Assembly: GCA_905331295.1 (NCBI GenBank)
Contig: CAJNYD010000555.1
Location: 1 to 64,000, forward strand
DNA: 64,000 nucleotides
Origin: Rotaria socialis
Lineage: Eukaryota
Reading direction: 5' to 3'
Positions 1 to 64,000 of this stretch are shown one piece after another (within the stretch, counting starts at the first letter, position 1; each line of letters starts with the position of its first letter). A model generated the notes under the pieces. That model saw nothing but the letters and a program-made list of their open reading frames with translations. It did no database searches and had not been told where the DNA came from. Position numbers and translations under genes: made by a program.

Positions 1-1801
1 TCGAATCTTCAATCTGCCGTTTCGTTCGCTCATAATTGTGCTTCCAAAATGACGAAAATGAAAGAAATTTATCAAGAGATAATTAAAGTGACGTCATCAA
101 CATATGTTATCCACTATAGTCTATTCATTTACAGCTGATCTAAGATAATGAATCATGGAGATAATTAATCGATCAAACGAAATCGATCCTTAAGAATGTA
201 TCGCTAAGTAAGAATGGAGTTTTCTCAGTGATGAATTTCATCATGTCGACATAAATAATATTCAAGATTTCTCTGAATCGTAGATTTTTCGTGAAGATCC
301 GATTCGAGCTTCGCATCGCATTTCGTATTCGAGTGAAACTTGAATACCATCTAGTTTAATTCAATTTTTTCTTTTGAGTAGTTCAATTCTTGATTTAGAC
401 AAAAGCAATCGATTAGAAGAGAATGATACTTCTTTTTAACAGATAGCTACTACAGACATTCATCATCATAATGAATAGAATAACTAGTTACTCAAGATAA
501 TGTGTCATGATTTGTTAATGTCCAGCTGTGATAAAGCGTATGACAAAAATGATTGTATTTTTGGCATCATCACTCATCAAGGACATATAATAAATGGTTT
601 CTCTTCTTTTGATTCAATATTATGATGGCAAGGTCACATATAATAACCAATGATAGTATTCAGTTAAATATTTACAACAATTGTTAGATTCTTCGAGCTG
701 TTAAGAATCGAAAAAATTAATTCAATGCATATCAGAGAAGAAATATGTTTTAATAGTACATAAAAAAAAGATGATGAAATCGATTGTGAAGTATGAAGTT
801 ATAAATAAAGCCATAGAATTAGAACTCAAATATTTTATCGGATATTTCAAAATGTTTGTTTTAATTCTATTAGAATATGACCTTTATATTTTATGTTGTT
901 GTTAATCGTGATGAGTTTTCATTTACAATAGAGATTTGTTGTTTGGACGGATTAGTTGACTCGTAAATATCTAACCTTTGTACGAAAGTTTATGTAGTAC
1001 TCTCTATTCTTTTATGTCTATTGGAAGTCTCTCACTTCAAAGTATAGTCAATCAGCATCGTTCATACAAATTTTCGAATGGACCCTTTTAAGAGAAATTT
1101 TTACTTATTCATTTTAAAAGTCGCTTTGTGGATCAGACTGTACATCAACTAGATCTCAATCTGATGATAACCTCTAGAACTTCCCAAGTGAGTTCTAAGC
1201 ATTTGATTTAAATTTTACTTCATTTCAAGATACACTAAGTGGTAAGTAAAATGTTCTTTGAACGAGAAAAAAATTAGAGGCTACTATCGTTCGTAAAATA
1301 GGAGCTATCTTTTAGGATAGAATATCTCTTGAGGGAACATTCTACTTATATCAGTATCATGTCAATAATTCTGTTGCTAAAGCCTAAAGGTCACATTGAC
1401 TGTGGAATTATAGACACTTTATTGAGGTCAGATTGATGCATTAACGAAGAAATTCATAGCGAATTTCCAATGTTTGCTCGTAAGACATGCCAGATCCATT
1501 GTATGGTATTTATTTCCTTACTGTTATATTTTCATAGATCTATAGTATACTAGAAGAGTTTACTTTTTAGAAAATTTAATCTTCTAAAATATGCGACATG
1601 TAAATTTTATTCCATCTACTGATCTGATAGCATCGATTGCATATAGATTACAAAATAGTAGTGTTGAATTTGGGTCTCGTCATGTTCTTGTGTTTTTATT
1701 CTCATAAAACCGGCAATATTGCAATTATATAAAATCATCCTATTTACATAAAAGAAAAGAAAAGAAAAATAAAAGCGATCAATATTTTGGTGCTGCTTGA
1801 G

Positions 1802-4800
1802 TTAACTAGTTGATGATGTTGACGGTTGTGAAGTTGAGAATGTCGGAAACAAAGAAGGTGTTGATTGACGGAGACGATGATTAGATGAAATAAATGAGGT
1901 CGGAAAAAGAACATTAGATGAAGAACTCAAACGATGATTTATTGATGCAGATAATGGTAAAGAAGAAGTTAGACTTCCATCTTCGCTTTCTTCATAATCA
2001 ATACGATTTGGATCTGTTGATATTGAATGTTTACGGTATAGAGTTTGTACCAGTCGCAAACGCATCACCTGCGGAAAGCAAAAGAAGATTTTTTTTTCAA
2101 TGAAATTTTCGATTGCAATTCATTATTGATATTTAGTAGGTATTATAACTAGCGATCAGCAAGCCTCACTCTGAATCATCAAAAGAATCTTCATCAATAG
2201 TATCACTTTTTGGCCATGATGCACTGGCATAAATGACACTCGCACGTCTTGTAGGCAATGAACTACTACGAATAAGGGGTGCACGCCTTAGCTGTAACAA
2301 AAAAACAAAAAATTAAACATCATGTAGCAGCAATTAAATTAGCTTTGTGTTCATAGGGACAACATCAACCTGACAAGGAAGAATTTAATGGTTTGAAAGA
2401 AAAATTTTCCTATGGATATAAATGAATAAGAAAATATCGATTGTATGCAATACGAACCTCGTCTTGAAGTTCAATAAGTTTTTCTTGAATATCTTTTTCA
2501 TCCATAATTTGGCCGCGAGTGATTAATTCTTGATTCTATATGAAAACAAATGCATAAGATAATAATTTTTGTATCAGATTTATTTACTGCAACTTCTAAT
2601 TCAGCTATTCTTTGACGTAAATCACCAATGGCTTGAGTACTTTCAACTTCTCGAATACGTAACATCATTGAATCTTCTTTTTTCTAAAAGAAAAGAATGT
2701 TTATTTAAAAGAAAAGAAAAATAATCTTGTACTTACTCTCATTTCTCTATCATACAATTGATTTTTAAATTCGTTCAATTGTGTACGTAATTCGTTCTCA
2801 CGTATCCGAGATTGTTCTAACTCGAGACGAACACGTTGCATTTCATCGTCTTGACGTTTTATTTGATTGTGTAAAACATGTTTTTGTGTATCGGAATCCA
2901 TTAATTTTTGTGAAAGAAGTTTATTATCAGAATCAAATTGAGCTTCACGCATTTTCAGTGACAATAATTCATGAGCAATTAAATCATAAGCATCATTATT
3001 AGGATTGGCTTCATTTAAATAATTTTTTTCACGTATAGTTTGACATGTACTACAATGAGCTTGCCATTCATGATTGAGATCAGCTATACGTTGACGAAGT
3101 TCATTTATACTAACTTGAGCTTCGGCATCGCGCATTTTAACAAGAATTAATTCATCTTGTAAAGCAGCGATTTCGACATGCGGTGTAGTTTGTAAATTAC
3201 GATTTTCCTATTGAAAAAAAGTGATTAGAGTGTATTGAAAGAAATTAAAATTTATTAAAAACTGTTTACTATTGTTAATCGATTAATTGTTTCGCGAAGA
3301 TTTTCTAATTCTTCTTTATCCTCGGATACGTTTGAAAAATCAGATGAATTTTCAGTCTTAGTCGACGATGTAGTTTTATCATTATTTTGATGAAGAATTT
3401 CGTCTAATTGCTTTTTGAGAGTATAATTTTCACGTTTTAATTGATAAGATTCTTCAGCATGTTGAGCATTCAATACCTGACCTTCAATTAAACGATTGGC
3501 TAACGTTGCACTTTCCTTTAGATAGAAAACGAAAAACTATGGATTAAATGCTTGTTTATAGAAGACATACTTTTTCTAAATTTTCAACGCGTTGTTTTAA
3601 TAGACGATTTTCATTTCTTAATCTCTAGAAGAAGAAAAGAAACGTGCCTGACCTACAGCAATGCACTAAATCAAGTATATTACATACACGTATTTCAATT
3701 TGTTCTTCTTGCTCTTCTTTACGAATAACGACGTATTCTTTTTCTAGTCTAATAATTATAAAATAGAAAATTATAAATAATCAGATTTCTTTTTAATGTA
3801 GCCTTAGGTACTTTTTCATTTTCTTGCCATTATATTGCACAGAAAAAGCGCGTTGAAATAAAGTTTCATGGTCATGTTCATGTTTGACGGGCACTTCTTT
3901 TTGAAAATACTAAAGAGAAAGAATAATTTTATTTAGTAATAAAAAAAGAAAGAAGAGAAATCTCTAGTACTTGATTAGACTCTTTCGTAGCTCATGTACA
4001 TTATGGCAAGCTCATATGAATTCAAATTTCAGGGGCACAAACAAAAGAAACAAAAAGGTGCGAATGTATGTATACCATTGAATGATTCTTTCCACCCATT
4101 TAAAAATAAGCACGTTAGTACTGTGCAAATAAAACCTTTTCTTTCGTATTTCTAATAACCGCTTTTTTGGCTTTTTTTTCATTCGTTTTAATATACAATG
4201 AATAACTCACCGATGTGACAGCAGACATCGAATCCTGAACATTTTTAAACGTCTGCGAACATTGTTCGACTAGACGGTCTTGAACGGCGTGCAACCGACG
4301 ATCCATACATGTAAATTAATGTATATGACAATAGACAAGGTCTGATATGGATGGCAATTTCTTTCTCCTTTTCTCTCCTCCTATTTTTCTAGTGAGTTGC
4401 AAATGCCTTCACCCTCGTTTGGACAGAACAAAACGTACATGCAGACACAAATACACAATCATTAGCAGCAGCGATGGTGTCATTTTATATTCTCTCTCGT
4501 TTGCCTTCTCTTTTTTCTCTCCTTTTTCTCTCCTATTACTCCACAAAGTGAAGAATATATTACTGACAAGATCAAATACATATATCATATATATATAGAA
4601 TAGTATCGCAATGATTTGTATTCTTATAAAATTTTGCTGTTCCTTCGAGGCATTTCTTTTTTTATCCTTTTCATACTATCGGAAAATAAAAATATCACAA
4701 TGTGAATGGTGTAAAAATATAAGCACATACAATAATATGACAAGCAGCTGACGTAAAAAGCCTCACATTGACGCCACACTCCTTAGATTACGTGGCCAAC

Positions 4801-6535
4801 TAGGGCTCAGAATGAATAGCGATAGTTTATCGATTGATTATGACACCCTCGTAAACAATGTGTAATAGGTTAATATAATACCTACCTTTAGCATATCTTC
4901 CATTGATAAAAGCATTAATTCCTCTTGATGAATTTCAAGTAAAGCGATAGCCATACGAAAAATAATTTCTATGCCCTAATATGATTGAATATTATATATA
5001 TTTCTATGAACAACGTATTCAATAAATAATTACCTCATTCAAAAACAAATCCATCATATGAGCAGCAACATTAACAGTAAACTGAGTTGTAAATAATGTT
5101 AAAAACCAACTTGAAGCATAGACTGATGTATTGAAATTTTCAGCTTGTAAATGTCGATATAATTCAGGTAAAAACTCCTATTGATTAACAAGTTTTTGTT
5201 TTGCTTCATTAATAAATAATTATTAAAAAAAATGATAACATACTTGAACCATACATTCTAGTTGATATATACAAAGACCTAACGAATACATATCTGGTTT
5301 ATACATATCACGCATGGAAAAATCTTGCATAATAGATACAAGTACTGCAAAAGCCTCTTCTTCAGGCATCTATCAAAAGAACAAATATATAAATGTTCAC
5401 AAAGAATTTAAAAATCAAACTAACATGCATAAGTAATAGTCCAACAATAAAGCCAATGCCTTGACAATAGCCAACTTCTCGATCGAACAATGAATATGCC
5501 TAGACAGAATATCCATCGAAGTAAAGAAATTGTCTCAAAACAGATACAATACACGTTTTAAAATATTTTATTACATTAAAACTGATCAGCGAGCGATTCA
5601 TATTTACTATCATCATCAATTACGTAATAAAAGATCGATCGTTCTATTAGTAATTTTCAACAAAATAATAAATACTGATGTCTCAAGGACAAAAGAAAGT
5701 ATCAACTGAACTAGTAAATATTTTTTTTTTCTTTTTAAAATTTAGTCACTATTTTATTTATCTATCAAATGTATCAAACCTTAATCACATTGAATAATCT
5801 TTCTTGGCCAACACCATGTTTTTCTTTGAAAAGCTCATGTTCAGGATATGTTCGTGAAATATCTCTTCGAATAACTTTTTCACATGACGATGTCATTTTC
5901 ATATAATCAATATATTTTTCTTTAGCATTTGATGTCTCAACTTTAGCTAAACATTGCCAAACTAATGGCCGAAAATGTACGGGAACACCGGCTCGAATCA
6001 TATCCTAAAGAAAATGATCCTAGAAAATTTTCTTTTTATTTACATTAAAATCTTTACTTTAACCCATTGAGATTTTTTTCTACTATACGCTGACCAATTA
6101 TTAATTATTTTATTCCATAGAACCCATTCATTTTCAAGATTACCTAAACATATATGTATAGAACTTGTGTTATAGAGAAGAAAATGACCCAATTATTTTA
6201 TTATGATATACCATCACTGTCAGTAGTTAGATTGCTTAAATCGCTTGAAACTGAATCTTGCCGTAATTGTTTATGATGTAATTCAGGTGAACGTGAATTT
6301 ACTAGAGTAACCGGCACAGAATTAACAGGCGACTTTAAATCATATTCAATTCGTCTATATACGAAAAGAAGAAAGCGACAATATCAATAGAAATTTGAGT
6401 ATGATCAAATAAATGAAAAGAAAAATGTAACATAATCGTTATTTACCGATTTGCTTCTTCCAATCGTTTCAATAGTTCAACATCATCATCAGTCATGTCA
6501 GGTACATAAGGTTGTTGTGATGGAGATTGTGTCAT
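1802..6535 (-). CDS. EVI5: EVI5-like Rab GTPase-activating protein (TBC domain plus long coiled coil), multi-exon
   Basis: Spliced translation starts [30 protein letters not shown] (ATG 6535). TBC motifs: [51 protein letters not shown]. These are followed by coiled-coil exons ([38 protein letters not shown]...LQDE). Introns are canonical GT-AG. Confidence 0.9.
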
Positions 6536-7931
6536 TTTTCTTCTTTTTTTTTAGTCAACTGGACTCTATAGACAACACTGATGACAAATATATATATAGA
6601 ACAGAAAGAAATAACAAAAAAAAAGAAGAAATGGTCGAACAATACAACATATTTATACAAGCGAAAAGAGCGGAGGTTGAAGACGAGTAAGTGACATCAT
6701 TAATACTTTTTCTTTTTCTTCACTAACGAATAGATGACAAAACATCTTCAGATTCATATTATTTTAACTCTTTCTTTCAACTGACGAAATCAATTGAATC
6801 TCATGAACAAAATGTATAAACTATATACTTTTAGTCTTAAGATTATTTTTACTTTGTATTAGATGGTCACGCATCCTATTTATACTCCTTTGTTTCAAAC
6901 ATATATATTCCATTGTGTCTTACGAGAAAGAAAATGCAATGCAATTAAATAAATTATAAGTAAATAAATAAACACACTGTTGTTGTCTATGTTTATGATC
7001 GAAAGTTCAAAGAATGATATATATTTATGTTGACGATAAATATGATGTATAAACCTAATCGATATAAATAACTTAACAAGTAGATAGAAAAAAAAAAACT
7101 AACTGCAAAAAACGTCTACCTAAAATAGAAATCAACACGTGGATCTGTACGAGACATCCTTACCGTAATATTGATGATGACGGTTATATGACGGATAGCA
7201 GCATCGGCAAGAAGAAAGAAAAAAAGGTTTGCTTTTTTTGCACCTTTTCTTCTTTATTCTCTTTTTCTTCTATGCTTTTTTTACCTTGAAAAGTCCCATT
7301 AGATTGCCGTTCTTTCTCTTTTTCTCACGTGTGACGGTCGAACTAACGCACAAATTGTGACAATATTTTACATAGTTCTTGTTCTCACGCTCATCATATA
7401 AAAATTAAACAAAAACACAATACAAGTGATACTTATTTACATAGATAGCATTCTTGAACAACAACAAAAACAAACTTTCGCTAATACTATTTACTTGATA
7501 GTCATCGTTTTCGTTATTTTTTATTATAAGTAGAAAATAGAAAAAAAAACTATCGACCACTAGGGAAATCTACGATCAATCATTCGAATATTACACTTAC
7601 TAATTTGTATTTATCATGAGTTCGGAACCGACGAAAAGAATTACTCATTATGGCGTTAATAAAAATGACTCGAAAATCTTTTGTTAATTTCTTTTTGCAC
7701 ATTTGTCAATATTTATTTAGATCACTTTAAACATACTACTTTGTCTAAGTACATAAGCGAATGAAAATGATCTGAGAATAAAGCGAAATGACTCGCTATG
7801 TTATACTTAATCTCTGAATAATAGAAGAAGAAACGACTGATTTCTTGTTCTTGATACGATTAAAATTCAAACCCTTTAATTATTGATTATATTATTTAAA
7901 CAAATAGTTCTATAAAAGAAAAATATATTAT

Positions 7932-10285
7932 TCATGAAATTGTTTGTTCTTGGGATCGTGTCCAATAAATCAGACTAATCAGATTAGCTATCAATATCAA
8001 TGGAATAATAGGAAATTCAAAACCACAGCCATATGGTATACCATTTTTCGGTTCTTCAGGTAATGCAACACCTATACCACCATGATGAGCAGCTCGATCG
8101 AGTTGTAAATGATGTTCTCGAACATAACGGCGCGCATGAAATGCATGATATGCACATTTAACAGCTCGACGAATACCGCTGAAAGTGACGAGAACAATAA
8201 AAAAAGTCAATGTAAAAAGAAAAATCCTTTACTTTACACAACCAAATAATATAACACCTTGCAAGGTCAATTGAAGCGTAGTTAGTCGAACAAGTGGAAA
8301 TAAAAAGTAGAAAATCATACCGAAAAGTAGACCCTACAAGAAAAATCCTGAGTTGAACCGAGAAGATTTTTAAAAATTACATTTCAATGCGTATAACCAA
8401 TGAATATGCTAATCAAGTGTCAAAATGTAAACACGCAGATTATCTGCATTGAGAAGCTTTCTACTAGGTTAGCGAAACACTGATTGATAGTGAAACAGGA
8501 GTTACAGAATGTCTAGCGAACAGAATTCAGAATTCGGTGAATTTTTTAAATTCTGAATTCTACTTGCTAGCTTTTCTGCAGACCCTCTAGATAGCATAAA
8601 AGAAAAGCACATTGTGTAGAACACATTCGCATGTAAAAAAAACGGTACCGTACTTGTCCCTCCAGTAGCAGAGTTAACTGGCGAGATGATAACAAATGTT
8701 TGTATTGACGCTATCTTAGATAGAACACTGAATGGGCTCAAATATAATGGGTTAGAAGGCCACCATTTGTGAGATGTAAACGAGTTGACGTTCTTTTTCG
8801 TATGTTTCATCTGTCTATGATGTTCTCCATCTTGTTGGAGACATGAATTTTGATGACAAAATGGCAATAGTTTTTCGCGATACATTAGGCAAAATAATCA
8901 TTGATATTTTTTATCTCTCTCTGTCTCTCTCTGAATAATGGAATATTTCATTATCATACAGTGTTTCAATGTTAACGTTATGAAAAAGGAATCAAGATTC
9001 TATGAGTTATATGCATTGAGATATTCTTATAATCTAACCTGTAAGAATCCGACAACATCATAAACAAGACAATGTGAACGATGTTGACAGCATTGTTCCA
9101 ATGCTTTTATTTCTGTTGCATATTCTTCTGGTACACCTCGTTTCAATTTTTTCGATGGTTCTTTTCTACGAATTGATTCAAATAATTCTATATCAATAAA
9201 ATAATTTTCATATCGATACTAGGATTATTATATATTTTTTTCATTTACTAAACAATTCTTGATTAATTTCTGTTGCACATTCACCTTGCAAACCATGTCC
9301 AGCATTGTCAAGTTTAACAAGACGACAACCGAGTATCTATAATGTCAAATAATTAATATTCGAATCTTTACAATCAAAATACGAACTCGTCGAAGCATAT
9401 AAGAATTTGCTTCTCGTACAAGTAGATCTTCAGTACCAACCATAATCAAGCATTGAAATGGTGAATAACGAATTTTAAGTAGATCAGCATAACTAACATA
9501 ATGTCTGTAAACAGCCATTGTCTGTCCTATAAAACCAATAAGTGTTGGTTTAATACGTTTTCGAACTCGTTCAGCATGATAATCATACAATTCCTATAAT
9601 AATAATAAAAGATTTCATTTCAATGCATTCATCTTTTAACTTTTCGTTTTTCTGGATCGCCAAGTGCCCTTGTACCATACAGCATAGCCATAGCATTTTC
9701 AATTAATGAGTCTTCATCACTCAATAATATAGATCGTGCCATATGACGAATACCAGCAAATGGTGCTCGTCCAGCAAGACCACCAGCATGTGTAGCTAAA
9801 AGTGTTAATGAAAGAATTCTTTCTGGTGCTAGTAATGCTAATTCAAGTGCAGTCATTCCACCCATTGATATACCAACAACATGACATTGATGCCATTGTA
9901 AATGATCAATCAATGCAATGGTATCTTTTGCTATTTGTGTAGTAGAATAATGTAGTGTTAATGGAGAAGACGAACGATTAAATCCACGATTATCAAAGCT
10001 AACACACTATTAAAAAGAAAAGAAATAAACAATGAATAAGATGAGAGATTATTCATTTAGCTCTTATTACATACTTGATAATCGGGTTTTTCAGCAAAGA
10101 AATCAGCCTAAAAAGAACTCTGTTGAATAATGAGATAAATACTTTTTGTATCTCACTTGACGATACCAAGCTGCAGCATCAGCTAAGTATCCCATGATAA
10201 GTAATATTTTTATTTCACCTGAACCGTGTAATTCATAGTATAACTCTAGATTTTGATTTGAAGATGATAATTTTATGTAAGGCAT
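7932..10285 (-). CDS. Alpha/beta hydrolase with C-terminal hydrophobic (membrane) extension, multi-exon
   Basis: Motifs: LYYELHGSG, FDNRG, nucleophile elbow VVGISMGG, acid GTEDLLV, His NAGHGL. The exon ending ...VVGFLQ (donor 9038) joins in phase 0 to GLLFGMIFYFLFPLV (acceptor 8334), and the chain continues into ORF 7932-8210. Confidence 0.8.
8690..8885 (-). mobile_element. Degenerate Tc1/mariner transposase fragment inside the hydrolase intron
   Basis: Translation LQQDG...SFTSHKWWPSNPLYLSP resembles the FQQDGAPAH...WPxNSPDLNP catalytic region of Tc1/mariner DDE transposases. It lies within intron 8334-9038. Confidence 0.5.
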
Positions 10286-10958
10286 GTTTTATTCAATTAT
10301 ATAAACTTTGCCTTAAAAAATATCATATGAAAGTATTGTGTTCGATGCAATGAAGAAATTCTATTGGTCAACATGGATATCCATTGACATTTAGTGTCGA
10401 CGAGTATTCACCTCAAACAAACAATATACTATAGCGTTGTTGTACGTGACGTAAAAAACAATTGTTATAACACAATAAAGTATAAAAATACACTCTTATT
10501 ATGTTTGAGTATCATAAAACTTTAGTATTTTCTAGGAATAATTACACAGAGAGGTAGAATTAGAGGATCAAATCTTTTATGTGTATTCAGTTTCCAAATT
10601 TGAAAAAAACTCTTTCGATTAGTATATCAAATATTTGCTATGTTACTGTAAAAAAGATGTTTTAGTACACTTTCGACAGAAAATCGTATGGAGTATCACA
10701 AGTATGTGAATGTATCGTTGGTTATGTTCAGATGGATTAGAAACTCAATATGGCGATGTGTGAATCACAGCCTTTGATATAGAGGTCATTTGTAAGTTGA
10801 TAACTATGCACATCATTATAGATCGTGTTTTACCAAGATATTTATCACCTATTTTAAAGTACAGTGATCCTCATTATTTTCCTATTGAATTAAGAGACAT
10901 GTTATAAGAATATAAAGTCAATCAGGGCTTAATTAAAACACAACAGGATACAGACAAT

Positions 10959-11291
10959 TTATTTCATATTAAAGTTGAATAAAAGAAATGCAACTGCTGC
11001 CCATGTTTTTGGTACTCCACTCCTTTTGGCAATGACCATGGTGGAGGCATTGTGAATGGTGCCATCGTCGTCGACTTTACCAATCGTTGAATGTTGACTA
11101 TTGAGGACGGTTCCATTGCTTTCCACTTTACCAATAAAACTTCCTATTGAGTTTTGTATAGTCCCATCGTTTTCGATTCTGCCTATGACTCGAGACATTG
11201 AGTCTCGGACAATGCCATCCTTCTCAATTTTACCTACCATCACCGACAATGAATTTCGAATCGTTCCGTCATCATCAATACGACCAACCAT
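10959..11291 (-). CDS. Small intronless repeat protein resembling beta-flower fold proteins
   Basis: Five ~17-aa repeats (V/I)G(R/K)(I/V)xxDG(T/I)(I/V)xN/D, followed by a hydrophobic C-terminal helix WAAVAFLLF. Single 110-aa ORF. Confidence 0.7.
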   Translation of the reverse strand: MVGRIDDDGTIRNSLSVMVGKIEKDGIVRDSMSRVIGRIENDGTIQNSIGSFIGKVESNGTVLNSQHSTIGKVDDDGTIHNASTMVIAKRSGVPKTWAAVAFLLFNFNMK

Positions 11292-12362
11292 TTTTTCGAA
11301 TTCAGCTTATGAAATAGACGCCGATTCTGTTGAATGAAGAAAAAGTCAAGCGGAATGTCATCAAATTTGGCCTATTTCAATGTACTTTTCTTTTTCATTG
11401 TTTTTGTTTTCTTCTATCGAACGGGAAAAAAAAACTTTTTGTTTACTTATTCATATATGGTTGTGTTGCCATTGACTTCTAGTTTTGAGACAAACTATAT
11501 TCCCTTCATAGTGTGTCAATAAGAACAATATATGCTGTAAAAAAAAGTAATATAATCACTTGACTCTGAGGGAGTCCACACCGGCAACATCTCAACATAA
11601 TCGTATTTAGAAGAATGTGGAGACATATTATCAAATTGAAATGTAATTCAAGTAATAAAGATGGCAGAAATGCTACAATGCAATAAACGGATATTAGAGA
11701 ATCAATGCTGGCTGTGATTGTAAATAACTTGATGAATTCTAATATCACTGGTGAACCACATGCATATTACGCGTGAAGAAAACGAAGAGTATCAATTACT
11801 TCTTCATGGTATTATCGGACACTGTTAAATTATATCATTGGAAATTTTCTAGGATTTACTACACCGATGACTGAAGATCTATAATTATTTTCAGAAGTTA
11901 ATCAGAAGAGCAAATTAAGAAAGAGAATTTCTGCAAATGGCTGTGTTTTTCAAAACTCATCTAACATGAGAATTTGGCTGTTATTAGTGTAAGTTTTCGT
12001 TGTTGTTGAGTTCGGTGTTTTATTGGAAATCAGAAAACACAGGAACAAAACAATGGCAACAGAAACAAACTATATCAGAAGATGAGGAGAACAAAATACG
12101 CAATGGAACGAGATATAAATATACCTTTTCTATGTATATCTCTAGATCAAAATGTGTTTGTTCGACCTTGTGTGAGAACAGAAACAAAGGATGAGCACGA
12201 TAGATACACAAGATGAAAAAGAACATATATATTTATATATATCATGAACAATTAGTTACAAAAGAGTCGTGACCAATAATAAAGAAGAGACTTTTCCGAG
12301 TAGTGTCACTCAGATTAACAAGAAAAGTACGAAACTACTTTATTCTACTTATTAACGAAATA

Positions 12363-14755
12363 ATGAATCAAACCAATGATTTTTCATCAAATTCAAACAG
12401 GTAAACGTATCGAAATATTTGTCATGAAACTTGCCATTTAATAGCGCAGTATTTATTGGCTCATCAATCATCAGTGAAATATGTTACACTTTATTACTCA
12501 TCTGCAATCATATTTCGCTACAGAAAATTTGCTTTTTTGGTAAATGTCGTGTTGTCATTTTCTTCATTTCTTCCTCTTATCAGTCACTCGTTATCGAAGA
12601 AGAGAATAATAAAAATACGCATTTATTTTGCGTATTTTGTTCTTTTTTCAACAGTTGGAGAAAGCAAACGAAGCATATTTTATCATCCCACGCCATTCTT
12701 AGACGGTATTTATCGTAACGAAATCGCATACTTCAAGTAAGTAAGATATGAAATGTTTCCTCTGTTTATCAACATGAATGTAGAAGAAGTGTCTAAAAGA
12801 GCTTCTATGCATCAGCGACGGAATCATTTTTATCATGTACCTGTTCCAATGACAAAAACATTCATTGAAGATGTGACATGAGACAAACTATCATAAATTG
12901 TAACATAGATATACTGAGAACATGGAAGATCATCTGAAGTCTTGCAAATGATTTTTCGTGTTCTCCCATAAGCTACCTGTGTTCGCACAGATGATATAGT
13001 TTCGATTTCACACAGAATTTAATCGAATTTAAATTTATGTAATAGAACACTAAAATATTGCTTGGAATAGAATCTTTGTAGGCGGAGCAGTTATATTTTT
13101 TGCTGAAAATTTCTCTTTTTCACCATTAGCAAACTTTTACTGAAAACGTTTACATTATATGCTTGCTTTTTCTAATACTTGCTACCAAGACTGAATCAAT
13201 CAATGTGAAAATAAGTGCAATTTTTACATGTTTCTAGTCACAAGTGCCGAAGAAGATCATTTTGGCACGATAAAAAAGAAATTCAACATGGCAAATTTAT
13301 ATCAAAATATAGTAATTCAAAATAACTTCTTAAATTTCATTAATCAGTACTTTTGATAGGCAGGCAGTTTGGAAAAGCCAGTATCAAAACAGACTGTTGT
13401 AAGCGCTGTATGGCCTCCTATTGCAGCACAACAACGACAAACTTCGCCTGTTCATGATCGATTGAACACTCCTGTATCGCAGTTGCATGCGGTAACAACA
13501 CATCATACTCCATACGACAATATTTACAACAAAAATGTTATCAATGACAAAACACAAATAGCGGTAAGAAGTTCTAAAAATAGATATCTCGTCTTTTAGA
13601 AACTGTTTGATGTTTATTGAATCACAATATACTTTCAAGAGTTATCAGTGAAATTCTTTGACTGAAAGTCATAATTTGTAAAGAATAGCAATGCTTTAGT
13701 TTTAGAGTTGAGACATGAACCACGAGTTTGCATGTTAGATAAATCATATGTAAAAAAATGATTGCCAGTCTGATTATGTGCAACTTGTTTCTAAAAAATT
13801 CTATACAATTTATTTGCAGCCAAATGCTGATCTATCTGTGACGATTTGTTATAAATGCAAAAGTAGTATCGATAAAAATAGTCAACCGAAGCTCACATTT
13901 AACAATCGTTTTTATCATCAACAATGTTTCAAGTGTGGTAGTTGCCGAAAAAATTTGAGCGACTCCGAGAACAGCAAATTTTCAATCGACGATGATGGTG
14001 AACCTTTATGCGCATATTGCGGATTAATAACTGCAAAAGTTTGTACTGTCTGCGGAACCCGTATTGTCAATGGAGGAACCATCAATTTCGATAGGAAAAG
14101 TTATCACACCGATTGTTTTCGTTGTAGCCAATGCCATCGACCAGTAGCAGGTGAACAAAAAACGCTAACACACAATTCGAAACCTTGTTGTATTACATGC
14201 TTTAAAGATAATTTCGCACCACGTTGTTCAAAGTGTACCCAACCGATTGTTCTTGAGCCAGCGGTCACTTGCGATGGGAAGAAGTATCATTCAGATTGTT
14301 TTTCTTGTGGGCAATGCCACAAACCGGTAACCGATTCTGAATATTACACACATCTTGGAGAACCTTGTTGCGCAAAATGTTTCACTGAACGTATTGCTTT
14401 TCGATGCGCAGAATGTTTTCGAATAATTTCTGATGGAAAATCGATTACTTGTGATGGCAAACACTACCATTCTGAATGTTTACATTGTGGCCAATGCAAA
14501 AAGCCTCTGGCGACTGAAAAAGATTTATTCAAGCACAATGAAAAGCCGTGTTGTAGTCGATGCCACGAGGAACATTTTGCACCGCGATGTTCAAAATGTT
14601 CAAGACCCATTAAAGATATCAACTATTCGACGTACGAGAACCAAAGTTTTCATAGTGATTGTTTCACCTGTTGGAAGTGCCACCGTGTAATTCATAGCTC
14701 AGAGAAGTTTTGTACCGATCAAGCTGGATTTTTATGTTTAACCTGTGCCAAATGA
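12363..14755 (+). CDS. Five-LIM-domain zinc-finger protein; 5' exons tentative
   Basis: Exon 13820-14755 encodes five tandem CxxC...HxxCFxCxxC...CxxC LIM domains. The upstream exon ending 13563 (gtaaga donor) joins in phase 0. A candidate first coding exon starts at ATG 12363 (gtaaac donor); the intermediate splicing is uncertain. Confidence 0.8.
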
Positions 14756-15096
14756 TTGGACTAAGAAAGAGTGCTGCTACAAAATTTAAAAAGATTACTG
14801 GTGCTATTCTTTCAACTAAAACCTTTTCTCCAAATTTATGCTTAAATAATCAAAAGATCTTTCTTTATTCATCGAGTTCCCCCTATTAATAAATAAATCT
14901 ATGATAAAAACAAATGGAAATCAAAAACTAAAAGTTACAAAATAACCACTTGGTGATATTTTGAGAATTATTTGAATAGTAAACTTTTTCTTGAACACTT
15001 TTTGTTCACGATTGACGAATTCAATGTGATTACAAATGTGTATTCAATGGACAATTTGACAAGATGCTTTGAATCTGAATACACTCGATGATCTCA

Positions 15097-15606
15097 TCAA
15101 ATTGATAGGTCTGCTACAGAGGAACTTCACATTTTCATCTCTCCCTTGGACAAATTAAAATGTTGTTTTTTCCGCGCTTGATTTAATGAGAGAAGTCAAA
15201 TATTGAGACTTCAACTAATTGCACACCTTATGTAAAATTGAATTTTTTAGATAGTCTTTACTTGTTTGTAGACATACTGAAAAATTGAGNACACGTATAT
15301 ATAGGAGAGAGATAGAAGAGAGACAAGAGAGAGAGATATTACACCAATGGAAAGAGAACAGAAGGAAGAGGAAGGAGAATCATCGAAGCGTGCAATCAAT
15401 ATCGGCACACTCGTCAAATTGATAGGTCTGCTACAGAGGAACTTCACATTTTCATCTCTCCCTTGGACAAATTAAAATGTTGTTTTTTCCGCGCTTGATT
15501 TTATGAGAGAAGTCGAATATTGAAACCTCAACTAATTGCACACCTTATGTAAAATTGAATTTTTTAGATAGTCTTTACTTGTTTGTAGACATACTGAAAA
15601 ATTGAG
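15097..15606. repeat. ~193-bp direct duplication flanking a single N (probable haplotype overlap at a scaffold join)
   Basis: 15097-15289 is repeated at 15414-15606 with a few substitutions. The first copy ends exactly at the N (15290). Confidence 0.8.
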
Positions 15607-15849
15607 GGATGTGACAATTTTTTATGATTCTGCACTATGGAATCAAACGACCGAGTTATTACTGTACACAATAGTATTAAGTAATTTTTTTCCTACTGTA
15701 GACAAGATTTATTAATCAAAAGAATCACACAAGAAAGCGAAAAACTTAACAAACACGAAAGAAATCTCATTCTCTCCATTGATCTTTCTTCGCACAAGTT
15801 AATAAACGATAGATTAACATGAATGATTGAAGTCTGTTATCGCAAAAAA

Positions 15850-16489
15850 TTACGAAATAATAACGTTCGCGAAGATGTTAGGACCTGCTACATTTGATTT
15901 TAACCAATAACTCACGGCATACACTTGCCCAGTGGTAACATTAAACTGCTGACTCAGTCGATCGAAGCATCCAATAATGGCCTCACAAAAACAATAACTT
16001 CCAATTTGACAGTGGGAAGTACATACATGGCCTGATATTCCTGAGTAATATCCAAGGTGAAAGCGATCCGGTCTCAGAACCCTCATTTTTTAGCATTTGA
16101 ACCGTTCCATCATATACTGATACATCATCAAGATACCATGCACCAGGATCATTGCGAAGTTCAAAGGCAAGAGCAAATGAACCTGTTGTAGGTGATGTTC
16201 ATTCACATGTGAAATATTGATATAAAGTTACAGAGATCGATGCAATTGTTAAAGGAGTACTTGCAGAGTCAACAGAGCTTGGTAAACAAATGGGCGCCAC
16301 ATTCATGACTATAAATATCGATAGAACGGATTATAGAATATAAATTTAAAAAAATGAAATCCCTTTTAAGAATGAAAGAATTGTGAGAAATTTATAATGA
16401 ACAGTTATCGCATAGAAACCTATGAAAAGTATAGCTTTATTTTCTTCATGTTAAACTTGACTTACTTGATGTTGTTGTTGCTGTTGTCT
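15850..16489 (-). pseudogene. Stalked CBM-like family, copy A (pseudogene)
   Basis: Contains FELRNDPGAWYLDDVSV...NEGSETGSLSPW and LSQQFNVTTGQVYAVSYWL. In-frame TGA at 16199-16201 and a frameshifting deletion after SPW. A 24-nt Thr micro-exon is present at 16466-16489; no TM exon was found. Confidence 0.8.
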
Positions 16490-16611
16490 CTGAAATGGCA
16501 AACAATGAATTACAAGTCTGTATCGCATGGGTTATATACTAACTACGGGTTAGTAAAGTTAGAAAATTTCAAGAAACTGAATTCACTTTGAAGGGAAAAC
16601 CTATATTTACA

Positions 16612-17076
16612 TCATTTATATATAGCGAAATATTTACAGTTTCTGAGCTCTTGAATCTCAGATAAATCTAGTTGCCACATGATTGAGATTGTTAGAATTT
16701 TCTCACAAAATATTTCCAAAGCTTTCATTATTACGTGTACAATTGAATAGCCAACAATAGCTCGATTCAAACATTGGATACAACTATCTAATGCGAAATT
16801 GTACTGATGAAGTTTTTGATGAGCAAACCCACGCTGATAAAGTGCTTGAAGTTCATGTTTAGTTGATAAGTTTAAGGATAAAATAGCTGCATCAAAATCC
16901 ACAATGGCAAGCTGATATTTATTGAGATGAATTCCTGTACAACCACGATCATAAAGAGAAAGCACATCATTTTGATTGGACGAAAGTAATAAATTGAATT
17001 CAGTCTCTGCATTGGCATAATCATACCTTTTTGCGAGTCCAAATGCATTAGTAAGATTTGTATTTTCAGATGCCAT
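16612..17076 (-). CDS. TPR-repeat protein fragment, possibly a pseudogene
   Basis: TPR-like helices LYDRGCTGIHLNKYQLAIVDFDAAI and LYQRGFAHQKLHQYNFALD. The C-terminal part loses the pattern. Confidence 0.55.
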   Translation of the reverse strand: MASENTNLTNAFGLAKRYDYANAETEFNLLLSSNQNDVLSLYDRGCTGIHLNKYQLAIVDFDAAILSLNLSTKHELQALYQRGFAHQKLHQYNFALDSCIQCLNRAIVGYSIVHVIMKALEIFCEKILTISIMWQLDLSEIQELRNCKYFAIYK

Positions 17077-18733
17077 AACTGCAAATATTTAACTTCTATA
17101 CCGACAAAGAAACAAACAAGAATAAAATGTCTGAATACTTCTGTTCTAAACGTTGTGAATTATTCATTCTTTTCTACCATTTTTATTTCTTTTTTAAGTT
17201 AGTCGTAGAAAAAAAAGACTCACTTACGCATAAAGAATATTAAAATTTTAAAAATTCTCAATTCTTGTAATAAGAAAAAGAAATTTAACATGTATAACTC
17301 AACAGCAAAGCACCTTCATGAATGAAAATTTTCTGAAGTTTTTGTCAACTGATTGGTTGTAAAGCTATAACGATACTAAACTATCCATCGTCTTTAGTAG
17401 GTATTTTATTTTGAACCTGAACAAGATATCGATGCATCAAGTAAACACTTATTCAATTTATCAAATTTCATTTTGGTGCGCAATACCGAACGAAAGTTTT
17501 GTTTTCGTTTTCTGTCGATGATTGTTCAATGCTTGTTTTATTCAGAGTAATTTATCGGATAGCATTTGGAAATTCCATGAAAGATAATCGGATTATTTTT
17601 TAACAACAACATCTTCAATTAGAAGTCTTTTTCTTAATTGTATCCAAAACGACGCGGTGTGTTTTTAGAATGTTTAACTCTCGGCCCATCTTTGACCTTC
17701 AATGATTATGAAAAGATATCACCAAGGGAAAAAATTAATATTTTTGTTTTCTTTTTCTTTGCTATTCGTTATATAAGATGATCTTTTTGAAGGTGGCAAC
17801 ATCATGAAAAAAAATAATACAACAATAATCGAAGAACAAACGTGTGAGTAAAAAATGTTAATATTTTTCTCTCTATGAAATTTTCATACCTGACAGTTCA
17901 ATTGCTAGCTCATGAACTTCAAGAAAAAATTCAACAAAGAGTGATGGCTGTACGAATTAAATGTAAATTTGAAACATACCAGCTAGAACAAGAATTATAA
18001 TCATTTAAAAAGCTTGTATTTAAACACTATAGAAATATTCGTTTAGAAAAAGGGGAAAATTGGAAATACGATACTAATTATAAATATTCAAGAGTATCTA
18101 CCTCGAGTAAATATGATTATTAGTTAGAAAGTAATTCATAGTTTTACCATTTATGAGAGATTTAAAACCGTACATTACTAGTCATAGATACTTTGAACTG
18201 ATCACTAAAACCAGTGATTTGGTGAGCTTTCGAATTGTTGTTGACTGCTTTTAATACAACTGCTCCCTGAAGTTGTTCAGTTCAAACTGTCAAAATCAAT
18301 GTCACTCTGGAAAATTATCATTCAATTCATCTTTTTTGGTCTCTTGTACAAGCTTCAAAAGTTCATCCTTGTATGAAAGAATATTAACAATATCAACATC
18401 AATATGAACTTTCTTAAAGGTAATTTTTTCATGATTGTGGATTTATGATAGTTTACCAGCATAAGCTGATACCCACGCGTGCATCCCCTCTGTGCCCGTG
18501 AGGAGACATGTTTGTAACTTTAAATTAGGCTATCGAATGATCACGTCATTATTGTGAAAAACAACAACTGAGTATGAGTTTTATTTTCTTCATAAAATTG
18601 ATTATTTTGATGGAATTCGCGCGGGAGCACAAAAGTTCAAAAATGTGACAATGATTTTTCTATTGGTCTCTATTTGTAAATGTTTATACACGTGGAACTA
18701 AGGTGAATCATTCGATTGTTTGACTGAAATAAA

Positions 18734-20105
18734 TTACAAAAGAGTAACCACTGCAGTTATCACAGAGCCAATTGAATCTGATTTTAACCAGAAACTCACA
18801 ACATACACTTGTCCAGCCGTAGCCGTAAACTGTTGGCTAAGTTGATCGGCACATCCATTACTTCCATCAGTAGCACAATAATTGCCACTACGACATGAAG
18901 AACTATATATTCCCGCTCGGAAACCTCCACAATTTCCATTTGGTCCTGTTCGTACCCAAGGTGAAAGAGTACAAGTTTCGAAACCTATATTTGATAGCAT
19001 TTGTGTGCCTCCTTGATAGATAGAGGTATCATCAAGATACCACTGACCTGGATCATTGCGCAGTTCAAATGTGAAATTAACTGGGCCTGTAGTAGGTGGT
19101 GTCCATTCATATGCATAGCAGCCGTACGTAGTCTTATTGGAAGTTGGGATAGTCAAAAGAGTACTTGCAGAACCAACATAACTAGGGGAGCATGGAGGCA
19201 GTGGTGTTGTTGCTGTTAATGAAGATAAACTTAATGATAGAAGATGAATAGACAAAAATTGATCTCACGAGGTAAGTTCAGATTTCCGAAAAAGTAAATT
19301 TCCGAAAATAACAAATTTCTGTCACACTATTAAAAGACACAAGAGTGCCAACAGAAATTTCCTTCAAACTTCCGTAATTGCCATTACGTACAAAAGAAAG
19401 TTATCAGAAAATACCATAATTTCAAATACCACCCAACAAAATATCCTGGGAATTTCTGAAATCCGCTTCACATAAAGACAGAAATTTTCCGTTAATTTCG
19501 GAAATAACTAATCACATGCCAGCAAATTAGAACCAAAACAAACACTAAATTCTCGACTGCTTTCCGTCATTATCTGGAAATTACGGTAATTTCTATACGA
19601 TATTAATATAGAAATTATGGAAACTTCCGTAATTTCCGAAATTTCCAGTAAAAGACTTTATTTTGGTTTTGGCTTATGGTGAATAATATTGGAGTAATTA
19701 CGAAAGTTTCTGATATTTTCTAAAACTTGACTTTTTCATCCCTGTAGTTTCCGAAATATTCATATTTAACTAGGAAATTTCCTTTTTTGGAAATCTGTCC
19801 AGTGCTGATTCACGATACATTTATAAATATTATCAGGACATACCACTGGTTGATGAAGTTGATGAAGTTGTTGTTATTGTTGTCGATACTGAAAGATTTA
19901 TAAAAGATTTTTCTTTATACGCTCAACTTTAACTCCTTGGAATAACAACAAAGATGTTTCATATAGATTATAGAATACCTGTAGTATTTGGAGATGATGT
20001 TAGCCAAAGTGTAATTATGATAGCTAATACTATACCGCCAAATAATGAACCAACGATGAAATATTTTATACATGTCGATTTGGCTGTACAAATATTGTTA
20101 ACCAA
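18734..20105 (-). CDS. Stalked CBM-like type II membrane protein, copy B (5' end unresolved)
   Basis: TM exon ~19978-20105 (YFIVGSLFGGIVLAIIITLWL), a 45-nt Ser/Thr exon at 19844-19888, and an intact head exon 18734-19212 (FELRNDPGQWYLDD...NIGFETCTLSPW...LSQQF...VSFWL). Confidence 0.7.
19276..19807. mobile_element. MITE-like element in an intron of copy B
   Basis: Imperfect terminal inverted repeats (ttcagatttccgaaaaag / ccttttttggaaatctgtcc) and many internal tttccgaaa/tttccgtaa motifs. Related element at 20503-20765. Confidence 0.55.
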
Positions 20106-20502
20106 TCTATATGTATTGTAATGAAATATAAATTATGTTCAAAGAAAGCGATAGAAATAAAAACAATATATTTTCAATAATAAAACTCATAAGAATTCAT
20201 TGTCTTCACGACTTATTCACACTATGGATGATATAGTTCTGTTCTTTCAGTTCGATTGAAGCAATCTATTAAAATGAATTTCCTAACTCAATTAGTGCAA
20301 CATGTATCGGAATAGATTTTAGCAGATGAGGTAGGAATAATTGCACTTCTAATATTTAAAAGGCTTCCCTTATGTCTTTTCTCAATGAACAAAGCGTTTT
20401 AATCAAAATTTGGCGCTTGCAATTATATTACGATAAAGTATACTTTATTTTGCAAATATACTAGTATTACATTTCACTTGAACTATTCAATATATGCTTC
20501 AG

Positions 20503-20765
20503 CAGTGTTCAGACTTCCAAAAAAGGAAATTTCAAGTACTTGTGTTCTAAATTGTTTGGTACTTCCCAAAATTATACAATTTCCGAAATTTCTGAAATTT
20601 CAAAAATTCTGTACAAAGCGAAATTTCCGAAATTACAGAAGATTCCGAAATTTCTAAACTTTCAAATATTTTCAAAAAATTTTCATTTGCTTTGCTATGT
20701 AGTAACCGAGTTGATGGAAGCTTCGGAAATTTCTGTAATTTCCTTTTTCGGAAATCTGAACATAC
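20503..20765. mobile_element. MITE-like element, same family as 19276-19807
   Basis: TIRs tgttcagacttccaaaaaaggaaatt / aatttcctttttcggaaatctgaaca, with internal tttccgaaa repeats. Confidence 0.6.
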
Positions 20766-23700
20766 CTCATATGCTTACGTTTCTTTAGTTAAAACTTATA
20801 ACTTAAATAAGTGTGATCTATATGTTAAAAGTTGATTGATGTGCATACGATGAATTTAACCGCTATATGTGCCGATCAAGATAAAGGTAGACTAATTTAT
20901 CGACATACTCATATCTACTGAAATCAAATCGGTAAGTGTATCTCAGGTGTCGAAAGCATCCAGAGGCCATTTGTATGCGACAAACAGCAACATTTTCACC
21001 ATCAGAAAGAGATATCGGTGAACTCTACGACCGAAAATAAATTTAAAATCATCGCTGCAAATTATCTGAATAAGCGTGATATTTTTTTGAGGAAGAAAAT
21101 GTTTTTCCTTTTCGCCCATGTCTTTTTAATGTATCTTCTGAACTTACATCGAGCTCCTTGAAGCTGAAATGGATACTTAATTGAGAAAGCTACCTGTTGA
21201 GAAAAATAATCGTTTTAAATGGAAAACGTGAATGTTATGTACATTATCTGAAATTATATTGGTTTTACCTGATATAGTAGAATTATCACTAGGATGTTAC
21301 AAGTAACATGTACGTGTTTGAGTCACCATACATGATACTTCTCGCATCCCCAGTACTATCACTAGTATCCTAGATGCCTATACGAGTGTTAGTGTGGATT
21401 GAAATGTTGGAATTTGATTGTGGGGATAAGAAATCTGGCTTCATGCATTCTATCTCAGTACTCACATCAACAGAGTAGTTAATTGTGTTCCAAAGGATGC
21501 ATTAACTTGAAATAGAAAAACAAAATTTATTCTGCAGGAAAGCATTATCTGCTGTGGTGTAACGTGTTTGAAGTATCAACCGCGTAAACGTAGCGCACAT
21601 ATATGTAGTACAACATTGAATAAGCAAGGTGTAATCACGCATATAGGATGTTCGTTTCTAATGTAGCTTATTTGGTAACTAAATTCTCATAAATTTTAAA
21701 TTCGCAAGAATCTCAATACTTTATTGGTCACTTTGCAATTGAAAAATCTTCAACTAAACTCAATCTGCTATGCCGATAATTCCTAATGATGATAAATGGT
21801 GAAGAATAAGCCTGTTCATGATTAAATTACTTCTGAATGTTAACGTTTGATATGTATTCCTTTTTAATATTGGTGTTAGATTTTATTGGCTAGTATGTCA
21901 AACATAGAATCGGCTGATAAATATTGAATCATGGTGCGATTTCTTCGACAAAAATAGATATTCTTTGAATAAATAAGAGTGTAATAATGTCTTCAACACA
22001 TTGTTTATAGTGTGTGTTTCAGTATCTGATAAAAATATATTTCGTTAATTCTTAAATAACTTAACCTGTTTTCATTTGTCGTTAGATTATTGTTCCACTG
22101 GTTATTATCAGTACTATTTTCCCGTTGTACGCTCGACGATTGATGATAATCCATTTTCGATGATATATCCGATGACCAAATGCTTTTTTGAGGAAACTTC
22201 ATGTTTTAGTAAATAGAATTATTCTCAGTTTTTTTATTGAGCTCTGTTTATGCCTATTCAAGAATAAAATGCACTTCAGATTTTCTTACATTGTGTAGAC
22301 AGAAATACTTTTATTTTCCCTCTGATTAGAATAATTACAAAGCAAATTATGACATTGAATAGGCTTCAATCGAGCTCCGAATGACGATTCAAATGTATTA
22401 ATTAAAGAAAATTTCGTTCGCCTGATCGAAGCATTTTTTTTGTTTTTAATCTTTACGCAAAAAATAGGCATCAAATATAAAAGAAACAACACATGACGTC
22501 ACCTAGAATTTCATTTAACTAAATCTTCGTAATTACTATAAACGAGTTTGTAACAGAATTTTCGGAAAATCTACCAATTGTTATGTAGCGCAATACGTAT
22601 ATACCCAACACTTCTACACAATAAAAGTCAGTTTTATTAGTTTGTTATCAAACGTTAAATACAAGTTTTAAAGGACTAACAATAGGATAGTGATTAACGA
22701 ACCTTATACAATATCTTTCATTGAGATTGTTCTCTGGTCATTGGTAAGAGCTATGATAGACATTTGCAGAACAGCAAGACTCCACTTTTATTGTTTTTTT
22801 TGTGTATACAGAACAATTGTGTTTAAATTTGGTGAAGAAATATCAGTGCAACCACGCCATTGGATAGTTTTCTCATGCATTAGCTCACTATGACTTTTCA
22901 ATTTGAATTAAATTTCATTAAAAATTACAAGAGTCAATAAGGATTGAAAAGGTTTTATCCTATACATGTTATCACACACGAGATAATGTAAATGTCATTC
23001 AGGAGATAAAACTCAGATACATTGAATAGTCAACAGGACAAAATTTCAGTTTTATCCGACGTACAAAATGAGAGACAACAAACATAATAGCACACAAACA
23101 TTATAGTACGGATTAAAATGACAATCAGAAGATTTCATCTCGCAATTTTTCATTTATCTAACCTTCTCAATATAGGGAAGTTTATTTCATTAGATTTCAG
23201 TGTCTTATTTAGTTTATCTTTGAGCTTTGGGAATATAAACTTGATTAATATTCTTTCTAAAAAAAACGATGATAGTATATTGTTAAAAATAATTTTATAA
23301 ATTTGAATACTCGATATATAGCGTTCTCGTTTAAAAACCTTGTTGGTTTATTCGAAATGAGAAGGATAATTTATAATAATATTGGTTTTGTGATATCAAG
23401 ATTGTTTAGTTACTTGATTGGTTATTACATGAATTTAAATGATATTGCAATCAATTATTTACGTTCAATTTTTTCTTAAACGAACTATTGAGGAAACGAG
23501 ATATCTCTATATCGAAAAATCAATTAGAATATAAATTTTCATTAAAAGTGTTTATTTTTCTGGATAAGGCAGTAGGTTTGTTGTTGATATTTGAAATTTC
23601 GGCGAAACTTCTAAATCATGAACCCATTGTTGCTACAGCTCTCACGTCAGTCCTACTAACCATAAGATGAGGATTCTGAAAACTAGTCGATGCACATGTT

Positions 23701-24535
23701 TCTTTATCTAACAGAAAATGCATAGCAATGTCACGTTCGTTCTCAAATTTTGTACAATCTAACTTGTCTAAAACTTGTTAGTTTAAAAAATAGGGAACAA
23801 TTCTCCTTGTATCTATCAATCAATAAAACTGTTGTATTATTGATTCATCATAGGCGGGCTATGAAAAACACAGTAAAACGTGACGTAGATGAATTCTTGC
23901 TTATTCCTTACAGTTTGCCGAAAAAAGGATTTGTGTACATACTGTACAAATGAAATGGTAGCTGCTTCGGAGAAAGCAGAGTCACCCAGTTTAATATTCG
24001 TAGTCCACAAATAGATCAGTATTACAAGTTTGTTTTTATTTTCGGCTAATTAAGTAATCTTAATATGGGCCGAGACCTATATTAAATTAGTAGTCGTTGC
24101 TATTGTCAAAGTAGTGTTAACAAACAACAGAATTGGAATAAATTTATGAATAGATGGCAGAAAATCGATGTGGAATGTGACTGGTATTATTCAACCGCGC
24201 TCACAGCCACATTACACACTCTCTTGTTGGTACCACGTTTCTATTTCCACTGATATAATTGAGAGGTAGAAGCCATTTTCAGTTTCTTTTCTTCTCTCTC
24301 AAAAGTAATCCAACGAAATATTACTTCATGAATATAATCAATTTTTTACGATTACTTTTATGCATATTAATTCAGAACAGAGTTGCATGAATAAATTTAT
24401 TCTATTGCTGTTCTCTCATCAAATAAAAGAAAAACAAAAGAAGTATGAATCGATCGATTGCTTAACAAATTCATTCGTTAGATCTTGAAAATATAATAAA
24501 AACTACCAATTATAGCGCTTCAATCGAATCAACTC

Positions 24536-25140
24536 TTTTTGTGTACTCAAAAAAAGTGAGTACACAAGAATCGGTGTGTGTTCGCCCGTCCGTTTACACG
24601 ATAACTTCTGAAAGGCTGATCAGATTGTCATGAAATTTTGTACACAGCATTATCTCATCAATATCTCGGTCGAGTTCGAAGATGAAAATAATTCGTCGAT
24701 TATTTACTGAGTTACAGCAAGAAATATCATTATTTTCTATGCAAATATTGACCTATTCCAATTTCCCGCAAATCAAAATCTTTGTCATAGTAAAAATGAA
24801 AACTCGACTATAGTATACTATTCGATAGAGAATTTCATGGGCTACAAAATGAGGCTAAATTATAGGGGTAAATATGCTGCGTTTGAAATTCCCTCAATGT
24901 CTTAGTGTCAAAAAAAGATGAAAAACTCACATAATACCGACACTTTGTCTGTATAATATGTGTTTATCTTCCATAGAACTAACGTTGTTTTTATGAAGTA
25001 GATAGAACCTGTCAAGAGCTCTAAACGATGATATATTATAGAGGTAAATATGGTGCATTTAACGTTTCCTCAATATTGCACTTCCCAAAAACTATGAAAA
25101 ACTGATGCATACTGACACTGCTGGTCGATTCTTTCAGACA
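24536..25140 (+). mobile_element. HINE/DINE-1-like non-autonomous Helentron-type element
   Basis: T-run followed by the hairpin gtgtactc-aaaaaaagt-gagtacac, a ccgtccgt motif, the core acgataact...gattgtcatgaaattttgtacacag, and a diverged internal tandem repeat (~24820-24930 / ~25000-25110). Confidence 0.55.
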
Positions 25141-25177
25141 GTTTGATCAAAATCAATCTGTCGGTAATTATGTTTCA

Positions 25178-25370
25178 TTTTTGTGTACTCAAAAAGCAAA
25201 AGTGAGTACACTATAGAATCGGTCAGTGTGTCCGGCCGTTGACACGATAGCTCCTGAAAGGCTGATTCGATTGTCATGAAATTTTGTACACAGAATGATC
25301 TCATCAATATCTCAGTCGAGTTCGAAGATGAAAGGATCCGTCAAGAAATGGCTGAGTTATCGAAAAAATG
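25178..25370 (+). mobile_element. Second HINE/DINE-like copy (5' core)
   Basis: Same T-run, gtgtactc...gagtacac hairpin and ~170-bp core as the element at 24536. Confidence 0.55.
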
Positions 25371-25887
25371 GTCATTATTGACCAAACCATCCGTGAGGGG
25401 GGGGGGGGGGGCGTACGGGGATTTTAAAAAAAGTTTTTCAGTATTATTCACAACATAAATAAATCGACTCAGTTTTTGCAGTACACATAACAATCGGATG
25501 CAAATCCGATGTTTCCGCATTTATTTCATGAAAGAGTTGATATGTGATGATGGACACTTAAATATGACTTTATGACAAAGGATGAGATATTGCGTGAAAT
25601 CGTATCTCTGATTTATTATTGTTAATCCTAGACATGAAACTATTTAGTGAGTAGTTCATGTTTTGTGATGTTGAACTACGAAATCAAAAAATTGAGTTAT
25701 TGTTGTAAAAGAAAGTAGCGGGTAAACAGTTTTCTTGTATTAACAAGATTTTTTATTTTTCAATGGATCTCAAAGGATCGCCAAACAAAATTTAGAAAAA
25801 GCAGCATCATATTTCGTTTGATCCATTTCGTTAATGTTTATAGGCGATGCATCAAAGTAAATTATTCAAGTCTATCATTCAAATGAA

Positions 25888-26064
25888 TTAAGAAAGAGTA
25901 ACCTCTGCAGTTATGCCAGAACCAAGTGAATCTGATCTTAACCAAAAACTCACGGCATACACTTGTCCAACCGTAGTCGTAAATTGTTGACTAAGTTGAT
26001 CGGCACATCCATTACTTCCCTCAGTAACACAATAACTCCCACTGTGACATGAAAAACTGGATAT
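25888..26064 (-). pseudogene. Stalked CBM-like family, copy C (3' fragment only)
   Basis: Translates to SCHSGSYCVTEGSNGCADQLSQQFTTTVGQVYAVSFWLRSDSLGSGITAEVTLS*, then homology stops abruptly. The downstream flank (25770-25840) resembles the flank of copy F (48490-48570). Confidence 0.8.
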
Positions 26065-26899
26065 TTTTATTATATGAAGTCTTTTTTAAATGTGGCTTAG
26101 AATACATTCGATAGAACTATTCCATCACAAATTTCCTCATTTCTTTTAGTTCGCGACACGTTACTGTACTATAAGTGGACAACTTTCATATATATGTGGG
26201 CAAAATTATTTGTTAGTGATGTGACCTCGCAACATTGTAACACATAACTTGGGGCAATGAACGTTCCAGAAAATCACTTTTATACGTTATATGCATATTA
26301 CGTTATTCTAGATACCCTGAAAAACATCAGCCTCAGAGCTCTTAGTTGAGAGCAACTATCACCAATACACTATCGTTAGCTACGTGACATAAAAAAAAAG
26401 AACATTAACTTCTACTTTAGGCATTTTAGTTTAAAAAAGCTCTTAATTAATGACAAAATTTTTGAAAAATAAATAATACATACTGGAGATAACTCTTATA
26501 AATGACAATGAATATTTGCAACTTGAAAGTTAGTTGTCACCTGAAATATTAGCGGTTTGTTTTCACGTAGTTACATAATACTCCTTATTAATATTCAATC
26601 CAAAATTTAATAAACTTAAGAAAATATAATTTTCCAAAACCGGTTAAACTTCTTCAAGGTTGAAACTGAAACCTGTAACAATTTTTATTATTTCGTACGA
26701 AAAATGTTTCCAGTACGACAAATGAGCATCATCTAGTAACAGTAATTGCGCTTTTATTTATTGTATCTACCTTTAGATAGTACGCATATACAAATGTGAT
26801 AAAAACAACCAATGGATAAGGTAGGCTGTAATTCAAAAATGAAACACATTTCTGTAATAACAAATAAAAACTTTGTTATTGACAATTATTTTTCTAGGA

Positions 26900-27056
26900 T
26901 GCGTCATAATCGTCTAATCTTTAGCCATCATTAACAATTTATCACTTTATTATTTACGTGATTGGGCTATGATATAGCTTGCTTAACGTCCGGGATATCT
27001 GTAAAGTCTCTGTCGGCTTGAGTTGAAGTACTCGTGCAATTTCAGTATGATTCATG
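26900..27056 (-). mobile_element. Possible degenerate Tc1/mariner N-terminal HTH relic
   Basis: MNHTEIARVLQL followed by PGR in a shifted frame, with stops; resembles a Tc1 transposase N-terminus. Confidence 0.3.
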
Positions 27057-27740
27057 AATCCTTGTTTCTGTTATCACATGAAAAAAGAAAAAAAACATCT
27101 TACAATCGCTTGAAATGTCGTAAAACTAGAGATTCTATCCGTTCTCGATTGTAAAGGGTATACATATATTATTGACAAAACCAAACGCAGATTAGAATTT
27201 GCTGCCTCTGTATTCATGATATCTAAGCGATTGTTGATTTACCCACTTAGAAAAGCTATCGAACACAAAACATTACTTTTTTCTTTATGCAATATGTTGA
27301 TTCTGTCTTTTAGAGCCTGTGGAGTATTCCATTTCAAACCGAAATAATACACCTCGAGTTTTCAGAACCACGGGGATCTACGGGATTCAAACAAAATGCA
27401 ACACCCCTGTCATCCAAGAAATCATAGTGGCTTTTCTCCCATAAGAAACTACGTACATTCTCTGCTGTTCCCAAGAAGGCACATCTTAACTACTCAACCA
27501 ACTATTTGAACTGAATTCTGAATTCAAATATGTAATATGTCCCATTATGGATCTGTTTTGTTTTCGAATGACGTAACCTAACTTTAATTCATTAAAATTC
27601 AGGTGTGAAGTGAATTATTCTAAAAATCCCGTAGTTCCTCATTTCTATCAGAAATGGTGGTGCTCTTTTTTTCTTTCGAATTTAGATTGAAATCATATAC
27701 ACCGTTGTATATTTTTTAATCGGTTTCATTTCATATAATT

Positions 27741-30700
27741 ATGTCAAATCCAACATTACTTGACCTACCACTCGAGCTATTTCATGGTATTTTTGAACAT
27801 CTTGACACAGAAACCATAGCTATATCTGTTCGATGCGTGTGCAAAAAACTCTTCAATATCGCTAATAATTATGACAAATTTAAGCTTAGTCTTGCACGGA
27901 TATATGGATCCGATTTGGTATCTATTTCTCGGATTGTTGAACCCGTGAATTTCGTTTCGTTGGCGATATATGTATACAGCGACTATCATCAGTACGGCAA
28001 AATCAATCTGTTCTTGTCTCTCTTTAAATTGAATTCATTTACTCAACTGCGATCGTTATATTTTTATTCTACTAGTGGCGACACAGTGGAACTATTTCTG
28101 CAACAGGTGCCGTTAGGAAACTTAGGTTTACTTTCAATTATTAATACAAGAGACGGCATACTTGGGAGGGCGATCAAACAAACGTTGCAATCCGTCGTTC
28201 AGTTCAATATTCCAAAGCTCCAAATATACGAACCTAAGTGTCTTGAAAGAATAAATTGGCCAGCTCAATGTCCATTAGAATATCTAATGCTGGCTGATTG
28301 CTCTTTTAGTCAATACCGCAGTGTTCTCTCTGAATTATCTAATTTAAGAATGCTGATTGTCGACAACATCAAGATGACTGATAAAGATCTAAAAACTCAG
28401 GAAGAATTTTCCATTTCACAAAATGCCGCCAAAACACAAGGTAAGCCTATGAATTAAATTAGTAACGTACACAGTCGTTGAACTTCAGTAGAAAAAATAT
28501 GTACGTTTTTACTTGTTTCTCTTACTCGTTGAGAATCATGTTTATGAACTGAAATTTTCACTAATAGATTGTCAACATTTAACATCGTTGTCGATTGTTA
28601 AATTTGACGGAACGATGGAAGATATCGAATTGATTCTCTCATTAACACCATCGCTGACTCGTCTTAGATTAATATCATGTCGAAAGAAATTCGATTCGAC
28701 ATTTGATGGCTCGACCTGGGAACGAACCATCGGAAGCAAGCTTCCTCTATTGAAAAACTTCGAACTCTTCCTCAGTCATGAATTCTGGCGAGACGTAAAG
28801 TTTCCTCTTCTCTGCGAAATAATTGCACCATTCCAAAGTACATTCTGGCTCAATCAAAAGCACTGTAATTTCAGTGCAGATTATGACTTGTGGAATCCGA
28901 TAATACGGCTCTATACGACTCCTATCTGCGCAACGAATGATCAACATTATTATTCTAGCGGGTATTTTAAATGTGTCTTATCGTCAAAAGAAAGTAGATA
29001 TTCAATTACTCAGAACCAAGGATGCAGTGTTCATTTCTCCGATTACTCAAAGGTATATTGAAATAAGTCCATATGTATTGCAATTATTTTAGCTATATTC
29101 AAACTAAAAGTCATAATTGAAAACATGAATTGTATACTGCAAGAGTTAAGCAAAACGATCATTCACTATGATATGTTATTTTCATTTGCTATGCTGTCTT
29201 TATATCATTTTTCCTCACACAGACTTGCAACACGCTCGAGTTGTCGTACAAATATATCGGAAACAATGGAATTTATCATTTGTCTCAGGCCCTACGCACG
29301 GACAAAGTGAATAATATTTTATAATGATAAATCCATAAATATCTAGACTGCTCTTGTACAGACAATCACCACACTCAGTATTAAAGAAATTAAAGTTGGA
29401 TCAAACGAAATGAAACATCTATATAGTGCATTAGAAAAAAATACAGTAAACACTTTTGTCGTATAAGCTAGCCTTGTATTTTTTTAATGTGATTGTTTTA
29501 ATAGACCATCGAAGATTTAGCTCTCAGAGACATTAAATTGGACAATAATGGACTCAAAAGCTTAGCTCATGCGCTGTCTGTTAACAAGGTGATCTATTTA
29601 TTCAATTGCATATTATTTTTTAAGATTTATTCTCACTTCATCACAGACTATTATAAAATTAAACATTTCAAGCAATCGATTCGGCGACGATGGAATGAAA
29701 CATTTAGCGGAAGCATTACATAATAATACAGTCACATACAAAATTTAAAAAATCTCTTTTATTCGTAATCGTTTTCTTTTACAGACTATGACAATGTTAA
29801 ATATCTCCTATAACAATGTGGGAGACGACGGAGCGCGAGATTTGGCTAACGCGTTGTATAATAATAAAGTCGGTTGTTTTGAAACCAATTACACATATAA
29901 TGCAGTTTGATGTTCAATATAGACGCTTACAAATCTCAATCTTTCGGGAAATGACATAACAAATATCGGGGTTGAACATCTATTCGTTGCACTACAAGAT
30001 AATTCAGTAATCTAACCTGTAATATAATTCAATCTCTTAAAAAGATTCCTTTCTCTTGAAGACACTCAAAGTTCTAGAACTTAGATCGTGTAAAACCGGA
30101 CATAAAGGTGCTATGCATCTGGCTTGTCTTCTACGTACAAATCAGGTGAATTAAGTACTATCTCTCTCGTTCTTCTTGTTATGTATCTTGATTTACACAG
30201 ACGTTGACACACTTGGATTTGAAATATTGTAACATTGAAAACCAAGGAGTAAAGGAATTGACGGACGCATTACGAACAAATAAAGTAATCTTGCATTCAT
30301 TGTATTGAGTTACCCTAAATATCGTTATTGTTCTGTACGTAGTCACTTACAACGCTCTTTCTTTCTCATAACAAAATTGATGCTGAAGGTGTGGAATATT
30401 TGATTGAAGCATTAGAAGACAATAAAGTGAACTAATTTCTGTTGTTAAAACTCTAATACAGATGTTATTTGTTTGCAGACACTTTTACAAATTCGTGATA
30501 TTTCTGCCAGCAACGATAATCAAAATTTGGTTAGTGTTAATGTGGCAATTCAAATGCGTAACAACAAAGTAATTGTAAATTTACTTTATTCAAAATTAGG
30601 GGGCAAACGACTTGAAAAAAACATAAATATCTATGCGACAAATAAAGGACCGTCCTATTTTATCGCATTTCAGTTCTCTAGTAGCATTCGGCGACCAGTA

Positions 30701-33700
30701 TTTGCCATTTTCATATTAAATTTATTTTCTTAGGAACTGAATACAGCATCGTTTTGCTTAAAGAACATAACAAGCAAAAGCAGAGAGTTTCTGATCAATA
30801 CATTTCAAAATCATGAAGTAAAAATAATATTATTCAATGACTTTTGTGATACATATTTTGATTGTTCTATTTAGACATTGACTAGACTGGATCTCGCACA
30901 GGATAACGCTGATGATGAAGCAGTAAAATATCTAGCCGATGCATTAAAAAATAATACAGTGATAATTCTATTATTTGCTCGAGTTTCTCATACTAATTTT
31001 GACTGTTTTATATAGAGAATCACTGTGCTAAATCTTGCGTCTAATACCTTAAAACACGAAGGAGCGAAATATTTAGCCGATCTATGCAAGAATAATACAG
31101 TGACGATTACATAATGTTGCTCGAATATTTCATACTGATGTTGATTATTTCATATAGACACTCACTGCGCTATATCTGCAGAAGAATTCTTTAGGTGATG
31201 AAGGAGTAAAATATCTAGCCGATGCTTTAAATAATAATACAGTAAGAATTACATTATCTACTCGTATGCTTCATGCTGGTGTTGACTATTTCATATAGAC
31301 ACTCACTGAACTGAATCTTGAGCAAAATTCTATCAAACACGAAGGAACAAAATATCTAGCCGATGCACTAAAGAACAATAAAGTGAACATTATTATTATT
31401 ATTTACTTCAATGTCTCATAGTGTTGTGGTTTATTTATAGGCCCTCACTGCGCTATATCTAGCGAATAATTCTTTAGGAGATGAAGGAACAAAATTTCTA
31501 GCCGATGCTTTACAAAATCATCCTGTGAGTGCGACCTTATTCGTATAAATACTGAATCGATATTATTATTTTCATCTAGAAACTCGAAATAGTTGATCTA
31601 GGAAATAATAAAATCACATTCATTGGAGCAGACTGTATGTTTATAGCATTGCAGAATAACACTGTGAATTAATTTTTATGGTTAACTAACTTATTATGAC
31701 GCTATAATTTATTACACACAGACACTTACAACACTTATTTTAAAAAATAACTCAGGCATAGATTGTGAAGCTATTTCTCATGCGATCAGTCTGAAGAATA
31801 ACCAGGTTATTATCGATATATTTTACTCTTTATTTTCGTTGAATTGATTTTTTTCGCTATAGACACTATCTGAATTCAAATTTTCTTGGGAAAAGGCAGG
31901 AGGCCCAGGTGCAAAATATATAAGTGATATGATCAAAAATAACACGGTAATCCTACGATTCTTTGTCGAATTATATGATGCTATTGTGTATTTATTCGAA
32001 TTAGGTCATAAAAACATTGAAAATTTCGTACGATCAGGTCGAACTTGGTGTAGTACAATACTTCTTAGACGCACTGAAGTGTAACAAAGTGAAATCATAC
32101 TATTCTAATCACTATTCATATGCTTCTTTATTCTTTTTGTCTGCCCCTTACAGACAGTTACATCTTTTGATATGTCGTTTCAACCCATGCAAGACAACGA
32201 TTGGACATGTTTTGCTGATTTCTTAAGAACAAATGAGGTAAGATTTCGATTCAGCACAGTTCTTATCTCTTCCATTCTTTTCTTCAAAAACAAAAAAGAC
32301 ACTCACGTCATTAACACTTGCCGTTCACGCTTTAAAGGAAAGAGAAGCTCAATATTTAGCTGATGCACTATCACAAAATAAAGTAACAGTGAAATGTTTT
32401 CATTTCTCATTAAAAGTTGTATTTCATTACGCAGGCACTCACTACGTTAAATCCCTTGGGGGAGGGTACTAGAACTACATTAAAAAAATATTTTGGATGC
32501 ATGTTTAAAAACAATTTGGTAAGTCATTCTTCTCAGTTCTTGAACTTCAATAGAATGTAACAAAAGTCATAGACTACATTCAAAACTACTAGCATCCATG
32601 ATGGTAAATAAGTATTCTTTTATTTTTTTTGGTATAGACACTAACTCAAATTATTTTACAGCACCGTTCGATTGACGCTAATGATGCCAAGAATCTCGTA
32701 GACGGACTAACAAATAACAAAGTGATCAATTTCCTTTTGGACTATAATAACTTCAAAACGATGTTCATTTTATGTACTGTTAGATTGTCACTGAACTACG
32801 ATTAAATAACAATGATTTAGGATCAGCAGGGGCGAAACATTTGGCTGATCTATTAAAGAATAATCAAGTACTAGGATTTTATCTAAAATGCTGCGTGAAT
32901 TTACACTTTGCGCATAGACACTGATCTGCTTGGATCTTTCAACAAACTATATCAAAGACGAAGGAGCAGTACATTTGGCTGATGCATTACAATACAACAA
33001 AGTATAGATCAATTTTCTCACTTTCCTTCACTCATCATATCGCTTTTCAACAGGTATTGAAAGAGATGAATCTTTCAGAAAACCGTATCAAAGATCATGG
33101 ATTAAAGTCTCTGGCTAATTCATTGAAAATAAACACGGACACAGTAAATAATCTATCATTATTTTGAGAGTACAGTGTCTGATATTCTATTTCTGCTAAA
33201 CAGTTTTTAGCTGAAGGAAGAGAGGAAAACGAAGCTCTGCAGTGCGCAAAGTCTCCTTTCCTCTCGTGTAATTATTTTAATGTTTTTGCGTAGGGTGTAA
33301 CAACGCTCAAACTGGGAAGAAACCTTTTTGGAGACGAAGGAGTACAAGCTATGGCAGATATGCTGAAAACCAACAATGTACTGTCTTGTACGCGTTCATT
33401 CTATGTATATTTTGAGATTCTCATGTAGACACTAATCTCGTTGGATTTCCACAAGAATAATGTTGGAAATGAAGGAATAATCGCCGTGGCTCATGCATTA
33501 AAAATCAATCAAGTCTGCATTAATACATATTTTACTAATATAAAAAGTTATATTATTCTACATAGAAACTTGTCGAACTTGATTTAGATTGTCTCAATTT
33601 CCATGAACGAGCTTCGCAGCAGCTTTTTGATGCCTTAGCACTGAACAAAGTAATTATATCCGATGAAACTATTTAAATTATGTTGCACCCTCGCTTATAT

Positions 33701-33816
33701 AGACACTTAAACTATTAAGAGCGCATAGGCCTGATCCTGCGTTTGACATGTATCCTGAAACGAAAGATTTGCAGCTGATAAATTGTTCCAATCGGGATAT
33801 TAGAGTCCAATATTAA
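27741..33816 (+). CDS. F-box protein with 30 RNI/NLRC3-type 28-residue LRR exons
   Basis: N-terminal F-box TLLDLPLELFHGIFEHLD...VRCVCKKL. Large exons 27741-28440 and 28568-29052 are followed by 30 phase-0 exons from 29223 to 33649, each one repeat of the type TLTxLxLxxNxIGDEGxKYLADALxNNx. Terminal exon 33703-33816 ends in TAA. I found no in-frame stops. Confidence 0.9.
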
Positions 33817-34406
33817 TCCTTACAATTCAACGATCATTTTGAACAAAGACTAACCACGAGGAACTAAATAAAATTCTTTGAAATACATATAATTATCATT
33901 AAATTAATTATGATAGACTTCAGCTTGCTGTGACTAATATGATGAGATGAGAAGATGCTTGCTAAACTGGACTATCAATTTTGGAAAAATACTGTTTGCT
34001 ATAGATCTATTCCGATGAAGTTTCTGGCAACCCCTTGATAAAGACGACAGGAAGATTTGAACTGTAATAGGTCTTTTCCCGATGACCTAAATTCCAGATA
34101 AGCGTTACCGACAAAGATATCGCTCTGAGCAGAATGGAATAAACGTGATTATTTCGTTTATTGAATCAATGGAAAACAGATCAATCTATCATGTAACAAA
34201 AATGCAAATCAATCTGCTAATCTCAACTCTTGCTTTTCAGCAATCGATCACAGTCGAAAATAATATATTAATGTGCTTGAATTAAAGTTGTGGATGCGCC
34301 AAATCCGAATCCAGTCAAACTCAAATTCAATGCTTTGTTTGATGGTGTACCCCTAAATTAAATTAATTGTCAAAGAAATCTAGAGTTTAACTACGTCAAA
34401 AGCGTT

Positions 34407-34479
34407 TCTTGAGTGTGTGGGTGTGAATGTAGGTATAGACTGAATTAAAAATACCACACCCACACCCACACCCTCAAGA
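34407..34479. repeat. Hairpin with TGTGGG/CCCACA arms
   Basis: 34407-34436 tcttgagtgtgtgggtgtgaatgtaggtat pairs with 34451-34479 ataccacacccacacccacaccctcaaga. Confidence 0.7.
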
Positions 34480-34691
34480 TATTTAGTGAGAAGTGAATTT
34501 GTTGTGCAATTTTGAATTTTGGAATCGAGTCATTGTCGTGAAAGACCGTATTTATTATTCGTATGCATCTCAAGCGATAAAATCAAAATTCAAAAATCAA
34601 TCGTATAATTTTCGTGTCTGTCTATTTTGTTTTCCGAAGGTCAATAGATGGTGAAACGGTGCATATAGTTAAAGTCTTTAGTTTCAAGAAA

Positions 34692-36060
34692 TTACGACAG
34701 AGTAATATTTGCAGACACGACAGAACCTGTTGAGCCTGATTTCAACCAACAACTCACGATATAGATTTCTCCAGATGTAGCCATAAATTGTTGACTAAAC
34801 TGATCGGCACATCCATTACTTCCATCATAAGCAGAATAATTTTCACTATGATACAAAAAATTACACACTTCAGATGGTGCTCCTCCGCAAGCTCCATTCG
34901 ATGTTGTTCGAATCCAATGCGAAAGGTTACTTGTCTCAAAATCAGTATTAGTTAGCATTTGCACAGCTCCAGCATATACTAAGACATCATCAAGATACGA
35001 GTAGTCTGGATCATGAAGCAAATCAAAGGCAAAAGAAGCCAAACCCGTAGTAGGTGATGTCTATTCGTATGCAAAACATCTGTTTGCAATTGTACTGCTA
35101 GATGCTGCTATATAAAGACTACTTGCAGAAACAGCAGAACTAGGAACGCATGGTGGAGCTGGTGTTGTAATTGTGGAAGTAGTTGTGGTTGATGTTGATG
35201 TTGCTGTTGTTGAAGTTCTTGTTGTTACTGTTGATGTTAGTTTATTTGTGAGAAGAAAAACGACGAGAGCAGTAATACCTATCAGAAGTAATAAAATACC
35301 AATAAATGTTGAAATACAACAACATATGAAACATTCTGGATAGATTTTACCAATATAATGACGAGTTATTTTGTAGATATTATTTTTTTTCATTATGTTG
35401 CACTATTTTCTTTAATTTGTTTCCAGTAACGTCCACTGAATATCGGAGAATTCTTTCTTTTGACTCTTGTTCTTGATAATCTCCTCTTCATTTTACTCTT
35501 GATAAATTACTTGAAGCGCCATCATAGTTCATTACACCTGTTAACATTTTTTTGGATGATGATGTCTACGGCGGTAATGAAATAATGAGAGAAATGAATA
35601 AAAAACCAAGAAAAATAATTACTTTCGAAGTCACATTAGATTTATTGTCAGTCGATCTCCTTGTTTTAGTACGAGTAATATCTATACTATTTAATGATGA
35701 AGTTTCACGCATTTTGGTGACTACTGGATGCATAGAAGTTGATGAGAACGTTTTTGATTTATATTGACCTGATGGACCATTCGCTTCTTCTAAGTTTAGA
35801 TAATTAGGCATCGTCTAAAAAAATAGCTGAAAGGAAATTTTTGCAGTCAGATGCAAAAAACAGACTTTCGCTTTGAGCATTAAAAAATCTCGAGAAAACA
35901 AATTTTTAAAGGAACACAACTTTATATAAGGTCATGTATGTTTACCTGTTTTTCTTCGTCACTTCTATCTTCGTTGTAGTGTGCTGAGTGAATAATATCA
36001 TTTCTATTGAGTGAATGTCGACTGTCAGGAGCTACTTTGATTATGGGCACGTTGAAGTAA
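34692..36060 (-). pseudogene. Stalked CBM-like family, copy D (pseudogene)
   Basis: TM (CCCISTFIGILLLLIGITALVVFLL), Thr stalk and head lie in one exon. TAG at 35061-35063 replaces a conserved Trp, there is a further stop after SSNLSRVK, and conserved Cys/Trp residues are lost. Upstream exons are homologous to copies F and G. Confidence 0.8.
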
Positions 36061-39000
36061 TAATAACAATAAACTGAGATTTCCTATATAGAATAATTTA
36101 TCCGATGTCGTCGTTTTTTGTATGAATACGGGAATTAATATGTTCTTGTGAAATTGCAATTACAGTTACTCTAGTTTTCTGTTTGGCTTTTGGCATCATC
36201 TCTACTCATGTAACATTTAATAATGATGTAATGATTTTAAAAACTAATAGCGACAAGTATTTTCAAATAGAATTTTATTGGTAATGCAGTATGTGTAATA
36301 TTTGAATTCAAATAGAAAAATAATTTTGATGGCTTCCTTTGCGAAAGAAAGACTCTCTATTCTATCCTATGCACAGAAGTCGGATAGCAACTCTTTTCAC
36401 AATGTTTTGATACAAAGCTAGTTAAACTAGTTATCATGTAAGAAAATATGAAGCAACTCAATCAAAAAATTTAACAAGATAATTTGTGTGTAGCTCGTTA
36501 AGCTGTTGGAACCAAATTGAAAATTTTGACTGTACATTATTTTGGTTGTAAATGAGAAGTTTAAGTTAAATTAGCAGAAGATGATATAGAACTTAATGAA
36601 GAGAAACTTTAAATATTTAACTATTTTAAAACGTTTTTTTTTGGCCTGACGACTGCACTCTAGCCTGAAAACTTGGCTATGCTGCTAGTCACAAAATCAA
36701 TATATTCAGGATATAAATCTGAGTATGAAACATTCATCATATAATGAACTTTTTAAATACAAACATAGAAAAATTTTGATTAAATATATAGATACTACGC
36801 TGTTTTCGACAATATCTTACTGGTTAACAAATTTCAGCTAGGAAACATTAATTGTTCCATAAGTGAAGTGTTTTCTATTACCTAATGAATTAACTCTGAA
36901 TCTATATACAAAAACAAATAGCTAGTTTAGAAAGAATAATTTGATATCCAACCTCGATTCCAAGCTGAATTAGAATTAAGTCAACGGAGAAACTAATTCA
37001 GATTCATGGGAGTGCTCGATAAATTTTTGTGTATGTATACTTTGCGATTACACTGACGAATACTCATTTGTATTTCTCGTGGAGGATTTATTCACTAGGG
37101 AAAGCATGAGTACTCAATACGGTACTGATACTTGTTTCTTCACAAATCATTTAACAAAACACTTATGTATTAGAATGTAAAAAAGCAATGATATACTCAA
37201 GTCGAGCGTAGAGAGAATGTGTTTTAATATCATATCCATTTTTTCCTCTATTTTATTTTAATGAGTTATTCAGTACTATTTTAAATAATGATGACATTAA
37301 GAAAGGAAAAAGGACCTTTCATTTCGGCTGTTTTCCTGTACGCTCTGGTTGCATATTTGTATAAATGAAAACTCTTGCTAATTTCATTTTCTAAAATTTA
37401 AATCAAGCTTTTTATTACTTTAAATTATAGTTTTCAGTTTGACTGTGAAAAGTAATGAAACATAGCCATTAGTCTAAAAATTTGTTTTTCCTGTAATAAT
37501 CACCACTGCATCTGTTCAACAAAATACTTCTCCATTTCACTGAATAATTCATCAACTACTGATGAAAATCGATTGCTCACGAAAATTGACTCCAATTGAT
37601 TAATGGAAAAACATTGATTACGAAGTAGGTGCGTAAGAAAGTCAATTTTAATCTTAAAATTAGTCTAAAAAACAATTGCTAGATTTTTATCGGCTATTGG
37701 AGCTAAAAATCGATGAGAATCGTATAGGTGTTGGTTTTCAGACTGATATTTTTTGACATAAGGTAGCAATAATACATTCCTAAGATAAAATGATTCAAAG
37801 TAGAACGAAATGGTTCGTTCAACATTTCTGTTCTCTTTTATTTTAGTGTTCGTTATTACATGATTTAATGATTGAGAAAGAAGAAATTACTCTAAAAAAA
37901 TCTGTTTTCTAGAAAACCCAAGCCAGTTTCGGAAGCCATAACACAGTTTGCGAGTGAAATTCGGAAAACTTGAACAATTTTTAAAAATATCTTTTTGGTT
38001 TCCGGAGCCTCTATTCGGAAACTAAAGAGTATACTTGAGCATCAAAGTCAGTTTTTGAGTGCATTTTGATTTTGTGAGAGGTTTCGAAAGTTTTAAGAAT
38101 CTTCAGAATGGTTCACTAAATCACCCAGAGTCGAATTTAACTAATCCCTAAGAAACAATTTTAGGCGTTGGAATTTTCGTTTTTTGATCGCTGATTTCAC
38201 ACATTTTAGATTTTTTTTATTCTATAAAAACTGTTTATTTACTTCTGATAATTTGTTTGATTGTGGACCATTCTTTTATTTATCTTGCTTTTAAATATTT
38301 AGCTCATGTGAAATATTAGAAGATGATTTTGTGTGAATTTGATATCAATAGTTCAAAGTAATTCATCACTTTTTTATGTTTAGATCGTTATGAGTCAATG
38401 ATTCTGGGGATCATTTTTTGTTGATGTGGTGTAGTGCAATTTCGTTATTGTTTTTCTCTATCACTGTGCTTTCGTCTCATCTACTTGTATTCTTGCGTTC
38501 TGTGTTTAATCCTTTCGTTCTATGGATTATTCTATTGAGTCTATACATATATATATTTTTTTTTTCATATACAAGTAGTCAGTTACTACTTTCCAATTAT
38601 TCGTTCCATTCGTTTGTTTCTTTGTCTTGTTACAGTAGTGACGGTTCTGTTGGTCAAATACAACATCGATAGTGACCTTGAATTCACAAGCATCTATACG
38701 CATTTCGTAATACGTGACAAGTTGGAAAAAACTTATCCGTCATCTCAAGTATTTTTATCTCAACGATTCTGTTATGATAGTCGTAAGGCTCAGTTCGAGA
38801 CTAAAATTTGTAAGTGCTATAGTATGAGTGTCGGCCAAACAATGATCTCGTCTAAATGATTTCATCGTTGAAGTCAGTAAAAGATAATTCAACTCTAATT
38901 TAGTTTAAAATTTGTGTGGACATCGGATGGAACGTTTGTTCCATGTGAGAAAAAAGGACTGGTTATCATTTTCTCGTGATTTCCGGTTGAGAATGTCGAA

Positions 39001-41506
39001 AACGAATTCTCGTAATTAGTTTTATGTTTCCGAAATTGATTTCCGGTCGGAATTGGTATGTGCATTGATGAGTTTCCTATGATATCTTTTTTTTTTTAGA
39101 AAGTACAGTTTATTCTTTATCAAAAATATTCAACATCACGTCATCTTTCTGTAGTATATATTCCATTAGACAATCATTTTTTGAAGCTTTTACTAGTTTA
39201 ATTTAGGGGAACATTGAAATTAATCGTATTATCAAAACTGTAAAGAAAGTTTGCCGTCGCATATTTCGAACATAATATCTTGATGATTGCTGTGAAACAA
39301 AACGAAACAAAAAAGTTGAAAAACTCTTTACTTGGATCAACTACTTTTGTAAAAGTTTATAAAAATTATCATCAAGCATATGCTTTTAATAGTTTGCCAT
39401 TCTTTTTGGCGTGATTGGTTGAACATTGGTCATTTTGAAGGTAACTCATAAACACATTCAGTTGAAATCAACAGTCAAAAAAAAACAAGTTCTTCAGTGA
39501 TTGTTCGACTAAGTGGTATACCTTTAGATATATAAATATTCTATATGCTCGTGCCTAACTAGTTTAGCTTCTCAAAAATTAAGATATATTCAAAAAGCGT
39601 ACGATGTAGCCACAAAATCCGAAAAAATGTTTTTAAGACAAAAGAATGATGTTGATCACGCTGAATTGGCTGCTTTTGCTTTAAAGTACAAAAGTTAAAC
39701 AAAAGTTTCGAAATTTTATCAATACCATTATCAGATGATATTGTAAGAGGAGTCACACTTATTGGACAAACATTATCCTATACCGAAACGATGCAACCAT
39801 TGGCCAAATTAAATCTTTCTCTATGCGCACTCGAAAATGATTTCATCCTAGATCAATTACATATTTTCAATCATGACAAAGATAGAATTGCAATGAATAG
39901 TTGTGTAAGTGCAGTCTTTGATGGACAAACAGTTACAAGATCAACTTAGCACGGTCTCAAAATTATTGAAAACAAAACGTTGTTGATTTGTGTTGGTTCA
40001 ATTGGCGCAAAGTGGTTAAATATTTTATTACACTGATATGAAAATTGAATAGCAGACTGCTTTAATCCATGGTATTTTTAACTGCGTGGAACCTACAACA
40101 CTGCTGATGGTAAGCATAGTTGCCAATCGATCTTCAGATATTGAAGAAAAAATTTTGGTTTTTCTCTGATTTATAGAATTTTCTGAGCACGTCAAAATAA
40201 TTTAACAATAAGTGGCTACTGCATATACTTATATTACACATCTTTATTTCACTATATCAACTACGTGGTGCAGTTTTATAAACTTAATTGAAGATATTTT
40301 ACCGCTTTGAAAGCTCAGTCTTCAATAATAGATAACATGCTGTACAAGCAGGCAAGGTCCAGCTGTCTATCTCGATGAACCTTTTTCTCTGTTAATGTAT
40401 TGATAACTGAGAATGTTTTTCGTTTTTGCTATTTCATTACAAAAATAGTAAATTAAAATATCAATGATTTGATGGATGCTGTAAATATACGTGAAAGTGA
40501 TATTGAAACATAAGAAACAGAAGCATAATAAATGATATTGTGCTGTTGAAAAAACACATCAGCTATTTAAGTATTGCTCTTCTTAAGATTCTGATAATGA
40601 CTGAGTTCATTTAAGAAATGCTCTAACTAATTACCACTGCCTATTATTGACTGAGCTTCTATTAAAGATATTGATAAAAAATACATAAAAAATTGTGTTA
40701 ACATAATATGAATTTTTCAATACACAACAGTCAAAGTATTTTAAAGTTGTTCTTCACTGCAAACATACGTATTAACCAGTATTCTGTATAAGCAAAAGTA
40801 TTACTTTAATGGTTTATACTATAGCTGAGGCTGTATACATATAATATTACCGGTAATGCACTCCACATAAAAATTCATCATTATACTTTAGAAAATTTTC
40901 TACGTAAAATTTTTGACCGGGTATATATTTTGCAGTTTCTTAATTCTTCATAATGTATAATTGTGTTGAAAAATATCTCCGATTCTTCGTGATTTTTCGA
41001 ACATTGAATGCATAATGTGAAATGTGTGATGAATTAATATGTTTGCATAAACAATTTCTTAACCACACCCTCAATAATGCATCTACATTCGTATGGTGTT
41101 TCACATACATATTTGCTCAATACTCTATAATTTATCCATTGATATATAGTACTTGATTTCAATGATAGGATTCCATATACTGCTCAGTGTCTATACGTAA
41201 TCTCACACATTTGTGAGCAATTACATACATTTCTATATACATCTGCTTTCAGTCTCTATGAGAAAGAACTCCTAAATCATTTTACACGATACCCTGACAA
41301 ATTGCAAAGGCGCAGACGAGCAATTCAAATTTTTTTGGTTAGACCATTAGTTTTTCTTGATAAATTTTATTATTCAAACCTGTATCATAAGACAGAAAAG
41401 AAAAAAGGGGTCAGAAAAAGAAGTATTGTTTGTTTTTGTCATATTTTCGTTGATGTATTTAAGCAACACAACAGTATAGATGAGTCAGATCTTGTGTTAC
41501 AGTCGA

Positions 41507-43300
41507 TTAGGAGAGAGTAACCGTCGCAGTTGTGACAGGTGCTAATGTGCCTGCTCTCAGCCAAAAGCTTACAACATAGACTTCTCCTGCTGTAGCGGTA
41601 AATTGTTGACTGATTTGATCAGCACATCCAAGACTTCCATCATACATACAATAAGTTCCACTGTGACACGAAGAATTAGTTATACTGCCTGGTGTTCCCG
41701 TGCAAGCTCCATGCGGTGTTGTTCGTACCCAAGGTGAAAGAGAGCCAGTTTCGAAACCTATATTAGTTAACATTTGAATAGCTCCATCATAGATTGAGGT
41801 ATCATCAAGTACCCATTGGGAGGGATCATTACGAAGTTCAAAGGTTAAATTAACTGGACCTGTAGTAGGTGACGTCCATGTATATGCGTAGCAGTTGTAC
41901 GTAATTACAGTAGGAGATGAGATCGCCAAAAGAGTACTCGCAGAACCGACAGAAGTAGGAGCACAAGGAGCAGCAGGCGTTGTTGCTGTTAATAACGATA
42001 AACTTAATGAAAGAAAATGAATGGGCAAGCATTGGGCTCACTTGTTGTACTCGTACTAGCTAGAATAATTAAAGAAAAACATTCAAATGAAGAGAAATAA
42101 TGATTCTTTTTATTTGAAACTTGACTTGGTAAGTACTTACAGGTAGTTGATGTTGAAGCTAATGAAAAAGAGAAACGCGAAAATGATTTCTAATAAAAGA
42201 TAATGGATGAAAGTTGTTACTTGCTGATGTCGTACTTGTCGTTGATGTAGCTTAAAAGAAAAATGTAAATAAATCATTTGTTATTTATCTTTTTGAAAGC
42301 ATCCTAAACTAGAAATAATTTGCTTTCATTTCAAACTAATTCTTAAACATCCCCGTCGATATGACAGCGGATGCTAGGGGACTAGGCCTTCTCATTTGTT
42401 CGTGAAATAGTATTAATCAGTACGAATCCTTTCTAAAAAATGATGGCATATAGAGACCTAGTTGCTCTCAATCATGAGCGTTTATGCTAAAATTGAAAAG
42501 TAATGCAATATAAGTTTCGTAAATTCATATTTAGTTCGTATGAAAATATTCATACTGTGTGCTATATACTCAAACCTTGAAATTTCAAAAATATTGAATA
42601 CTGTTTCCTTCGTAATTTGATAGAACTTTTATGGTGATTAATCACATTTGTCACTTGCATGATGTCGTTTGAATACTTGCTTTTACTTGAATAGGAATAT
42701 TAAAAAAATCAGTAGTGAATGCAGTCCTGGCGGTCGAGACTTTCATCCTATGGAGTGCAGGTAGAAGTAATAGTGTGGGGACAAATCTAAGTAGGTCTGA
42801 GCAATAGTTGTAGTGAAAAAATAAAAATACTAGTATTGAAGAAGTACGTTATAAGTGAGGAATATGAATTCTGCAATATTTTTCTCTAAATAGGTGTAAA
42901 CTATAGAGAAGCTAGAATCACCAGGATCGGGGGATCGAAGAAATATGGGCTTCGATAACTCTACGCTTGAATGACGGGAAAATATAGAAATCCACATTAT
43001 ATTCATGAGACATTCTGAAATATCATTGCGACCTACTGTTTATTGATGAAGTTTTTGTAATTTTATGGATACTGGATGATTTATAAAAAAAAGACAATCT
43101 CTTAACAACCGAGTTCTATTTATCATTATAAGTTTATTGGTGATATGAAGAAGTTAAATACAAATTATAGAATACCTGTAAATGATGTTAACCAAAGCAT
43201 GATTACGACGGTTAATATTATACCACCAAATAGTGAACCAATAAGAAAACATAGAATACATATGCATTTTGGTGTATAAATACTGGAAACATGTTCATAT
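41507..43300 (-). CDS. Stalked CBM-like type II membrane protein, copy E (5' end unresolved)
   Basis: TM exon 43176-43300 (ILCFLIGSLFGGIILTVVIMLWL), micro-exons 42221-42250, 42141-42158 and 42042-42059, and an intact head exon 41507-41985. Confidence 0.75.
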
Positions 43301-46124
43301 CTATGGTCAATAAAAATAAAAATAAGTTCACAAAACGTCGTTTAAATTCAAGTTATTGCTTTCCACAATAAAAACACAATCACCCATTCCCTACAGGACT
43401 TACTGATACTAATGATATTCAAATTTACTAATTGCAGTTTAATTCGAGAAGAACGTTTTGACTTATTTCAATAAAATTCATCAATTCTGACGACTCAATA
43501 CTTCCATGAATCAGTTTTAATAGATATTCTTGGAAAATTAGTATTTTGAGGTTTGTTGGCTCATCTTTTCTGAATGGAAAAGGCTTTTTTTTAAATGAAA
43601 TACTTAGGGTTTCACGTTCTAGACAATAGCCTATACCTTATGGAGTCAATGCATACGTTTACGTTTGTTCAGATGTAGAACACCCGTATTCTTGCGTCAG
43701 AACCAATAATTTGATAATCGCCTTACCTTTTTTCATTGTTTTTATTTTTCGTATGATCATTATGCCACTGGTTAGAGAAGGTATTACTCCGCTGTTTCCT
43801 GTTGGCTGATTTAGAGTAATCTATTGTCGATGATGAATTTGATAACCACATTCTTATTTGAGGAAAATGTATCTTTAAGTCTATGTAATTATATATTTTC
43901 AGTTTTCGATAAAATTCTGTGTTCTATTGAAAATTCAACGTAGAATCATACTAAATAAACAAAAAATGTCGTCCTTTTGGTTTTTTTTTCATAAATAATT
44001 TGACTTCTTTCTTGAATATTCTGTACAGTGAACAATAAATATTCTTTTACACAAAATTCTACTTTAATTGAAAGGAAGACCTCCAATGGATGTATTACTT
44101 TTCACGAAGAAATCTTATTAGGTGAGCCAAGGAGATAGACTGAATTTGAAATATGTAATACAATCTATATATATATATATAAATTCTGTTAATATGATCG
44201 AAGATATCTTTCTGTTTCTAACAATGATTATGAAAGTGGTATCAACCGAAATAATAGAATTACAGAATGTTGTTCTAAAGTTGTTTTTTCTTACCCATTT
44301 TATCTTATAATATAGCTATTCACTTTCTCTGTGTAAAACTTTGACTTTTGCATATCAATTAATTCCTATGTATAGAACTTTATATAGGATGCCTGTAGAA
44401 CTTTTCAACCATTTGCTTAATAAAGTCCCTTTTGGATAGATCAAGATTCACTCGATTTATATTGCTCCGTATGTAATACAATTAAATTTATACATGATGA
44501 AGAAATTTCTATACAAAAAATCCATATTGTAGTTTATTTGATTTATTTGTTGGCTGTTGCTGATTTTTTTTCGATTGGATTACATTAAAAATACAAAATA
44601 AACATGGACGAGAATCAATATTATGAATAGCAAGTGTAAAAAGCAGCGCGTAGGCACTACACTGTATATAGGAAATGAAAATTTTGTTTTTGATGAAAAA
44701 TAGTGATGGCATAATCTCGTAACACCGAGTAACAGCTTCGAAACCGTAACATAAAACTATATACTATAATTTGAGTAATTTCAGTTGTTCTGACATATCA
44801 CCCTTAGGACATCAAGCTCGTTACCTTTTGCGAAATACTTGAAATTGAAGTCGATGAATATTTTAGCATTGAAGTCTCAATACCTAATGTAACGATATTA
44901 TGATACCCACGGTTGCATAGCTTGCTAGTGCTAGCAAATCTGAAACAGTTAAATAATGATTTACTGTAATCTTTAAATAAACTGTGCCAATTAATATTCA
45001 TCATCATAGTTCTCGATCCTAGAGCTCTATAGAAAACCCTTAAAGATGTCAATCTCTTCTCCTATGCAGGTGATGATATCATGTAACCATAGAATTTCAA
45101 AATCTTGACACGATTGATCGACATTCTAGCTGAGACATCAGTTCAAAAGCTGTTAATCCTGTTCTACCGCATACCCTCTCGGAACTATGACGCGTACACA
45201 GTAGCATGAGAGTAAAGCATTAAACACTAAAAAGTGGAGAACATCTTTTTGATCTGGTCAATGAAGAAGGTGTCAGATCTCCTTCAAACAAATATTGGAA
45301 ATTACAATTTATATCCTTCTTCATTGAATAGCGCTTTTGCAAATGTGTCATATATTGTGCTGTTTTATAAAACAAAATCCCCTGGAATATCTTCCATGAT
45401 ATGATAAGATAGATTAGATTCATAAAAGGCTTTTCATAATGGTAAATATTATTTTTTTTATGAGAGAATTATGACAAAGAATTAATTGTTGTATATTAAA
45501 AAAGATTCTAATTAAATTTCGTTGTGGTAGCACAGAAAAGATTGCCGCATAGTGTTACTTACGTGATATGAAGAATGGTTCGAAAAATCAATGTACTTCT
45601 ATAGAAATGAATGTAAACAATTAGAAAAATATATTTTATTTGTAGTAATAAAAACATATTCATATTGATCGCATGATTATAATGTGATGTAGTTGAACAA
45701 TGGCACTTGCACTGTTTGATTGAGTATTAAGTAATTTTGTTTTCTGATGATCTTTCATTTAGGTATTCTCTTAAATTATCGTGAACGCTTTTGTTTCATT
45801 TGAGTTCATCATTTAAAAAAAACTGATTTGCCACGATGATTTCGATTTAATGTCGATAGAAACTTTCATTAAAATTGCTTATCTTTGAAGGCGATGAGTT
45901 GAGTTTACCTTCAGTACGAAACATTTTCCCGAGAAGTCTCAATAATCATAGGGACATTATTGTAGTTTCTCCATGTTGCCTGATTATAGCAATAGGGAAT
46001 ATAGATATTCAAAAGCTAATTGATACTTTCTCTATACGAAGAAGAACAGCTACAAAATCTTAACAGGCATGTATTTCTATCAACCGAATAAAATCTGTAA
46101 CTAGCATCATGATCATGTTAGAAT

Positions 46125-46945
46125 TAGGTATGCACCGAACCCGGGTACAAACCAGGTGGTTCGGGTCAGTACTACTCGGATTCGGTTGTACCGGTATTCA
46201 GTTATAGCCGGGTTCGGTCATCCTCCGATTCTGTCTTACCCGGTATTCGGTACTACCCGGGTTTCTTCATATCCAGATTCGGTACTGGGATTCGCGGGTC
46301 CACTTATTCGTATCTCTCGAAGCATGGAAATCAATAATAAATAGCACCTATGGATATATAATAGATGGTAAAAAATGAGTTCATGTCAAAAATCCTTTGC
46401 CTTGCTCAGCCTATCATAGTTAATCTCATTTATCAGGAACGCATACAGTTAAATGAGCTTCTCTTAATATTTATATTGGACTCAACTACAAGAAATCGTC
46501 GAATGGTTCTCTTTATTAAATTTTCTAGAAACACATATGTATGATTTTTTTCCATCGGTCTACTAAGAATATCAATATCACCAATACTAAATTTTATTGG
46601 TATTGGTATTGGTAGTATTCGAACTCTCACATCCCTACTTAGACTATCAGAAAGATCATTTCAATAAGGAGAACCATTCGACGATTTCCTGTAGCTGAAT
46701 CCAGGAGAAATGTTAATAAAAGCTCATTTAATTCTATGCTTTCCTGATAATTAAGATTATCTATGATAAATTGAGGAAGAGACGATAAACCTTTGAAATA
46801 AAATCATTTTTTATTATCTATCTATATAGGTACTATTTGTTTTTCATTTCTATACTTCAAAGGATACGAATAAGTAAACACAGGAATCCCGTTATCCAAT
46901 CTGGATATTACCGAACCCGAGTAGTTCGGGTTCAGTGCATGCCTA
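46125..46945. mobile_element. Non-autonomous hAT-type foldback MITE with 8-bp TSD
   Basis: TIRs TAGGTATGCACCGAACCCG / CGGGTTCAGTGCATGCCTA. TSD gttagaat at 46117-46124 and 46946-46953. Long imperfect internal inverted arms (~46285-46520 versus ~46660-46895). Confidence 0.85.
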
Positions 46946-47528
46946 GTTAGAATCCTGTAGACTATATTTAGTCAAAATTTTAAGAGATTATAATATTAAT
47001 GCTAAATGCAAATATTTTCAACTAGGTAAAATTTTCATAATTTGCAGTGAGCCGGTTAGTTGTCATATTTTTCAATTGAAATATTTTTAAAACTTTGGAA
47101 ATTACACGACTATTTCATAGCAGTATATATAGATCACAATAGCAACTTCTTTTAAACTATATTTCTTTTTCTCCTGCAATGTGGGGATCGTAATATGAGT
47201 CAAGAGCAACAATGTATAGACGATCTGTATAGTATTGTCTTTATTTCGCAGATATTATTTATGTTTATTTAAATGTTCATCGTATTATTTTGACATACGG
47301 TATATAAGTATTTCTCTTCTTCAGTAAAACGTATGGCATACTTTGATTACTTGTCAACTAATTAAAATAAATTTACTTTTGCACTCTTCACTATTCGAGT
47401 TTTTTTCGGAAAAGAGACATTTCACACTAACTTTTCATTACGATTTGCCTGAGGAGATGTGCGTTACGATCTTCCTACATATAAAAACATACATGCTCTT
47501 CGGAATCACAAAAATTTAAAACAACCAG

Positions 47529-47902
47529 GGTGTTCGGAATGGAAGTTGTCCAGTAGGCCATAGCGGACAGCAGTATTTTTGAAAAACTGAAATTTGCGTG
47601 GCGTTCGGAATGAAAAGGGTGTGGGTGTAATAACAAATAGTCAAACCCATACCCTTATATAGTATTTCTATTTTCTTTAATATAGCGCACTCTATAAGTA
47701 TTATGATATACTTACGATCTCCAGGTAAAATAAGTTTACGGACATCCGGCCATTTTCGCTCCGATTTTCTGACAGTATTTTACATATTGTCGACCATTTC
47801 ATTTCGATTTCCCTGTATTTTTTTTAAATACGATATCTTAACCGACATGTGTTACGTACTTCCGGTAAATGTTTTAAAGGCAAAAAAGCAATTCCGAACA
47901 CC
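47529..47902. mobile_element. Possible MITE
   Basis: 12-bp inverted repeat GGTGTTCGGAAT / ATTCCGAACACC. No clear TSD. Confidence 0.4.
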
Positions 47903-48580
47903 TCAACGGATTACTGGGCGTCCGGGACACTGCTACGAAATGTCTTCGTCCCTTTTTTCCGACATGGTAATTTATAAATTAGAAAAATTGCAAAACTAAA
48001 ATAAATTTCATCAAAGGTTTTCTCCCCTAGTACATATGGTATACTTTTACTTTCACTAACATAACTGAGGAGAAGACGAAAAAGTTTTTGTATGACTTTA
48101 TTTTCTTGTCTCAAAAGTAAACATAAAACATTATTCAATTCCCGTGATTGATTGTTATGCAACTGTTGTTTTTTTTTATCGTACACAACGAGTTACGAAT
48201 TATTTTGGTTTCAAAAATGTATAGAATTGTTTTCTTTTCATCGAGTAAAAGAAATAAAACCCTAGAAATTATTTCATTGATTTGTCGAAGCCGAATTGAA
48301 TTTCAATATGGAGAACTCTATACCACCTAGCAATGATAGTCACAAGACTGAAGTTACTCGTTAGAATATTCACTGAGAAATCAATTTTTTGATGGTGATG
48401 AATTATGAAATCGAATGATCAAGTAACCATTGTAAAACAAAGCGCTGATTAAATACTTTTCTTCGATTATCAACATTTTTTGCATTTCGAAGGATCCCAA
48501 AGGTTCGCAAAATGCAATTGAGAAAAAGTAGCATCATATTTCTTTTGGTTCATTTTCGCAAAATGTGTATAAACGATTAA

Positions 48581-50099
48581 TCAAGAGAGAGTTACTGTCG
48601 CAGTTATACCAGCGCCAAGTGAATCTGTGCTTAACCAAAAACTCACGATATACACTTGTCCAGCCGCAGCCGTAAATTGTTGACTAAGTCGATCGGCGCA
48701 TGAATTACTTCCATCGCAGGCACAATAACTTCCACTTCGACAATTATAATTGCAAATTCGGGCTACGTACCCTCCACAACTTCCATATGGTCCAGTGCGT
48801 ACCCAAGGTGAAAGTGAACCAGTTTCGAAACCTATATTTGTTAGCATTTGTGTGCCTCCTTGATAGATAGAGGTATCATCAACATACCACTGACCTGGAT
48901 CATTGCGCAGCTCAAACATAAAAGTAACTGGACCTGTCGTAGGTGACGTCCATGAATATACATAGCAGCCGTATGTAGTGTCATTGGGAGACGAGATAGT
49001 CAAAAGAATACTTGCAAGACCAACAGAAGTAGGAAGACATGGGGGTAACGGTGTAGTTGTTGTTGATGCTGTCGTTGTGGTTACCGATGTTGTTGAAGTT
49101 GCTGTCGTCGAAGTTGTTGTGGTTGCTGTTGTTGTCACAATATGTGTATTTGTGAGAAGAAAAACCAAGAGAGCAGCAATACCCATCAGAAGTAATAAAA
49201 TACCAATAGATATTGAAACACAACAACATGCCGAACAGGCCGGACAGATTTTACCAATACAGCGACGATTTCTTTTATTGGTTTTGTTTTTTTCAGTATT
49301 TTTCGCTGTTGTCTTTAATCTGTCTTCAAGCACGCCCCATGCATATCGAAGACTTCTTGGTTTTGACTTTTGTTCTTGATATTCTTCCATTGATTTCATT
49401 CTCGATAAATTAGCTGAAACATTATGGTTCATTACACTACTGAAAAGTTTACTGGATGATGATGCCTATGTCAGTAGTAAAGTAAATGAGGACTCAAAAA
49501 AAATAATATGTACCGAAATCTCATTAAATTTATTTTTAGTTGTTCGAATACTGTGAGGATGAATGATATTGTGACGTTTTATTGATGAAGTTTCAGCCAT
49601 TTCAATGACGAGTGGATGCATAGAAGTTGGTGAAACTGGATTTGATTTAAATTTATTAGTAGTAGTGGATATGCCACTCATTTTGCCTGAGCGTAAATCA
49701 TCAGATAGTATCTAAATAAATAATTAAGAGATATTTATCAAATTAGAGGAAAACTATCGAGCATTGACTTCGCAGAATTATAGTAGATGTTCAATAGAAC
49801 AAGAACAATTTCTTTTAATAAAAGATTTTTATCTAGATTACATGGTTTACCTGTTTTTTTCGGATACGCTGATCATTGTTCTTATGCATGGAACGTTTTG
49901 TTTTCCTTCGGATTGATGAATTTCTACTAGCAAGAACTACTGTCACGGACCCCTTAAAAATAAAATCTCAGTAAATTAATGTGATACTTTCGAAAGAACT
50001 TGCGGTTTTTTTATATTTTTTATGAATGCTTGACTGCATATTTTCCCGACGAACAGGAACCACAGTGACTCGTATTTTCGGTTCAGTTTCGAACATCAT
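48581..50099 (-). CDS. Stalked CBM-like type II membrane protein, copy F
   Basis: A single exon 48581-49465 encodes the cytoplasmic part, Cys-rich TM (CCCVSISIGILLLLMGIAALLVFLL), Thr stalk and head. Upstream phase-0 exons at ~49514-49711 and ~49851-49952. The putative first exon (ATG ~50099) seems to carry one extra base in an A-run relative to copy G. Confidence 0.8.
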
Positions 50100-50321
50100 A
50101 TTCACGTTACAACTTATAATGAAAGAATGATTGTAATGAAATCACAGCAACTATCCGCATATAAAATTTCATTTCTCTGATTCAGCACGAGGTGCCACTA
50201 ACTCAAAATGAGAGCCGATTTTGAAGGCTTTCTTCTTCAAAAGTTTGTTACACTTTGCTTTATACAGAAACAAAAATAAGATTGCTTTATTTTGTTGTCA
50301 TTGTCTTGATACATTAGTAAT

Positions 50322-50698
50322 AGGGCGCTATGGCTGAATGGTTAAGATGTTCGGCACATATCTACAAGATAGTGTGTTCAAACCTCGGCGCCATCATCCA
50401 TAGAATAACCGTGGACAAGTTACTATCGGCTGTTTTGTCTCGGACCATCCATCCGATAGCACGCTGATTACATATGACATACATAAAAATATCCTCATGG
50501 ATAGTATGTGGTTAGTCAGTATGCATGGGAAGCTTAAGTAATTAAGCGGAAGGAACTCTGAGTCAGGCCGGCCTTCTGTCCAGAGCTGCAGCTAGTAATA
50601 GTTGTAGGAAAAATATCGGGCTCTTGAAACTGTCTCCGGACAGCATCCTATACTGAAAGGTAGCCGCAAGGCAAGGGTTTCTTTCTTTCTTTTCTTTC
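50322..50698 (+). mobile_element. tRNA-derived SINE with 12-bp TSD
   Basis: A box TGGCTGAATGG (50331-50341), B box GTTCAAACC (50376-50384) and a 3' (TTTC)n tail. Flanked by the direct repeat tacattagtaat at 50310-50321 and 50699-50710. Confidence 0.8.
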
Positions 50699-51184
50699 TA
50701 CATTAGTAATTCAATATAGTTTGAGACAATATAAAAGACATGAGAAAAAAGAAGCTCTAATGCTTTAGAATACATATACATATTCCATTGTGCGGTAAAT
50801 ATTATTTAAATATTTACGAGCTAATATAAGGAAGAGATATATGTTGAGAATATAGATCAAAAGAGCATTTTAGTGTATGTTTTATTTTATTTAGGCTCAA
50901 AAACAGAAAGAAAAATATTGATGAAAAAATGTTAATTCGGTTTGAGATTGATCAGATTTTGTATGCCTATTTTTTTCAGATGAAAAATAAACTTTCTTTG
51001 ATCATTAATAGGGTTTGAATTTAATCATAGATTTCAAGATGAAGAATAATATTGAATTCTACATCGAACAATGATTTTTGATGAATATTATGAGATTGTT
51101 TACTCGTCAAAAGTCGCAGCAGCAACGACTAAGAAAATGTCTACTCGGCTTCTTCTGCCTTCAAAGAATAGATGCTCAGATGAC

Positions 51185-51495
51185 CAAAAGACTAGTAAAA
51201 AGACTAGTCTTTTTTCTAGACAAGTCGGCCCATCCAGTCTAGTCTTTTTCTCAAAAAGTCCTAGTACATGACTAGTCTGAAATCCCGTATAGTCCATAGT
51301 GCCCGTTCGGACTATGAAAGTGACTGGAGTCATTCTATTTATCATGCGTAGTCTTTTTCGAAAAAAGTCTAGACATGCTGTACCATCCTGACGCCCGTCA
51401 AAAATATGATTCTAAATAAAAGTAAGAGCGTCCATGACGTTTTGCATGGCGAGTTGTGGTCTTATATAATGAAGAGATCCTGACTAGTCTAAACT
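51185..51495. repeat. Cluster of gactagtc palindromic motifs (probable MITE remnant)
   Basis: Repeated gactagt/ctagtct units and variants. Confidence 0.4.
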
Positions 51496-52118
51496 GAAAT
51501 ATTTTATGACTACAACTAGATTTGAACACACATACCAACTATTACTTATCCATCGTTCAGACCATTGAACCATTTGATCGAGAGATTAATTTATCAGTAC
51601 TTCTAGTCATTCTAAGATGCTTTAAAATACGAATTTTTCCTATGTTTTATTCAATTTTTCGTGTGAATAAAAATTTTTTTTATAAATTCAAAAATTATTC
51701 AGATGAAATTGAATAAAGTAAATCGAAAGCTGTGGTTATTTTATCCTATGTTTTTGTCTTGTTTCAGTCATTAATTTAGCAATTCAGCAGGACATTTTAT
51801 TCAACAATTTTTTTCCTTCTAATATTTAGATAATTCAGAATTCGGACTGACGGTGTACTTAAAAAATACAGAATAATCTTTACGAACATACAACAGTTTA
51901 TATTAGCCTAGGAACAGTCCTTCTAACTAGCATTAAAGGCATTTTCGGGTAGTGAGAATCAGTGTCCATCAAGTGATTTCTGCACGCATGGTATATGGAA
52001 GACACCCATTTGTGTTTTAGAATATATACATAGACATAAGGCTTACTGTATTATGGACTACCGCCAAGACGCCAGTCTGATAGTCTAGACGTCTGTGCGT
52101 GGTTGTCTTTTTTCTCTT

Positions 52119-52369
52119 CCAGGGTGAAGAATCCGATAGTCGGATCCTGTCGGATCCTAGTGGAAAATTATCGGATTTTATCGGATCCGATGGGAATTCA
52201 TTGGAAATTGGCGGAATCCTTGGCATTGGATTCCGACAGGAAGTTGTCGGATGTCGGAAAATGCCTGAATGACCAGGACCCTGTCGGAACCCTAAAAATC
52301 CGACACCTTCGACATCCGACAACTTCCGACGCACTCCCATCGGATCCGATGGGGTGAGTTCGACCTGGG
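52119..52369. mobile_element. GC-richer MITE-like element with tcggatccga/ccgac motifs
   Basis: Imperfect ends ccagggtgaa / ttcgacctgg, with many internal palindromic cggatccg and tccgac/gtcgga units. Confidence 0.5.
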
Positions 52370-52784
52370 AGCTTTTTTATTTATCGAAAAGTCGATGTTG
52401 CTGCGATTTGTATTAATTCTTTTCTTAATCGTCAGCTACAATTTAAACGTGTGCAATTTATGTGATTTTCTTTTTTTTGTCACATGGATGATGTTCGTGC
52501 ATGACACCGAAGCGTGAGGACGAACCACACAGTTCTGGATGAAATAAAATTATTACAATAATAATAATCACTTGAAATCAACATTTTATTTTCTGTGGAA
52601 AAATAATTGAAGTTAAATTATTCGGTATTTTATGACTATTTTTTATTTATTTTTATATATCTACCGATTTTATAGTCATTCAACAACTAAAATTGTATGC
52701 TATATCACGTTTGTTCATCAGCAATCAGAATTTCATCGATGATGATACAATATATAAATGATTCGAGCTCTGTATTAAAATAAA

Positions 52785-55700
52785 TTACGTGAGAGTTACT
52801 GTCGCAGTTATACCAGCGCCAAGTGAATCTGTGCGTAACCAAAAACTCACGATATACACTTGTCCAGCCGCAGCCGTAAATTGTTGACTAAGTCGATCGG
52901 CACATGAATTACTTCCATCGCAGGCACAATAACTTCCACTTCGACAATTATAATTGCAAATTCGGGCTACGTACCCTCCACAACTTCCATATGGTCCAGT
53001 GCGTACCCAAGGTGAAAGTGAACCAGTTTCGAAACCTATATTTGTTAGCATTTGTGTGCCTCCTTGATAGATAGAGGTATCATCAACATACCACTGACCT
53101 GGATCATTGCGCAGCTCAAACATAAAAGTAACTGGACCTGTGGTAGGTGACGTCCATGTATACGCGTAACAATTATACCCAGTAGCAGTAGGATTTGAGA
53201 TAGTCAAAAGAGTACTTGCAGAACCTACTGAGGTTGGTATACAGGGAGGTGTCGGCGTCGTTGCTATTTACATTGGTAAAACAGATTATCAAAGGCAAGC
53301 AAAGTAAAATACAAGTTACCTGTTGTGCTGGTAGAAGTTGAACCTAGAAAAATTAATAAAATTTATTTAAGCAAAACAAACAATCTCTTCTTTGAAGAAT
53401 GATAGCAAAGGATCTACTTTTTTGTAGCTATCAGAGACCATCACAGGGCACAACAAACGACTTTGCCTTGGGAGCTGTGTACTGATCCTAATTTATTTTT
53501 TTCTGATTGACAATATTTGATGTCAATTTTAACCCAATTACTCTTTGTCCAATGTATTTTGATCGAGTGATATGAACTCAAGCTGTTTGTAAATTGAAAT
53601 TAAGTAGTAATGTAATTGAGTCTTTATTTTAATACATATCTTATAAAGTATGAACGTCATATAAAGTTGTTGCTCAAGAACTTTATGAACGAAAAGAACT
53701 CTTTAACAAAAAAAAAGTAAATAAAAATTTTCTTTTCATTCAAAAGATCCAATTTTAATCGAGCCATTTAAAAAATAGGCGACTTTGAAGTAAATAACCA
53801 ACAAAAATAGAAGATTATTCTGTACTAGAAAACTGCTCACTAAAATATTTCATGAAGCTTTACAATTAAGAAATGACGATGTCATTTTGTCTTTTTAATC
53901 TATTTATAGTGACCGATATATTCAATCTTTATTTTCAGAAATAAAAAATTTTGAAGAAATTTTGTAATAAATAGAAAGAATTTGTTTATGTCTATTTTAT
54001 AAAAATTAAGATGAAATAGGACTCTCAGTAAAAAACCTTTTTTGTATTTAAATTACTTTCCTTCCAAAAAAAAAATGGTGTTTTTTTCTAGTGAAAATCC
54101 TAGTATTCAACAACACTTTCTCAATAAAAATGCTTAACTCAATAATAATAAAATTACCTCAAAAATTTTTGAATATAAATTTGAATGCTGTTATAAAACA
54201 AATATGTAAAGAATCAACACTTTCGGAGCAGCAATGTGGTATAGAATTTTTGAAAAACTTATGCATTTCTATTGCGCAGGGAAGGGCTGACTAATATTAT
54301 TATCATTTTGGTTCACACCAATAAGTGTCATTTCTCGTCACAAAGTGGAGCATGACATGTGTCTGGCGCTAAAATTGTGCTTAGCATCAACGAACAATCA
54401 AACAGTTTGATTGGAATAGTAGCATTTCAATCAATTTTTTAGGAGAAAAATACCAATTAAAATTGGATTTCTTCTCGAATCTTCGTACAAACACTGCTAT
54501 CGGACACGCGATTCTATTTAATTGCATACTAATTTTTTGATTTTGACATTCTTTCGTGAAGACATAAAATGAATATGATCACTAGTCTTGAAAAGCAAAT
54601 ACATTACTTTAATCAAGCCTTACGATCTCATATAGGCATATTCAATTTAGAGATTTCATTTCAAATTGCCCTGCTCTGTGATACTCTATGGTAGCTATCA
54701 ATCATAGCTGCGAAGCTGAGAAAAATAAAAACTATATTATCATTTTTCACTTTACTCACTTGTTGTTGTTGTTGTTGTTTGTGCTTGTATATACGAAAAA
54801 GAAAGAATTATACTGGTTTTCTCATGCGACAAAGACATTACTTACATGTAGATGATGTTGAACCTATCATAAACACAAAATAGTAAAGATTAATAGTAAA
54901 AAATTACAAATTACTTGTGGACGATGTCGTTGTAGTTGAAGTTGTCGATGTTGATGTTGTTGAAGTTGTCGACGTTGATGTCGTCGAAGTTGTTGTTGTT
55001 GCTGTTGTTGTCACAATATGTGTATTTGTGAGAAGAAAAACCAAGAGAGCAGCAATACCCATCAGAAGTAATAAAATACCAATAGATATTGAAACACAAC
55101 AACATGCCGAACAGGCCGGACAGATTTTACCAATACAGCGACGATTTCTTTTATCGGTTTTGTTTTTTTCAGTATTTTTCGCTGTTGTCTTTAATCTGTC
55201 TTCAAGCACGCCCCATGCATATCGAAGACTTCTTCGTTTTGGCTTTTGTTCTTGATATTCTTCCATTGATTTCATTCTCGATAAATTACTTGAAACATCA
55301 TGGTTCATTACACTACTGAAAAGTTTACTGGATGATAATGCCTATGTCAGTAGTAAAATCAACGAGAAATCAAGAAAACTAATTAGTACCGAAGTCACAT
55401 TGAAGTTATCTGTAGTTGTTCGAATTCTTTGAGGGTGAATAATAGTTGGAGTTCGGATTGATGAAATTTCATGCATTTCGATGATGACTGGGTGCATAAA
55501 AGTTGGTGTAACTGTATTTGATTTAAATTTATTAACAGATGTTGATAGACCACCTATTTCATCTAAGTGTAAATCATCAGACAACATCTAAATAAATAAT
55601 TAAAAAATATTTATGAAATCAGATAAAATTACTTTCGTATTTACAATGGGAAAAAGAATTTCGACACAACAATATTTTAAGATAAAAGATTTTACTTCAG

Positions 55701-55961
55701 ATCATACTATTTACCTGATTTTCTTCATCACCTTGACCATTGTTTTGACGTATGGAACGACTCCTTCTTCTTCGAGTTGATGTATCTCTACTGTCAGGAA
55801 CTACTTTCGCGGTCGCCTTGAAAACAAGACCTCAATAAAGTAAGGTTTTGCTATTCATAAGAGCTTACTTGTGTCTGATGGTTTTTATTAATGCTTAAAT
55901 GAATATTTTTTCGATGAACGGGAACTACAGTTACACATTTTTTCTCTCTAGATTCTGCCAT
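52785..55961 (-). CDS. Stalked CBM-like type II membrane protein, copy G (complete model)
   Basis: ATG 55961 (MAESREKKCVTVVPVHR), three short phase-0 exons, TM/stalk exon ~54915-55341, micro-exons ~54846-54863, ~54760-54783 and ~53320-53343, and head exon 52785-~53264 ending in TAA. Confidence 0.8.
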
Positions 55962-57699
55962 CGTGTACACTCGTCTCGCAAGAAATAATGAAAAAATGAA
56001 TATGTAAAAACAACAGCAACTATTCGTACGTGATTGTTTTTGCTAGGGCATTGCGGAGGCCACTGATTAATTCGAAGTGGGGATTGATTTTCAGGGTATT
56101 CTAGGTCAAAAGATGAATGCTTTGCACAGAAGCCACATAACAAATACTTTACTTTCCACTGCTCTTATATATTACCAGTTGGATCCGCGTGTCAGCTAAC
56201 AAGAAGACTTTTGTGAAATAAAATTGAATATGTTCACAATATTTTTTTCTTACTGTATGACAACTGTTGTCCACAGATGTACACAGTTACACAGGGAAAA
56301 TATTTGTACGCATGATGAAGAATAGATTGCAGAAGCTTTTCTCCGTATGTTTAATCGAGATTCAACTGAAGAATGAAAGATGCCAAGGAACATATACTAA
56401 ATCACTGTGAGATTGCTTAATTAATATTTACTTTCGCGTACAATGATATTTAGGTTTTCTTTTTCATTCATACACTTTGTACCGAACCATAACTTCGAAA
56501 ATGAGAAACAAAATTAACTTCTACGCCGAAAGATAATTCTCGTTTAATATAGCATGATTCTTTGATAGTGACCAGCAAGATCAATTATTATAGCAACTGT
56601 TTTTCAATTGAGTATGCTGCAATTCAAAAACAAAAGATGAAATGTTTTCTGTTGGTTGTAATTTTAATAAGCAAGTGGTGGATGCACTCTTTTCTAATTG
56701 TCCATGTGCATCCAGAACTATGAGAAATTTATATTTGACGATACTGTGAATTTGAATAATTAGCATGAAGTACATTATTAAAATTATAATAGTTGAATTT
56801 TCTGATATTCTATTTTGAATGACAAGTTCATTTTCAATACGATTTCGTTCGGCGTCTTACATTTGATTAGCACCAAAATTTTTCGTTTAGCTAGACATCA
56901 TCCAACGATACTTTTTTTACACTTCGGCAATGCGAATTGAAAGCAATCTTCCATGGAAACTTGTTATTAATAGGTTTTGATGATATAAATTGTGAGAAAA
57001 AAAGGAAGTATGCATTACTTGTAAAGATCTGATGTATCTCAACAAAGTTCTGTATATAGTTAAGCTATCTGTTTGATAGTAGATGCATTGAACGAAGTAG
57101 ATAATTAGATGAAAATACTTGTTGCTTTTATACTTTATTTTATGAAGAAACTTCAAAATAAAATTGTAAAAATTTAAATACCAAAAGCAATACATTCTAT
57201 GATACTTTTATGGACATTACAAAGTACTTGCATATTTTGGTCGGCAGAAATAACAATAATCTTGACAAGCATTCATAATTTTCTTATTCAACAGAAACAA
57301 CTATACGCTTCATTGTGAAAAATAAGAAAAATAATAACAGATTAAGCTTGTTGCTTAATAGAATTATGCGTAGTTTTTAATCGGGCATATATTTTGAGAG
57401 AACATTAGTAATTTTTTTTTGTCTTTCCTGTAGTAATTTCATACAAACACTGCCATACAAGGGGGATTAAAGTAGGACATTATTGCGTCATAGTAGTTTT
57501 TTTAACATGTCAATAGAAAGCGCAGAGAAAAGAAAATTGTTTGTCTACAATTCTGGCGTTCGTTCAATCATATTTGAAAATGTCATGCTAACCATATCAA
57601 ACGTTTTTGAAGTCTTCTGTGCCAGTAAAATTATAAAACGTTCTCGTATTACTAGCATTATCATGAATGAAATATCTCTCGTGTACCAATGTAAAATAA

Positions 57700-57932
57700 T
57701 TGGATTTATAATCAGATTAAAAATCTATTATAATGGCACTATTTTAATCGATTATAATAGTTTTTAGGTAATCAATTAAAATTGATTAAAATACAATCAA
57801 AATCAAAAATAATCTGCCTTTTAAGGCTGGAAAATCTGATTCAAATCAGGTTGTAATAGTATCATTAAAATAGATTTATAATCGCATAAAAATCAATTAT
57901 AATCAGAATTTTTACGTTTCTTTTTACATGGG
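57700..57932. repeat. taatc/gatta motif-rich repeat ending in tttttacatggg (likely transposon end)
   Basis: Repeated ataatcagattaaaaatc-like units. Confidence 0.35.
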
Positions 57933-58349
57933 TAGCAAGACGAATGGTGTGGTTACAATGAAAAAAACCGACGTAGTTTGCTTTCATATACACATCTACA
58001 TGTAAAAATAATTATGCGCCCAATCACTTGTCATAGTTTTGTTCGAATCATGAATATCGTGCTAAGAATAACTACTAATATTTTACCTATTTTGATCATC
58101 AATCACGTGAGGATCTTGTAGGCCAATGCGTATAGTAAAAAGTATAAAAACTTAAGTCAAGTTTCTAGTTAGCTGGATTAAAAATGTGTATGAAAAATCA
58201 CGAGAGCAAAACTCTTAAAAAGAATCAGTTCAATATATAAAAACTCATAATCATTAACGTCGAGTATAGGTACTGGAGATAAATCGATATTCTTGAATTA
58301 TTGAAACATATTTTCTTCGTATCTTAGTTGAAGCTAGTTTCCGATAGCA

Positions 58350-61067
58350 ATGACTGAATTTATGTGCACTTATCTAATAATACTCTTCTGGTCAGTTTTA
58401 CTAGTGCTGGGACGCAACTCTGAAAACGTGGAAAATGTTAGTGAATTAAATTCAGCACACGTGAAAAGGGATGAAGAATCGAACTCAATGGAACCAAATA
58501 ATTATAGTAGGATCTAGTTTCTTTTTTTATTTCATTGAATTTAACTTAGGTACTCTGTAGAGAAATTTGTTGCAACGTACAAGACTAATATTAATGTTTT
58601 GTCCGATAGCATCGATTTATCGAAAATAGAGGAGGAGGTATCTGTATATATATATATATATACATACTCTTTCACTTGTAGTTCTTCATTTATTTTCCTT
58701 TATTCTTTTCATTCAACAGTTTGAATTAGCTCTAAAAGCTGAATCAGAAACTATTACCATAGAACAGATAGAAAGTGTATCAACAAGCGAACATAATCAT
58801 CAATTGTTGTAAGCAATACTTTTTGAATGACGTAAGCGATTTATGTTTATGTTTCTGTATCGCAAGAATAATACGTTCCAATACAAGCAATACGAACTTT
58901 GGAATTATTATTACATTTATTATTAAATTTCCACGTAGCCAAGTATGTCAAACTACTAAATGTATCGATACGTTCTTCAATGGCATGCAACAGCGATTTG
59001 AACGTTTCTGTAACTTGACTATCACACTTGTATACAAGGACCAAAATGGAGTATATAAAGTTCAGCTAAGACTGTGCTCAATTCAGATAACCAGTACGCA
59101 ATCGATCAATACAACATCAACAACGACGACAACTAAGACACCAACTATCACAATCACCTCTCCAACCACAACCACAACTACAACTGCGACTACAACAACA
59201 ACTGCATCAACAACAACAACAACAACAACTACATCAACAACAACAGCATCAACAACTACCGTGTCGACTAAGGAAGATTCAAGTACCTTGTGGTTTACTA
59301 TTGATTGCTAATGTGAAAAGTTATACATTCAATACCTGCAAAATATTTGAATTGGTTCATGGTAAAAAGGATTAAATTTTTACGAGATAAGCAAAGAGAA
59401 ATTATCGTGCTATCCGAGTATAACATAACTTTAGAACTGTAATAGTGTTATTTAGATTTTATATTTTCTTGAAAGGGCTAAAGATTTCGAGGAAGTTGAG
59501 TCGATTGTTGGTATTGCAAGAGTTAAACAGACAGAAGTAAATTATACAGAAAAACTTTCGCTAATTGACGTTTGTTTGAAGTCTCCAGTGTTTTTATCCC
59601 TCCTAGATTAGATACCTCATGTGAGCTTGAAAATAGATTAAATTTTTAAATATAGTAAGTATAGAAGCGTAACAGCTGCAGAATTAGCATTGATCTGACA
59701 ACTCTATTAAAGTGTGAACAGTAGCATTTCGGACTAAGCGATCTGAGAAATAATAATTATGTTTTTAAATGTATTCTAATTAACAAACTATATGTAGAAG
59801 ATTATGCTAGTTGAACTACTAATTCCTTTTTTTTGTAGTGAGTGGCATTGCTGGCAGTGGACTACCTTTTGATAATATGCAACCATCTTTGGTACTTACA
59901 CAAATAGTACCATTGTCTATTACATTTCCTCTATGTGCTATTCGTACTTTTGCATGCAACTTTGCTCCTGGTAATAGTCTTCTAGCATATGGACAACTAC
60001 TCCCGATAGCATCCAATACAGCGATATTTTCTATCATGGGTACAACTTATGGAGGTGACGGTAAAAAAACCTTTGCACTTCCGAATTTACAAGGTATTAC
60101 AATTATTGGTAGTGGTCAAGGTAGTGGCTTATCACCTTATCGCCTAGGCGAACAGACCGGAAGTCAACAAGTAACACTGACTAAAAATCAGATGCCGGCA
60201 CATGTACACTCAATCCCAAGCTCGATTGATTTCACAGGCGTGACAGGTTCATCACAATCATTCTCTTCTATTCAACCATCTTTAGCGATGAGCTATCTGA
60301 TTTGTATAAGTGGTGTTTTTCCATCCGCTGGTTCCTCCGTAGGACAACTACCATTCATCGGTCAAATCGTTCCATATACTGGAAATGTTATACCGACGGG
60401 ATGGGCACTAGCGGATGGAAGCTTATTGTCGATTGCATCAGATACAGCTCTGTTTTCAATACTTGGTACTACGTACGGAGGTGATGGAGTAACTAACTTT
60501 CGTTTACCAGACTTACAAGGCAGAGTACCTGTTGGCGTTTCTGGAAGTTTAAATACACAGATTGGTAATACTATTGGCGTCGAATCTGTTACTCTGTTAA
60601 CCAATAACTTACCTTCACATGTGCATAGTCTAGTCGGTAGCAAGTATAATGCGACTCAAACTGGTGTTACAGGAGCTGGACAGACTTTCGATAATCGGCA
60701 ACCTGGTTTGGGAATCACTTATCTGATAACAATGCAAGGAGTATTTCCATCACAAGGAGGTACTGGTCCAGAACCTATGGCACCTTATCTTGGAGAGATT
60801 GTTGCATTTGCTGGTAATTTTCAGCCAGGGGGTTACGCCTTTGCCAATGACCAACTACTATCAATTTCTCAAAATACAGCTCTCTTTGTTTTGCTGGGTA
60901 CTACTTATGGTGGCAATGGTATAACAAGTTTTGCTCTTCCTGATCTTCGCGGTCGAGTCATCCTCGGATCTGGAAGAGGTTTTAGCATTGGGCAAACCCT
61001 TGGTTCATCGCTGATAACGCTAACAGTAGATCAAATGCCATCTCATGCACATAGTCTTAGCCCATAA
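58350..61067 (+). CDS. Secreted chimeric protein: signal peptide, N-domain, Thr stalk and three phage tail-collar (MdpB-like) repeats
   Basis: Exons 58350-58506, 58561-58637, 58720-58808, 58867-59282 and 59839-61067 join in frame through GT-AG introns. N-terminus MTEFMCTYLIILFWSVLLVLG. The last exon has three copies of G(Q/S)LLxIxxNTALFSxLGTTYGGDGxxxFxLPDLxGR...VTL...MPxHxH. Confidence 0.85.
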
Positions 61068-62317
61068 AACATGATTTAGTATCACTGATATTTTTGTTAA
61101 ATTTCAATATGACCGTTAATGAAGTTTGATCATCACATTTGAACTATAATTTCAGTACTGATTCTTGTCTCCGAATATCCTATTTCATCTATGCAAATGA
61201 AAAAATTGCGTAGCATCATTGATTTCGAATCAAAAATAAAGGGTAACTGCGTAACTAACCATAGGTTTTTCCCGCTTTGTCATGTCGATGATATGCTTCG
61301 TGGAATAATACCATATGAACGTGTGAAAAATGCATAATTTATAGGAATATTTTTATAGCCATTCACAATCACGTATATATTGTATAGGGAGAAGAGTAGT
61401 AAGTAGCTCATAAAAAATACATCAAGAAAGTATCTTCAAGGAAGTCATAACTGCCGGTGAGGTACTCGTTTTTATTTACTTTTGCATTTCTATCAAAAAC
61501 GTTTCTTATTTTACTAGCTTATTTCTACCTTTTCTCTAGCTAACAAACAATTAAACTAATTGTTAAATTCTACTCATACAACAAAACTAATCTTGAATAT
61601 GTGTTGCTGTTGAGTCCGATCATTTTTATTTTTGCCTCACTGCTTATCTTTTCACGTGAAAAATATTCTAGAAAATTCACTGATGATTTCTTCACTAGTA
61701 TTTTCAGTAAAGTTAAGTATTTTATAGCAAAATTAAAATTGTGATTGAGTAATCAAATGAAGCAGGCGTGAGTCATATTCAAAAATACTTGTTTCTTAAT
61801 TTACAAGGCTGTATCATTGTATTGAAATTTTTGACTTGAATCTGATTAGATGTAGTTTCGAAACTGAAATATGTTTACAATTAGGTGTTACCGGCCATAT
61901 CAAGACTCGATTCGTAAAGCAATGTGTGATTGGTATTGGACAATGAAAGAATAAATGTTTTAAGAATATATACTTGTTGGTTCTCTTTTCTGTTCTTTTA
62001 TTCGCATTGTTTATTACAAGGGCATAAATATTTGTTTTCTATTTCTCTTCATTCCTTTTCTCTGCACAGTATTCGCTTCTTTTTCGCGTTATGTTGGTGC
62101 TCCTCCACGTGATATTATATCGTCTTAAATACTAAAAACTGAGCAAAACAAATGCATTTTTGACAACTAGTACATGTCAACACAAATCTATCTAAAGTAA
62201 CGATTTTAATTAATCAAGCGTAACATATCCTGGCATTCATTTACGTGTACACTAAAACACAATAAAAAAAATAGAACGCATATCACCAACAACTTCAGCA
62301 AACATAATATTAAGTAA

Positions 62318-62953
62318 ATGAGCCAAGTTCATTTTTCTAATAACAAAGTATCGTTACCCTTGAATATGATGCATCGAACATGTCGTCGTTCTATGGAAAA
62401 ATTAAATATTTACGACTCGAATACATCACCATCCATTTCATCAAAACCTCAATTACCTCCACCTTTACCACCACCCCGTAAAAATCGGCGCCATCTATAC
62501 AATGGTGAAACTTTCGAACGTTATCACTTTCTCTGTAATATGAAGCGCCATAGAACAGATCCGATTTATGCTGCTACGCCAATGTTTTCAACAATACCAC
62601 AATCAACACCAGTAAAACATACTCGAACATTGCTAGGCGCTTATATACCTTCATATATTATTAAGCCTTTACCGATTCAATCTCCGATGTCTACTACATC
62701 TCCAGAACTATCAAATGCTAATAAAATTGATGATGCAGAAAGAGATAGAAATAAGAATAATGATCAAAATGCAAGTGATGGTGATAAAAATAGAGATGTC
62801 GATGACGATGATGATGACGATCAAGGAAATTCATCAAGTAGTAGTGATGACATTGGTATTGATGATATTATTAATAATGATGATGATGTGATCGATGATA
62901 ATGATAATGATCAAGGGATGGTAGAAAAAATATTCAACACAAATAAGAAATGA
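62318..62953 (+). CDS. Hypothetical low-complexity protein (Pro-rich N-half, Asp/Asn-rich tail)
   Basis: 211-aa ATG-initiated ORF in AT-rich DNA with a PPPLPPPRK motif and acidic tail, followed by aataaa at ~63012. No recognisable domain. Confidence 0.6.
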   Translation: MSQVHFSNNKVSLPLNMMHRTCRRSMEKLNIYDSNTSPSISSKPQLPPPLPPPRKNRRHLYNGETFERYHFLCNMKRHRTDPIYAATPMFSTIPQSTPVKHTRTLLGAYIPSYIIKPLPIQSPMSTTSPELSNANKIDDAERDRNKNNDQNASDGDKNRDVDDDDDDDQGNSSSSSDDIGIDDIINNDDDVIDDNDNDQGMVEKIFNTNKK

Positions 62954-63698
62954 ATAATTGCGTCGCTTTTGTAGCTATTTCATAGTTAGTAAATTTTTAT
63001 ATTTTTTTATGAATAAAACTCAAAAATTGTCGAAATCTTTCTTGTTCTTTTCATTATAAAGTAATACAACTAATTCTACTCGAAATATATACTTATATAC
63101 AAGCAATTGAATTTCCATACATGGAAAATCATCTATGACAGACTTCTACATTATCGATTTAAAACTCACTGATAGAGTTAGATAAGAATACAAATTGAAC
63201 GAATTCAGCACAAACATATTTTATCATGTTTTCTACAAGAAATGCAAATCATATTTGCGAATCTACAATCAGTATAAAAAGTTTCACAAAATTCAATAAT
63301 GCGTAAAAATTATCTATGAAAACAATGCCATATGAAAGCTCATTACAACGAAAGAGTACGGAAAATTTTCTGCTGCTCTCTGACATAAAAATGTGCAATC
63401 TCTACTCAGTGAGAACAACACAGTTTGAATCTCAAACTACTTTAGATTGCTTTCTGGTAAACATTGAACTGAAACATGCTCTCGAAAGCGTCTGCTTCCA
63501 ACAACGATCTGCCGATGCGGACATGCATGTATTGTGTAAGATTCTTCTCGGTATATTTTCTTACTAGAAGAGTGGTTTTGTCTCGGATAAAGCATCTTCC
63601 CAACTGAGTTCTAAGCGTAGATGAATGAAACGATCTGTATGAATAAATGAACTATTATTCCTCTTCCGATTTAATAATAATTCATTCGATGAATGAAA

Positions 63699-63729
63699 GA
63701 AAAGAAAAGAAAAGAAAAGAAAGAAAAAA
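63699..63729. repeat. (AAAAG)n microsatellite
   Basis: Direct reading of the sequence. Confidence 0.8.
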
Positions 63730-64000
63730 ATCTCATCAGTCAAAATGAATCATTGCTATCAATATTGAATTTTGAGAGAGAACAAGTAAGTAGAATATAC
63801 TTATTGATATAAATGATTGTATTAATAAAATAGAATATAAAATATCAATAGAAATAAATTGGCAGATACTCTTCTAGATAGTAAAATACCCTAATGAGTT
63901 CTTTTTTCTTTTTAAATAAGATCAATTATTCGCTTCTAACAAGATTAGTAAAATGTATAAATGTTTTGACACTTTTTTCTTCTCATTAGAAAACATACTT

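What the first reader, a model, noticed from the sequence alone, without database searches (positions are those of the whole stretch)
29223..33649. Thirty consecutive symmetric LRR exons on an F-box protein
Seen: 28 exons of 84 nt and 2 of 90 nt, all phase 0 and mostly spaced ~140 bp apart, each encoding one 28-30 aa repeat. Framework residues are conserved while intervening positions vary widely, and the array is almost invisible in the ORF track. Established: 84-nt LRR exons occur in NLR/RNI-type genes, and F-boxes recruit SCF ubiquitin ligase. Inference: any exon can be skipped, duplicated or swapped in frame, giving a potentially combinatorial intracellular recognition-and-degradation receptor.
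Basis: partly seen in the sequence, partly recalled or inferred. Interest (0 to 1): 0.7.

Follow-up and report, generated by a model that had tools for sequence, protein, structure and literature searches.

The report
Rotifer F-box gene, thirty LRR exons
A bdelloid rotifer gene joins an F-box to 30 leucine-rich repeats, each on its own small exon; it likely works as an adaptor that tags bound proteins for destruction, and it belongs to a sizeable rotifer gene family whose predicted binding surfaces diverge after exon duplication, but nothing seen here shows the exons being mixed and matched.

Summary
28 exons of 84 nt and 2 of 90 nt, all phase 0, sit in a 33-exon gene (27741-33816) that splices to 1276 aa without a stop. 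The DNA matches Rotaria socialis. The N-terminus is an FBXL-type F-box/LRR module; the array folds like ribonuclease inhibitor; no NACHT domain was found. The gene is one of at least 24 gene groups with this layout; 19 of 20 looked up are named bdelloid proteins. Exons 12-16 are recent exon-plus-intron duplicates. Among them, predicted concave-face codons evolve far faster than convex ones (omega 1.49 vs 0.09) but not significantly above 1 (p=0.34). Against a combinatorial receptor: three DNA runs carry the same 30 exons, 16 repeats are collinear and 97% identical in R. magnacalcarata, there are no dead or inverted exons, no whole exon is shared with another locus, and arrays are not hypervariable between alleles. 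Two paralogue models do carry duplicated repeats. Splicing of this gene could not be tested. One LRR per symmetric exon is known (NOD/NLRC, brown-algal ROCO, Tetrahymena); coupling it to an F-box in a bdelloid family was not found in my searches. New variant of a known kind; interest 0.38.

The parts
27741..28440 (+). Exon 1: ATG, F-box (aa 6-46) and first irregular FBXL-type LRRs; ends phase 1
   Evidence: identical to P0001/P0152
28568..29052 (+). Exon 2: rest of the N-terminal FBXL-type module (to aa 395); ends phase 0
   Evidence: same junctions in public models P0001/P0152
29223..29306 (+). LRR exon 1 (84 nt); left out of the public models
29362..29445 (+). LRR exon 2 (84 nt)
29505..29588 (+). 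LRR exon 3 (84 nt)
29647..29730 (+). LRR exon 4 (84 nt)
29785..29868 (+). LRR exon 5 (84 nt)
29923..30006 (+). LRR exon 6 (84 nt)
30062..30145 (+). LRR exon 7 (84 nt); carries the one amino-acid variant seen in the DNA runs (30083, repeat position 8)
30201..30284 (+). LRR exon 8 (84 nt)
30343..30426 (+). LRR exon 9 (84 nt)
30479..30568 (+). LRR exon 10 (90 nt), irregular repeat; 29 of 30 aa kept in R. magnacalcarata; resembles a second cassette type seen in other family members
30734..30817 (+). LRR exon 11 (84 nt), irregular repeat; 28 of 28 aa kept in R. magnacalcarata
30875..30958 (+). LRR exon 12 (84 nt), recent duplicate block
31016..31099 (+). LRR exon 13 (84 nt), recent duplicate block
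31158..31241 (+). LRR exon 14 (84 nt), recent duplicate block; 82% nt identity to exon 16
31299..31382 (+). LRR exon 15 (84 nt), recent duplicate block
31441..31524 (+). LRR exon 16 (84 nt), recent duplicate block
31580..31663 (+). LRR exon 17 (84 nt)
31722..31805 (+). LRR exon 18 (84 nt)
31863..31946 (+). LRR exon 19 (84 nt)
32005..32088 (+). LRR exon 20 (84 nt)
32154..32237 (+). LRR exon 21 (84 nt)
32299..32382 (+). LRR exon 22 (84 nt); weakest, purine-rich acceptor of the gene, best candidate for skipping
32435..32518 (+). LRR exon 23 (84 nt), irregular repeat
32638..32721 (+). LRR exon 24 (84 nt)
32784..32867 (+). LRR exon 25 (84 nt)
32918..33001 (+). LRR exon 26 (84 nt)
33054..33143 (+). 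LRR exon 27 (90 nt)
33294..33377 (+). LRR exon 28 (84 nt)
33429..33512 (+). LRR exon 29 (84 nt)
33566..33649 (+). LRR exon 30 (84 nt)
33703..33816 (+). Last coding exon (37 aa cap and stop)
   Evidence: same C-terminus in P0152

Best explanation
This is an intact 33-exon bdelloid rotifer gene whose F-box likely docks it on an SCF ubiquitin ligase while its 30-repeat, ribonuclease-inhibitor-like solenoid is predicted to bind target proteins; the array grew by tandem duplication of exon-plus-intron units (shown for exons 12-16, inferred for the rest) and is likely spliced mostly as one full-length product. Shown: gene structure, F-box, family membership, recent duplication of units 12-16, faster change at repeat positions 4, 6, 8, 9, 11 than on the helix, and stable exon content across samples. 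Predicted: the two folds. Inferred: Skp1 binding; unequal recombination as the duplication route; that diversity is made slowly in the germ line, by duplication followed by divergence of the concave face and spread over many paralogues, not by splicing; that the targets are variable, possibly foreign, proteins, as proposed for nematode F-box families.
For: F-box PF00646 above cut-off. N-terminal model pLDDT 88 with best Foldseek matches FBXL17, SKP2, COI1/TIR1, FBXL2. Model of the 973-aa public product matches ribonuclease inhibitor best, E=1.2e-21, TM 0.85 over the target. Period-142 tandem array at 30914-31512; introns 11-15 are homologous (Z up to 14) and exons 12-16 are 63-82% identical against about 55% background. 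Codon model on exons 12-16: omega concave 1.49, convex 0.09, core 0.39; concave differs from convex (LRT 29.0); 12 canonical exons give 1.10 vs 0.23 (LRT 32.8). Each of 3 DNA runs has one contig over the whole gene, with 1-4 letter differences and no exon gain or loss (2 studies, all flagged as possible sources of the window). 16 repeats collinear in R. magnacalcarata, 14 differences in 452 aa against 11 in 197 for the N-terminus. 71 of 78 proteins with this N-terminus carry 3 or more repeats, in 24 groups; 157 of 159 within-group pairs collinear. In 10 models of one R. socialis paralogue the array is less variable than the N-terminus, 4 of 392 vs 17 of 386 columns, p=0.004.
Against: Concave omega is not significantly above 1 (p=0.34 and 0.74; bootstrap pN/pS 0.86-1.83), so relaxed constraint fits as well as positive selection. 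Between alleles and orthologues concave changes are not enriched: 7 of 650 vs 10 of 1040 convex, p=0.81. Two paralogue models carry near-exact duplicated repeats (P0199 one repeat, P0195 a pair), so copy number can change fast in this family, unless these are assembly errors. An A. vaga homologue has three annotated isoforms, two ending at repeat boundaries, so one constitutive product is not assured. 14 of the 30 repeats are missing in whole or part from the R. magnacalcarata model and could not be compared. The exon tree is mostly unresolved, 21 of 25 inner branches open.
Confidence: 0.6

Rival explanations
1. Combinatorial receptor: the symmetric exons are skipped in many combinations, or swapped between loci, so that one gene gives a repertoire of recognition-and-degradation proteins.
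For: All 30 exons are frame-preserving. Several splice sites score weakly against the gene's own profile, above all the acceptors of exons 22 and 25. LRR exon skipping is reported for human NLRP3 (PMC6642158, abstract, passages and section 6 read) and brown-algal ROCO genes (PMC11378527, abstract read). Public models of one locus differ by whole repeats. Duplicated repeats in two paralogue models.
Against: No inactive or inverted LRR exon in the 64-kb window. Listed pieces of other loci that match the array at 85% or more are under 50 nt, never a whole exon (the table is cut to the longest pieces). The best match of a window repeat in another gene is 19 of 28 aa. Fixed order across samples and species. 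The repeat-count differences between public models do not follow the amino-acid variants (P0162 and P0159 differ only by that repeat, both on 12,772-nt contigs), which points to gene-prediction noise. The A. vaga isoforms truncate, they do not skip.
Confidence: 0.12
2. Housekeeping or stress-response SCF adaptor for the animal's own proteins; concave-face variation is only relaxed constraint on surplus repeats, and the exon layout is an inherited trait with no present use.
For: Omega on the concave face is not distinguishable from 1. Arrays are conserved among alleles and sister species. In the paper on the bdelloid response to a fungal pathogen the terms LRR, NLR, F-box and leucine have 0 occurrences in the main text (PMC11258130).
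Against: Exposed convex-helix codons are strongly constrained (omega 0.09-0.23) while concave ones are not, the reverse of what a fixed partner on the concave face would give. At least 24 gene groups with 5-28 detected repeats suggest birth-and-death evolution. The same array type is fused to caspase and ADP-ribosyltransferase domains in Adineta models.
Confidence: 0.2
3. A decaying or unexpressed duplicate: a by-product of repeat expansion in a degenerate tetraploid genome.
For: Repeats 10, 11 and 23 are irregular; core omega is fairly high (0.39) in exons 12-16.
Against: No stop or frameshift in 3831 coding bases and 32 canonical introns. Within the gene, the listed indels in the DNA runs fall in introns, and 4 of 6 letter changes are intronic, 1 synonymous, 1 amino-acid changing. 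Overall omega is below 1. Irregular repeats 10 and 11 are kept in the sister species.
Confidence: 0.08

Closest known systems
FBXL-type SCF adaptors (FBXL17, SKP2, FBXL2, plant TIR1/COI1)
   Same: N-terminal F-box followed by LRRs; these are the best fold matches of the first 233 aa.
   Different: Here a second, RI-type solenoid of 30 regular 28-aa repeats follows, one per exon; the matched PDB chains are 259-568 aa with far fewer repeats. Skp1 binding is not tested here.
Vertebrate NOD/NLRC genes and ribonuclease inhibitor (Hoss et al. 2019, PMC6642158; abstract, passages and section 6 read)
   Same: One 28-aa RI-type LRR per frame-preserving exon, border at a fixed place in the repeat; RI-like fold.
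   Different: No NACHT or death-fold domain found; an F-box instead; no 28/29 alternation; skipping is shown for NLRP3 but not here.
Brown-algal LRR-ROCO and LRR-kinase genes (Zambounis et al. 2012, PMC3341825, passages read; Teng et al. 2024, PMC11378527, abstract read)
   Same: One LRR per symmetric exon, variable number between paralogues, fastest change on the concave face.
   Different: Those use 72-nt exons and show inactive and inverted exons, intergenic recombination, significant positive selection and alternative splicing; none of these was found or shown at this locus.
Tetrahymena 90-bp-exon LRR genes (PMC6564038, passages read)
   Same: Lineage-specific families of tandem equal-length LRR exons with one intron phase, fused to other domains.
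   Different: 90 nt and phase 2 there, 84 nt and phase 0 here; thousands of genes there; 'F-box' has 0 occurrences in that text.
Rapidly evolving Caenorhabditis F-box families (PMC8665587, passages read)
   Same: Expanded, lineage-specific F-box genes with faster-evolving substrate-binding parts, proposed to target foreign proteins.
   Different: 'Leucine' has 0 occurrences in that text, so a different substrate module; here alleles show more variation in the N-terminus than in the array.
Unnamed bdelloid 'F-box domain-containing' predicted proteins (CAF3301199.1 = P0152, CAF4551408.1 = P0001; paralogues CAF1031253.1, CAF0741950.1, UJR06748.1)
   Same: P0152 and P0001 are automatic models of this gene; the paralogues have the same layout and repeat register.
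   Different: The public model has 973 aa and leaves out LRR exons 1, 11-13 and 22-28; no function is attached.

Membership tests
FBXL (F-box plus LRR) SCF adaptors | N-terminal F-box motif | tested here: met
   PF00646 28 bits vs cut-off 20.5, aa 6-46; three-helix model, FBXL17/SKP2 best matches
FBXL (F-box plus LRR) SCF adaptors | LRR substrate-binding region after the F-box | tested here: met
FBXL (F-box plus LRR) SCF adaptors | Binds Skp1 and brings substrates to ubiquitination | not tested
NLR receptors (NOD/NLRC) | NACHT or NB-ARC nucleotide-binding domain | tested here: not met
   No such family in Pfam scans of exon 1, exon 2, the last exon and P0152; the rest of the protein is repeats
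NLR receptors (NOD/NLRC) | One 28-aa RI-type LRR per frame-preserving exon | tested here: met
   definition from PMC6642158 section 6
Exon-shuffling LRR receptors of the Ectocarpus ROCO type | One LRR per symmetric exon | tested here: met
Exon-shuffling LRR receptors of the Ectocarpus ROCO type | Inactive or inverted LRR exons in introns | tested here: not met
   DNA and protein profiles over the whole window find only array exons (29 of the 30; irregular exon 10 is missed); other hits have E 0.2 or higher
Exon-shuffling LRR receptors of the Ectocarpus ROCO type | Recent exchange of exons between loci | tested here: not met
   No whole-exon match at 85% from another contig among listed pieces; best other-gene match 19 of 28 aa. 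One repeat type is shared between two other gene groups
Exon-shuffling LRR receptors of the Ectocarpus ROCO type | Variable repeat number between alleles or recent copies | tested here: inconclusive
   Fixed at this locus in 3 runs; duplicated repeats in 2 paralogue models, DNA not seen
Exon-shuffling LRR receptors of the Ectocarpus ROCO type | Positive selection on concave-face residues | tested here: inconclusive
   omega 1.49, p=0.34 against 1; no enrichment between alleles
Exon-shuffling LRR receptors of the Ectocarpus ROCO type | Alternative splicing of LRR exons | not testable with these tools
   Needs raw or long RNA reads of this gene; only contigs were laid

The most novel reading that the evidence does not exclude
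Bdelloid rotifers have their own class of intracellular immune receptors that lack the NLR switch: cassette-built RI-type LRR sensors wired directly to effectors (F-box in at least 24 gene groups, also caspase and ADP-ribosyltransferase), whose specificity is renewed by exon duplication and selection on the concave face, with repeat-number alleles segregating now. This would give an animal with little or no sex a recombination-light way to keep up with pathogens.
Probability: 0.25. Interest if true: 0.72.

Novelty: new variant of a known kind. Interest (0 to 1): 0.38.

Why it matters
How bdelloids recognise pathogens is open: the main text of the paper on their antifungal response names no LRR, NLR or F-box gene. 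This family is a concrete, testable candidate, and existing infection RNA-seq for Adineta could be re-read for it. The work also shows that automatic gene models drop many of these exons (973 vs 1276 aa here), so the family's repeat counts are under-reported. The exon design itself is not new, and the most exciting reading, a splice-generated repertoire, has no support so far.

Tried and rejected
No whole genome was held, so no genome-wide census of such exons. No RNA holder listed for the gene; the one run guessed to be RNA (X10) has no contig over the gene; neither is evidence on expression. Only 4 of the 10 listed runs were laid, so X2, X7, X8 and X9 remain unexamined. Repeat-count differences between public models were first read as alleles or isoforms and rejected as evidence: they do not follow amino-acid variants, and such models come from automatic prediction (BRAKER is the method in PMC7943196, passages read; that these records come from it is my assumption). 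A first pooled count of changes by repeat position held misaligned ends and was replaced, which keeps only repeats matching at 24 or more of 28. The A. vaga isoforms first looked like a one-repeat skip; the alignment shows truncation at repeat boundaries. The same-gene versus other-gene nearest-repeat count (42 of 461) is not usable because that set still held alleles of one gene. Long introns 10, 23 and 27 were searched for dead exons: none. PDB sequence search with exon 1: no hit under E=0.5. No complex with Skp1 was predicted. Literature: 9 searches (listings seen) gave no paper describing this bdelloid family; most subscription papers are not held. Supplements: 0 hits in PMC11258130 (4 of 16 files not searched) and PMC7943196 (9 of 21 not searched), so gene lists there may still bear on it. 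Thomas 2006 on nematode and plant F-box evolution is recalled, not read. P0163 was left out of the allele count (its start is a different protein); the 12 'canonical' exons were picked by eye.
Full report
Observation. The array is real. Thirty AG/GT exons lie between 29223 and 33649: 28 of 84 nt and two of 90 nt, all phase 0. With two upstream exons and one last exon they give a 1276-aa product with no internal stop. The 4.5-kb array holds 30 stop-free 84-nt candidates (28 real), against 26 in the rest of the + strand; other lengths give 0-6. Each intron after an LRR exon has an in-frame stop (22 of 30) or shifts the frame (8 of 30). No ORF of 100 aa overlaps the array. Repeats 10, 11 and 23 are irregular.

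Identity. The first 233 aa are 100% identical to a Rotaria socialis record and 93% to a R. magnacalcarata record. The public model of this gene (P0152, 973 aa) leaves out LRR exons 1, 11-13 and 22-28. Exon 1 carries an F-box above the Pfam cut-off. Its predicted fold (pLDDT 88) matches FBXL17, SKP2, COI1/TIR1 and FBXL2 best. The model of P0152 (pLDDT 78) matches ribonuclease inhibitor best; its first repeat strand covers positions 4-8, which fits my recalled assignment of positions 4, 6, 8, 9, 11 to the concave face. No NACHT or NB-ARC domain was found, so this is not an NLR.

Family. Of 284 proteins fetched, 78 entries (including my own model) match the N-terminal module; 71 of them have three or more repeats and fall into 24 groups with 5-28 detected repeats. 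Of 20 representatives looked up, 19 are named bdelloid proteins (Rotaria socialis, R. magnacalcarata, R. sp. Silwood2, Adineta ricciae, A. steineri, A. vaga) and one is unnamed. The nearest Atlas clusters are F-box proteins, commonest in Rotifera. Paralogues share the exon border: loose ends of DNA contigs continue with GT at the same register, and loose ends in the run guessed to be RNA run straight into the next repeat; two annotated A. vaga isoforms end by reading on at a repeat boundary. In Adineta models the same array type is joined to caspase or ADP-ribosyltransferase domains. Some such joins may be prediction errors, but each is seen in two records.

How the array grew. Units 12-16 form a period-142 tandem array. 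Their exons are 63-82% identical and introns 11-15 are homologous, Z up to 14, against about 55% background between other exons. So exon and intron were copied together. The older repeats are too diverged to order: 21 of 25 tree branches are open. Two paralogue models carry near-exact duplicates: one identical extra repeat in P0199 against P0203, and a doubled last pair in P0195. A gene predictor can drop but not double an exon, so these are recent duplications or assembly errors; I could not see their DNA.

Selection. Among exons 12-16 a fixed-sites codon model gives omega 1.49 for concave, 0.09 for convex-helix and 0.39 for core codons. Concave differs from convex (LRT 29.0) but not from 1 (p=0.34). 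Twelve canonical exons give 1.10 vs 0.23 (LRT 32.8; p=0.74 against 1) (counts agree). So after duplication the predicted binding face is free or driven to change while the helix is held. At short range the picture is calm. In 130 repeats from 11 allele or orthologue pairs, concave changes are 7 of 650 and convex 10 of 1040 (p=0.81). In ten models of one paralogue the array varies less than the N-terminus, 4 of 392 vs 17 of 386 (p=0.004). Clusters are cut at 90% identity, so very different alleles would be missed.

Shuffling and skipping. Three DNA runs from two studies, all flagged as possible sources of the window, each have one contig over the whole gene with all 30 exons; within the gene the listed differences are four intronic changes, two intronic indels, one synonymous change and one amino-acid change at repeat position 8. 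Sixteen repeats are collinear in R. magnacalcarata with 14 differences in 452 aa; the other 14 are wholly or partly absent from that model and cannot be judged. 157 of 159 within-group pairs are collinear, the two exceptions involving P0195. There are no dead or inverted exons in the window. No listed piece from another locus covers a whole exon at 85%, and the best protein match in another gene is 19 of 28. The marks of active shuffling described in Ectocarpus are therefore missing here. Splicing could not be tested; the acceptors of exons 22 and 25 are the weakest.

Mechanism. Most likely (0.6): an SCF substrate adaptor with a very long solenoid, grown by intragenic duplication, diversified on its concave face over evolutionary time and across paralogues, and spliced mostly in full. 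Thirty RI-type repeats are about twice the number in ribonuclease inhibitor (recalled), so the solenoid is inferred to be superhelical or broken at the irregular repeats into blocks of 9, 11 and 7. Repeat 10 resembles, in register, a second cassette type found in other F-box arrays and in the caspase fusions; scores are modest (shuffled seeds gave 8-25 hits at the same threshold), so this is a lead. Rivals: adaptor for host proteins with relaxed repeats (0.2), combinatorial receptor (0.12), decaying copy (0.08).

Comparison. One 28-aa LRR per frame-preserving exon is described for most NOD and NLRC genes, with skipping shown for NLRP3 (PMC6642158). Exon-cassette LRR families are described in brown algae (PMC3341825; PMC11378527) and Tetrahymena (PMC6564038). 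Fast-evolving F-box families are proposed as immune adaptors in nematodes (PMC8665587). The gene works like an FBXL adaptor and meets the two sequence criteria; it shares the exon design of NLRs but fails membership. The join of the two in an expanded bdelloid family was not found in nine literature searches. Earlier notes of this scan report similar arrays in other genomes, so the layout recurs.

Verdict. Observation confirmed, interpretation partly supported. New variant of a known kind, interest 0.38. The boldest reading not excluded, a bdelloid class of cassette-built immune sensors wired directly to effectors, has probability about 0.25 and would deserve about 0.72.

Noticed in passing
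window 59823-61067 (+): Intronless 414-aa ORF with three phage tail collar domains (PF07484, E=2e-66); likely a bacterial-type gene acquired horizontally.
   Followed up: no
window - strand: 18734-19264, 34692-35402, 41507-42037, 48581-49465, 52785-53267, 54904-55341: A local family of at least six copies or pieces of a gene with a transmembrane stretch, a threonine-rich linker and a cysteine-rich extracellular-looking module; no Pfam family at E 1e-5.
   Followed up: partly
window 27500-27684 (+): A 415-nt contig of run X10 (guessed to be RNA) matches without differences and ends in a run of A at 27684, 57 nt before the F-box start, across a high-copy repeat at about 27594-27710. Possibly a short upstream transcript.
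   Followed up: no
window 31192-31518, joint 31219 to 31480: One other locus shows the same 649 letters between two repeat matches in two DNA runs and in X10, which would fit an intronless LRR array in the same genome, or DNA in that run.
   Followed up: no
P0172, P0057, P0173 (A. vaga I4U23_011037): Three annotated isoforms; two end early at repeat boundaries, as by intron read-through.
   Followed up: partly
P0199 vs P0203; P0195 vs P0048/P0202/P0213: Near-exact duplicated repeats in paralogue models, candidates for repeat-number alleles.
   Followed up: partly
P0214, P0257, P0250, P0253 (Adineta): The same 28-aa array type joined to caspase plus NHL domains or to an ADP-ribosyltransferase domain.
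   Followed up: partly
window 30479-30568: Irregular repeat 10 resembles a second cassette type present in several family members and in the caspase fusions.
   Followed up: partly
window 13754-14755 (+): Intronless 333-aa ORF with five or more LIM domains.
   Followed up: no

What the first reader, a model, noticed from the sequence alone, without database searches (positions are those of the whole stretch)
58350..61067. Phage tail-collar module domesticated as a secreted, mucin-stalked eukaryotic protein
Seen: a 1.2-kb intronless exon with three GTTYGG(D/N)G...LPDLxGR repeats is spliced in frame (phase 1, 59282/59839) behind four intron-separated exons encoding a signal peptide, a ~150-aa domain and a ~50-aa Thr run. 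Established: this repeat is the phage tail-collar / microcystin-dependent protein (MdpB-like) family of bacteria and phages, related to tail-fibre receptor-binding proteins. Inference: a horizontally acquired fibre-tip module was captured as an exon and is displayed on an O-glycosylated stalk, possibly as a microbe-binding adhesin or recognition protein. The ORF track hides the fusion.
Basis: partly seen in the sequence, partly recalled or inferred. Interest (0 to 1): 0.88.

Follow-up and report, generated by a model that had tools for sequence, protein, structure and literature searches.

The report
Bacterial fibre-tip knob in a rotifer
A bdelloid rotifer has a gene whose last exon is a bacterial surface module related to phage tail-fibre tips, with three repeats in one chain; it is likely spliced behind a signal peptide and a threonine-rich stalk, and would give a secreted binding protein whose target is untested.

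Summary
Five GT-AG-bounded exons (58350-61067) give one 655-aa frame: signal peptide, ~130-aa domain (SEA-like, a lead only), Thr stalk and three Pfam Collar repeats. The DNA is bdelloid rotifer (Rotaria socialis). Ten public gene models also join stalk and collar, but disagree on the junction, and no RNA was available.

The donor was bacterial, not a phage. Bacterial PEP-CTERM, Hint and adhesin proteins carry the same circularly permuted triple at 40-53% identity; Rotaria copies form one clade among them. AlphaFold2 gives one rigid body (pTM 0.93), with six conserved His for a likely metal site. The phage head segment is nearly gone, and the chain ends lie at the distal tip, so the stalk would hold the knob collar-outward, opposite to phage use.

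Bdelloid gene transfer and gene chimeras are known, and collar transcripts are listed in a 2015 supplement. This single-chain module and its fusion were not found in print. The scan earlier noted three-gene bacterial triads in 7 prokaryote windows, not this form. The sister species' copy looks decayed. Verdict: real; new variant; function untested.

The parts
58236..58241 (+). TATAAA, candidate TATA box about 110 nt upstream of the ATG
   Evidence: function inferred
58350..58506 (+). Exon 1: first in-frame ATG after a stop, predicted signal peptide (aa 1-21, 58350-58412), KR dibasic site at aa 39-40
   Evidence: its 3' part and donor match public model P0127; no public model includes the signal peptide
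58507..58560 (+). Intron 1, 54 nt, GT-AG, phase 1
   Evidence: same junction in P0127
58561..58637 (+). Exon 2: start of the ~130-aa alpha/beta domain (SEA-like, lead only)
58638..58719 (+). Intron 2, 82 nt, GT-AG, phase 0
   Evidence: same junction in P0127
58720..58808 (+). Exon 3: middle of the SEA-like domain
58809..58866 (+). Intron 3, 58 nt, GT-AG, phase 2
   Evidence: same junction in P0127
58867..59282 (+). Exon 4: end of the SEA-like domain and the Thr stalk
59090..59269 (+). Thr/Ser stalk, 40 T + 8 S + 2 P in 60 aa; length varies among R. socialis models (54-83 aa between CSIQ and SGIAG, 66 here)
59283..59838 (+). Intron 4, 556 nt, phase 1; weak donor, branch-like CTAAT at 59819-59823, pyrimidine tract, TAG
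   Evidence: same junction in P0003 only (1 of 10 public models)
59839..61067 (+). Exon 5: circularly permuted triple collar module of bacterial origin, GC 0.42, GC3 0.24
59844..60218 (+). Permuted unit 1: return strand (QPSL), collar, HxH at 60201-60209; linker about 12 aa shorter in Rotaria than in bacteria
60237..60635 (+). Permuted unit 2: return strand, collar (Pfam 60360-60530), HxH at 60618-60626
60663..61061 (+). Permuted unit 3: return strand, collar, HxH at 61044-61052; stop 4 codons later, where bacterial homologues continue into a PEP-CTERM anchor
61235..61240 (+). AATAAA, candidate polyadenylation signal, the only one in 57900-61600

Best explanation
Exon 5 is a bacterial surface module of three circularly permuted tail-collar repeats that now sits in a Rotaria rotifer chromosome; it is likely spliced behind the signal-peptide, SEA-like and Thr-stalk exons, is predicted to fold as a single-chain, metal-pinned pseudo-trimer, and would be secreted as a binding knob on a glycosylated spacer in mucus or adhesive. 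Shown: exon layout, domain identity, permuted order, conserved His, host-like codon composition, one Rotaria clade among bacterial-type proteins. Predicted: one rigid body; the three HxH motifs bind one ion on the pseudo-three-fold axis, as His445/His447 do in T4 gp12. Inferred history: one transfer into a Rotaria ancestor of a PEP-CTERM- or Hint-type gene, loss of the bacterial signal and anchor, and capture through a phase-1 acceptor at the module start. Inferred mechanism: the permutation cut lies between HxH and the return strand, which is the distal tip of a phage fibre. The stalk here, and the PEP-CTERM anchor in bacteria, therefore attach at the tip, and the collar end faces outward as the probable binding face. 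The ligand is most likely a surface polymer, such as a microbial glycan or the cuticle of the waterlouse on which this species lives. That last step is a guess.
For: Gene model. Exon 5 is 96-100% identical to R. socialis models and 60-76% to other Rotaria, then 40-53% to non-Rotaria proteins. Of 120 best hits, 105 begin with the return strand, 104 end at HxH and 90 do both (motif scan). All six His are kept in 107 of 109 non-Rotaria rows and in 7 of 8 Rotaria-clade rows; 99 of 109 end in a PEP-CTERM-like tail, confirmed by Pfam above cut-off in 6 of 8 sister-clade proteins tested, with a seventh below cut-off and the eighth carrying a Hint domain. Longer homologues carry the module on VCBS, cadherin, Ig-like, RTX and dockerin proteins. 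Five named Rotaria rows plus three unnamed rows form one clade, SH-aLRT 100. GC3 is 0.24, against 0.26-0.36 in five other window ORFs and 0.45-0.89 in 11 bacterial triple genes. AlphaFold2: pLDDT 96.6, pTM 0.93. Model residues 164-287 align to T4 gp12 332-514 (Z 3.8, rmsd 4.2, 88 aligned) and 169-248 to gp37 811-879 (Z 3.5, rmsd 1.8, 69 aligned). The gp12 Zn site and the gp37 collar and receptor-domain limits come from passages of PMC3004832 and PMC12724248. Tip segment 21-24 aa against 55 aa. Stalk-collar join in 10 of 10 R. socialis models.
Against: No transcript confirms any junction. Public models disagree: 8 of 10 use a junction that the window's DNA cannot give, 1 uses a cryptic exon, 1 matches; 9 of 10 start inside exon 4 and none includes the signal peptide. 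The R. magnacalcarata orthologue lacks the first strand, has 30- and 22-aa gaps and a His-to-Tyr change, so the gene may be dispensable in the sister species. The N-terminal fusion was found only in R. socialis; the Silwood-1 orthologue P0004 is modelled with a short leader directly on the module. The window copy departs from 7 of 90 columns conserved in bacteria, including one Gly-to-Asp not shared by two other R. socialis models, though other Rotaria rows show 5-9. The SEA assignment is weak: Atlas score 0.81, no Pfam hit at E<=10, pLDDT 35-54. Whether the triple came intact is not settled by phylogeny: the free unit tree groups by position, but a tree holding all rotifer units together was 9.9 log-likelihood units better and was not rejected (p-AU 0.62). 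Structural Z-scores are low. I could not inspect model coordinates, so the His geometry and tip orientation rest on alignment ranges. No function is known for the bacterial module.
Confidence: 0.45

Rival explanations
1. The fusion is a prediction artefact or a silent relic. Exons 1-4 are a small stand-alone mucin-like gene ending at the stop at 59309-59311, and exon 5 is a separate, poorly expressed or decaying foreign gene.
For: Weak donor and conflicting public junctions. Decayed copy in the sister species. No N-terminal fusion found outside R. socialis. The one R. socialis collar-family transcript named in the Eyres 2015 table has other exon sizes and is a different gene.
Against: Exon 5 is an intact 408-codon frame with six His in all ten R. 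socialis models. It has no in-frame start before the module and a strong acceptor at the module boundary. There is no AATAAA in intron 4. Stalk length changes between models are all in frame.
Confidence: 0.25
2. One reading: the module works like a phage fibre tip, binding bacterial lipopolysaccharide through its distal end as a recognition or food-capture protein.
For: Fold relatives are receptor-binding tips. A collar-domain heterotrimer of virophage DSLV2 is reported to bind Synechococcus LPS (abstract and first half of Results). Rotifers eat bacteria.
Against: The head is reduced to 21-24 aa. One of three tip loops is cut and carries the stalk. In DSLV2 and gp37 the binding region lies in the head, outside the collar.
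Confidence: 0.15
3. The module binds no specific ligand. It is a very stable metal-pinned knob that caps or cross-links mucus or cuticle proteins, or stores a metal ion.
For: Invariant columns are Gly, Pro, His and one Phe, which points to structure. The module has three Cys.
Against: Bacteria put the module on sorting anchors and adhesin stalks, the usual place of a binding domain. One buried ion per 42 kDa is poor storage. No catalytic residue set is conserved.
Confidence: 0.12
4. Contaminant bacterial DNA mis-assembled into a rotifer contig.
For: Exon 5 is intronless and the most GC-rich kilobase of the window (0.43).
Against: The same gene is in many Rotaria assemblies, on contigs up to 6.5 Mb. 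It diverges along with the species. GC3 is host-like. Neighbours are eukaryotic genes (LIM, F-box, TPR).
Confidence: 0.01

Closest known systems
Bacterial single-chain triple-collar proteins with PEP-CTERM, Hint or adhesin partners (automatic names 'tail fiber protein', 'microcystin-dependent protein'; e.g. P0031 Sphingomonas, P0061 Desulfobulbaceae, P0024 Phycisphaerales)
   Same: Same permuted order, three HxH, short tip, 40-53% identity over the whole module; secreted.
   Different: The rotifer form has no bacterial signal or anchor, stops 4 aa after the last HxH, has a linker about 12 aa shorter in unit 1, and sits behind intron-containing exons. No study of the bacterial family was found.
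Receptor-binding tips of T4 gp12 (1OCY) and gp37 (2XGF), cyanophage A-1(L) fibre (8KEC)
   Same: Collar domain, HxH metal motif, return strand; sequence and fold matches.
   Different: Those are homotrimers on a fibre shaft with a large head. Here it is one chain, permuted, nearly headless and tethered at the tip end.
Tripartite tail proteins of virophage DSLV2 (PMC12724248)
   Same: Three unlike collar units form one knob; LPS binding is reported there.
   Different: Three genes, head retained, viral; the collar end is predicted there to dock on the capsid.
Three-gene MdpB-like collar triads of bacteria and archaea
   Same: Same family; 38 of 80 prokaryote loci show three one-collar genes in a row.
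   Different: Separate, unpermuted genes with a 55-aa head segment; no fusion to host exons.
HGT-chimeras: arthropod screen (PMC13389597) and bdelloid N4CMT, a bacterial methyltransferase fused to a chromodomain (PMC8885841)
   Same: A foreign domain in one reading frame with host-type sequence.
   Different: Here the foreign part is a surface module and the host part is a signal, stalk and weakly assigned domain. The contiguous mRNA is not shown. The arthropod paper's main text has no mention of rotifer or collar.

Membership tests
Phage tail collar domain (Pfam PF07484) | HMM score above the curated cut-off | tested here: met
   220 bits against cut-off 24, three stretches
Phage tail-fibre receptor-binding tip (gp12/gp37 type) | Collar followed by HxH metal motif and a return strand | tested here: met
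Phage tail-fibre receptor-binding tip (gp12/gp37 type) | One unit per chain, trimer of separate chains on a fibre shaft | tested here: not met
   Three permuted units in one chain, no shaft
Phage tail-fibre receptor-binding tip (gp12/gp37 type) | Variable head between HxH and the return strand | tested here: not met
   21-24 aa against a median of 55 aa in 145 of 168 single-unit ORFs that could be measured; gp37 receptor domain spans 907-996
Phage tail-fibre receptor-binding tip (gp12/gp37 type) | Six His bind one ion on the axis | not testable with these tools
   Six His conserved; model coordinates not available to inspect
Phage tail-fibre receptor-binding tip (gp12/gp37 type) | Binds a bacterial surface receptor | not testable with these tools
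   Needs a binding assay
Bacterial single-chain triple-collar module | Return strand first, three collar-HxH units, end after the third HxH | tested here: met
   Window order CNHCNHCNH; 90 of 120 best hits start and end the same way
Bacterial single-chain triple-collar module | C-terminal PEP-CTERM, Hint or adhesin partner | tested here: not met
   Stop 4 aa after the last HxH in the window and 3-4 aa in all Rotaria rows; no NCBIfam hit
Three-gene MdpB-like triad | Three separate unpermuted genes, with a GNAT gene nearby | tested here: not met
   Single exon; no second collar copy in the window
HGT-chimera (definition of PMC13389597) | A region of non-metazoan origin | tested here: met
   limit: only the best 120 of 3131 and 120 of 407 hits were listed, and most rows are unnamed
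HGT-chimera (definition of PMC13389597) | [quoted passage not shown] | tested here: inconclusive
   No homologue of the N-terminal domain outside R. socialis; SEA-like by Atlas features at 0.81 only
HGT-chimera (definition of PMC13389597) | Contiguous chimeric mRNA | not testable with these tools
   No RNA holder was listed
HGT-chimera (definition of PMC13389597) | Purifying selection on the foreign part | not testable with these tools
   No orthologous DNA to compute dN/dS; protein-level signs are mixed
SEA domain (PF01390) | HMM match or ferredoxin-like fold | tested here: inconclusive
   No Pfam hit at E<=10; low-confidence model with alternating helices and strands; no SEA row in fold searches. 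The GSVV cleavage motif (recalled) is absent: GIII here.
Mucin-type glycoprotein | Signal peptide and Thr/Ser-rich stalk | tested here: met
   80% Thr/Ser over 60 aa; signal by hydropathy; Pfam Mucin hit weak, E 0.054
Mucin-type glycoprotein | O-glycosylation of the stalk | not testable with these tools
   Needs glycoproteomics
Mucin-type glycoprotein | Membrane anchor (for membrane mucins) | tested here: not met
   No 19-residue window above 1.82 outside the N-terminus, and that one lies in a predicted strand

The most novel reading that the evidence does not exclude
An animal has adopted an undescribed bacterial protein family, a single-chain, circularly permuted, headless tail-fibre knob, and mounted it on its own mucin stalk as a working secreted adhesin or microbe-recognition protein. 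It binds with the collar face, the end opposite to the one phages use, so the rotifer protein would reveal what a very widespread bacterial surface module does.
Probability: 0.22. Interest if true: 0.8.

Novelty: new variant of a known kind. Interest (0 to 1): 0.52.

Why it matters
If expressed as modelled, it is a traceable case of a surface-recognition module passing from phage-type fibres to bacterial cell surfaces and on to an animal, with the bacterial targeting signals swapped for animal ones at exact module boundaries. It also exposes a widespread bacterial family (single-chain triple collar) for which no study was found. A 42-kDa single-chain module that would need no trimer assembly is easy to express and screen, which makes the ligand question testable for both the bacterial and the rotifer proteins. 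The surprise is limited: bdelloids hold thousands of foreign genes, chimeras are known in them, and the sister species appears to be losing this one.

Tried and rejected
RNA: no RNA holder was listed; the one run offered held none of the words and laid nothing. This says nothing about expression.

No whole genome is held for this window, so other copies in the same genome and relatives' DNA could not be searched. The metagenome scan gave 2 loci; L002 is a short match in another kind of gene and L001 (30% identity) was not examined. Neither listing indicated rotifer DNA.

N-terminal domain: the homologue search returned only R. socialis self-matches among proteins of 328-1045 aa. The representative search with a 74-aa piece of exon 4 gave one hit, an unrelated repetitive protein, and did not return the gene itself, so it is weak. 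Fold searches of the full model showed no SEA row, but that part of the model is unreliable. The Atlas search of the collar part did not complete.

A relic signal-peptide exon in intron 4 was sought and not found. The short leader of P0004 aligns with the intron's pyrimidine tract here, so it may be intron read-through by the gene caller; not resolved. A micro-exon to explain the common public junction was not found.

The unit-by-unit tree was inconclusive; by pairwise score the collinear assignment was best in 41 of 109 rows, about 18 expected. Foldseek on PDB gave no match at E<=0.001; the viral library gave only partial matches, TM by query 0.25 or less. The bacterial promoter scan was irrelevant. 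No transposon-like repeats flank the gene. An enzyme role was rejected: no conserved catalytic set. No complex prediction was run, as no protein-protein binding is claimed.

Literature: 'bdelloid' + 'tail collar' gave 0 papers; listings showed no paper on this module in animals or on the permuted triple. The main text of the Adineta pathogen preprint has 0 mentions; its supplements were not seen and could list such genes.
Full report
1. Observation. The region holds five exons, 58350-58506, 58561-58637, 58720-58808, 58867-59282 and 59839-61067, with four GT-AG introns of 54, 82, 58 and 556 nt. Joined, they read as one frame of 655 aa. The ATG at 58350 is the first after an in-frame stop 15 nt upstream. 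The protein has a hydrophobic stretch at residues 8-20, a KR pair at 39-40, a ~130-aa alpha/beta domain, a 60-aa stalk with 40 Thr and 8 Ser, and three Pfam Collar repeats (E 1.9e-66). A TATAAA lies at 58236 and the only AATAAA of 57900-61600 at 61235.

2. Organism and integration. Exon 5 is 96-100% identical to proteins named Rotaria socialis, 76% to R. magnacalcarata and 60-69% to two Silwood species. These come from many assemblies, on contigs up to 6.5 Mb. Neighbouring frames are eukaryotic (LIM, F-box, TPR). GC3 of exon 5 is 0.24, against 0.26-0.36 in five other window frames and 0.45-0.89 in 11 bacterial triple genes. Contamination is very unlikely.

3. Is the fusion real? But only P0003 has the 59282/59839 junction; 8 use a junction that this DNA cannot give, and P0124 uses a cryptic exon. 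Nine start inside exon 4 and none has the signal peptide. Passages of PMC7943196 say that R. socialis assemblies were annotated by BRAKER with RNA-seq; if these models come from that pipeline (inferred), their disagreement suggests little read support at this locus. From the sequence: 59283 is the only phase-1 donor among five, it is weak, the acceptor is strong and sits at the module start, exon 5 has no in-frame start before residue 13, and intron 4 has no mini-exon and no AATAAA. I put the spliced fusion at about 0.65-0.7. No RNA run could be laid on it.

4. Source of exon 5. After Rotaria, the best hits are 40-53% identical over the whole module; the named ones are bacteria and most are unnamed (best 120 of 3131 listed). 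In alignment A1 (the window plus 116 of those 120; three near-identical R. socialis rows and P0040 left out), 99 of 109 non-Rotaria rows end in a PEP-CTERM-like tail. Longer homologues carry the module on VCBS, cadherin, Ig-like, RTX, dockerin and Hint proteins (best 120 of 407). Five named Rotaria rows and three unnamed rows form one clade (SH-aLRT 100) among these; the sister group is unsure (81) and the root is not inferred. Phages have only single units: 0 of 360 matching records cover 80% in one place, and a motif scan found three collars in one frame in 0 of 80 viral loci (45 had no motif by this scan) against 11 of 80 prokaryote loci; 38 of the 80 prokaryote loci had three separate one-collar genes. 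So the proximate donor was a bacterial surface-protein gene.

5. Anatomy. The chain begins with the strand that ends a normal unit (QPSL), then runs collar, HxH, return strand, twice more, and stops four residues after the third HxH. Of the 120 best hits, 90 start and end the same way. Sharing this permutation with bacteria is the main reason to think the triple came intact. The unit tree does not settle it: units 1 and 2 group with bacterial units 1 and 2 in the free tree, but a tree with all rotifer units together fit better by 9.9 log-likelihood units and was not rejected (p-AU 0.62). All six His are kept in 107 of 109 non-Rotaria rows and 7 of 8 Rotaria-clade rows. AlphaFold2 gives pLDDT 96.6 and pTM 0.93 for the 408 aa, as expected of one rigid body. 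Model residues 164-287 align with T4 gp12 332-514 (Z 3.8, rmsd 4.2, 88 aligned), and 169-248 with gp37 811-879 (Z 3.5). In gp12, His445 and His447 of three chains bind one Zn on the axis (passage of PMC3004832). In gp37 the collar is 811-860 plus 1016-1026 and the receptor domain is 907-996 (Results of PMC12724248, first part). A single-chain pseudo-trimer with a six-His site is therefore predicted. I could not inspect coordinates.

6. Consequence for mechanism. The stretch from HxH to the return strand is 21 and 24 aa here and a median of 21 aa in bacterial triples, against 55 aa in single-unit genes (145 of 168 measurable). The head that binds receptors in phages is nearly absent. The permutation cut lies in that same tip, so the rotifer stalk and the bacterial PEP-CTERM anchor both attach at the tip end, and the collar end would face outward (inferred). 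All Rotaria rows share a shortening of about 12 aa in the first collar-end linker, which could be adaptation of that face or drift. I commit to a secreted binding knob on a glycosylated spacer, used in mucus or adhesive. The ligand is a guess. R. socialis lives on waterlice (passage of PMC4632278).

7. N-terminal domain. No relative was found outside R. socialis. Atlas features rank SEA-containing clusters second and third at 0.81, with SEA on 49% and 26% of members, a lead only. Pfam gives no SEA hit, the model there has pLDDT 35-54, and fold searches add nothing. That SEA domains sit beside mucin stalks is recalled knowledge.

8. Signs against function. The R. magnacalcarata model lacks the first strand and the first HxH, has a 22-aa gap in collar 3 and a His-to-Tyr change, and shows 11 substitutions and 13 gaps at 90 conserved columns against 7 and 0 here. 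The fusion is seen in one species. The Silwood-1 orthologue has a short leader in place of the stalk, which may be a real signal or intron read-through. A Silwood-1 paralogue begins with a Ser/Thr-rich stretch (P0017).

9. What is known. Table 9 of the supplement of PMC4632278 (searched by term; rows seen, no sequences) lists foreign transcripts named tail-collar or microcystin-dependent protein in R. sordida (2), R. tardigrada (1) and R. socialis (1). The R. socialis one maps at 99.8% to R. magnacalcarata DNA in pieces of 439, 63 and 89 nt, unlike this gene. So collar genes in Rotaria are on record as foreign and transcribed, without comment in the main text (0 mentions of 'phage'). Chimeras of foreign and host sequence are known: 104 origins in arthropods (passages of PMC13389597) and N4CMT in bdelloids (passages of PMC8885841). 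A collar heterotrimer of virophage DSLV2 is reported to bind LPS (abstract). PMC9881135 mentions a PilV-collar fusion in a pilus locus (passages). Searches for this module in animals or for the permuted triple found nothing (listings only). Earlier notes of this scan describe three-gene triads in 7 prokaryote windows; word searches for a rotifer case or the single-chain form gave 0, and there are no notes on this genome. Supplements of the eLife, PNAS and bioRxiv papers were not seen.

10. Verdict. A real, integrated, horizontally acquired module with a probable but unproven fusion to host-type exons. It is a new variant of a known kind (HGT-chimera in a bdelloid). The fresh points are the undescribed bacterial single-chain family, its permuted headless design, and the tip-end tether. 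Interest 0.52.

Noticed in passing
window 15853-16264, 18740-19174, 25891-26076, 34695-35402, 41510-41947, 48584-49465, 52788-53225, 54904-55341, all on the - strand: A tandem family of at least seven copies of a Cys-rich domain, several behind a transmembrane segment and a Thr stalk. The domain has sub-threshold hits to the bacterial surface domains NTTRR-F1 (E 4e-5) and choice-of-anchor C; no plasmid match. It may be a second bacterial-type module on a host stalk, next to this gene.
   Followed up: partly
window 55104-55184 (+): The R. magnacalcarata model P0005 begins with sequence resembling the antisense of that stalk family, which hints that the collar gene lies beside the same family in the sister species and that its own 5' exons are missing or were not called.
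   Followed up: partly
window 10962-11306 (-): Five-fold beta-flower protein, Pfam PF21785, E 5e-25; possibly another foreign gene, not tested.
   Followed up: no
window 9632-10006 (-): Alpha/beta hydrolase exon, Pfam PF00561; origin not tested.
   Followed up: no
window 59476-59510 (+), inside intron 4: A short in-frame cryptic exon used by public model P0124; possible alternative splicing or a gene-caller error.
   Followed up: no
L015, L017, L029, L038, L039, L056: A second bacterial triple-collar type in which the motif scan found no HxH, on RTX- or adhesin-like proteins; it may fold without the metal site.
   Followed up: no
PMC4632278 supplement file 1, Table 9: Other collar-family foreign transcripts, some spliced, in R. 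sordida, R. tardigrada, R. socialis, R. magnacalcarata and one Adineta ricciae orthologue, with notable protist scores. Bdelloids may hold several collar families.
   Followed up: partly
window 62318-62953 (+): A 211-codon frame with a proline-rich part and an Asp/Asn-rich tail; not identified.
   Followed up: no

Follow-up and report, generated by a model that had tools for sequence, protein, structure and literature searches.

Why should the DNA of a rotifer encode collar units of the kind seen in phage tail fibers, and what could such a protein do for an animal? The window, i.e., the whole stretch of DNA analyzed here, is 64,000 nt from Rotaria socialis (positions 1–64,000 of contig CAJNYD010000555.1), and the exon concerned is at positions 59839–61067 on the forward strand. 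The reading favored here, to which we give a probability of about three in four, has several parts. In this exon, three collar/HxH units of the phage type follow one another in a rotated order. They are predicted to form a pseudo-trimeric knob from one chain, likely with one metal ion on six His residues. The module was likely acquired from bacteria already permuted, and the rotifer likely secretes it as a binding protein attached to a mucin-like stalk.

The triple collar module

The collar exon is in a plus strand frame at positions 59823–61067. A polypyrimidine/TAG splice acceptor ends at position 59838 and a TAA stop codon is at 61065–61067. The 408 aa product (P0001) has three stretches of the Pfam Collar family PF07484 and scores 220.3 bits against a cut-off of 24 (E = 1.9e-66); an NCBIfam scan assigned no family to it. 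The collar sequence is present in one open frame only, and no second copy was found elsewhere in the 64 kb window.

The collar unit was divided into two segments. C consists of the collar and the outgoing strand up to the HxH motif, and R is the return strand. Profiles of both were made from an alignment of 116 homologous sequences, the R profile from internal copies only. As delimited by Pfam, the profiles, AlphaFold2 and the TAA end, the module occupies exon 5 (59839–61067) and reads R0-C1-R1-C2-R2-C3. The leading return strand R0 (59841–59912), a segment that normally ends a unit, is marked by its R profile score and by a predicted strand (E16–23) with pLDDT 93–98. It is followed by C1 (59931–60212, HxH at nt 60201), R1 (60237–60326), C2 (60351–60629, HxH at nt 60618), R2 (60663–60752) and C3 (60783–61055, HxH at nt 61044). 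Units 1 and 2 are each closed by a return strand after the tip; the strand of unit 3 sits at the N-terminus. The three units are 46–51% identical among themselves.

A preliminary description of this DNA had proposed that the exon opens with the segment that normally ends a unit, halts right after the third HxH and therefore holds three complete units in permuted order. The data bear this out on each point. Residues 1–30 score 41.8 bits against the R profile and the best of 1,000 shuffles scores 14.0, so that the N-terminal segment does align with the unit C-terminus, on which the proposal hinged. Only four residues remain between the third HxH and the stop codon. The profiles read R-C-R-C-R-C across the three Collar stretches, and when single-unit bacterial collar proteins are aligned, 111 of 120 read C-R. 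The order in the exon is thus a true rotation.

The HxH motifs are PAHVH, PSHVH and PSHAH, with the first His at residues 121, 260 and 402. They contain all six His residues of the 408-residue product, and three HxH motifs did not arise by chance in any of 20,000 shuffles of the exon product.

Predicted fold

AlphaFold2 modeling on the 116-sequence alignment gives a mean pLDDT of 96.4 and a pTM of 0.92, with no block below 84. The five models concur (pLDDT 96.1–96.4). Strands at residues 16–23, 147–155 and 289–297 correspond to each other, and the leading strand is ordered. Modeling without the alignment gave a pLDDT of 29.8 and was unusable. For repeats that fold separately and are joined by linkers, a far lower pTM is expected. 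The model is a single rigid body that includes the leading strand, which supports the single-chain pseudo-trimer of the preliminary description and not a set of independently folded repeats; the presence of three collars in 144 of the best 150 relatives and the all-or-none loss of HxH motifs, both described below, point the same way. The prediction is thus of a pseudo-trimeric knob to which all three units of the one chain contribute, with the leading strand predicted to serve as the return strand of the third unit. One chain would then replace three, the leading strand closing the ring on the third collar. A further prediction, in which the module was split into three units and complexed with Zn, did not use the alignment (control 0.32 vs 0.36) and is not taken as evidence.

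Comparison of one model unit with known structures shows phage fibers alone at the top of the ranking, at low Z values (3.6–4.2). The values are Z 3.7, rmsd 4.1 and 88 aligned residues for T4 gp12 (1ocy 333–514), Z 3.6, rmsd 1.8 and 69 aligned for gp37 (2xgf), and Z 4.2, rmsd 3.0 and 96 aligned for the A-1(L) fiber (8kec). Model residues 164–287 map onto gp12 333–514, which represents the collar through to the return strand, and the end of the 8kec chain shows a weak match to the R profile. A second structural comparison (VIA) finds the same fibers with Z 2.6–3.7, and a Foldseek search of the PDB found nothing at E ≤ 0.001.

Phage fiber tips are obligate trimers and are often chaperone-dependent. 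Three whole rotifer chains might likewise assemble, each unit trimerizing with its counterparts, or chains might swap units into a mesh. The solved collar proteins found here are indeed phage fibers, and a viral contig (L006, position 757 onward) has a 1,511-residue frame with four unpermuted units in one long protein. Such an assembly is nevertheless very unlikely. The monomer is modeled as one rigid body, the orphan leading strand is sensible only if it closes the ring with the third collar, the junctions are short (~8–11 residues), and the number of units in relatives is nearly always three or six.

HxH motifs and the putative metal site

In gp12, Zn is on the threefold axis, held by His445 and His447 of each chain, with the metal buried (PMC3004832). 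By analogy, the six His residues of the single-chain knob likely hold one metal ion, in a putative site of the same kind.

The motifs were counted in 345 complete triples out of 353. There are three HxH motifs in 268, none in 73, two in 4 and one in 0, in a set whose members share ancestry and are not independent. Complete loss falls at six separate clades or tips on the tree. That the motifs are lost together fits one shared site, and the 73 of 345 relatives without HxH imply that the metal is inessential to the family. Since the fold can persist without the motifs, the metal probably acts as a staple and is not itself the function. A large clade that includes P0186, P0216 and relatives, RTX-type and related, has a permuted triple without HxH and without tips that starts at residue 4–5.

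A bacterial family of permuted triple collars

The same unit order is widespread in bacterial proteins. The 240 matches listed consist of the best 120 of 2,916 of similar length and the best 120 of 387 that are longer. Of these, 220 read R-C-R-C-R-C, 18 have no leading R that scores and 2 contain a pair of triples; there is no unpermuted one among them. The bias of this survey was reduced by use of a query without R0 against 1.84 billion representatives, which gave 1,061 matches at E ≤ 1e-30. The best 150 of these comprise 128 with R-C-R-C-R-C, 11 with C-R-C-R-C, 3 with C-R-C-R-C-R and 8 with other orders, although the queries of the survey have short tips and the ranking still favors permuted matches. 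The three unpermuted triples have long tips. The number of collars in these best 150 is three in 144, six in 3, two in 2 and eleven in 1. In P0412, P0487 and P0509, three unpermuted units with long tips share one chain that has a signal-like N-terminus; these proteins are possibly precursors of the permuted form.

By a simple pattern, 97 of 114 near triples have a signal peptide and a PEP-CTERM-like end. Other carriers have RTX repeats, Hint, Ig-like or FG-GAP parts. Secreted bacterial proteins with the same permutation, for which the preliminary description had suggested a search, are present. Named hosts include Planctomycetota, Verrucomicrobiota, proteobacteria, Acidobacteriota and Myxococcota, and bacteria are the sole named source of matches apart from the rotifer-type sequences. 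Annotations of its members read just "tail fiber protein" or "microcystin-dependent protein". No permuted triple was found among 80 viral loci kept of 564, and none of 50,697 phage records covers 80% of the query.

A literature search, with thin coverage of subscription papers and bioRxiv supplements, found no description of a permuted triple-collar family, nothing that links the tail collar with bdelloids or rotifers, and nothing that combines at least three of single-chain form, pseudo-trimer, tail fiber and circular permutation. The novelty is mainly the bacterial permuted family and its adoption by an animal.

In the metagenomic sequence P0426, also a permuted triple, each of the three junctions at the collar base has an Arg-rich RRL motif. 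These motifs resemble eukaryotic propeptide cleavage sites, and P0426 is possibly a second eukaryotic acquisition. Rows in the supplement to PMC4632278 likewise have protists as second-best match.

Collar triads and possible routes to fusion

The preliminary description stated that bacterial collar genes often occur as three tandem paralogs, and this holds for 53 of the 80 genome loci kept (of 604). Sixteen loci have fused forms, 11 of them with the full R-C-R-C-R-C order. There is a virophage counterpart, DSLV2, in which three tandem collar proteins form a heterotrimer (PMC12724248). Loci L091, L140 and L150 have tandem triads, with two or more per locus.

Helper genes differ between the two types of locus. 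A GNAT profile matches at 43 of 64 unfused loci vs 2 of 16 fused, and a DUF6916 profile at 40 of 64 vs 0 of 16, in loci L081–L160 with flanks of ≤ 5 kb, where some loci are short. This suggests that units fused in one chain may need neither partner chains nor helpers. That the fused triple arose directly from genes 1, 2 and 3 of a triad was considered and is not supported: position profiles do not pair each fused unit with one triad position, and support in the unit tree is poor. Candidate intermediates are the unpermuted triples and two-unit fusions at L122 and L147. At these two loci (L122, position 5499 onward; L147, position 5034 onward) two of the three triad genes are in one open frame, which could be partial fusions or sequence errors.

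Gene structure and the surrounding locus

In the predicted gene, five exons, beginning with an ATG at position 58350 and separated by GT-AG introns of 54, 82, 58 and 556 nt, give an open frame of 655 residues. All are on the plus strand. Exons 1–3 are predicted from GT-AG sites and frame. Exon 1 (58350–58506) has the ATG, a hydrophobic stretch that resembles a signal peptide (residues ~5–21) and an acidic region with a KR pair. Exons 2 (58561–58637) and 3 (58720–58808) represent an acidic linker and follow the 54-nt and 82-nt introns, respectively. Exon 4 (58867–59282), based on the frame and on NCBI models P0002 and P0004, encodes a small four-Cys domain followed by a 60-residue stalk that is 80% Thr/Ser. 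The four-Cys domain (window 58868–59119) has no match in Pfam, PHROGs or the PDB.

These two R. socialis models likewise splice exon 4 onto the collar exon. The NCBI models begin inside exon 4, without the signal peptide, and the exon 4/5 joint varies among them. An optional small exon from position 59476 was also considered and was rejected, as both versions tried break the frame; NCBI model P0365 uses part of it with a different donor. In R. sp. Silwood1 a signal-like N-terminus is immediately ahead of the module (P0005). With exons 1–3 as predicted, the rotifer likely secretes the module on a mucin-like stalk.

Other genes are present in the window. At least five paralogous genes are on the minus strand (18734–19264, 34692–35402, 41507–42037, 48581–49465, and 52785–53267 with 54904–55341). 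They have a Cys-rich membrane anchor, a Thr stalk and a C-terminal domain, which matches CBM_4_9 (E = 0.07) and NTTRR-F1 (E = 5e-4) weakly, both below the cut-off. A stalk plus a binding module is a design common to these paralogs and the collar gene. A plus strand Cys/His-rich repeat frame at 13754–14755 has the look of tandem LIM domains by eye. Downstream, one 697-nt contig of run X1, a run that does not extend over the collar gene, spans region 62265–62961 with zero differences, and the overlapping frame at 62318–62953 (211 residues) has no Pfam match.

Rotifer orthologs and probable transfer

The best matches to the module are Rotaria socialis proteins (96–100% identity), followed by R. 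magnacalcarata (76%). R. sp. Silwood1 and Silwood2 match at 60–69%, and three unnamed sequences at 60–64%. The remaining matches are bacterial or unnamed metagenomic proteins with ~40–53% identity. R. socialis, Silwood1 and Silwood2 retain all six His residues. In R. magnacalcarata, the annotated copy (P0006) lacks two internal segments, of 30 and 22 residues, and has only one intact HxH. It is possibly a decaying copy or a gene-model artifact, and the gene may be dispensable or decaying in that species.

Redundancy filtering reduced 239 triples to 178, and in a tree of these all eight rotifer-type sequences group in a single clade (support 1.0) that is nested among bacterial sequences. A second tree of 258 sequences includes four rotifer-type sequences, again together, and the sister lineage of the rotifer clade differs between the two trees. 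The simplest reading is a single transfer of an already permuted gene. On these sequence comparisons, the rotifer likely gained the module pre-permuted from a bacterial family of secreted surface proteins. Donor bacteria would have supplied the permuted triple ready-made, and the rotifer would have added the signal and stalk exons. The suggestion that the permutation predates the transfer is strongly supported by the 220 of 240 listed homologs that are permuted and by the nested position of the rotifer clade. The opposite case, a permutation made in the rotifer, was rejected because bacterial homologs are already R-C-R-C-R-C.

Could the gene be a bacterial contaminant or a non-functional relic of a transfer? 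The named matches are bacterial apart from the rotifer-type sequences, and the R. magnacalcarata copy looks degraded. The local sequence argues otherwise: the exon is in AT-rich DNA where GT-AG introns join the open 655-residue frame, and its GC3 of 0.24 matches that of three neighboring frames (0.21–0.28). Intact orthologs are present in three Rotaria taxa, with 60–69% identity and in one clade. This explanation is the least likely of those weighed here. The gene is nested among bacterial homologs, has introns and has host-like codon use, as expected of a horizontally acquired bdelloid gene.

Orientation and possible function

In the description of T4 gp37 drawn on here from PMC12724248, the collar consists of residues 811–860 and 1016–1026, and the receptor-binding region is at 907–996. 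The collar is thus built from both flanks of the receptor-binding region, so that each unit is a hairpin. The return-to-collar junctions have median lengths of 8–11 residues. The tip gaps have medians of 8 and 9 residues in triples, whereas the value for single units is 44. In the rotated order every return strand is linked to a collar, and the break in the chain is at the third tip; this would place both termini, and hence the stalk or anchor, at the HxH end.

Conservation is retained in the collars and at the end of the return strand, which reads G-x-F-P-S. A HEXXH metallopeptidase of ~190 residues is inserted at the R2-C3 junction in 26 of 220 triples (P0122 and 25 others); the P0122 insert is a Peptidase_M10. 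Short tips, a conserved collar base and the peptidase at R2-C3 together favor the collar base as the working face, and we put at about even odds that the base is exposed in this role. The stalk would attach at the shortened HxH end and the collar base would face outward as the binding face. As the distal receptor part is cut to ~8–9 residues, the label "fiber tip" may mislead, and the binding face may sit elsewhere than the shortened tip. A microbial surface polymer is the best guess for the ligand.

The same one-chain fold could instead have the mounting found in phages. The working face would then be the HxH end, or the metal itself, e.g., for metal capture, with the collar base structural only. 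Retention of all six His residues in R. socialis, Silwood1 and Silwood2 fits such a role, the T4 receptor-binding region lies distal to the collar (PMC12724248), and HxH fibers have been proposed as iron ligands (PMC11705849). Against this, the tips are only 8–9 residues long, and the stalk or anchor would exit at that end together with both termini; six separate lineages without any HxH still keep their collars; and the gp12 metal is buried (PMC3004832), while one ion per 408 residues makes poor storage. We regard the phage-like mounting as unlikely.

A broader scheme with the collar base as the binding face is tentative, and we hold it to be possible rather than probable. Bacteria would have inverted the phage fiber tip by fusion of three units and a cut of the ring at one tip. 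The result would be a monomeric module that needs no helper, with the anchor at the old receptor end and the collar base binding one common ligand. It would have been reused in PEP-CTERM, RTX and Ig-like surface proteins of many phyla, sometimes with a protease on that face, and adopted by an animal as a secreted, stalked microbe-binder.

If the one-chain version folds as a monomer, it would be a simple scaffold that allows each of the three units to be altered on its own, and the unexplained bacterial collar triads become testable by way of one protein. It would also be a case of a phage-derived structural module that reached an animal via bacteria and was joined to host-type signal and stalk exons.

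Comparison with known systems

T4 gp12 (1OCY) and gp37 (2XGF) resemble the exon units in that they have a collar, an outgoing strand with HxH, and a C-terminal return strand that completes the collar. The rotifer product matches 1ocy by sequence (E = 0.0022) and by profile (E = 1.2e-06), and an HxH follows the collar in each unit. The differences are in assembly and context. The T4 proteins are three chains of one unit, whereas by sequence the rotifer module is not a homotrimer of identical single-unit chains but three units, rotated, in one chain. They have an extended distal head, which is nearly absent in the rotifer module (tips of 8 and 9 vs 44 residues). They are virion parts, whereas the rotifer gene has introns and is in rotifer DNA, without a phage or tail-cluster context. 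The module works like a T4-type collar/HxH fiber tip yet is not a phage fiber.

The fiber of cyanophage A-1(L) (8KEC) is the best PDB match by both sequence (E = 7e-09) and structure (Z 4.2), but it has one collar match per chain and a long tip and is part of a virion. The virophage DSLV2 tail proteins are similar in that three diverged PF07484 units form one trimer; PMC12724248 reports co-purification and LPS binding. They differ in that there are three genes with long receptor-binding regions, and in the model of that paper the collar is the part docked on the capsid, with binding by the head.

The closest single units are those of the bacterial collar triads (JGI "microcystin-dependent protein") with GNAT and DUF6916. 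There, each unit is a chain of its own in which the collar precedes the return strand and the tip has ~44 residues, and helper genes are present. The "tail fiber proteins" of Sphingomonas tabacisoli, Adhaeretor mobilis and other bacteria have the same R-C-R-C-R-C module as the rotifer, at ~40–55% identity, and the rotifer protein shares both the order and the short tips of this permuted family. The bacterial permuted triples end in PEP-CTERM, RTX, Hint or Ig-like parts, whereas in the rotifer protein the Thr stalk comes before the module and the module is last.
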